Origin: Balanoglossus misakiensis
Taxonomy: Eukaryota > Animalia > Hemichordata
Reading direction: 5' to 3'
DNA: 64,000 nucleotides
NCBI GenBank assembly: GCA_040954595.2
Contig: CM082597.2
Location: 4,157,144 to 4,221,143, forward strand
Shown in pieces: positions 1 through 64,000 of the stretch. A program made the position numbers and the translations under genes. The notes under the pieces are model-generated. The model had not been told where the DNA came from. It made no database searches and saw nothing but the letters and a program-made list of their open reading frames with translations. How positions within the stretch are numbered: the first letter of the stretch is position 1; every line of letters begins with the position of its first letter.

Positions 1-82
1 GTGATGTCGTTGTCCTTCAGAGTCCAAATATGTTTGCTGAGTTCGGTGGAGTTCCTGGAGTTAGAATGATGAAGTGTGGTTT
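1..82 (-). mobile_element. Degenerate fragment of a Penelope-like retroelement GIY-YIG endonuclease, cut by the window edge
   Basis: Minus strand reads HSNSRNSTELSKHIWTLKDNDI, with NHTSSF in a shifted frame just upstream. This resembles the 'NHxxSF..STELSKHIWxLK' motif of PLE endonucleases (recalled, not searched). Confidence 0.55.
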
Positions 83-1269
83 CATGTGTGGTTTGTCAGT
101 TTTTATTTTAGTGGGGACAGAAGAGAACACTCAACAAAATATAAACATTGAATGTTTGCAGTCTTACTGTTAGAAGTTTTATTCAGCAATATACAATGCC
201 ATACTATATATCACCATACGCTACAAACACTGACATACTACCATTCAGAATAATTTACTTTGCTACAGATCTCGCATACTCTACAAATATACATATGGCT
301 TCGCTCGAAAGATATAATAAGCTTTGAGTTGTAGAACTTGCTAATTATATAGGTTAGCACAGGCACTGTATTCAGCTGGATTTGGTCGGTTTGGTGAGGT
401 CAGGGGTCAGGTGATGAGGTCAGAGGTTACACCACAGATCTTTTTGTCTTGAGGTTAGTGGTAACAGAGACTCAAGGTTGAAGTTTTTTCAAATCTGAAA
501 TTCATCACTAAAATTTGAAATTGTCTCAGGCACGCATGTAGGATATGTCTCATTGCAGCCTACAATCAAGCTGAACTTATGATATTACAAACTTCATTGA
601 GTATAAAAACAACTCGGTCATCAGGCTATAAATGTCGATATCACCCTAACCTCAGATATTAAACCTGTAGTGTGACTTTCTCAACTTTGATCTCTGACCT
701 TTGCAATACACTGATTTTGAACCTTGAACCCTGACCTCCAAACCAAGAACAAATCACAGCCCCCACTAAACATAGAGTTTTGATATGTATACAGTCACTG
801 TGACAAAAATAAAAGGATAAAATTTAGATAGCGTTTTTTTTATGGGATAAATCAAGCATCTAAGTTAATGGCAAGCTATAGTTTGTAATACATTGTTCTT
901 GATACACTAGTTGTATCATTTCTAGGAGAAATTACACTAATAATTACAATCATGATTTTGCAATACATCAATGAAATATGCACCTGAGCGGCAGGTCATG
1001 TGACAAGTCATGTGACAAGAAAGTCAACCGAATTCCAGCCAAGCACCACACTTTACTGCAGTATTTGGTGACTGAAGTTGTCAAAAATGCAATAATGAAA
1101 ACAGTCTCCCTTTATAACATAGTGAATTCAGAAGTATAGTGCCACAAGTGTTGAATAACTGAAAGATAAGCTGGACTTGAATATGTTCATGTTCTGAGTC
1201 AACTGATAACTGAAGGTGGCTTTCCCTGCATACATGTATTTATATACCCTTTTCCTGCCTATCTTAACC

Positions 1270-1358
1270 TAACCCTTCCCCCCTCCATCCCTCTGTGCAT
1301 TTGAATTTCCCCAAAGAAAACAATGGATTTGGACCAAACCATGCTGGTGCTAGGGTTA
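1270..1358. mobile_element. ~90-bp piggyBac-type MITE copy (family 1)
   Basis: taacccttcc...agggttaa ends; core 'aaaacaatggatttggaccaaaccatg' is shared with the copy at 47181. Confidence 0.65.
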
Positions 1359-1948
1359 ACACAGTGTACTGAAAGCTTGATAAAAATTGTACAGAACACA
1401 GTTCTCACTATTTTTAACAACTAGTGATGTATTCCCACATGTAAATCATTGCACAACATATACATCACAAAATCCAATACATTTCAGTTATGTTATAGAG
1501 ACCTGAAAAAAATGTTAACTGTTGATAGGAAACAATATGGCTGCCCTGCAGCGCCCCCTAGAGGCAAAAACGGATTATTCAGCGCACCCATGTGGCATCA
1601 TGGGAATTCCCAAAAATTAGTCAACGGCAAACAAAAAAATCAATCTAAATGGCCACTGGAATTAAAAAAAAAAATTGCCTCTTGTTGATTGGCTGTAGTA
1701 GAGAAATCAACCAATGACAGCAGGGCAGCAGGATTGTGGCAAAAAATGCCTCTGGCAGGTGACGACTACTTCAATTTTACACAAATTGAAATAAAACTGA
1801 CTTTCAGTCAGCCGACATAAAACTCAAATGTTTTAAAAACAAAAACGTTTCCTTAATCAGACAAAAAATATTAAAACTCATATTTTATAAACAAAACAAG
1901 AACATTTTGTCGGTCAGCCAAAAAAAACATGATTTTGGCTAACTATGT

Positions 1949-2922
1949 TCATGGTGATAGCACTGTTGTCAAAGCTTCGTATAAGGGTGCGCATAATTTC
2001 TCGTATCCTTGTTTGGTTAAATGCAAATAATCGTACATGTCGCAGTAGTCAATGGTACCATCGGCCTGGATGAATCCTCCGTCACACTCCACGAGCTGCG
2101 TAGTGTCGAAATGTTTGACCATATTTGGAAGAGCATCGTTGATAGCTCTTATCTTCTCTCTTAGGGGGTTCGGATTGTGCCCCCTAGGTGGAATTGTCTG
2201 TACATAAAGAAAAACACACCACCACAAAAATTAATACGGTCGCTTATGCAAATTTTACCACAAATGCCATGGAAAATTAAAATATAGCGAATCAGAGATT
2301 TTCAGTGGGTGGCACATGCAAAACGTCTAGTAAATTTATCACTTCATTATTACACCTCATTAGAATACAAATGCATAAACCTTAGCCCAGTGCTAGCATA
2401 TTGGAAAAGAACATTTGGTCTGTACTGTACTCACCATGAGAAATATTTGAGCTTGAGGTTGTTTCGTTGTAACTGTTTCTACAATGGCTTTGAGACCACC
2501 CAAAACTTGCTCAGCCGTGTGCCCGTGATTGTTGGTCCCTGCTAATATCACTATTACCTGCAGACAGAATGGAATGTTCCAGTCAGATGGAAAAATTATG
2601 CTGTAGCCAACAGACACAGATGATAGGTGAAAGGTACAATTTTGCCATTGTAACCAATGGAGTTGGATCGAACCATTATGAATGAAGGGGTAATACTAGG
2701 TGGGTTACTTCCTTACCTTGGGTTGAACATAATCTAACTCTCCATTCTGTATCCTCCAAAGAACATGTTGGGTTGCATCGCCGCCAACGCCAAAGTTTAG
2801 ACAATGCATTGGAACAAACCACTTATTCCAAACCTAGCAGTAAGAGAAAACATCATTAGCTGCGCATACAACCAAATATTTCACCCAAATCAGTTCAAAA
2901 TTGATGATGATGGTAAAGATGA

Positions 2923-2956
<34 letters not shown>

Positions 2957-3583
2957 GGTGGTGGTGATGATGATGATGATGATGATGATGAAATTATCAA
3001 TTGCACAAACAGATACTTACATCAGAAAGAGCCATGAGTTGTATTAGAGAATCACCAATGAATAATACATCAGGTTCTTTATCTTTACTCTCGTTGACAT
3101 ATCGCTGATGCTGAAATAAGTGATACACAACAAAATTACATACATATGCCAATACAGCATTGTAAATTCATTGCCACTTGTTAGGTAATGACCTTCACCC
3201 AAAACTGAAAAAATTATCAGCGAAATCAACAAGATATAGATGCAGGGCTTTTACGATCTGATACATAAGATGTACATTTCATCAATAAGGATTTGTAATC
3301 TACATTTAGACCAACTGAATTAATTAAATAATTTACTATTCATTAATAACATGATTATCAGGTCAAGCCAAAATTGCCATTAAAAACGAAAGAAATATGT
3401 GTGTAAATTTAGATGCTAAAGAAAACTTTAATGTGGGATGGGTCGCGTCTTCCGAGTCATTTTTCAAGGAATCTGAAAATCAAAGATTGATTGAGCGAAC
3501 GCGGATATGCTACTTACAATGCTCATCCATCGACCGTCGCCTTGAACATCCTCGACCGGTACGGGCGTCGCTGCCGGGTTCAT
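1949..3583 (-). CDS. PAFAH1B2: Platelet-activating factor acetylhydrolase IB catalytic alpha subunit (SGNH hydrolase), ~214 aa
   Basis: Exons 3518-3583, 3021-3110, 2717-2833, 2435-2557, 1949-2197; all introns GT-AG, phase 0. MNPAATPVPVEDVQGDGRWMS, FIGDS (catalytic Ser), NFGVGGD, GTNN, DYLH (Asp/His). Likely co-ortholog of PAFAH1B2/B3. Confidence 0.95.
2905..2990. repeat. Compound (GAT)n(GGT)n(GAT)n microsatellite, intronic
   Basis: Directly visible. Confidence 0.95.
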
Positions 3584-4757
3584 CGTCGATATTCTGTCTA
3601 TTTCAGTTTCGTGCCGCGGGTGGGAAGGTCTGGAATAAAAAATCTGACTAATCAATGAAGTATGATGTCACTGAACAAGAGCAGGGAGAAGGGAGACGTG
3701 AATAGACTACCTCACTGCCTTCGCAAGATAGTGCTTTGACCCGGAAGTGGAACTGTGTGAAATGAATAAATACATATGGGTATGTTTGAAGGATTCTTAT
3801 TGCTATGGAAGCCATTTCACAATTCAGAATTCTTTAATTTTAGCAACTGCCGTATTGAGAGCATGATATATTTATTACAGATCCATATGCGCTGTGATTT
3901 TTCGTTCAAAGTCGGCCTAATATTGTACGCCTTTTGCCAACACAACCCATTGTAAAAAATATAGATTGTCTCAATCCTGGCCATGTCCAACCTAGTGATG
4001 GCGCTAGTCTAACCGCAAAACTGGGGACTGACCCACACGTGAACATGTTGAAATAACTTTTATTTACTCATGATCGATCAGATGTTGAGCTTCATGACGG
4101 ACTGGATCGTTTCTGGCACAATACAAAGAGTATTGTGTAATTTGGATATTGTTATACACTCTGAAACTCATCAAAATACAAAGACCACCAGAGAAGTAAA
4201 CATTTTCAGAGTTATACGCACTTTATTTACGAAAATATAACACAAAACAATACCAGTGTAATCCTCATGTAAAACCCAAAATTTACACTTTAAAATGTTC
4301 ATAATGATGGACGATCTGGATAAAAAAGTAAAAACGACATTTGATCGAGTTAACAGCGGAGTTCATTGTCAAGGTGTTTCTAATCAATAAAAAGATTAAA
4401 GTTAAATCTTCTCTTCTCTAAAAACATAATTTTGTAGAAAAAAATAAAGCACCCTCATAAAATTCACTGTTCCCTGCCCACGTGTGGGAAGTTTTTGGAG
4501 ATACCAACTGACCACTTGTATTACTTGTCTAGCAACCAGTTGCTATGGTAATTAACTTAGTCTAGCAAGATCTCACAATGTACAGAAATCATCTATTGCA
4601 ACTTTGCAAACAGGAAAAAGTTTTTCAATCAGTACGATTAAAATGACGTACGATATAATTTGCATTGCATACCTAAAACATGCAATAAAAACATAATTTG
4701 ATTCATCTAACTTCTAACGTCAGCCTCTTGCATGATATGCAGACCGGTTTCACTGCA

Positions 4758-5354
4758 CTACAGGTATGTATCCTCTATATCTGGGTCTATGTCTGTGCTT
4801 TCAAGCAATTTGACGATGCTCGGTTGATGGGTCTTCACAGCGAGAATTAAATGTTTGTAAGCTTGGGCACCTCTGAACGGAAGACAGTCGATCAGGACCC
4901 GGGCCTTGTCGTTGTTTGTCTTCGCGCTCCGGATCCTGTCGTAATCGGAATACGTCAGCACGCCCTCCATCAGAAGGTATTGCACGAGATCCTGGTTGTT
5001 CATGTCGAGGTTTCGGATGAGCGTGTCGCGGTGAATAACAAGTCGCTGGCATTCGTCCTGGTTCGTGTCGCTAGGGTGTTTGATAATCGGCGTGTCCTGC
5101 AGCAGCTTTAGTAGATGCGGGTAGTGATCTTTCAACGAGGACTTGAAATGTTGGAAAGCAAGCGGCCCCTTAGTAGGGAGGATATCAAGAAGTTTCCGCA
5201 CGCGACTTTCCTGCTCTCGGCAAGCGTAAATTTTATCGCATTCGAATTCAGTCAAGACGATACGGTTCAAGTACAGGATCACTCGGTCAACGTTCAACTC
5301 TTCAATGAATCTCTCACGGTGAATTCGCAACTTTTCTCTGTCTCGTGGTTCCAT
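4758..5354 (-). CDS. Tandem CARD-CARD protein, 198 aa, single coding exon
   Basis: Two CARD-like repeats: MEPRDREKLRIHRERFIEEL..VRKLLDILPTKGPLAFQHFKSSL and ECQRLVIHRDTLIRNL..KARVLIDCLPFRGAQAYKHLILAV. Likely 5'UTR intron with acceptor at ~5385 and GTGAGT donor at 6248-6253. Confidence 0.85.
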   Translation of the reverse strand: MEPRDREKLRIHRERFIEELNVDRVILYLNRIVLTEFECDKIYACREQESRVRKLLDILPTKGPLAFQHFKSSLKDHYPHLLKLLQDTPIIKHPSDTNQDECQRLVIHRDTLIRNLDMNNQDLVQYLLMEGVLTYSDYDRIRSAKTNNDKARVLIDCLPFRGAQAYKHLILAVKTHQPSIVKLLESTDIDPDIEDTYL

Positions 5355-6253
5355 TTTGCTTCAGCCAACTTTTACTCCAGTGCCCTGTAATAAATTAACA
5401 AGACTATATTAAGTTTAATAATAAGTTGTTTTGTTTCAGTATTTTTGATAATCTAGTAATCAACATTTTATGAGCATAGTTCTTGGAAAGTTGTCTACAA
5501 CACACACACAGGCAGTACATTGCCATGGCAACATGTTATAAAAAGGCACTGACATGTTATCAGATCGTACCAAAACCGGACATGATATTTGTAACAGGAT
5601 CTGCGCAACAGTATAAACGCCAGCTGTTTGCGTAACACACATGATCTATTACATTAATATTATATCGCGTCATCTAGCTGAGGTAATGTGTTTGGTGCGA
5701 TGTCGAACTACTAAACAGCGGTCTTTTTCGAGGCCATATACGGTCACAGCTTCATTACATTTACAGAAACAATTACATTAATTGGAAACAAATCGCTGTT
5801 GATTTGGCATTAGCATTTACACCTACGGACGTCCACCGCGGTCATTTTGCGGGGAACAATACAAGTTATGCAAACAATCAACTCTCTTCTGGTCGTTAAC
5901 CTTACACTTATAGTACCAGAGAAATGCGTCAGCCTTGGCCAATAATTGTGAGCTTCCTGCCAAGTGTCTCCAAGGTTATTTTCTTGTCTTGAAAATCGTA
6001 CCACTTGAAACAGCCCACATTTGCGTCATATAAATCAAAGAGTGCTTTAAATGTGTTTGATCAACCAAAACATAGATCATAATCCGTCACTGCATTACAA
6101 CATGTTCGCGATCGCCGGTGAAATGTACAACGCATCGCGATCGTGTAAATTTCGGGCGCGGTGATCGTGTGTTTACAAACTTTCACTAACTGGCGAAAAA
6201 CTTTCAGGACTAACAAGAAAGCGGCTTTCTAAACATTTACATCATATACTCAC

Positions 6254-6583
6254 CAGTAAAAATAAAAGCAGAGTCAGTAAAGCCTTTACCAGTACCTGAA
6301 CTGGTAGACGCTGTGTTGTTATCACGCGTCGATTAGATAACTGTGTTTGTTTCCACTTTCCCTGGCTGGCACTGAAATCTCGCGATAACAAACGAGACCA
6401 CACGGGTACACGCCACGACGATCAACTACGCATGCGTCGGTTGCTATGGCTGCACTCGAACAAGCAAAGAGAAGACGGACATTAGAACGTACGATATGGT
6501 ACAATAACATTGAGCGATTTCGGGATAAAATCGGTAGTCATTCATCAATCAGTGAATGCAGTTAGCTTTTTAAGGAACCCAAG
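6254..6583. promoter_or_regulatory. Bidirectional promoter region between the CARD gene and CFAP91, with an imperfect RFX X-box
   Basis: CpG-rich head-to-head interval. GTTGCTATGGCTGC at 6440-6453; a better X-box, ATTGCCATGGCAAC, lies at 5519-5532. Confidence 0.55.
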
Positions 6584-15525
<8,942 letters not shown>

Positions 15526-16510
15526 TTTAAGACTTATTTTATATAATTCACTTTCAAACACCTTTGATGTATTTGTAAGTATGAAAGCAAGGATTTTAAA
15601 AATAAAAACTGCAATATTTCTTCAGAAAATATCTGCATTTTGTTCTTGAATTTTGTTTAAAATGTTCAAAAAAATTGAGTTTCGAATAAGTGGAGACTTT
15701 ACTTAAAACTTTTGATACTGATATGATGGAAATTATAATAAAACAATAAATGTGGATCCATCTCCATTATGTATTGTTCATTTATATAGTCAAAATATAC
15801 AAATTAAAATCTCTATTAATTATTTGTAATATTTTGAGGAGCATGTGAGGTGTATAAAAATCAAGTTACTATTGCAGACATTGTTGTACATAGACGGGAC
15901 AAGATTGGTGAGGCCCTATATTAAATTGGAAGTTTGTAATATTGTTTTTATGACAGGGACCATGGTCGAGAGCTCAGACTGAATTCTAAGGTTCCCATAC
16001 TAGATCTACATACAGACACTTTGTATATATAATCCTTGTTCATACCAGCAGAGTATAGTTTTGTACTAAACTCAAGTCTGTGTTTTGTTATGTGTGGTGT
16101 GTTCATTTTCCCCAGATGATGTAAATAAAGACATTTTTGATTTTAAAAAACCTTGTGTTTGGTGAAATGTGTGGAAGTGATATCTATGTAAATTTTAAAA
16201 TGGGTTGCAGTAAAGACAAAAGTTTAATGCACATTTTATTCAAAAACATGAAAAACTCTAAAAATAAAATGTTGCAATACAAGTTGCAGTGTTAACATGG
16301 TATATACTCTGAATGTAAATATTTCCTATTTTCTTGAATTTGAACTCTGAAAGCTTTCTTGCAAATATTAACTTGTTTCTCCAGTTTGACTAAAATACCG
16401 AAATTACGTTTCTGTATTTAAAAAATACAACCCATAGCACTTGAAATTCATTGTCTTATAACATAAAGTCAGTCAATTCCAAGGTGGTGTCAGCAACTGA
16501 TTTATAAGCT

Positions 16511-17168
16511 CTATCCAAAGTTCTCGGTCTTCTGTCTTCTGAATAGAAGTACATGAGGTTCTGTGAAGAAAAGTTAGAATACGAAATATCAATGAAATGA
16601 AACTACATGATCAAATTCAGACTTGTACCATATCAATGTTCATGTGTAAGTATCCTACTAGAGTGAGAAATCAACCTGATGATGTCACATGACTGCCTAG
16701 CATGTTATTCAAAGAGCTTGAATGCTGTCCAAAATATCACAGGATGACCAGAAAATTACAGTAACTGAGAGATACGGACTCATATTTGAACTTGACATTA
16801 CCTGGTACATGTATCATGTAATGTTGCCATCCCGGCGACTGCTGCACGCCAAGATTCCTCCATTCGGTCTCAGTCATCAGGTGGGTCTTGGGTACCAACT
16901 TGGCTAGATCTTGTGGCAAGATCACGTGTCTGTGAAAAGGAAGGCAAAGTATGGGATAGTTGCATCATTTTATCCCATGTACATGTCTGAGATCTCTTGC
17001 AAGTGAAACTGACATGTACATCAGTTAATGTTGGCAAACTGGCTGACAATAACATGGATGGCATGCAAAACACTTCCAAATTTGTCAAGTATCATACCTG
17101 TATTCGAATCGTTCATCATAATATTTCTCGGAGTATGTAATCTGTTGTTGGGCAGTTTCTGAAGGCAT
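16511..17168 (-). CDS. CKS1: Cyclin-dependent kinases regulatory subunit, 82 aa
   Basis: Exons 17098-17168, 16802-16929, 16511-16560: [67 protein letters not shown]. Confidence 0.97.
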
Positions 17169-17439
17169 GATTCACGTAGTCTGATCGACCACCCACCCTT
17201 CCAAACCAGATTTCTACACGTCTATACTCGCTCGATCGTGGGATCACAGTAACACGGGACTTCAGAAGTTCATCACACTACAATCTGAGCAGTAAAATTC
17301 ACAAACGAGTGTATAAGACGATGAAAACAACACTCTCAATCGCTGTGGTAATGCATTACATACACTCGCACACCAAAACAAAATTCCCACTTCTCGCTTG
17401 AATTCTCACGATATTCCACGAGACCACACGGAAATCAAG
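17169..17439. promoter_or_regulatory. Bidirectional promoter CKS1/SDHC
   Basis: Only ~270 bp separate the divergent start codons; a YY1-like CAAGATGGCG overlaps the SDHC ATG. Confidence 0.7.
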
Positions 17440-20320
17440 ATGGCGCTGCTTGTGAGGTGAGTGATTACGTGACTGCTTTAAACACCGCGCTGGCGGCGAA
17501 AATAACCACGCTTTTAGCTAATTAATGTGTAAGACAACATGCTATTCATTTGAGGCATTCAGTGGTATTATCAGAAGCCGATTACTAGCCAGGAAAGTGG
17601 CGAAATACATCTTGTCTGTCTACGTGACCTTCAGGGCTGAGGTCACGTCAAGACGACCGGCGGATTTTAATAGTTTCATAACAATATTTTGAGAAATTGT
17701 AGGAATTAAACGTTTTCTGACTTAAGCATGCATAATCGTGGTCGAAACTGTTCGCGTACAGTAAATTTTACCCGTTTATTTTGTGTCGAGTTTTACGTAC
17801 TCGATGGTTGACACTGAAATGAACCCTGTCTGAGGAATTTGCGTAAGTAAAGGTCATTCACCCGTTGGGGGACTGTTTCATGACTTTTTCGTATTTCTCG
17901 TAGTAATCTAGGGGGTTTAGTAATAACTATTAACTTATATAAGTTCCCCTTGAGTGAACTTTGTGTGTCATCATAGTGGATTACTAATAAGATTTCTATT
18001 ATTTTATCTGACTGATCAATTAGGTGTCAGAATTTGCTGGTTAAACAATCCAGCCCAATTTTACTGTGCAGGTAAGACATCATTCATCAAAACATATTTG
18101 CGTGCAACACTTTTGAGTAACCCTATTTGGGGTGGAAGGATCACAGACAATTGTATTTTTTGCCATATCCATTACACATGAGATACTAGTATACCTGAAC
18201 ACTGACATGTTGGCCAGTCCATCAAAGTGCAGTGTATTGAAACAGATGTTCAACAAACGGGAGAAACTCTATGCCAGTTCTGGGACAGTTATCTAGAGAT
18301 GTTACCCCTCTATCCCTTACCCAAGCCCACACTGGTTAGTGGGAATAATGTACATGTATTTAGACATCAAGTAACCCCCCCCCCCCCCTTCTTGAAACTT
18401 GACAGGGTTGCATCAGGCAGCGTGACCACACCAAGCAAAGTACCACTGTATCAACTAGAAAACCGCAAGCAGAAAGAGGAATTCTGGGATTTCCAGAATG
18501 ACGTCTTCTGGAAGAAGCAGAAGACGTTGAAGCGTCCTCGCTCACCATTCTGGATTTATGAGGTAGAAGAATTAAAACTTGTTTCCATAGTTTTGTAATG
18601 TGAGATAAGTTTGTAGTCGTCTTATCATAAATGTATTTTGATATGGTATAATTTTATGTTCTCAGTAGATGTGATGATGATAGATTTTTAGAACACTAGA
18701 GTTACATGCTGGACCTTAAAGGTATACAGTCACCTCCAAATTACATACGCCCATATATGGCTGAAATGGCGTATTTGAGTGTTCTAAAGAACGCTCTTTT
18801 TTCGCGTGTGCCACCCACTGAAAATCTGTGATTGGCTAGATCTCAATTTGCCATGGTAACTATAGACAATTTTCCATAGGTGACCGTATACCTTTAAATA
18901 GTAGTCTAGCCATCTAATGCTGGAAGTTGGTTCAGACATGTACATGGGGTGTGTGTGTGTGTGTTAACCATGCATATCGCACACATTCATAGGGCAAATG
19001 AAAACTTGTTCTTCTGCTGCCTATGAGAGATGTAACAGTAGGTACTTGGAAGGCATACGTCTCACATTTCTTGTTTTGTCATTTGCACACAGCCCCAGCT
19101 GACAGCCATCTTGTCCATCAACCACAGAGCTACTGGTGCTATCATGGCTCTCAGTGAGTACATTGTGATTTATTTATATAGCTAGTTTTGCACCTAGTTC
19201 TCGTTAGGCAATAGTGCAGGGATGTGAAAATACCAAGAAAAAGAACCAACTGTTAGCAAAAATCAATCAATATTGTATGTCCTGCATTTGTGTTAGACCC
19301 TGCATAAACAGTTCCAGACTGGTCTCCAACAATACATGTAAAGCTGCTATAGGGCAACCCTATACCTTTACAAGTTTTGTGGATAATTTTCTTGAGTCAC
19401 CAGTAAGTTTGTTGAGTCAGTGGCACATCATATGTGCTTAGAGGTGCATGTACTCAAAGACTGACACTCCATAGCTCTAAATCGTGTGCATCCTTCCTTA
19501 GCTGCATGTGCCCATTAGGTCACCAGTTCATGACAGTATATTTTTCTGAAAAATAACCTTGTTAAAAGATTTCACCCGAGATCTGCTCTGCCAAACAGGT
19601 ATTGCCACATTCGCCGTGGGCATCAACGTGGCGCCCCACGACTTCATGCACTATGTGGATCTCATCAAGGGATTAGATCTGCCAGTCGTTGTGCCATACT
19701 TAGGCAAGGCCGTCATTGCGTGGCCTCTCATGTATCACATGGGAAATGGTGTCAGGCATCTGGTAAGTGAACTTTGCACTGTGCAAGATTTTTTTTCCCA
19801 CCGAAACAGGGAATGTAGGCAATCTCTGGATATGAATGTAAAAGTATTATGCAATTCTAACATGGTTTTTGGATGATTGATGGAAATTTCTTTGCATTTA
19901 CCTCATATACATGTACTGTAAAACGGGAAACTTTGTGATATCAACAGTTTCACAACAAATAATTTTCGTTATATATGCATCTGTTATAAATGATATGGGT
20001 TTTGTCATTAGTGACTGTGTGGATTTTGGTATGTGTACATTGTACTGCAGTCAGTATCATAGTCATCAGAATGTTGTAGACTAGATTAGGTCTTTGAATT
20101 CTGACTGGCAGTTACCTGCATCACATACTGCATGGAGATCTGTGTTTGCGACATCCTGGTTTTACTCATCATAACCATCAACTCTCCCACTTGACTATTT
20201 CAGTTCTGGGACATGGGTTATGGATTCCAGATGAAGAACTTGTACAGATCCGGATACGCCGTGTGTCTGTGGTCCATCGTCGCTGCAGCCGCCCTGGCTG
20301 CCATCCCGGTTGCCAGTTAA
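17440..20320 (+). CDS. SDHC: Succinate dehydrogenase cytochrome b560 subunit, ~187 aa
   Basis: Exons 17440-17456, 18024-18071, 18406-18562, 19093-19153, 19599-19762, 20204-20320. FWKKQKTLKRPRSP, PQLTAILSINHRATG, YHMGNGVRHLFWDMGYGF. Exon 2 is the least certain. Confidence 0.93.
18716..18897. mobile_element. TTAA-flanked MITE with AGG termini (Kolobok-like)
   Basis: ttaa-aggtatacagtcacc ... ggtgaccgtatacct-ttaa. Confidence 0.7.
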
Positions 20321-21097
20321 ATTCTGTGTTCTGCTTTTCTTTGTACAAAAAACAGACATCACTTATACTGACAGATTCACGATGATATGAATACAACTGG
20401 CAACTGACAATATGGCCGTTTCTTGGTGATTTGTGGGGATATTCTGCTTATGGCGATGTTTTTTCATCTCATCCCTTGCGATCATTTCTGCATCTTTGTG
20501 ATATCGTGACAAATTTGGGACATTCAGATATAATGCTCATGTTCTCTGGAACATTATCTAAGCCAGGTCACATACAAGTTCTTGTGTTACTGGCTGGGTA
20601 ACGGTACCTGTGTAACTGATGTTGACATCATTGTGTACCTGTCAGTATTTGTGTGTTGACACCATGAAAACCGCTATTACAATAATGTTTGTATAATTGC
20701 GATAGTTGATAGGTCAGTACGCTTGGAAAGTTACAATAATGTGATTGAGTGCCATTATACTATAGCAGAGCCAAGACTGGACAGTGTATTTGTAATATCA
20801 GTAATACAAGACAGGATACCTTGTACACACAAAGTAAAAAGTTATTTGTTGTGCACTGTTTATCACAGAACCAATCCAGCACAAATTTGCTCAAAGAGGC
20901 AGCGTGTGCAGATTTGTGTGAAGAACACCCTCTGAGTTCATAGTATTGCTTTAAATTTTTTCACATTAGAAGCTCAAAGCATAGTCGGTGTGTTATCCCC
21001 AGTATTTGTGTGTATTTTGAACTGCACAGCAGAATTCTAAGTTTTGTTGTAGCACCAGTGATTATGATCATGGCGTCGCACTTTTGAGTATACCAGT

Positions 21098-21191
21098 TTA
21101 ACCCTTTCACCCCTAGTTCCCTCTTTTAGAGGTCCAAACTCACCATAAAAAACTGAGGGTTTGGACTGAACCATGGTGGTGAAAGGGTTAA
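21098..21191. mobile_element. piggyBac-type MITE (family 1), best-preserved copy
   Basis: TTAA-CCCTTTCACC ... GGTGAAAGGG-TTAA. Confidence 0.75.
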
Positions 21192-22116
21192 TATCACATC
21201 CTCACAACATGTACTATGATCTCATATTTCAAGTCTTGTATGGACCAACAGTCAGAAGAATTTTAAAAACTGCTTTCGAAATCTAGATTGTGCATGATCT
21301 TCATGGTTTTCAGATATGGTCTGTTTTAATCATAGCTGCTTTAATTTTGTATTATAGTCGCCACCATTTTGCTTGCAGTATTATCATATTTTTGTTGGCA
21401 GATTCCTACAAGGGATGTGAATAAATTACAAGTTTTCTTTTCACCTGATATTTCGTCTTTTAAAAAAATCAAAAACATATTCCAGTTTACTAATAGCATT
21501 TTATTCATCAGTACATAATTTACAAAGCTATAAGTACAAATATATAATTCCCAGAATACCAGGGTAACTATAGTACAAGGTCCATTGCCTAAAGTTTGTT
21601 TTATTGTAGCATTCCATACAATGGGTATTAGAAACAAAAAAGCATGCAAAATTGACATTTTTGTGAAATTTACACATACATCAGTCAAAAGACATTAAAT
21701 TCAATGATCAAAGTCTCCCATGACATAAATGAAATAATTCTTTCATTTTTCTAAGCAAGTTGTATTTACAAATGTTAAATGCTGTACAAAAAAGGCATCA
21801 AATGATCAGAAATTTACACCATGAAGATTAATACTCCTGCTTACTGTGCTGAAAATCAGTGACTTTGGTAATTATTTACTGAATTTTGCAAGATAAAAAA
21901 AGCAGGCAATAAAATAAATTGTGTAGGTAACAATCTTTAAAGGAAGTGTCTCCATTTGGAATCAAGTTTGCTCATATTTCAGACGTAGCTGGCCATTGTT
22001 CATTGTTCCATCAGTGATGAAGTACTATCACTGGTGCGTGTGATTGGACAGGCAATGGTTTGCACCATTATTGAGTAGGAAGGGGAGGCCTGTTCAGACA
22101 GACAGGGATAAGCAGC

Positions 22117-23708
22117 TTAATATCTCTTCTTGATGGGTTTGGCCATCATCGGGTCCATCCAATGGAATATGAAGACAAAGACGACGCCCACTAACACAAA
22201 CACTCCCATGAACGACACAAGAATTGTCCTCCCAACAATAGTATTGTCATAGACCTGAAACAAGGAAATACAAGTCAGAATCAACAATCAAAGATTTCTT
22301 TCCCGACATGAAGATCAGATGACCTGACTGCATACAGAGTTTTATGCAGCAATACAAGAAGCTGTACAAACTGATACACCCTTTTCATAAGTCGACCGCC
22401 CTCACACAGCCATTATGAATTTGAACTCAAAGCAAGGTCAATGGGAAACAGTTGACCAATCACATCAAGGGTGTTTCCCTATTGGCCTAGCTTTGAGTTC
22501 AAATTCACGATGTCTGCATAAGGGTGCTAGACTTGTGAAAATGGTGAATGGCATTTGCAGTAAATCATGACTCACTGTATTGTCAACTTCATCGGTGGCT
22601 GCCGGATTTTCTCTCGGAAAGAAGATGAGGATCAACGTGATCGCCAGAGCAGCCAGAAATATACCAATGGTGGCGTTCCTGTGGAGGTAACGAGAAATGA
22701 TTTAAAATCTAATTTTGTGGCGTTCATTGCTGACTGGTTGATTCAGCATCAACCAGCATATTACCTGATTCAATTCTGCGTTTTCAAGCACACAAGACGA
22801 ACCCAAGCCTTTCTGTTACTTCTGGAACTTTTGCAAGTTGTTGATTCCTTTTATTATCAATACATAGCACCACATGCAGACTAAGTAACCATCAAGACAA
22901 GTGATGGTAATAGGTCACATGGTAAGTTGGTAAATGTTGAAGGTTCTAACCATCTTACATTTAATTACTATAGACTAGTTAGTAAGTAATACCTTTTTGT
23001 TCATCAATATCTTGTGTATACAACTCAAGTACCAGGGTTCCCAATTTATTTACCCATGTATCTAATATTTACATTATAATAACTCCTAACTCTAGAGACA
23101 AATGCATAACTAGAAAACTACTACCAGTTAGACTATTCCTGTACACAGCTGTGTGTTTGATCATTCCATGCAGACAGTTCATGCACATAGACTCACTTAC
23201 CACAACCACTCTTGAGTCAAATAGATAAGTTCGTTAAGTCTTAAAAAGTGAGAATGAAAATAAAATGAAAGAAATGCAAAGTGGAAATGCAAAACAGAGT
23301 GAAAAGTACGTGTGGAAAGCTAAGAAATTAACAGTTGTACAGACAATATGAGAAAAAAATAATCTGAACTTGTCAAATAATAGATAAATGGGTTAAAGTT
23401 AATGGTGTACTTACAAAAGAAAATTATATGGTTATTAAGCTAAAATGATATCAATATTACATGGCAACAACAATGAAGTGATATGTTAATATTAATATAA
23501 TTATTACATGAATTTTCACAAAGAAAACCTATAAATAAGACCACATCACAATGATACTGTTCATGGATGATAATCCATATACAATGAAAATAAAATCTTA
23601 CTTAAGTCCACTCTGTGACCGCGAGAATATGAGGCACAGGAGAAAAGTGAGGGCCCAGATAAATGCCAGGATGAAGATGCCCACACCGACGCCAAGTACT
23701 GTTGCCAT
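22117..23708 (-). CDS. TMEM218: Transmembrane protein 218 (ciliary transition zone), 115 aa; absent from the ORF track
   Basis: Exons 23602-23708, 22576-22678, 22117-22254: MATVLGVGVGIFILAFIWALTFLLCLIFSRSQ..ITLILIFFPRE..VYDNTIVGRTILVSFMGVFVLVGVVFVFIFHWMDPMMAKPIKKRY; three hydrophobic segments. Confidence 0.92.
22374..22549. repeat. Palindromic MITE-like element
   Basis: Imperfect inverted arms (ttttcataagtc..gaatttgaactcaaagc / gctttgagttcaaattc..gacttgtgaaaa); a related partial copy lies at ~35945-36067. Confidence 0.65.
23201..23239 (-). other. Probable 39-nt in-frame cassette microexon of TMEM218
   Basis: Long pyrimidine tract plus AG, GTAAGT donor, phase 2-2, no stop (adds LNELIYLTQEWLW). 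Confidence 0.65.
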
Positions 23709-24722
23709 AGTGACAGGTTCAGTCCTGCGTTCTCCAATATTAAAAGATGTCCGACGGGTTTAAATCTTCAGAGATACAATAACGATCTTTGTGGATTATA
23801 GCACTATTAATCCATGAGTGATGATTTTCTGTAGAATAAAAGTTTGATCAGATTTGATCAGTCATGAACCAGGGTTCCGCGACTCGACTCGCGTCGTCTC
23901 ACACACGGAAGGGGTTCACATTAAAAAAACTGCCTGATTTTCATCGGTATCGTTGATCAACTTATCCGCATTAAAAGCTGGATTTCTGTTCCTCTGGAAG
24001 AAGGGGTTTTCACTTCAGGTGATCTTGTAAACTCAGGTCAAACACCGACGTCTCCAAGACTGATCATCCCAATTTGTTTTCAAAAGTGGAGCCTTCACAG
24101 GAATGTGACCTCAGACTAACGCAGGGCGCGTGACCTTTCCGTTCTGATACGCCGCGACTGATTGGCCTTCTGTAAAGCCCTGACCCATTCGCGAACCAAT
24201 CACGGATCACCTGATAAAGACCAGCTCAGTAACAGCTGAGAAATCGACAACCCAAACAATGAATCAGTAAGGAACCTCGACTGTCATCAAAAAGTCATAT
24301 TTCTTCAGTTTTCCAGGTAACGGATCTCAATACTGTTGACATATTTCATGGTTGAACATTTCATCTATAGAATCACGCAAGTGAAATCAGTCAAATTTCC
24401 TGAGTATACTATTCTGAAGTAACTTGAAGAGCGCGTGAAATAGACTACATGTACACATGCGTGTGCATTGTGTTGTGTTTTGATCCCTCGTGCTTGAAAT
24501 GTCAACAACGTCGCATCTTCCGGGAAATTGCTCGCTTATCTCTTATTCTGTCGCTGTCGTCTTATTTTGTCTTGCACAAACATCGTGTGTGCCGCGATTT
24601 CGAATGTAACTAAGTGACGGGCGTGAAGGTCGGGTTTGAGATGACGCGGCATCACTTCCGGTTTCTTTTCTAACTGATGTACACAGAATTGTTAAAATGT
24701 CAAAGTTTGTGCATGCTTTCAG

Positions 24723-25181
24723 ATGATGGATGAACCAGGCAGCGCAGAAGCGTTTGAGGAATTTTTTCCGGTGGCAGACAGGTACGACGTTGAGAAAAAT
24801 CCGGAATACAAGGAAGCGTTGGAGATTGCACCGGACAGAAATGAACCCCCACTGACGACACCGTTCCCAGTCGTCCAAGTCAAGAAAAGGAAGCGAAGAC
24901 AAGATGGTGCTCAGAACGCTTTCGCCAAAGTGGCGAGACACGACGGACAAAATGGCAGTGTGCAAACGCAGTCTGCCAATGCTGGTAGCCAGGCCAGTGC
25001 GGAGATTGCCAAGGCAACGGACGCAGCACCAAAGATGAAGACTGCAGAAGACCGGAAAATGATGGCGCAGAAAATGCGGGAAAAGAGACGGCAGCAAAGC
25101 CTGGCTAAGAAGAAGGAGGAAGAAAGCGAGAAAGCTAGACTGGCAGCAGCTATAGCAAATCGAAAAAAACAGATGTCATGA
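24723..25181 (+). CDS. Uncharacterised basic protein, 152 aa (putative NLS, C-terminal charged helix)
   Basis: Clean ORF starting right after a tttcag acceptor; possible upstream donor CAG|GTAACG at ~24316. KKRKRR motif; divergent from TMEM218. Family not recognised. Confidence 0.7.
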   Translation: MMDEPGSAEAFEEFFPVADRYDVEKNPEYKEALEIAPDRNEPPLTTPFPVVQVKKRKRRQDGAQNAFAKVARHDGQNGSVQTQSANAGSQASAEIAKATDAAPKMKTAEDRKMMAQKMREKRRQQSLAKKKEEESEKARLAAAIANRKKQMS

Positions 25182-28100
25182 TGAGAATGAGAGTGACACT
25201 TTAAGATTTTTGTTTTGTGTGGAACAGACATAATGTGGTCAGGAATTATCTATATCGTGGGTGAGTGGATATATACTCATACAAGATGATAGAATTCCTT
25301 CTACTTGTCCTCTTTGGATGCCACAGTAATGGCATATGATATATACCTGGAAACTTGGTCAGGAGGAGGTTTGGATTGCTATGTAGTGCAGTTACATCTT
25401 TGTGGAACAGACAAAACCACAGTCCAGCCCCAGTGACATGAACTTGAAGTCAGTTACTGATACATGGCCAAGGGCGAGAGTACTGATACTTAGGAAAATG
25501 TAATTATTTAAAAACAAATATTGCACTGCCTTCATGGATAATAAAATATTTACTGGAAAAGGAATGTATGCATTTGAACTGTGTTCGTGTGACATGAGAA
25601 ACAAAGTGCGCCACCACATGGTCAATTGAAGACATTGACATGTCCCCCTGACCGTATATGCATATATGTAAATTAGAGGTTACCGTACAGTTTCAGCGAA
25701 AGATATCAATGTTGATCAGCCAATGAGATTATGTGTCAAAATGTTCATATCACGATCAGAATTGTTGTCAATTTCACATGTCCCCCCTGGTGCCAGTCTG
25801 TCTGGAAATCACATCTGATATGTTTCATATGTATGTATGTATCTATGTACAGTATGTATGTATGTATCTATGTATGTATCTATGTATGTATGCAGTGTAG
25901 TGTTTTATTGTGGAGTGACCATGAAGGCTATGATGTTTACAGATCTTGGAGTATTTAAATAAATAAACTCCCACTATAGGGCGGTTCAAGTTCATTACAC
26001 TCAAAATTATAGATTGGTGGGTGTGTATTTTTTCCAAGCGTGCATTAGAAAAAAAAATCAGTTAGGCAATTAATTAATTTGTTACATTAATGAATGTGCC
26101 ATTTAGACTATCAATTTGTACCTATTATGCGGGCAAAATCATTCATGTGTGATACCCTAGCTGATACAAAAGATTGCAACAATTTTGGAGTAATTGTAGC
26201 ATTTTTAAACGATGGTAATTACCGTCCATAGACCCAGTTCTTGTTGCTTACATATACAACAATAGAAATGGCTTAATTAACCACATTGTCATTTCGCCCA
26301 TGACAACAATTAGACGCGCGCGCTGTTGTCCACGCGCGAGTAGAAAACTGGGCTGACCTCTTCTGCGTATATCGACTGACCTTCCTATGCTCGTCCCATT
26401 ATCAGCTAATCGCTCACAGAGAACGTTGGCTCGTCCATTCACTGCCATTCTCCACCCACTAGACACATACTATTTTAAGACGCCACACACTCGCCATTGT
26501 TTTCCCCATAAATAAAGTTGACTGTCAAATATTCTTTTACCCCCGAAATAAAAATTAATTTATGATAGTTCCACCCATTCACACAGGGAAATTATCAAAG
26601 TGCTACAAAGATGCGGATCCGATTCAACAATGGTATTGTTTATTTGCGCGACTTGCGTGAGGAAAAAAAAATGAAAACTGGACGAAATTGATTTGTGTGC
26701 GTTGTGATGCGTGATGAAATTGATACGGTCGCCGTGAGTGGCGATTTCATCGACCGTAATCTGTTTCTTCAGTGGTCGTCGATTTCTATTATTTTATCAT
26801 CTAGCTAGTCCGGCCTACTAATTTCGCCAAACATTAGTTCGGCGTTTTCTGTGATGAGAGACAATAAAGATAATATGCGTGTGACGTAAGCGACAACCAT
26901 TGACCTATTTGACGATTCCAGTCGGAAAAGTCACAGGGGAAAATAGTTGATTTTTTGAGGGGCATCGTACACTGTGGGTATGTTTTAGCTCTTGATTAAA
27001 GAAATAAAATGTTCTTGGTGTTAGTAAAATAAAGAGAAATATCAATTTAACTAAAATGACTAAATAAGTACCATCTATGAACGTTATTTTTTCTAATAAG
27101 GGAAATTGAACATATTCTATCGACCATGTTACAGCAATGGTGTATTCCAAAATCCCACCCCCTGTTGAATAATTCATAAGCTGGCAGTACATTATTCAAA
27201 GTTATCACGTGATAGGTGTCAATCACTTGGGGGCCGTTGTTGTAAATTGACGGCCGCCAAAAAGCGGCAGCGTCCGTTGACGAAGAGTGACAGATCAGGT
27301 AAGATGTCAGTCAATGTCGCCAAAACCCCACAACCACGAATTATTTAGGGACAGCGAACTCACATACACGGCTAGTCAAACCTTTTGATTTAATACTCCG
27401 ACCAGCATCTTGGGTTATTTTTGAGTGGGGGTAAAAATACCCTCCGAACTGCCGGGGTTATTGCAAACACGATTGTCTGTCATGCCCCAAGCTGAAATCG
27501 ATCCGGGCCAGTAGCGGACATAATTCAAAATGGAATAGATCGGTCTTGTGTTAGTTCGGCCCTCTCGTTTGTGTATATAGATGACATTTGTAGGTGTTAG
27601 ACGCTGTCAGATTTATTACGGCTGTTTTCCATATGGCTTGATCGTATCCAAACGCCGATATCGAGACAGATTTGACGCCCAAGTTCTAGCCGACGGATCA
27701 GGACGCGCACGCACTATGCAACGCGGACGCGCTGCTAGAAACGAACAACGCTAAGCGCTTTGTTATGGTAGCTCTCTGTTGCTGCTGTAAATTTCACAAT
27801 CCTGTGAAATCCTCGCGATCGTAATGCATGCGATCTGTCGCAGACTGCAGTCTGTGGGCACCGCGATCATGTATTTCAGAGATCAGAGCGGCGATCGCGT
27901 TCGTTTTGAGCCGGTAAAGTCGCGAATCCGGCCGAATATTCGCGGGAATTTGTAGCGAAAGTCGCTGTGGCGAAATGTATCCAATATGGCGATCGTGGAC
28001 ATCACAGCGTTGGCAATGTTGTGTTGTTGCGAAGCTGTGATGGGTTGCTTAGCATAAACGCTCGGTCACGTACGTTACTGAACCGTTCGCATTTCTGACT

Positions 28101-29707
28101 TTCGCATCGAATCAAAGATGGCGAGGCCTTTACAGGGCTTCGGTACATGGCTACCAGATGATATTATTTGTCCTGCGTGACGGGCTCAAAGTGTTACGAC
28201 GCATGTGTGACTCAAATCTGTAATTGTTCGCAGTGAAATGGTGTAAATTATCCCCAGCTTTCAATCATTAGGAGTCTGTCTGGCGATTCATGGCACAATT
28301 CTTAAAGCACAGAGTTGACTAAACTTCTGAATGATTGAAAAACAGTCACCCGTTTTATGTCTTTCTTGAAAAACAACCACTTAAAATACCATTATTCTTC
28401 TTTGTTGAAGTCTTGAGAATAATCTTAAACACAAACAAAAATGGTCCCTGTCTCAACAGAACTTACTTGCACAGATCTTAGTTAGGGAGGGGGGATACCT
28501 TACTTTTACTAATTGTGTACTTTTGGTCTATTTTATAATTTAAATAAAGGCAGCCCCAGATTGGGTTTTACACATGTAGTCTGTGACCTAATTCAGATTT
28601 CAACTAACTAACAGGTCATAGATCTCAGATTACATGATCAGTACATGTACTTAGTCTCCCAATTTCAAACGTATGTTGGCCAGGTTTTTGTGATCAGGGA
28701 ATTGAAACTTCTGTTTGTAGGAAACACTGTTCCAAGTCTAGTATGTTATTTGTGTGAATGCAACTAATGGAGCTTTAATGTTAGAACGATCATATTTTGT
28801 AATACATATAAATTAGACTTAGTTACAGAAGTCAAGAGTATGTGTTATTTGCTAGTACCTATGTGTATAATGAATAAGGAAAATAAATTGAAAACAAACG
28901 AAAAAGTAAACATGCAAATTAGCTTGCCTTTTTTGCAGCCCATATTTGATTATATATAAAGGCATGATTGACTAGACCAGCTTGTTGTCGTAGAAATACA
29001 AAAATAATCCTGAAAATAAAAACATAAAAAACAGAGTTTTTCTTGAATATTGTTTTATATTTTAAGTAGGTATTGGTTTACTGGATCAGTTTCTGACAGC
29101 TGTTGCATTGTGAAAGAAGAAAACAGCTGTTATTCAGTTTGAGACAAGCTTATTAAATTTAAAAAAAATATATGATGAATTTAGAATAAAATGGTCCCCA
29201 GACCAGACTATTCATCGAATATTGGATATAACATGTAGAGTCGGTAGAAAGCTTGACCTCACAGAGAAAAATGTAGTCTGCCACTGGTGTTAGTGTTCCA
29301 GTGACCTATGGACTCCAAACATGCGCCGACATAAATCTCAGATTTTCTCCAGAGTCACGTTTTTCCAATTTCAACCCGTTCTGTGCACTGCAGTGCTGTG
29401 AAACCAGTAAATATTTCTCTCAAGTCTTCTTCATCACTTCCCTCTTTGCGTTTGCGACCGACGCCGTTCGAGAGATTTGAAGTGTCGGCGGAAAAATGTC
29501 AAGTTGCTGCGAAAATTCTCGCGGCGCTTGTTGTAACACAAAGCGGTCCAGTCACCTGATTGGTCATTGAAATCCACGTTCTTCACCAAGCTTATCACGG
29601 ATCATTTGCATCTTTTAAGTGATAGAACCAGATCTATTTTTAGGTCACATTTTTCACACTAAAATTGGCTTTGAAAAAATATGAAAATGGAATCTCCCCC
29701 CCCCCCC

Positions 29708-29739
<32 letters not shown>

Positions 29740-30300
29740 CCCCAAAAATTAATTAACATGAAAAAATATGTGTGGAAAGATTATCCCAGTTTTATAGATT
29801 GAAACAAACATAAGTTAATTTCCAATACATATATATAGGACATCGATAATCATGAGTTGAATGAAAACCCTGGTTGTGTCTGTGGGCTGTCCCAGGCACT
29901 ATCAGCACCTCCTTCCGTTACATAACAGTGACAGGTGCCTGGGAGCTGCTAATTGATGGGGAGTGATGACACCAATAGGAACACCCACTCAGGGCTGAGG
30001 GGACCACCCACTCGGATGATTAAAACACTGTCACCTTCATAATTGATATGGACGTAAAATTAATTAGTCGTGGTCAATAAACAACTGGGGGACTGGTTCA
30101 GTGTGGTATTTATGTGGTCGACCTTCATGGCCTTTGTCTGCGCTCAGGCAGAATTTTAACATCCACTATGAACGTGCAAATCTGCGTTTTGAGAGAGCTG
30201 GCTACAGATCTTTTTTGAATTGAATTATATCCTGCTGTGTCTATGTGTTCAGTGTACCAGAATGCAGTTCTAATCCATAAACCCCAGAGAACACTGAGTA

Positions 30301-30673
30301 AAAATCTTCAGTTTGCATGATGAATTATACTAGTAATTTTTTCAATATAGCATGAAAATAAACTATCATTCCTGACTGCTGTACCAAAAAAAAAAAAATT
30401 ACTGATGATTTTCTGTTTGCATGATGTATTATATCTGGTATTATTTTTTAATATGGCATTGAAAATAAACATTTTCTGACTGCTATACACCATTTCAGGG
30501 AAATAAAAGAGAGAGATAGAGAGAGAAAACTAAAAAAAAAAACCCAAAGATCTTCAGTTTTCATGATGTATTATATCTGGTAATTTATTTTTTAATATGG
30601 CATTGAAAATAAACCTTCTCTGACTGCTGTACACCATATCAGAAAAATAAAAGAGATAGAGAGGGAAAAACTA
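30301..30673. repeat. Degenerate direct repeat, three copies of ~110-140 bp
   Basis: 'catgatg[ta]attata..atatggcattgaaaataaac..tgactgct[ga]tac' recurs from ~30301, ~30410 and ~30550. Confidence 0.75.
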
Positions 30674-31534
30674 GCTTATATTCACACTAATGGGCATACA
30701 AGTCATCGTCATTGTGTGAATATTACCTTGATATAAACGAGACCATTATGAAATTGACTACCCGGCACATCGACCTCACGAGATGTTTGTCATGAATAGA
30801 AGCAGATTAGATCCCTGAGTGGCTGTATTCACTGATTGGAAATCTCGCTGCGTGATGTTTGTAATCTCTCTCTTCTTTTGTGTGATTTTCTCTTTGAATT
30901 GTAACGTGGGGATAGGATAGTTATGTCATATTATAGTGTAGTGTTGCAGCATGTGGCTTTTTGGATTAAAATATAACTGAAGGGTTATTTTTGTGGCAAA
31001 TAAAAATGTTCATAATATTCTGTGTACAAAAAATTAGCAATCATTTTTAGTGCTCGGGCAAGTAAAACAATGTAAAATTTTAACATTTTTCTGAAGAGTT
31101 ATTTTTATAGCAAATAAAAATGTTCACAATATTTTTATTAATATAGCAGATATTTTAATGGTTTGGCAAGCAGTTTTTGATTAGATAGCATATTATGATA
31201 ACCTCATTAACCTATTATTACCTATCATTACCAATCATTATTTACTATTACCAGTATCGGTATTCTTCTTGCTACTGGTGTGTTGTACATTGTATTCGTC
31301 TTTGAATTTTCTCCAAAAATCTCTACCACAGTCTAGGGTTATATCTCAAGCTCATCTCCAAGAAAAAAAATGAGCATGATGTAAGTGAATTCATTTGCCC
31401 ATCTCTCGTACTACTGGAGCATACATTGCGACAGTGGTTGGTTTTAAGACAGCATTTGTAATCTTGGGAGTTTTGTGTGCCTTTGCAGATTTCTATTGGG
31501 GCCATCTTGGTCCAGCAGCGAAGAAGACCCAGCC

Positions 31535-34500
31535 ATGCAGCACACAGGGGGACCCGTCCCAGTGTCCATCATACCCAGCCACCACCACCAAGGCTTGGCA
31601 CCCCCTGCCTACCAGGACACCACCCAGGTGGTGCAGCAGGTCCAGGTGTCCACCCCGCAGCCGGTGCACCAGAACGCCACGGTGCAGGTGCGCCAGGTGT
31701 CCACGCCCACGCAGTGCGTCACGCCGCAGTCGTCGCAGCCGCAGCCGCAGCAGATGGTGCAGCAGCCGCAGCAGGTGCAGGCGGCCAACGCGGTGGACGT
31801 ACAGGCGCAGGGAGAGGCTGACAAGAGGGCGATTTATAGGTGAGTGGTTGCCATGGTGATGATGATGATGATGATGATTAAGTTGATGATGATGATGATA
31901 ATGATGATGATGATTGTGTGTGCGAATGAGTGTGGTTTGTATGATGTGTGCGGTGAGTGGGCATGAGTGATGATGATGATGATGATGATGGTGATGATGA
32001 TGCAGGGGGGGGGGGGGACTGCAATGGAACATTAAGAAGTTAGTGCAACTGACAATGTAGAACGCTGGTTGCCCCCTTGACAAATTGCTAGCGGGTGCCA
32101 ACACAATCACAGTCAACAGATGGCGAATCGCCCAATTGCCCAGACTAGATGAAACACTGATTCATCTCTTATATCTGTGTTTTTTTTTCTTCACTTTCCT
32201 GACAGGCATCCACTGTTTCCATTGATGACACTTCTGTTCGAGAAATGCGAGCAGGCCACACAGAGCGCCGACCCACCTACGTCCGCCAGTTTCGATGTCG
32301 ACATTGAAACATTCGTCAGGCATCAAGACCAAGAGGGCAAACCGTTCTTCAGCGATGACCCGGAAGTAGATAATTTGGTAAGTGCCAAGGTCAAGCACAA
32401 ATTGAAATCCCAAGAAATTTTATCCACTAACCTACAGTGTATATACAACTTATTATTTTTGTGGTATTTTTGTGAGAATTTTATTTTTTATCCATACACT
32501 GGTACAGCTAATTTGTCTTTAGTCAGATATATGTAAGTTGAAGAAAAAAATATTCAGAAATTCTATTTTGCTTGGCATTTAAAAAAAATCTTTTTCCCCT
32601 TTTTTGTTCCCAGATGGTTAAAGCCATCCAGGTCCTTAGGATCCACCTCTTAGAGCTGGAAAAGGTCAATGAACTTTGTAAAGACTTTTGCCACCGCTAC
32701 ATAACGTGTCTGAAAGGTAAAATGCAGAGTGATAATTTGTTACGAAACGACATTCCAAACTACCCGGGCGGGCAGCAGATGCTACTTCAACCAGACCAAC
32801 AACAACAACAACAGCAGGTGCAGGTACAGCAACAGCAGTCGCAGCAGCAACAACAACAACAACAACAAAATCAACAACAACAACAGCAGCACAATCAACA
32901 GCTACAGCAAGTCCAACAGATTCAGGTAGGTGGTGAATCACCTTGACCAAATTGGTTTGGTCCAAGTCCATTGTTTCGAAATAATTTTTTTGAAAAAGTT
33001 TCTTTATATCATTGGCTGGAATTAGCCATTCAGCAAAAACCTTATGTTTCTCTGCTAATTTCACCGTTGATTTTCCCAGGTGCAGCAGCAGCAGCAGCAA
33101 CAACAGCAGCAGCAACAAGTCCAGCAAATACAGCAAGTCCAACAGATTACGCCGCAAGGAACGCCCGTACAAGCCGGCGCCACGGGTTCCGTCATTCTAC
33201 AGCAGAACCAGCAGGGACAGGTCACGTCTGTGTCGCAGGTCCACCCGTCGCAAGTGCAGCCGACAGTCACCATGGCGACTGTCATGAACGCCGCCGGACA
33301 GATTATCTACCAGCCAGTGACAATGGTCACCCCACAGGGGGTGATGACACCTCAAGGACTTGTGACGCAGGGGGCTATTCCGGGAACTGTTCAAATACAG
33401 ACCACCCCTCCGCAGGCTGTGGCGCAACAGCCCCAGATGATCTCCGCGCCTCTCATACACGGCTCCACGCCGATCTCGCAAATCGGTATCCCCGCGCAAT
33501 CGACCCAACAGCTGACAACTCCCACGGCGTCGGCGCTTACCGTTGCCACTTCCACCCCCTCCAGTTTTGACGCGAGTTTTGGTGACAGTGATTTGTTAAA
33601 CAAGAGGAAAAACAAGCGTGGGGTTCTTCCGAAACAGGCGACAAACGTCATGAGGTCATGGCTCTTCCAGCACATAGTTGTAAGTAGACCAAAACCATTT
33701 GGCGCTCTCTATGTCTCAGTTTCACTGCCAAGGATTATGTCTGGTCCATACCCTAATGAGCAACGCACACTGTGTAAAAGAAAACCTCCATGACTAGCAC
33801 TTTGCCCTTTTGTTATCCTACCCTAAATTGCCCTTTAACGGTTCTTGTTTATTTTTGTCAAATGGCCCTTTAATGGTACCTGTTTATTTCTGTCCAATCA
33901 GCATCCGTATCCCACAGAAGACGAGAAGAGGCAAATAGCCAATCAAACCAACTTGTCTCTTTTACAAGTCAATAACTGGTGAGTTCGATAATACTGAATA
34001 CAGTACAGAAAACAGTGATTTTATTTCTGTAAGAATCTTGGTTTTGGCTTCATCATATTTTCCTGTGTGGAAAATTAAAATTAAAATATTTTTTTGTTGA
34101 TCGACAGGTTCATAAACGCCCGACGGAGGATACTGCAGCCCATGCTGGACGCCAGCAACCCGGACCCGACCCCGAAAGCCAAGAAGAACAAAAACCAGTC
34201 GCGACCGACGCAGCGGTTTTGGCCGGAGTCGCTGGCCAACGTCGGCCTGCAGTCGGAAGCGCAGCAGCAGTCGCCCCAGCAGCAACAGTTAGTGCAGGTG
34301 GCAACGAGTGTAGCAGGTGAGGTGAGAACTGCATGCATTATGTTTCTCCGGGTGACCTCTGTGGTGATGGCTTGGCTTTCCGATCTTTGTCTGTAAAAGC
34401 GTTAATACAGTCAAACCTGTGTTAGTGGCCACCTCTATATAGCGGCCATTTTGTTACAGTCCCTGTGCAATTAAACAGGTACATTAATTAACCTGTCTAT

Positions 34501-35176
34501 AAAGACCACCTGTCTATAAAGACCAGTTTAGTAAAGTCCCTTGTCTGGCCACTATAAACAGGTTTGACTGAATTTCACTGGATGTTTGATTGCAGTATTT
34601 TAATTGATTGATATAATCTGCCAATCCCCATTCCCAGCAAAAACAAAAGTGCAAAAAGTACTCATCATTTCATGGCCACATCCAGTAAAAATAAAAATGC
34701 TTTTACATGGTTTTCATGTTTTCCTTATTTATTCTAACATAAAATATTTGTTGTCCAGTAACTGTGATTATTTTGCTATTTAACTATACCTGACATGTTG
34801 AATATTATCCGGTTTGCAGAGGTTTTATGTGAAGGGGACTGGCAAGGATGTTCAGTATAGACAGGTTTTTCCAGATTAGACTGGGTTCGGTTTAGTCTGG
34901 GTTAACTGTATTTGCATTTGAGATTCTGACCTGTCGCACCTTCCCGTCTCCACAGCAACAGATGCTGTTACCGCAGTAACGCTGAACAACGCCACAGTGG
35001 AGAACATGGAGGCACTGCAGAGGGCGACACTCTCCCCGATGCTCGTCGTGCAGCAGACGACGACGGCGTCTCCCGCTCTCGGGAACATCGTGCACAACGG
35101 CGACGGCGTCCCGCTGCAGACGGAGAACGACGACATCGGATTGGACAGCAGTTCGTCGTCGGGGATGGCCGAGTGA
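31535..35176 (+). CDS. PKNOX: PKNOX/Prep TALE homeodomain transcription factor, ~631 aa
   Basis: Exons 31535-31839, 32206-32377, 32614-32925, 33080-33679, 33902-33978, 34108-34316, 34956-35176. MEINOX domain [48 protein letters not shown]; homeodomain [44 protein letters not shown] (Prep-type rather than Meis-type). Confidence 0.95.
31857..32002. repeat. Interrupted (GAT)n microsatellite, intronic
   Basis: Directly visible. Confidence 0.9.
34406..34570. mobile_element. MITE family 2 copy
   Basis: tacagtcaaacctgt..agtggcc / ggccact..acaggtttgactg. Confidence 0.7.
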
Positions 35177-37572
35177 TCGTGGAGTCCTGCCATTTTTTTG
35201 TCGAAAAAACTGCCGATTTTTTTCTTCCTTCCTGTGGTCCAGTGCCAAAATACTGATTCTATGTAAATATGAAACGAAAAAAAACAAACGTTTTTAAATC
35301 TGTCAATTTTATCAGCAGAAATTATTTTATGATTCAAATGCTTTTCATGCTACATTGTATTTGTGATACCCATCTTTTCATAGCATTATTTTCGAACAGA
35401 CAATTCCTTTTTTAAAACAATCTTTTTGGAATTTTTACTTTTCGTCAACCCCATCCAGATGTTATGCTTTTTGCTATGCAAATGATATGTAGTCCTCTTG
35501 TCTGCAAAGCATGATGGGAGGACAAGCTTTGTCAGTGTCCCCAAAAAACGTTTCTGGAAGAAACCATTTCTCTATAGGGGTGAGGTGGGCCTAGATGTGG
35601 CTACCTGCTCCATTAAAATAGCTCATCTTCCCCCTACATTGAAATATGGTAATCTTGCAGTCGTTTCATCCTTTTTTTTAAATATTGAAAGATCTACCAA
35701 AAAGCAGGGTGTTAAAAACGCATCGTGGTTTCTACTTACAAAGAGACCGGTTTTGAACAAAAATACACGTACTTGATAATCGAACATTTGAACTTGTAAA
35801 GTTCAGTGCATTTAGCGTCATGTGTATATATATATCTCCCATTGTTTGTAACCCAATAGCAATAATGAATCCTGTATCAATGGCTTAATTTTAAACACCA
35901 AAGCAGCTATGAATCAACCCCAAATCGTCTGAAATTATTTCTTAATCAAAGCGAGGCCATTGGGGAAAATTGACCAATCACGTCAAGGGGATTTCTCAAT
36001 TAGCCTCACTTTGAGATCAAATTCAAGATGGCTGTGTGAGGGCGCTAGACTTATGAAACAAGTGTATGATTTGTCTAGAAGGCCTCTGCATTTGTTATAA
36101 ACACCTTGAAAAATAACACGGGCTGTCAGCTTGATCCTGATATTAAAAAGTTGTTGATATGTCAGACGTTCTTTTGCATAGTGTAAGACAATCGAACCTG
36201 TCCTGTTAGTCCGGGATAGTAGCTTTGCAGGTTGCCATCGTTACCATGACAGCACTTGTGGTAGCCATGGAAACATACGTACAGGGTCACACTGAAAAAT
36301 TCTGAGGCTTTTAAAAAAAATACAAATGTGGAAAAAAAAACTTGTAAATATTTGTGTGTATGTTATTTCTTCTGTAATAGATTTTAGATAATTTGTTTTA
36401 TAGAAATTCATGGACAATTTTAGAAATTGACTGTAATTTGAAAGGACAAAATCACACAAGTGAAGATGTAAACATTTGGAATTTTGATGCAGAGTTTGTA
36501 TATTGTGATCTACTTATCTAATGTATGGTTAGAACAAACGCGGCAAAGTACATAATTTGCATATTGAAATGCAAAATTTGCATATTAAAGTGGTAAATTT
36601 GCATATAGTGCATAATTTCCATATTATAGCCACATTTGCCTTTTAGTGCAGAATTTGCATATCAGAGGGAAAATTTTGCATATTATAGCTTCTGCTGTCT
36701 CTAAGTTACTACATCCTCCAGGTCACTCTCTGCACTTCCTATTTCTACTGAGTGTTACTGTTACATCTGTTATCAGACTCCTCATCCAATCAGAGACATT
36801 AAACCAGGAGATTGTAAATTTGATTGACAGCGCATCAGCTCTGGGATTTTTTACCATACTCTTTGCCAAACAAGTGAAGTTATGTTCAGTCGGGTATTAT
36901 TCACACAATTTCTTCCACTGTCATTGGTTGAAGTAGTTCTACACTCTGGTTCTGTAATGCTTTGCTCTCACAGTATAGTGTCTGGTCCACATTCCAGCGT
37001 TTGGGCGTTTATTTTAACAGGTCAATAATTTATTGTAACTGACTTCTCAGCAATTGTGTGTGTGCAGCTCAGCATGGTAAATCCAGTTGTCTTATTTTGG
37101 TGTTGTTAATTATTTGTTATTGAGAAAAAAAATACCTTTACCTCAGATTTTCAAAAAATGTTTCTCAGCAAGGAGTCTGTGAAATAGGAAAAACTTCCAA
37201 CAGAACTTTCAATTTTGCTGATGTCCTGAGGGAGAGATGTTTTATTACCTAGAGTACATTCTTTTACTTTTCTGCCTTGGCAGCTATGGGATATAAATTG
37301 TATTTTAAATCATTTCTTATTTATCCAGCCGAACGTTTTGCTTTTCTGCAAATTACCGTTGTCCTTAACCATTATTTGCACTTTTTAACAAATGCAGAAT
37401 CACAGAATTCTAGATTTCCTTGACATATTGATTTATGCGCATCAGTAATGAGCAGTTGTCTCCAATTGGCTGATTGCCCATCCAGTTTATGAGTCTGACC
37501 AATCACTTCACTGAGTGTATCAAGCTTGCTATTGTTATGCAAATTCAAAGGGGCTTGTTAGACAGGACTTTT

Positions 37573-37662
37573 TAACCCTTTCACACTCATATTCCCTATG
37601 GTTCCACCCATGTCACTGAAAAACAAATGGGTCGTTCCACAATGATGTGTTGTGAGGGTTAA
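37573..37662. mobile_element. Diverged piggyBac-type MITE (family 1-like)
   Basis: ttaaccctttcaca ... tgtgagggttaa. Confidence 0.55.
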
Positions 37663-39028
37663 AACTGTAGCTTATGTGTATCTAACACAACATCAAGTAT
37701 GTATTTTTCAAAAAAAATTCTAAGTTTTTTTCTAGTACAATGCACCCAAGGTGACTGCAGCAAAATGCACTAAAAGTTTAGCATAGAAACAGAGATCATA
37801 GATTTTTATAAGAAATATAAAAACAAATATCTTCCTAGTATATTGATTATACAGCAATAAAAGAAGATATTCCCTGCAAAGATACTGTGTCTATAGTTCT
37901 CAATTCCACTTTCTGTCACTTCTGCAGAAAATGGCCACTATTATCTGTGTGTGAACTCTCATCAATGTGTGTACATGTACATGTATGTCAATGTACTGTG
38001 TCCTAGAAAAATATTTACATGTAAAATATACTCTAGAATTGCATATTCCTGCGTTAAAAAACGTACGAATATCAAATTTCATAAAGCATCAGTTACGTGT
38101 ATATATCATCTTTTAGTGCAAAGGTAATGCAAAAAGTATTTAATACAACTGATTTTTCACAAACTTCGAAGTTGTCCACATGTCTGGTTGCAACGAAAGA
38201 TCTTTCAGTTTTGACGACAGAGGGCGCATATTGTCAACAACATTAAAGTTTCTCGCGAAGTTGATCTCTTCCGCGACGCTATTAAACCTGCCCTGGGTTG
38301 CAGTTGTGTCTCCAACAGCTTTTATTCCGACTCTCTAAGATAGTTATAAATCGGAACCAGTCACAAGATGAGTCAATCTTGCAAGGATCGGCTTAAAAGG
38401 CAGCGTGTCCCGGCCCGGAGAGGGACGCGTGTACGCGTACGCGTGTGTGTCCGGGTTCACAGCGCGCACGCGGAACTTGCCTAAAAAGTTTGTCAGTACA
38501 TCCGTCTGAAATACCGGATCTAACTTTTTGGTTCTGTGAATTACTTGTTCACCAGTGCATTCCGTGTTCCGTCTTCAGGTAAATTCATACCCCCAAATTC
38601 TGCTTGTATTTAAGCTTTTACCGTGGGCCTAGTTGATTTCAGAGTCTCAGAGCGCGTCGATACACGCACGCTGAAGTTTCCCAAAGAGTTCAGTGCAGTG
38701 TTTACGTCTGTGAAGTGACCGTGAGAGTTGATAAGAACCTCGGAAGTCCTGAGATATATGCCCGTCATCTGCACGTTTACTTATTTACACTAGTTTAAGG
38801 TTATGCAACCACAGTTTGCAACGACTGAGAAGAAGACGGAGTAAAACTAAGACAAGCGTACAACCGGCGCACAGAGCTGATCGCGTCGCAAAGATCTGAC
38901 ATTGACAAGGTACCCGGCCAACACTGACAGCAGACCAGACCAACGACTTCTGCAGACTGCCAAGCCCCCACAACTCTTGTAAGTCTATTTGAAAATACCA
39001 CCGGCTCCATCCTTGACGCATTTACACG

Positions 39029-42000
39029 ATGGTCATCATCGACACAGCAGAACATATGCGCGGAAGCACTGGGATACATCTGTTCCATTTCCCCCAATCG
39101 AACTGCTCGCAAAAGGTGAGTGACCCTAACATGATTCAACAGGTATCTGTCCATTTTTCTTTTAAAATCTACAGTACAAAGTACATTTGTACTTCAATCC
39201 ACAGACGAAGGTAATCCATTTTAAAGTAAAGTGTTTCTCAGTTCAATTGGTACTCAAACATTTATTCTCCAAAATTTTCCCCTATGTTATTTCCTTGTGT
39301 ATATAATATGGCTAGTTACCATGGCTACAAGAAAGGTTTCACGAGGAAAGCTGAGATCTTGGAAGTAAAACATGCCAATTAAACTTTCCTGAGAAAATGT
39401 TTCATAACTTCCAGAGAATGCTGCTCCTAAAATAAACCCACATCTTGAAACTGATATCTTTGAATGACCTTCCATTTGCTGTAAGGGGAGAACCATTTGA
39501 TTTCTGGGGGGGGGGGGGGGGGTGGAGGATGTCACAATTGTTTTCAACCACTGTTACAGCACATTTTTTATTCGATTACCAGTTCACTTTTTCTTGTGAC
39601 ATTTTTTTTCTAGGCACCATCTGCCAAAAATTTTCTCTCCCCCAAAATCCTCTATCCACTCCCCAGAAATCAAATGGTTCTTCCCTAATTCAGGCTGCAA
39701 TCAGGAAGCAGCCTTCATGGCTGACATGGAAGGCCATCAAAGGCCAGATTGTCAGATTTGAGATTTCATTCACGTTTAAAAAAGAGCATTGAAGAACGAA
39801 TAACACACCCTGATTTTTTTAGATTAGCCAATCACATCAGGCCAATCACTGGCACCATGCATGCACTATAGCGCCCTCTGGAGGTATTTCAGAGCAGTTT
39901 GAAGAGACCATGAAAAGGCATAAAATAAATATTACACAATCTGATGACTTACATCACAGTTTTCACTGTTTTGCATTAATTTGCAGTCAGAACATTTCAA
40001 TGATGTGACATAAGATAATGAATACATGTACATGTATGTTGTGATGTTTTAATGTAAACAATACATGCTACTGTTTAAAAAACATTTTATTGTCATTTTA
40101 TCACAAGGTACGTATCTATCTGGAAGAGAAAGGCCTACCTTGGATCAGTCATCAAGTTGATTTGAAAAATGGCGAAAATCGGGAAGAAGATTATCTGAAA
40201 ATTAATCCCAGGGGACTAGTACCGGTCTTGATCCATGATGGAGTTACCGTCGTCGAGTCGAATGATATCCTGGTGTACCTGGAAGAGAAGTTCCCGGAAC
40301 CTCGTCTTCTGCCGAGCACTGAGTGAGTCAATCTTGGATTCCCCCCATTCTGTTTAAAGGGACAAAGTCTCTCTCTCGCTGCCCCTTTTCCATTAATTAT
40401 GTTTGATACAAGACACCGTTTATGTTAATGTACATGTGTATATGTAGTGAATCAACGTTCGACCTCACACAACTTCCATCCCACTTGTAGACATGAGAGT
40501 GAAAAACTCGCCAAAATGAATAATCGATGTTTACCATTTATTCATTTTAGCGAGATTTTTACTATGATATCTTACAAATAGGATGGAAGTTGTGTGTGGT
40601 TGAACGTTGATTCACTATATATCCACATGTAGAAAATATAAATAGTGTCTTATATCAAACATAATTAATGGAAAAAGGGCAGCGAGAGAGAGACTTTGTC
40701 CCTTTAAGAGACAGGTAGTTGTAAAAGAAAGTGTTGTACTGTAGTAAAAAGCTATTTATTTGACTTGATAAAGTTAAATACACATGCATTCTTGTGATTT
40801 TTTTCTCAGAACTGGTCAAGAATCAACACAGAGGTGGCTGAAATTATCCGATGACTTGCAGAGACCACTCAAATATTTGACTTATCATTTTCTCTTGTCA
40901 AAATTTGGCAAAGAAACTGAAGAAAGTGTCCGTAAATTGTCTCAGAACTTGGCTGATAGAGATCTGTATGAATTCCACAAGTCTGCTCAAGAAGGCTTTC
41001 CTGTTGAGATTATTCAGGAAAACATTGAAAAAACTCACTGGTGAGTACATTAGCAAAGGCTCCCTCAGTTTTTTAAAGCTTACCAACCCCTATATATCTG
41101 CGAATGGGATGACCCATGCCATTGATAACAGTGGGGTTGGACCATTGTATAGTGGAGAAAGGGGGAAAAATCTTGGTTTGGTTCTGACCAGGACATGATC
41201 AAGTGTTGGGTTTTTGTATAAACTCACAAAACCCACTAAAGCTGATATTTTCAACTGAAATGTCCTCTTAAAATGCAGAAAAATGACTTTACATTAATTT
41301 CAAATTTAATTGTTGTTCATGACAGTGGACTGGAATCAATGGAAAAGAACCTAAGCAAAAACCAATGGCTGGCCGGTGATAGTTTCAGCATCGCGGACAT
41401 TGCTCTTGTTGTCAATGTCCAGCAATATCAGAAGCTGAGATTTCCCCTGGAAAAGTATCCCAATGTCCGGGATTGGTGCAACCGAGTCCGTGCCAAGAGA
41501 TGCTTCCAGTGCGGGCTACTGGATTATGTCAGCAAACCGGAGAAAACGGTTCTTCCATTGTTAATGTGTAAGTTTTATTGCAGTTTTTCCTGTTACATTT
41601 ATTACATTTTCCATGGTTTTTGCTCCTGGTACCTGAACAAGAAAACCCACAAATTTAAAAAAGGGAACCAGATGTGTACCAATGCTTATACCTGTATGTC
41701 ATTTTCCCCCCACAGCGATCGATAATTTCCTTGGTTACGGTGTGCAGGCAGTGGAGTGGGGAGTGCGGCCATCTTGGATCAAACCTCTTGTGACAGTCCC
41801 AGTTTTGCTGCTATCGTACTTCTTTCTGCCAAATGGTATCAATGTTGCTGGAATATCAGGTAGTGTATTTGAAAATCTACCAGCTAAATTTTGTAAGAAC
41901 TGGCAGTTTTATTCCATGATCTTCTGTGTGTGTGTGTGAGAGAGAGAGTGTGTGTGAGTCTGTTTGTCTAGATCAGAATCATATATCTTTCAACAAAACA

Positions 42001-45000
42001 TTGCACAGAAATAAAAATTTACTAGAAAAATGTATATGCGTCTGTTGACTGAAAGGATCTGATAACTTTCATTTTGATCCAAAACAGAGGATTTACTGTC
42101 TTCAATCTGCCTCAATGTGCTAAACAGTGTTTAATTATTTTTTTATTTTACAGTCAGTCAACAAGTGGTTCTAGGATTACTAAGTATATTTCTATACGTG
42201 ACCACGAAGTCGTCCTATCGTCTTGCCCACACCCCTGCACAACACAGCTACCAGTCAGCCATCAAATCAATGAAAGCAGTGATTACTACAGACTATGGTG
42301 GCAAAGAAGTCATGAAAGTCAATTTGCAGCATCCTCAGCCAATCGCGGTGTGTCCTGATGATGTCATCATCCAAGTGAAAGCTGCGTCGGTGAATCCTAT
42401 TGATGTGAGAATGAGAGGTGGATATGGCCGTGTGTTGCTTGGAAAAATTCGCAGCAAGTCAAAAGTAAGATCTCAGAAATCTTCACACTCAACTTTTAAA
42501 AATATTGCTTTAAAGGCACAGTAGTGTAACTTTTGATATTTTCAGTATTTTTTGTTCTGTGTGTCACATGCATTTTCTTGTTCTACTCCCTACATCATGT
42601 TGATATGCCAAGTATTCAGCTTGCCACCACAATCAATATATATAAGAAAAATAAACATATACTAATAAAATTTCATGTTCTGTGCCTTTCACAGATTCCA
42701 TCAGGAGACGGCAAAGAATTTCCAATGATTCTTGGCAGAGACTGTTCAGGAGTGGTGGCTGCAGTGGGGTCAGGGGTCACAAAGTTTAAAGCTGGTGATG
42801 AGGTAAGACTGTGTTTTGATAATGAGAATGCACTTAGGGGGGTCTCAGTAGATGCCACTTTTAAATGTATATGTACAGCCACAATCAGCTGCAGGTTGAT
42901 ATCATGTTAGAGTATACCCATCAGTAAGCCCATTCAAAGGAACTATTTTAAGTTTAAAAGTAAACTCGTGAAAATAATGAAAAATTGGCAGCTATTGGGG
43001 CTTTAATATAACAGATCACACAACAAAAAGCCATTTTATTGTAATTACATCATCGTCTTCACCCCAGGTCTGGGCAGCAGTTCATTTCAAGCAAACTAAG
43101 GGAACCATGGCCGAGTATGTCGTTGCCAAGGAGAGCGAGGTTGCTAGGAAACCACAGAACATCAGTCATGTGGAAGCTGCATCGTTACCGTATGTTGCCT
43201 TGACAACCTGGAGTGCACTGGTCAGCGTGGGTAAATTGGGACCAGAAAGCGGTCAGGGAAAGAGGTTGGTATCCAGAACATTATATCTGTTTCACCTTGT
43301 GCACTAAATGCTTTGTATCGTCAAGGGTCAAAGTTGCTATATACTGTTGCTCTCAGACATTTTGTTTGTTTCTTATTAAAAATCCATGTTCACTGTATGG
43401 AACTGGGCTCCAACCCACAGTACACTTCTGATAATAGTATGTTTAGTCTTGTGATTTCTCTGTGGAAAATCCTGTATACATGTACATAATACCTTGATCA
43501 TATATCTGCAACCAAAGCATAAATTTTGGGCTGGAAAATATGTCCACAAGGTTTTAGTGGTGACATCTCTCATTGTTTAGCACTGAACATTTCCCACATA
43601 TACACTTGCATGATGATTTGCCTACAGTATCTCAATGGATGAACAATCATATTTACTAATACATGATGATATTTTTATACAGAGTCCTTGTCCACGCTGG
43701 TACTGGCGGCGTTGGAACATTCGCCATCCAATTAGTGAAGGCCTGGGGAGGTCATGTGACAACTACATGTGGAACGGATGGTGTTGCTATGGTAAAGGAG
43801 TTGGGAGCTGATGAAGTTGTCGACTACAAGATTGAGAATTATGAAACGAAATTAGCTGACCACCCAAAGTATGTTGGTTTGAATTATCACACCCATATAG
43901 ATTGTAGATATAGGTTTATGTGTGTATAGAGTTGTCAGACAGTGATGGAGTGAGTGTGTGAGTGATTGAGTATGCGAGCGAGACATCAAGTGAGTGAAGG
44001 AGGGGGATATAGTTACGCTACAAATTTATTCACAATACATATCATTTTGACAGGTTTGATGTTGTCTACGACACACTCGGTCCTAAATTCCAACCGGGAA
44101 GTCTGAATCTTCTGAAGAAAGGAGGAGTGATGGCGTCTATCATGGCAACCATCATGCTGCACACAGATGAGTCGGGTCTCTTGATTGGTGCTCTCAAAGC
44201 ACTTGGTGGATTGGTCAGACTTGCTGTGCCACAGGTTGGTACGAGTTTCCAAATCCTATCATTCTGTTTCTGAAAAGTGGATTGGAAACAATTTACTATA
44301 TGCATATTAGATTTATTTGACTCTAGAGAACATTTTCAGGTTTGCTGGCCGTATTTTGATTTCTCTTGTAAGCAAATTGTGTGTTTTCAGCATTGACAAT
44401 CCTTTACAAGTTTGGATGAAACATGAAAATTCTCCCCTGGTATAAAAATTATTCAGTTTTGAGTCATTGTTTTGGGCTGTTTAGTTTCTGTTGAATGGTC
44501 ACTGAAATATGCTCAATCTTTATACGCGAGCTGTCACAATTACTCAACTCGCCCTCTGTATGGCCATTATAAATTGATGTCAAAATAAGTGAAGGACTTT
44601 GCCCATGTGAGCTCTACATTCCACATTTATTCTGATCCGTGACCAACTGTTTCTTCTGCCTCACACAGCGTCTTTTCCACGGCCGGACATTCAAATGGGC
44701 ATTCTTCAATCCCAGCGGCGAGGTCTTGGAAACAATCGCAGAGCTCGTCGAACAGGGAAAGGTGAGTCATACAAAATGGTTCTGAAACCTGTAGACCCTT
44801 TTATCCACTGCTAAGGACATGAAAATTGTAAATCCTTGTACAGTGTGACACATATTCCCTTTCATGGGAAAGAGTCCAAGAAGTTTTCATTATCGTGTCC
44901 AGAAGGTCATTAACCTGATATTGGCTCTGCAACAGTTCATGGTTGCATGGTTGCTAACGAGTATAAATATTTATGTCAGATTTATGTCAGAAGTTCAGCA

Positions 45001-45196
45001 GAATCAAGCGGTTCTAAACAAATTGTTGATTAAATGCGAAATTAATATGTTCTGTATATGTGCCGGCGTTTTATTTTATATACAGATAAAACCAGTTGTT
45101 GAGAAGACGTACCCCATGGCAGATGCAGATTTGGCGTTCGGCCATGTTGAAGAGGGCCACGCGCGGGGCAAAACTGTGGTTGTCATGGACAACTGA
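39029..45196 (+). CDS. Fusion protein: GST (GDAP1/TCHQD-like) + two hydrophobic segments + RTN4IP1-like NADPH:quinone oxidoreductase (MDR family), ~701 aa
   Basis: Exons 39029-39115, 40108-40322, 40810-41040, 41326-41567, 41716-41859, 42154-42464, 42695-42802, 43068-43264, 43683-43868, 44054-44234, 44669-44761, 45086-45196 (2106 nt, no internal stop). GST: SNCSQKVR, INPRGLVPVL, ESNDI, WLAGDSFSIADI. MDR: AASVNPIDVRMRGGYG, FPMILGRDCSG, EAASLPYVALT, GTGGVGTFAIQL, GHARGKTVV. Confidence 0.85.
39482..39688. mobile_element. Tourist/Harbinger-type MITE
   Basis: taa-GGGGAGAACCATTTGATTTCTGGGG ... CCCCAGAAATCAAATGGTTCTTCCC-taa (TAA duplication). Confidence 0.75.
40354..40707. mobile_element. ~350-bp fold-back MITE with TTAA flanks (Kolobok-like)
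   Basis: ttaa-agggacaaagtctctctctcgctgccc ... gggcagcgagagagagactttgtccct-ttaa; the arms pair almost to the centre. Confidence 0.85.
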
Positions 45197-45844
45197 ACGC
45201 TGGCAAGCAACTGTGCATGTATTTGGGTTGAGACCCACGCCACACAGCATGGTAGAACATTGATCTTCTGAAATTTGATGCATGAATGACAAAAACCCGG
45301 AATTGGATTAGTCAGTTATAGTTTTGTGAAATAGATTAGCTTTACTTTAGAAATGATATTAACCTGGTCTCCAGTTGATACTATTAAAATCTGAAAGATC
45401 AAAACAGAGAATTTTGTGCCATCTGGATACTAATATTGGTGAGTAGAATTTTTTCCCCAGAAATCACAACAGTAGTCAGTTGTCTTCTACTGCACCCCTG
45501 CAAGTGATGTATTTGTAATCATTCCAATTCAGTGTGAGCATTTTGCCTTAAAAAAGGCTTTTTCAGAATTTTGACAGAGGTATTATATAAGTGGCTTTCT
45601 AATATGGTCAGCATCAACCTTCTTAATGTGATTAATTGTACATTAGATTTTTATGCTTAAACAGTCGACTCGAAGTCAAACCACACCTATTATGATTGCA
45701 TTATATACCACATAAGAATGTATATTTTATATAATGTATAACATCTGTTGATCATGTCATGTAAATTCAAGTCATTGTATTTTTAATACCTTGAATGTAA
45801 ACATTAAAGTTGGCAAATAATATTAGCAAACTTCTCATCTTGCC

Positions 45845-45931
<87 letters not shown>

Positions 45932-45932
45932 T
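45845..45932. repeat. (TTTA)n microsatellite
   Basis: Directly visible. Confidence 0.97.
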
Positions 45933-46280
45933 TTGAATCAGGCTCCAGGCACATAAAAAATATACATATATAAATGCATGACACAGATAAACACAAAGCC
46001 TACACATACAATAATTATTATAAAATGAATCTATATATGTACATGCATAAATATTCTTAATATAGAGATTCTTAGATCTCTTAATTCTGTTCATAGAATT
46101 AAAAATACTTTTATCCAATAACCCTGTGAATGACAAACATGGAACTTGCCAGTCTGTCTTTCTGTTTCCGAACGCGAAACAAAGTATTTAATTGATATGG
46201 CCGCGTTCGCGAATGCTGAAATGTACTAACTTAGGGGGTCTAGAGAAACCGGAAGAGGAAGCGATACGTAGACTGGCATC

Positions 46281-49200
46281 ATGGCGTCTTTCAGTGTCCA
46301 AACTGTGAAATTATTTGTGTTTATGTGGCTCTATGTCTTCCTAGGTAGGTCTTCTTACTTATTCTAGTGTATTTGTAGACACAGGGGTTACCGATTGAGT
46401 GGCCGTCTCAATCGATAAAGCGAGAGATGGGTTTGTCTCAGTCGGGTATTGTTTACTTGAGACGTCGAGTATGCGGTGAATAAAAGATCCACCCCGTTTC
46501 ACATGAAATGATGAATCAAGGTGTTAGATTCGACTGTACATAGATTTGATCTACTTTATGTAACGAGCAGTAGAATATACCAATACTTGTCCATCATTTT
46601 TTCATAAGTAACTGTTCTTCCGCTTGTCGGCAACTCATCAATGATCAAGATCGTTGAAGTGCTGTACGTAACTGGGTCGTGTCAGTTTCACCGGCTTCGT
46701 GATAGGATGAACTAGACAAGGCTGAAATGGGTCTATGATTAGTATAGTGGGATCCCTTGATGGTATGATTGTTCTGGCACCAACTGTAGATGGTGTTTCT
46801 ACTTCCACAAAGCAATATATGACAATGTATTCCAGATTATCAGAGAACACATTGGTTTACTCAAAGAAGATATTTGCATATGTACCTATCAGTACAGTCA
46901 CGTGAGAGTTGGGTCGTAAAAACACGGCGATCGTACATACACGGCGCTCGCCTATGACACAGAAAGTGTATATACGACGATCGCCGTTTATTTACGACTC
47001 AACTCTCCCGTGATTGTGGTACATTGTACCTATATCATGATGTAAGTTATCTTGTTTTCATTTTCAGCTGATGGGAGGAAAACGAAAGACATGATCTACG
47101 TCAACATTCAGAGTTTCCAACCATGTGTTCGAAGAATGAACGCAACTCATCAGATCGGGTGTACAAGTAAGTCCACCCACTAACCCTTCCATCCCTGTTT
47201 CCCTATGGAGAAGTCCAACTTTGCCATAGAAAACAATGGATTTGGACCAAACCATGGTGGTGGAAGGGTTAAAAAAGTTAATTGGATTCATGATTTCAAA
47301 TTTGCAGTCAAATAATTACACTCAGTGACTGATATATATATTTTTTTACAAATTACAATGCAGATTTTGTACATTTATTTTTTCGTTTCTTCTTTTAGCT
47401 GCCAGGAAAGGTAACAATGGAGTAATTCACTACATCAACCGTACATCATCGCTGGACTGGCTGATAGACAGTGGATCACACGCTCCGTATATCGTCTTGA
47501 TGACGTCAGACATGTTTACTGCGTAAGTATTTGTGTTGTCTAATGTCTAGGACCTTTTCCATTACCAGTTCATAATTCACTGATATCAGAAAAACCAGGG
47601 CTGGTGACAACTGCAAATATATACCTGTATACTTATATACTGTGTTTTTTCTCTCTCTCTCTATACAGTGAGAATTTACACAGATTGAAAGAGTCTGATA
47701 AAGTTAACGGTGTAATGGTCATTCATACAAAAGGCTCTGACCCACCAAGTCCTGGATTCTCTCCGGAAAGATCCTGTCCCAATGATAATTTTGGTAAGTC
47801 AGATTCTCTGACGGGTAAGGTCATGTAGTGGTCATATTGGAAGGATTTTTTGAAGTGAACGAACTCACTATCCAAATAGAAGAAACTGTAATAACCATTT
47901 TACTGTTCCTTGTATTTTTACAGGTCTGTATACAGAAGATAAATATGCTGAGTATTCACATTGCAAGAAGACAGAGTGGAATCCTTTAGGATCCGGAATA
48001 TTATACGAAGATTATGATTTCCAAATATTTGTGATGACAAGCCAGTCGGAGGTTGACGATCTTATCGAAGTGAGTACTGATCGTCTGTAGTGCTGTATTC
48101 TTTAATACTTATCATGTGATCTGACCATGTGACCAACGGCATTGTCATTTCCGGGTGACGAGCAAACAACATGGTGGCATCCAGTAAAAGTTTGTCTGAG
48201 TGTGTTTATACTTTTGAATCGCCAGACACGTAACATGTATCGGGTATGTTGCCTTATCAGCCTCAGGGTGTTTCGTCTGCACAGGTCGTCGTCTGCACCA
48301 TGTTGCCCGTCAGCTGGAAATTTGAATGCCAGTATAACTGCATCTAACATCATTTGACAAAAATTGAGAAAATATTTTTTGTTTGTTTTCTAGTGCTACC
48401 AGGAAAGAAATCAACCAACACCTAATGATGCATCTAGGGATTATCCTCTGTGTGCCGTGGAAATGGCCGGGAGAATGGACGGAGCCAAAGATTCCGTCAC
48501 TTGCATGAGAAGAAGTTCTATTACTGTCAACCTTGAAGCATGTAAGCCAATCCTAACTTAATTTCAGTGTGTCATTGCAGTTAGCACATAGAAATTGAAA
48601 TTATTATATATGCAGGGTTTACTGTTATTTACCCATGTACGTCGAGGCAACTACACAAGCAAGAAATACATAGAATAATTTAGTTATCATTCTTTTATTT
48701 TTTCACAGATACTTATTGTGATCCTCTGGGCGATCACAATGTCTTTGGGTTCCTCAAACCAACAAACGCGTCCAAACCACTAGAGAGCAACTCAGTTATT
48801 GTTGCTGCAGCAAAGGTGAGGCTACAACCCTCCCTGGTTTTAAGGGATATTAATTTTTCCAAGCTTTGGTATTTCCAAAAAGAACACCAACTACAGTTGT
48901 AACCCTAACCCTATTGGGAATGGTACCTGCTACAGTGCCAAGTGGTTTAGAATACATATGGCCACTGGACGTACTTTGACTGAGTTGGATTTGTTTTGTT
49001 TCTTTGCTATGTGTGTATTTTGACTGGGTTGAATGCCTTGATTTACGTGTATCCATCATTTATGACCAGCTTGGCCTGATAAAATTATTAGCAGAGGGGT
49101 CTGAGCGTTGACTCAGCTGTCAACATTTTTGACATTACACTGCTTGGTATGGTTCAAATTATCCATGGTCAAGGTATATGAAAATGACACTGTTTGCTAC

Positions 49201-52200
49201 TGACTTGGCATTGTTAGGGTTAAAAGAAAGTTTCTGTGTTTTGTATTCACAGCTGGACAGCAATGGCCTCTTCTACATGGTACAACCCGTCCCTGGGGCT
49301 GAGAACGACGCCACTGGCTACGTCACCCTTCTGTCAGCCATAGAGACACTCAGCAGATTATCTGAAGACACAAAGGAAAAAATGAAGAATATTATGTTTA
49401 CTTTCTTCAATGGGGTATGTGTGATTTGTTATACACTGATTTTTTGGGGGTAAAATAATGAAAATAACAGCAATATTTGTGACTGAAATACGTTTAGAGT
49501 GGAACATGTCATTACGGAACCTCTCTATGAAGGAGTGATTTTACGAGATGAAGTCGTAGTTTGAATATTACCTGTCTGTTATAGACAGACACCTCTTTAT
49601 TTAGGACGTATTTTCTGGTCCCATAGGTGTCCTTAATGTGCAGGTTTCACTGTACTGACAAACTTGTCAAAATTTTGAGCAAATTTAAAAGATTTTTTGA
49701 TGGAATTTGATTTAACAGGAATCGTGGGATTACATCGGTTCATCCAGGATGGTGTACGACATGGATGGAGGTATTTTTCCGAGCCAGCCGGATGCCGGCA
49801 AGCAACAGCCGGCTGCGATGAATCTGTCGCACATCTCCGAGTTCATTGAACTCCGGCAGCTGGGCTTGATGAATGCCAGTCAGCTGTGGGTGCACACTGA
49901 CCCTGTCAGTCAAAGGGATAATCCAGGGGTCAGGTCAAAGGTGAGAGGTCATGGGTCATGTGAAGGATAACAAAGTGTGTTTCTGCAGTAGATTTGGAAG
50001 TTGATTTCAGTTATCCTGGCAGATTTCATGTCTTCCCATAGCAACAATGTATTTGACCACTGAGAAATGAATTGTCTTGCTATCGTATCACCCTCCTTAC
50101 TTCTATATCAAGTTTCTATAGTGTAGTTACGTTAAAGCCTCTAGAGCTGCCACTTTTTGCATTATTTTCATGATTTTATTTTCCAACTTAAATTGGTCCA
50201 GCTAAATAAGCTTACTGATAGGTATACATGTACATGAACACCTTATCGATGCCCGTTTGTGGCTGCATGTAGCGATTTGAAAACGCTAACATAAAAGTAT
50301 TCTATTTTCACACCAGGTTGACAACATCGTTGATGCCATCAATGCATCAGGAACTCCATTCGGAATCAACGTCCAGAAAGCCTCGGAAGACCAACCTCTG
50401 CCGCCGGCATCATTCCAGAGATTCCTGCGGAGGGCAAATATTAGCGGCGTGGTCGTCACAGATCACGGAAAGGAATTTGCTAACAGGTAACGTAAATAGT
50501 TTTTAGTCCCAAACCGGTTGAAACTGGTTTTAATTTATGGGGCCTACAGTTTCGGCACCCTGGCCTGTTAATCTACCAAGTGTAATAGGTCAATTTATTT
50601 GTAATCTAGAATAGTAAAATGTAGTGTCAATGATATATGTGATTTTCCATTCAGGTATTACCAGAGCAGATTTGACTTGCCGAAGACTGTCCAAGCCGAC
50701 TACAAGAACCACTCCAAAGGCTACATCTCACCACTGGCTGAGGTAGGATATCAGAGTTGACCAACATGTCTTCCTGTCGAGACCGATCACCTTTCTCAGA
50801 CCCCTTCACATAGGACGCTATGTTATCCAGACTAGACAGCCATTAATTAACCACACATCAATGTAGTTTCCTGGCCATGTACCATAAATTCCAAGACAGG
50901 GCCAAATTAATCCCCAAATTCCTGGCAAACTATTGTCTATCTGTGAACATCAGGTTTACACCAGGTTTACCATGTTGTATTTTTTTCTTCCAGGTATTGA
51001 CCAATGTCAGTTCAGTGTTGGCCCAGACACTGTACAAACTGGCTTACCCTGAGGGTACAGACGAAATCACAGCTGACATCACAGTTGTAAGTATAGTAAT
51101 ACCACTTTACAAGACATGTTCCATGTATGTAAGTTGATGACTTTTTTGCCTTACATATTCATGCTAATTTGTACCTTTACTCTTTGCCTTCCAACAGACC
51201 AATGAGTTGCTGTACTGCTTCCTGTATAAACCTAACTGTACTTTATTCAGAAATGTGTCAGCACAAGGGTATAAACTCTGTAAGTACAATGATTTCTATT
51301 TTGAAAGTGATTCTGAATTGTTACCTGAACCTGGGTTTTGTGCATTATGCATTTAGATTAGCTCACAAACAAAACATAAGTGATGTAGGACTTAGGGTAA
51401 AACAAAGAATACCACTGACATACTAAGGGTAGTATTGCAAAATTTTCACTACTTTAAATAGGTTTTTGCTACCTAGGTGAGTGATAAAAATCAAATATGG
51501 CCGACACAATTTCAAGAAGGAAATTGGTATTTGCTTTGTGCATTCATTACAGAACTTCAGTTGAATAATTGTTTGGTATTTACTTTCCTCTGCAGCTTCG
51601 ACTCCCTACAACAAATATGTGGGTGTGTTTAGAGACGACAAACGCCATCAACATACAAACCTTGTGAAACATTTGCTGGCTTATTTTCTGGGAGAGGAAA
51701 TTCCAGGCGTCACTGAGGATGATTGTAAAAACCCTGATACTTCAGATGAGGTACGTATCCAAGGTTCTCTGATAGTCATTCATACAGACATCTGCATACG
51801 TGCATACATATATACATACATACATACATACATGCATATACATATACACACACTCGCATACATACATATTCACTGAATTCTACTGAAATAACTCATTCAT
51901 TCATACAGACATCTGCATTCATTCATACAGACATCTGCATACATACATACATACATACATACATACATACATACATGTCACACACATACATACATACATA
52001 CATACATACATACATACATACATACATACATACATACATACATACATACATGCACACACACATACACACACACACTCGCATACATACATATTCACTGAAT
52101 ATTACTGATATAATTAATTTTCAAGCTTGTCTTAACCATTTATATCTCAATTACAGATTTTCACTTATGAAATGATTGGTGGCGAGTACGGGAACGGCAC

Positions 52201-52838
52201 TTGTTGGAAGAGCTTCACCTACACTTCTCCGGCACAGTCTCCAGCGTTTGTGATAGACGACTGGGATTCCAAGGAATACTCCACATGGACAGAGAGCGTA
52301 TGGAGCAAGACAGCGTTCACAGCCAGGGCGTTCTATGTAGCAAGCACAGCCCATCAGGTAATGTCTGCTTTTAGTTTTTTTACACAGTCATGTGTCTCTG
52401 TAATATATCATTGTTTTATTCTGTCTACTAACTAGAAGAAAATGTCATGATTCAAAGTCATGCCGCATTTGTTTGTTGATAGACATTAGAATTCATCCAC
52501 AAATCCCTGAAATTAGATCATTCTTAGAATGAACGAAGCAGCCAACCGTAGCGTAGACTGGGCATGACAGCAACTGAAGATCCTAGTAGGTTGTGGCGAC
52601 TGCAGTGGGGTTTGCGCTGGTGTTGGAGGATATATTCTCATCAGGGGGTGGGGGGACACACTCGCGACGACTGCTTGCCTTTAACTATAATTTTGCGAAT
52701 CATGCCTTTTCGTGTTTCGTATTCTAGACCGTGTTACTGTCTCTTGGCGTCATCATTCTGCTGCTGTCCCTCGTTTTGGTGTACTTCATGAACAAGAAAT
52801 CAGACGTGCTCTTCTCAGAAAGCGGAGACCCGTACTAG
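46281..52838 (+). CDS. NCSTN: Nicastrin (gamma-secretase subunit), ~698 aa
   Basis: Exons 46281-46344, 47068-47166, 47399-47522, 47669-47793, 47924-48069, 48394-48541, 48709-48815, 49253-49414, 49719-49940, 50317-50486, 50655-50742, 50994-51086, 51198-51279, 51596-51750, 52157-52357, 52728-52838. Signal peptide, PCVRRMNATHQIGC, FNGESWDYIGSSRMVYDM, YSTWTESVW, C-terminal TM helix. Confidence 0.95.
46893..47018. repeat. Palindromic MITE-like element in nicastrin intron 1
   Basis: cagtcacgtgagagttgggtcgtaaa..acggcgatcgt / acgatcgccgt..tttacgactcaactctcccgtgattg. Confidence 0.7.
47181..47272. mobile_element. piggyBac-type MITE (family 1)
   Basis: taacccttcca ... tggaagggttaa with the shared family core. 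Confidence 0.7.
51778..52102. repeat. (TACA)n microsatellite within a local duplication
   Basis: TACA tracts; 'cattcatacagacatctgcat' and 'cacactcgcatacatacatattcactgaat' both recur. Confidence 0.9.
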
Positions 52839-53689
52839 CGAGAAACCAGCTACCTCGTCATTTACATTAACAGTAGGCATAGTCCAGAATTTGGATGTAC
52901 AGTCGTGCAGTGTAGACTCAAAACGTGAACTGTGTCGCGATTCTATGTTTGAGACAAAAAGCAACTGCAGTTATAGGCCGATTACTTTTCAGAAGTTTGT
53001 GTCAGTGTGACAGCCGATGACAGTGTTGTTCTGAAGGTTATGGAGTGAATGTTTCCAAGACAAAATGTTTCAAATGTCAAATTATTTGTAAAATTTTCAG
53101 CAGAAATTTCTGTTTAAGAATTCGCTGTGGCTTGAGTGAGGCTTTTTATGAACATTATATTTCAAGAGATGTAATATATATGTGTGTACAGTGGAATCTT
53201 ACGTGTGTTTACTGTTGAATGCATCAATATTCTTTGCAATGAGCCTTTTATGTTTTCCTCTAAATTGTCGTTGTCTTAAACTTTATATTTAACAGAGCAA
53301 GACTCAGTAAATTCAGGGAGTAAAGTTTTATTCCTGGGGAAAATATACCGAAGTTGAAAAGAGTATGTAGAGATGTAGTGAATGTATTTTCTTCACAGAT
53401 TAAGCACTTTACTTGGATCATATGACATTTAAGCCTAACCTGTAGACAATGTTTTTTATAACGCGGGGTAAAAAATGTAATTTAATTTGAAAACTGAAAG
53501 GATGGATTATTTTCATTCAGAGAAAATTAATAGTGAAGTTATTGTGGAAAGATTTTTCCAAGAGTGATTATTAATTCTTGCAAGTTGATATTAAAACTTA
53601 TTTTATTCTGACCACAATATTGTCGTTTCTTGTGTGACTTCACAAGTCTTGATGTTTATAAATTAAAACAACAACAGCTATATGTGAGG

Positions 53690-55840
53690 GAGGGTAATGA
53701 AAAATATCCAAAAATGACGAAATCACCAAAATTTGCTAAGTCCGGAAATTGTCATTTTTGAAAAATTTCTTCAGCTATAAACCAATGGTAACTGCCGAAA
53801 ATCCAACAAAATGGACAACATATATAATTCGCATTTACGATCTTGATAATATCGCAGAGTTAAATGACGATTATTGTTAATTAATAATGAGAAATTGTCC
53901 AAATGCCCAAAAAATCGACATTCAAAAAGTTGAAAATATGTCATTTTTTAAAAAAATATCATGATATAACCCATGAAAAATGTTCAAAAATGCCCAAAAA
54001 ATCAATATTCGCCAAATCGAAAATTTGTCATTTTTTGAAAAAAATCATGATGTATAACCCATGAAAAATGTTTAAAAATGCCCCAAAAATCAATATTCGG
54101 CAAATCGAAAATTTGTCATTTTTTGAAAAAAATCATGATGTATAACCCATGAAAAATGTTCAAAAATGCCCAAAAAATCAATATTCGGCAAATCGAAAAT
54201 TTGTCATTTTTTGAAAAAAATCATGATGTATAACCCATGAAAAATGTTCAAAAATGCCCAAAAAATCAATATTCGCCAAATCGAAAATTTGTCATTTTTT
54301 GAAAAAAAATCATGATGTATAACCCATGAAAAATGTCCAAAAATGCCCAAAAAATCAATATTCGCCAAATCGAAAATTTGTCATTTTTTGAAAAAAATCA
54401 TGATTTATAACCCATGAAAAATGTTCAAAAATGCCCAAAAAATCAATATTCGCCAAATCGAAAATTTGTCATTTTTTGAAAAAAAATCATGATGTATAAC
54501 CCATGAAAAATGTCCAAAAATGCCCAAAAAATCAATATTCGCCAAATCGAAAATTTGTCATTTTTTGAAAAAAATCATGATGTATAACCCATGAAAAATG
54601 TCCAAAAATGCCCAAAAAATCAATATTCGCCAAATCGAAAATTTGTCATTTTTTGAAAAAAATCATGATGTATAACCCATGAAAAATGTCCAAAAATGCC
54701 CAAAAAATCAATATTCGCCAAATCGAAAATTTGTCATTTTTTGAAAAAAATCATGATGTATAACCCATGAAAAATGTTCAAAAATGCCCAAAAAATCAAT
54801 ATTCGCCAAATCGAAAATTTGTCATTTTTTGAAAAAAAATCATGATGTATAACCCATGAAAAATGTCCAAAAATGCCCAAAAAATCAATATTCGCCAAAT
54901 CGAAAATTTGTCATTTTTTGAAAAAAATCATGATTTATAACCCATGAAAAATGTTCAAAAATGCCCAAAAAATCAATATTCGCCAAATCGAAAATTTGTC
55001 ATTTTTTGAAAAAAAATCATGATGTATAACCCATGAAAAATGTCCAAAAATGCCCAAAAAATCAATATTCGCCAAATCGAAAATTTGTCATTTTTTGAAA
55101 AAAATCATGATGTATAACCCATGAAAAATGTCCAAAAATGCCCAAAAAATCAATATTCGCCAAATCGAAAATTTGTCATTTTTTGAAAAAAATCATGATG
55201 TATAACCCATGAAAAATGTCCAAAAATGCCCAAAAAATCAATATTCGCCAAATCGAAAATTTGTCATTTTTTGAAAAAAATCATGATGTATAACCCATGA
55301 AAAATGTTCAAAAATGCCCAAAAAATCAATATTCGCCAAATCGAAAATTTGTCATTTTTTGAAAAAAATCATGATGTATAACCCATGAAAAATGTCCAAA
55401 AATGCCCAAAAAATCGATATTCGCCAAATCGAAAATTTGTTATTTTTTGAAAAAAATCATGATGTATAACCCATGAAAAATGTCCAAAAATGCCCAAAAA
55501 ATCGATATTCGCCAAATCGAAAATTTGTCATTTTTTGAAAAAAATCATGATGTATAACCCATGAAAAATGTCCAAAAATGCCCAAAAAATCAATATTCGC
55601 CAAATTGAAAATGTGTCATTTTTTTAAAAAAATCATGATGTATAACCCATGAAAAATGTCCAAAAATGCCCAAAAAATCAATATTCGCCAAATCGAAAAT
55701 TTGTCATTTTTTGAAAAAAATCATGATGTATAACCCATGAAAAATGTCCAAAAATGCCCAAAAAATCAATATTCGCCAAATCGAAAATTTGTCATTTTTT
55801 GAAAAAAATCATGATGTATAACCCATGAAAAATGTCCAAA
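53690..55840 (+). repeat. 88-bp satellite, AT-rich subfamily A (~21 good copies from ~53965) with a degenerate leading edge
   Basis: Unit aacccatgaaaaatgt[tc]caaaaatgcccaaaaaatcaatattcgccaaatcgaaaatttgtcattttttgaaaaaaatcatgatgtat. Confidence 0.95.
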
Positions 55841-56384
55841 ACGGCCGAAAATCTCGAAATTCGGCAACTCGAAAATTCGTGCTTTTTCGACAAAAACCAT
55901 GATGGTTAACCCATGAAAAATGTTCAAAAGGGCCGAAAATCTCGAAATTGGGCAACTCGAAAATTCGTGGTTTTTCGACAAAAACCATGATGGTTAACCC
56001 ATGAAAAATGTTCAAAAGGGCCGAAAATCTCGAAATTCGGCAACTCGAAAATTCGTGGTTTTTCGACAAAAACCATGATGGTTAACCCATGAAAAATGTT
56101 CAAAAGGGCCGAAAATCTCGAAATTCGGCAACTCGAAAATTCGTGGTTTTTCGACAAAAACCATGATGGTTAACCCATGAAAAATGTTCAAAAGGGCCGA
56201 AAATCTCGAAATTCGGCAACTCGAAAATTCGTGGTTTTTCGACAAAAACCATGATGGTTAACCCATGAAAAATGTTCAAAAGGGCCGAAAATCTCGAAAT
56301 TCGGCAACTCGAAAATTCGTGGTTTTTCGACAAAAACCATGATGGTTAACCCATGAAAAATGTTCAAAACGGCCGAAAATCTTG
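55841..56384 (+). repeat. 88-bp satellite, CpG-rich subfamily B, ~6 copies in forward orientation
   Basis: Unit aacccatgaaaaatgttcaaaagggccgaaaatctcgaaattcggcaactcgaaaattcgtggtttttcgacaaaaaccatgatggtt. Confidence 0.97.
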
Positions 56385-59300
56385 TTGCCGAATTTCAAGA
56401 TTTTCGGCCGATTTGAACATTTTTCATGGGTTAACCATCATGGTTTTTGTCGAAAAACCACGAATTTTCGAGTTGCCGAATTTCGAGATTTTCGGCCCTT
56501 TTGAACATTTTTCATGGGTTAACCATCATGGTTTTTGTCGAAAAACCACGAATTTTCGAGTTGCCGAATTTCGAGATTTTCGGCCCTTTTGAACATTTTT
56601 CATGAGTTAACCATCATGGTTTTTGTCGAAAAACCACGAATTTTCGAGTTGCCGAATTTCGGGATTTTCGGCCCTTTTGAACATTTTTCATGGGTTAACC
56701 ATCATGGTTTTTGTCGAAAAAGCACGAATTTTCGAGCTGCCGAATTTCGGGATTTTCGGCCCTTTTGAACATTTTTCATGGGTTAACCATCATGGTTTTT
56801 GTCGAAAAACCACGAATTTTCGAGTTGCCGAATTTCGAGATTTTCGGCCCTTTTGAACATTTTTCATGGGTTAACCATCATGGTTTTTGTCGAAAAAGCA
56901 CGAATTTTCGAGTTGCCGAATTTCGGGATTTTCGGCCCTTTTGAACATTTTTCATGGGTTAACCATCATGGTTTTTGTCGAAAAACCACGAATTTTCGAG
57001 TTGCCGAATTTCGGGATTTTCGGCCCTTTTGAACATTTTTCATGGGTTAACCATCATGGTTTTTGTCGAAAAAGCACGAATTTTCGAGTTGCCGAATTTC
57101 GGGATTTTCGGCCCTTTTGAACATTTTTCATGGGTTAACCATCATGGTTTTTGTCGAAAAAGCACGAATTTTCGAGTTGCCGAATTTCGGGATTTTCGGC
57201 CCTTTTGAACATTTTTCATGGGTTAACCATCATGGTTTTTGTCGAAAAAGCACGAATTTTCGAGTTGCCGAATTTCGGGATTTTCGGCCCTTTTGAACAT
57301 TTTTCATGGGTTAACCATCATGGTTTTTGTCGAAAAACCACGAATTTTCGAGTTGCCGAATTTCGAGATTTTCGGCCCTTTTGAACATTTTTCATGGGTT
57401 AACCATCATGGTTTTTGTCGAAAAAGCACGAATTTTCGAGTTGCCGAATTTCGGGATTTTCGGCCCTTTTGAACAATTTTCATGGGTTAACCATCATGGT
57501 TTTTGTCGAAAAACCACGAATTTTCGAGTTGCCGAATTTCGGGATTTTCGGCCCTTTTGAACATTTTTCATGGGTTAACCATCATGGTTTTTGTCGAAAA
57601 AACACAAATTTTCGAGTTGCCGAATTTCGGGATTTTCGGCCCTTTTGAACATTTTTCATGGGTTAACCATCATGGTTTTTGTCGAAAAACCACGAATTTT
57701 CGAGTTGCCGAATTTCAAGATTTTCGGCCCTTTTGAACATTTTTCATGGGTTAACCATCATGGTTTTTGTCGAAAAACCACGAATTTTCGAGTTGCCGAA
57801 TTTCGAGATTTTCGGCCGATTTGAACATTTTTCATGGGTTAACCATCATGGTTTTTGTCGAAAAACCACGAATTTTCGAGTTGCCGAATTTCGAGATTTT
57901 CGGCCGATTTGAACATTTTTCATGGGTTAACCATCATGGTTTTTGTCGAAAAACCACGAATTTTCGAGTTGCCGAATTTCGAGATTTTCGGCCGATTTGA
58001 ACATTTTTCATGGGTTAACCATCATCGTTTTTGTCGAAAAACCACGAATTTTCGAGTTGCCGAATTTCGAGATTTTCGGCCGATTTGAACATTTTTCATG
58101 GGTTAACCATCATGGTTTTTGTCGAAAAACCACGAATTTTCGAGTTTCCGAATTTCGAGATTTTCGGCCGATTTGAACATTTTTCATGGGTTAACCATCA
58201 TGGTTTTTGTCGAAAAACCACGAATTTTCGAGTTTCCGAATTTCGAGATTTTCGGCCGATTTGAACATTTTTCATGGGTTAACCATCATGGTTTTTGTCG
58301 AAAAACCACGAATTTTCGAGTTGCCGAATTTCGAGATTTTCGGCCCTTTTGAACATTTTTCATGGGTTAACCATCATGGTTTTTGTCGAAAAACCACGAA
58401 TTTTCGAGTTGCCGAATTTCGAGATTTTCGGCCCTTTTGAACATTTTTCATGGGTTAACCATCATGGTTTTTGTCGAAAAACCACGAATTTTCGAGTTGC
58501 CGAATTTCGAGATTTTCGGCCCTTTTGAACATTTTTCATGGGTTAACCATCATGGTTTTTGTCGAAAAACCACGAATTTTCGAGTTGCCGAATTTCGAGA
58601 TTTTCGGCCCTTTTGAACATTTTTCATGGGTTAACCATCATGGTTTTTGTCGAAAAACCACGAATTTTCGAGTTGCCGAATTTCGAGATTTTCGGCCGAT
58701 TTGAACATTTTTCATGGGTTAACCATCATGGTTTTTGTCGAAAAACCACGAATTTTCGAGTTGCCGAATTTCGAGATTTTCGGCCCGATTTGAACATTTT
58801 TCATGGGTTAACCATCATGGTTTTTGTCGAAAAACCACGAATTTTCGAGTTGCCGAATTTCGAGATTTTCGGCCATTTGAACATTTTTCATGGGTTAACC
58901 ATCATGGTTTTTGTCGAAAAACCACGAATTTTCGAGTTGCCGAATTTCGAGATTTTCGGCCGATTTGAACATTTTTCATGGGTTAACCATCATGGTTTTT
59001 GTCGAAAAACCACGAATTTTCGAGTTGCCGAATTTCGAGATTTTCGGCCTTCTGAACATTTTTCATGGGTTAACCATCATGGTTTTTGTCGAAAAACCAC
59101 GAATTTTCGAGTTGCCGAATTTCGAGATTTTCGGCCTTTCTGAACATTTTTCATGGGTTAACCATCATGGTTTTTGTCGAAAAACCGCGAATTTTCGAGT
59201 TGCCGAATTTCGAGATTTTCGGCCTTTCTGAACATTTTTCATGGGTTAACCATCATGGTTTTTGTCGAAAAACCACGAATTTTCGAGTTGCCGAATTTCG

Positions 59301-62300
59301 AGATTTTCGGCCTTTCTGAACATTTTTCATGGGTTAACCATCATGGTTTTTGTCGAAAAACCCCGAATTTTCGAGTTGCCGAATTTCGAGATTTTCGGCC
59401 TTTCTGAACATTTTTCATGGGTTAACCATCATGGTTTTTGTCGAAAAACCCCGAATTTTCGAGTTGCCGAATTTCGAGATTTTCGGCCTTTCTGAACATT
59501 TTTCATGGGTTAACCATCATGGTTTTTGTCGAAAAACCACGAATTTTCGAGTTGCCGAATTTCGAGATTTTCGGCCTTTCTGAACATTTTTCATGGGTTA
59601 ACCATCATGGTTTTTGTCGAAAAACCACGAATTTTCGAGTTGCCGAATTTCGAGATTTTCGGCCTTTCTGAACATTTTTCATGGGTTAACCATCATGGTT
59701 TTTGTCGAAAAACCACGAATTTTCGAGTTGCCGAATTTCGAGATTTTCGGCCTTTCTGAACATTTTTCATGGGTTAACCATCATGGTTTTTGTCGAAAAA
59801 CCACGAATTTTCGAGTTGCCGAATTTCGAGATTTTCGGCCTTTCTGAACATTTTTCATGGGTTAACCATCATGGTTTTTGTCGAAAAACCACGAATTTTC
59901 GAGTTGCCGAATTTCGAGATTTTCGGCCTTTCTGAACATTTTTCATGGGTTAACCATCATGGTTTTTGTCGAAAAACCGCGAATTTTCGAGTTGCCGAAT
60001 TTCGAGATTTTCGGCCTTTCTGAACATTTTTCATGGGTTAACCATCATGGTTTTTGTCGAAAAACCGCGAATTTTCGAGTTGCCGAATTTCGAGATTTTC
60101 GGCCTTTCTGAACATTTTTCATGGGTTAACCATCATGGTTTTTGTCGAAAAGCCACGAATTTTCGAGTTGCCGAATTTCGAGATTTTCGGCCTTTCTGAA
60201 CATTTTTCATGGGTTAACCATCATGGTTTTTGTCGAAAAGCCGCGAATTTTCGAGTTGCCGAATTTCGAGATTTTCGGCCTTTCTGAACATTTTTCATGG
60301 GTTAACCATCATGGTTTTTGTCGAAAAACCGCGAATTTTCGAGATGCCGAATTTCGAGATTTTCGGCCTTTCTGAACATTTTTCATGGGTTAACCATCAT
60401 GGTTTTTGTCGAAAAACCGCGAATTTTCGAGTTGCCGAATTTCGAGATTTTCGGCCTTTCTGAACATTTTTCATGGGTTAACCATCATGGTTTTTGTCGA
60501 AAAACCGCGAATTTTCGAGTTTCCGAATTTCGAGATTTTCGGCCTTTCTGAACATTTTTCATGGGTTAACCATCATGGTTTTTGTCGAAAAACCGCGAAT
60601 TTTCGAGTTGCCGAATTTCGAGATTTTCGGCCTTTCTGAACATTTTTCATGGGTTAACCATCATGGTTTTTGTCGAAAAACCGCGAATTTTCGAGTTGCC
60701 GAATTTCGAGATTTTCGGCCTTTCTGAACATTTTTCATGGGTTAACCATCATGGTTTTTGTCGAAAAACCGCGAATTTTCGAGTTGCCGAATTTCGAGAT
60801 TTTCGGCCTTTCTGAACATTTTTCATGGGTTAACCATCATGGTTTTTGTCGAAAAACCGCGAATTTTCGAGTTGCCGAATTTCGAGATTTTCGGCCTTTC
60901 TGAACATTTTTCATGGGTTAACCATCATGGTTTTTGTCGAAAAACCGCGAATTTTCGAGTTGCCGAATTTCGAGATTTTCGGCCTTTCTGAACATTTTTC
61001 ATGGGTTAACCATCATGGTTTTTGTCGAAAAACCGCGAATTTTCGAGTTGCCGAATTTCGAGATTTTCGGCCTTTCTGAACATTTTTCATGGGTTAACCA
61101 TCATGGTTTTTGTCGAAAAACCGCGAATTTTCGAGTTGCCGAATTTCGAGATTTTCGGCCTTTCTGAACATTTTTCATGGGTTAACCATCATGGTTTTTG
61201 TCGAAAAACCGCGAATTTTCGAGTTGCCGAATTTCGAGATTTTCGGCCTTTCTGAACATTTTTCATGGGTTAACCATCATGGTTTTTGTCGAAAAACCAC
61301 GAATTTTCGAGTTGCCGAATTTCGAGATTTTCGGCCTTTCTGAACATTTTTCATGGGTTAACCATCATGGTTTTTGTCGAAAAACCACGAATTTTCGAGT
61401 TGCCGAATTTCGAGATTTTCGGCCTTTCTGAACATTTTTCATGGGTTAACCATCATGGTTTTTGTCGAAAAACCGCGAATTTTCGAGTTGCCGAATTTCG
61501 AGATTTTCGGCCTTTCTGAACATTTTTCATGGGTTAACCATCATGGTTTTTGTCGAAAAACCGCGAATTTTCGAGTTGCCGAATTTCGAGATTTTCGGCC
61601 TTTCTGAACATTTTTCATGGGTTAACCATCATGGTTTTTGTCGAAACACCGCGAATTTTCGAGTTGCCGAATTTCGAGATTTTCGGCCTTTCTGAACATT
61701 TTTCATGGGTTAACCATCATGGTTTTTGTCGAAAAACCGCGAATTTTCGAGTTGCCGAATTTCGAGATTTTCGGCCTTTCTGAACATTTTTCATGGGTTA
61801 ACCATCATGGTTTTTGTCGAAAAACCGCGAATTTTCGAGTTGCCGAATTTCGAGATTTTCGGCCTTTCTGAACATTTTTCATGGGTTAACCATCATGGTT
61901 TTGTCGAAAAACCGCGAATTTTCGAGTTGCCGAATTTCGAGATTTTCGGCCTTTCTGAACATTTTTCATGGGTTAACCATCATGGTTTTTGTCGAAAAAC
62001 CGCGAATTTTCGAGTTGCCGAATTTCGAGATTTTCGGCCTTTCTGAACATTTTTCATGGGTTAACCATCATGGTTTTTGTCGAAAAACCGCGAATTTTCG
62101 AGTTGCCGAATTTCGAGATTTTCGGCCTTTCTGAACATTTTTCATGAGTTAACCATCATGGTTTTTGTCGAAAAACCACGAATTTTCGAGTTGCCGAATT
62201 TCGAGATTTTCGGCCTTTCTGAACATTTTTCATGGGTTAACCATCATGGTTTTTGTCGAAAAGCCACGAATTTTCGAGTTGCCGAATTTCGAGATTTTCG

Positions 62301-64000
62301 GCCTTTCTGAACATTTTTCATGGGTTAACCATCATGGTTTTTGTCGAAAATCCGCGAATTTTCGAGATGCCGAATTTCGAGATTTTCGGCCTTTCTGAAC
62401 ATTTTTCATGGGTTAACCATCATGGTTTTTGTCGAAAAACCGCGAATTTTCGAGTTGCCGAATTTCGAGATTTTCGGCCTTTCTGAACATTTTTCATGGG
62501 TTAACCATCATGGTTTTTGTCGAAAAACCGCGAATTTTCGAGTTGCCGAATTTCGAGATTTTCGGCCTTTCTGAACATTTTTCATGGGTTAACCATCATG
62601 GTTTTTGTCGAAAAACCGCGAATTTTCGAGTTGCCGAATTTCGAGATTTTCGGCCTTTCTGAACATTTTTCATGGGTTAACCATCATGGTTTTTGTCGAA
62701 AAACCGCGAATTTTCGAGTTGCCGAATTTCGAGATTTTCGGCCTTTCTGAACATTTTTCATGGGTTAACCATCATGGTTTTTGTCGAAAAACCGCGAATT
62801 TTCGAGTTGCCGAATTTCGAGATTTTCGGCCTTTCTGAACATTTTTCATGGGTTAACCATCATGGTTTTTGTCGAAAAACCGCGAATTTTCGAGTTGCCG
62901 AATTTCGAGATTTTCGGCCTTTCTGAACATTTTTCATGGGTTAACCATCATGGTTTTTGTCGAAAAACCGCGAATTTTCGAGTTGCCGAATTTCGAGATT
63001 TTCGGCCTTTCTGAACATTTTTCATGGGTTAACCATCATGGTTTTTGTCGAAAAACCACGAATTTTCGAGTTGCCGAATTTCGAGATTTTCGGCCTTTCT
63101 GAACATTTTTCATGGGTTAACCATCATGGTTTTTGTCGAAAAACCACGAATTTTCGAGTTGCCGAATTTCGAGATTTTCGGCCTTTCTGAACATTTTTCA
63201 TGGGTTAACCATCATGGTTTTTGTCGAAAAACCACGAATTTTCGAGTTGCCGAATTTCGAGATTTTCGGCCTTTCTGAACATTTTTCATGGGTTAACCAT
63301 CATGGTTTTTGTCGAAAAACCGCGAATTTTCGAGTTGCCGAATTTCGAGATTTTCGGCCTTTCTGAACATTTTTCATGGGTTAACCATCATGGTTTTTGT
63401 CGAAAAACCGCGACTTTTCGAGTTGCCGAATTTCGAGATTTTCGGCCTTTCTGAACATTTTTCATGGGTTAACCATCATGGTTTTTGTCGAAAAACCGCG
63501 AATTTTCGAGTTGCCGAATTTCGAGATTTTCGGCCTTTCTGAACATTTTTCATGGGTTAACCATCATGGTTTTTGTCGAAAAACCACGAATTTTCGAGTT
63601 GCCGAATTTCGAGATTTTCGGCCTTTCTGAACATTTTTCATGGGTTAACCATCATGGTTTTTGTCGAAAAACCACGAATTTTCGAGTTGCCGAATTTCGA
63701 GATTTTCGGCCTTTCTGAACATTTTTCATGGGTTAACCATCATGGTTTTTGTCGAAAAACCACGAATTTTCGAGTTGCCGAATTTCGAGATTTTCGGCCT
63801 TTCTGAACATTTTTCATGGGTTAACCATCATGGTTTTTGTCGAAAAACCACGAATTTTCGAGTTGCCGAATTTCGAGATTTTCGGCCTTTCTGAACATTT
63901 TTCATGGGTTAACCATCATGGTTTTTGTCGAAAAACCACGAATTTTCGAGTTGCCGAATTTCGAGATTTTCGGCCTTTCTGAACATTTTTCATGGGTTAA
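56385..64000 (-). repeat. 88-bp satellite subfamily B in inverted orientation, ~86 copies, running off the window
   Basis: Reverse complement of the B unit with an 88-bp period (also evident from the spacing in the ORF track). Confidence 0.98.

Follow-up and report, generated by a model that had tools for sequence, protein, structure and literature searches.

The window analysed here, a 64,000-nucleotide stretch of the genome of the acorn worm Balanoglossus misakiensis, holds on its plus strand a gene of 12 exons (39029–45196) that splice to 2106 nt, encoding 701 amino acids and a stop. A stop-free frame of about 701 residues had been proposed in the first-pass annotation, and the spliced genomic sequence bears this out, with no internal stops and GT-AG borders at 11 of 11 introns (Table 1). 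The encoded protein runs in a single frame from a GST through two hydrophobic helices to an RTN4IP1-like reductase. The domain order proposed at first pass is recovered by Pfam, which places the GST and ADH families in sequence along the exons (GST_N in exon 2, GST_C in exon 4, ADH_N in exons 6–7 and ADH_zinc_N/_2 in exons 9, 10 and 12). The join on which the fusion turns, from the phase-1 end of exon 41716–41859 to position 42154, is in frame across an intron measured at 294 nt, where about 295 bp had been estimated, and the stop that read-through would meet, previously given as 41939, is found at 41937–41939. The AATAAA in this intron is within chance, since about 24% of 2000 shuffles of intron 5 also contain one.

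Table 1. Exons and landmarks of the fusion gene in the B. misakiensis window.
Feature	Position	Strand	Content
Exon 1	39029..39115	+	Start codon, GST N-terminus; S-N-C-S motif (Ser24, Cys26) at 39098-39109
Exon 2	40108..40322	+	GST N-domain; glutathione-site residues cis-Pro68 and Glu79-Ser80 (invariant columns); Pfam GST_N_2, E 2.8e-18
Exon 3	40810..41040	+	GST helical domain, including the long insert typical of the bacterial S-x-C-S GST family
Exon 4	41326..41567	+	GST C-domain; Pfam GST_C, E 2.7e-11
Exon 5	41716..41859	+	End of GST-family region; first hydrophobic helix, residues 280-297 (41778-41831); phase-1 donor
Junction intron (intron 5)	41860..42153	+	294 nt; donor GTAGTG; read-through stop 41937-41939; single AATAAA at 42010
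Exon 6	42154..42464	+	Second hydrophobic helix (residues 309-325), basic Ser/Thr-rich spacer, start of reductase
Residues in exon 6	42270 (Met346)		Met346; Arg406 (human RTN4IP1 Arg103)
Exon 7	42695..42802	+	Reductase GroES-like domain
Exon 8	43068..43264	+	Reductase
Exon 9	43683..43868	+	NAD(P)H-binding glycine motif, residues 513-523; Gly520 (human Gly215); phase-2 donor (human c.806)
Exon 10	44054..44234	+	Reductase
Exon 11	44669..44761	+	Reductase
Exon 12	45086..45196	+	Reductase C-terminus and stop; Pfam ADH_zinc_N_2, E 8e-8

Pfam neighbours of the gene between 1949 and 52500 comprise a GDSL-type hydrolase, a tandem CARD protein (4758–5360, minus strand), CFAP91, CKS, a succinate dehydrogenase membrane subunit, a Meis/PKNOX-type homeobox gene and nicastrin; in the human genome SDHC, CKS1B and nicastrin are all on 1q. 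An 88-bp satellite, in 28 and 87 copies with a strand switch near 56370, occupies 53901–64000. With its introns and its position between the Meis/PKNOX-type gene and nicastrin, the fusion gene is not a contaminant. GC3 is equal in the GST and reductase halves (0.48), so there is no signal of recent transfer, as expected for an old event. Two fold-back elements, in intron 1 (39484–39686, arms of 31 nt, 90%) and intron 2 (40354–40707, arms of 73 nt, 93%), are likely to be miniature inverted-repeat transposons. Upstream, a CpG-rich stretch read by eye at 38400–38580 is followed by a GT donor near 38580; the fusion gene may have its promoter here, along with a first exon that is non-coding.

The same architecture recurs in RefSeq in three acorn worm families. 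Full fusions are found in Ptychodera flava (701 aa, 517/701 residues or 74% identical to the window protein) and Glandiceps talaboti (699 aa, 439/699 or 63%), each mapping in order to 12 of the 12 exons, and a partial protein from Saccoglossus kowalevskii covers exons 2–8 including linker and junction (329 bits in the exhaustive search, with a GST-plus-linker query). Full-length orthologues that follow every exon, and a partial one that crosses the junction, make the fusion more than a chance arrangement. The database names are RTN4IP1-like (P. flava and G. talaboti) or 'uncharacterized', so the GST half is hidden. An exon 6 query among longer proteins gave four matches from 123 candidates, headed by the whole P. 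flava and G. talaboti fusions, and all three matches from 4368 candidates in a word-based search of 385–1227-aa proteins were from acorn worms. In an exhaustive search of 1.84 billion protein representatives, 11,201 matches to the GST half passed E 0.001, of which the best 150 were examined and the source looked up for 10; no other GST-reductase fusion was present among those 150. Sixteen of them exceed 300 aa, namely the P. flava representative and 15 that were domain-scanned, and among these 15 a reductase domain was found only in the Saccoglossus protein. By these searches the fusion appears confined to acorn worms. The Saccoglossus and Ptychodera lineages are reported to have split more than 370 million years before the present (PMC4729200), and since both carry the fusion the gene predates that split.

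The P. flava cluster has six members: four full fusions that come from two neighbouring models, an isoform without exon 7 and a fragment of the reductase. The isoform, X3, skips 36 residues matching exon 7 of the window, and such differences falling at window exon borders suggest that introns are shared and that the models are transcript-based. The accession numbers of two near-identical fusion models and the reductase fragment (P0001, P0007 and P0008) are close, and these may be recent tandem copies or, alternatively, a haplotype duplication.

The GST half has mostly bacterial relatives. In a search of shorter proteins it was matched by 271 of 529 candidates, and in the 120 matches listed every named organism is a bacterium; the best stand-alone relative listed shares 45% identity over 93% of the domain (248 bits), compared with 67 bits for GDAP1 and 69 bits for LigF against the same window protein. 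The match to the bacterial S-x-C-S GST family (P0013 and its kin) starts at Met1 and takes in both an extension before the first strand and the insert, so the fusion has no mitochondrial presequence. The S-x-C-S motif reported at first pass is intact as S-N-C-S, with Ser24 and Cys26 invariant in 23 of 23 aligned sequences, and the S-x-C-S/A motif is present in 224 of 266 matches. The structure-nearest Atlas clusters are likewise bacterial where taxa are recorded (five of six rows), and a genome scan gave 80 loci (L001–L080), all bacterial by title and many of them marine. A profile of 42 non-animal members scores BbdI at 175 bits, LigF at 114 and GDAP1 at about 115, and the window domain at 298 bits, a figure that is partly circular because members were chosen as matches of P0001. 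The best GST match in NCBIfam is maleylacetoacetate isomerase, of the zeta class (TIGR01262, maiA), which falls below its cut-off of 171 bits for both P0001 (96.8) and P0002 (91).

Trees were built from 83 rows with FastTree and from 58 of these with IQ-TREE, the row set being one without animal GDAP1, PcpC or LinD. The four acorn worm GSTs form one clade (100/100) nested in the bacterial S-x-C-S family; the enclosing branches have moderate support (91/84 and 94/86), with no firm sister group. Judged by sequence, the GST half is thus a member of an uncharacterised, mostly bacterial S-x-C-S GST family and not of GDAP1, and it is probably of bacterial origin by gene transfer. Two members of the same family, P0212 from the protist Artemidia motanka and P0314, carry a C-terminal hydrophobic tail. 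A shared origin of the worm sequences with these tail-anchored protist-like relatives was rejected (p-AU 0.026, in a test picked after the trees were seen), and their tails, set beside the worm hairpin, suggest that this GST family gained membrane anchors more than once.

These data bear on whether the GST half might instead be a diverged GDAP1-like animal gene, GDAP1 being a comparison drawn in the first-pass annotation, or the whole model two neighbouring genes merged by predictors. Of the solved proteins, GDAP1 matches the bacterial family best by sequence, and it is described as nearer to bacterial GSTs than to the other GSTs of eukaryotes (PMC10104300), but it has neither the Cys nor the N-terminal extension and reaches 67 bits where bacterial relatives reach up to 248, so that a GDAP1 ancestry is not upheld. 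A merger might be read from the junction donor, by eye the least consensus-like of the gene, and from the AATAAA that follows the read-through stop; against this, the linker is in frame in four of four species, with 63%, 49% and 39% identity to the three orthologues over residues 246–344, and a GST-only form is absent from the six members of the P. flava cluster. We regard either version as highly improbable.

For the reductase half, the RTN4IP1-like assignment made at first pass is sustained. The NAD(P)H motif is intact, human RTN4IP1 leads the solved matches (E 9e-87, 295 bits; the next is at E 7e-38), and the Atlas model has a TM of 0.95 to an RTN4IP1 cluster. Four further intron positions, besides the one described below, are presumably shared with human RTN4IP1. 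The equivalent of human Arg103 (Arg406) is kept in four of four species and that of Gly215 (Gly520) in all three complete ones, and mutants of both residues are reported to lose activity (PMC10830421). Intron 9, in phase 2 at codon 574, aligns with human codon 269, that is c.806, the site of a reported human splice variant, c.806+1G>A (PMC9563936, supplement). On these comparisons the reductase half is an animal RTN4IP1, with an exact intron position in common with the human gene.

It could then be supposed that the fusion is the worm's only RTN4IP1, or that it serves coenzyme Q metabolism, where the GST would recover Q intermediates from their glutathione adducts at a mitochondrial membrane. 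This would agree with the reductase half being the most conserved part (83% to P. flava), with the retention of the tested RTN4IP1 residues and with the absence of a separate acorn worm RTN4IP1 among the 123 candidates, a small set. However, human RTN4IP1 is described as a matrix protein with a presequence (PMC10830421), while the N-terminus of the fusion is a folded GST. Nor could a presequence-bearing form start by ATG within the fusion gene, since past the junction neither intron 5 nor exon 6 has an in-frame ATG ahead of Met346. We therefore consider a role of this kind unlikely.

The two hydrophobic stretches noted earlier in the linker are present, with 19-residue hydropathy peaks of 1.59 and 1.86 in the window protein, which are moderate, and of 2.0–2.3 in two orthologues. 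By simple hydropathy a pair of hydrophobic helices, a near-uncharged loop and basic flanks form a pattern common to four of four species, and the P. flava protein model predicts helices at 280–297 and 309–344 (pLDDT 52–75 there). The input alignment for folding (A1) had two rows in the reductase half and gave a model (mean pLDDT 64.6, pTM 0.52) too poor for reading domain packing. The simplest reading is that the linker probably forms a membrane hairpin: as its loop is uncharged and its flanks are basic, the two domains would lie on the same side of the membrane and, there being no N-terminal targeting sequence, this side is probably the cytosol.

The likely history would begin with entry of a bacterial GST gene into the acorn worm stem, where it would have gained introns and then been joined, by a phase-1 splice, to a copy of RTN4IP1 at the first coding exon of that copy. 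We rejected the idea that an operon of GST and reductase in bacteria was the template for the fusion, a medium-chain reductase lying within 5 kb of the bacterial GST in only 5 of 80 loci.

What the fused enzyme may do is suggested by chemistry described in other systems. Dehalogenating Cys-type GSTs are reported to work through a glutathione adduct, which is cleaved by the active-site cysteine, itself reset by a second glutathione (DrcA, PMC3205185; PcpC, PMC3318906, PMC6922536), and in the pentachlorophenol pathway the quinone reductase PcpD feeds PcpC (PMC3318906, PMC6922536). Enteropneusts are reported to contain bromophenols and bromoquinones (PMC6315191). Together with the likeness of the GST half to BbdI, these observations make bromoquinone reduction, followed by the stripping of glutathione or bromine, our best reading: by analogy, the fusion would be a two-step membrane-tethered enzyme acting with NAD(P)H and through Cys26, to which we assign a probability a little under one half (about 0.45). 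The reductase half would convert (bromo)benzoquinone to hydroquinone, the GST half would form or accept a glutathione adduct, and Cys26 would strip the glutathione before a second glutathione reset it, so that the outcome would be deglutathionylation or reductive debromination. With the two domains tethered, hydroquinones would be passed on before they re-oxidise, and the scheme would parallel the separate PcpD and PcpC steps in pentachlorophenol breakdown. RTN4IP1 itself is reported to have no strong preference among the quinones tested and to need proximity to its partners (bioRxiv 10.64898/2026.07.16.738879). The tie between the fusion and worm bromine chemistry is one of co-occurrence in a single lineage. 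Zeta-class isomerases also carry an S-x-C-S/A motif; being general to them and to the bacterial family, the motif does not specify dehalogenation.

The surroundings of the bacterial genes point to general catabolism. In raw counts over the 80 loci, neighbours include short-chain reductases (24), aldehyde dehydrogenases (19), alkyl-sulfatase-like genes (11) and arylsulfatases (9); the two sulfatase types, along with TRAP transporters, are often near the family, which is a lead to substrates from raw counts. No halogen-specific family is among the 31 commonest neighbour clusters, and annotated LinD or PcpC on plasmids was not found among the records listed (40 of 370, 40 of 1130, 40 of 121 and 29 of 29). 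The fusion could thus have the same structure and origin but be a general detoxifier of sediment or dietary electrophiles with no special tie to brominated compounds, its substrates being plain quinones, enones, aromatic ethers or glutathione adducts, and its GST perhaps an isomerase or ether lyase. Such a role is a possibility to be taken seriously, if one we tentatively disfavour: the generic catabolic neighbours fit it, as do the beta-etherase LigF as best structural match of the GST half, maleylacetoacetate isomerase as best NCBIfam match (below cut-off) and the description of acorn worms as deposit feeders (PMC6315191), but BbdI outscores LigF against the family profile (175 vs 114 bits) and many deposit feeders are without the fusion, as far as the best 150 of 11,201 matches show.

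Bromoquinone chemistry could also serve light emission, the enzyme supplying or recycling bromohydroquinone and fixing how reduced and how brominated it is. Riboflavin, together with a polybrominated benzoquinone, has been implicated in the light of P. flava (PMC4208949), but the gene is older than the Saccoglossus/Ptychodera split, and we think this role very unlikely. The wider form of our preferred reading, bromoquinone reduction followed by stripping, is that acorn worms built an organohalogen enzyme of their own from a bacterial dehalogenase-like GST and a copy of RTN4IP1, a quinone reductase tied to mitochondrial disease; the product would be a membrane-bound single-chain equivalent of PcpD and PcpC that would set the redox state and bromine number of bromoquinones. 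By analogy this is a real possibility, though less likely than not; if true, a chemistry that may stem from the animal or from a symbiont would have a first enzyme encoded by the worm. Whether acorn worms make and manage haloaromatics themselves is a question left open in one account of their chemistry (PMC6315191), and the fusion is a concrete, assayable candidate on the animal side.

The first-pass annotation knew of no description of a GST-RTN4IP1 architecture, and we found none in the open-access full-text literature, a result that subscription literature and primary papers on acorn worm chemistry could alter; 'glutathione' is absent from the main text and two supplements of the hemichordate genome paper. 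Both domains are known and RefSeq models exist, so the new part is apparently the fusion architecture: a real, conserved, chimeric and apparently undescribed gene, for which we infer a function. Behind an RTN4IP1 label in RefSeq stands a gene that was probably transferred from bacteria, was joined to one native to animals and has persisted for over 370 million years; it opens a way into a family of marine bacterial GSTs that is uncharacterised, and into new uses for RTN4IP1.

Comparison with known systems sets the fusion apart from each of them. Human RTN4IP1/OPA10 (PDB 2VN8), a zinc-free medium-chain quinone oxidoreductase, resembles it in Arg103, Gly215 and the c.806 intron position, but is a stand-alone matrix protein, whereas the fusion has no presequence and places the reductase behind a GST and a hydrophobic hairpin. 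GDAP1 is in the same broad GST branch and, as in the fusion, its GST is followed by an amphipathic and a membrane helix; in contrast it has S-F-S-S in place of S-N-C-S, is tail-anchored with nothing beyond the anchor, and is reported to have no convincing GST activity (PMC10104300). DrcA, the Dictyostelium DIF dechlorinase, is a Cys-type GST of a eukaryote and takes halogen off a haloaromatic of the organism's own (PMC3205185) but, by description, is a native gene of the Ure2p class with no fused reductase. BbdI from Aminobacter MSH1, a glutathione-dependent thiolytic dehalogenase (PMC8460812), is the closest characterised GST found, with 30% identity and the same S-x-C-S motif, its Cys at the start of helix 1; it lies outside the 50-row tree group that contains the worm sequences, which counts against the dehalogenation reading. 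LigF, which cleaves lignin ethers in sphingomonads, heads the Foldseek matches to the GST half (28% identity, with a TM of 0.85 by target) and has 114 bits on the family profile. PcpC of Sphingobium chlorophenolicum has what we take to be the same S-x-C-S motif as the fusion GST and, like BbdI, is a soluble single-domain bacterial protein, unlike the fusion. A glutathione-dependent reductive dehalogenase, it shares the chemistry proposed here and the order of the pathway, in that it follows the quinone reductase PcpD (PMC3318906, PMC6922536); PcpD is a flavin/iron-sulfur protein, whereas the reductase of the fusion is of the medium-chain type.
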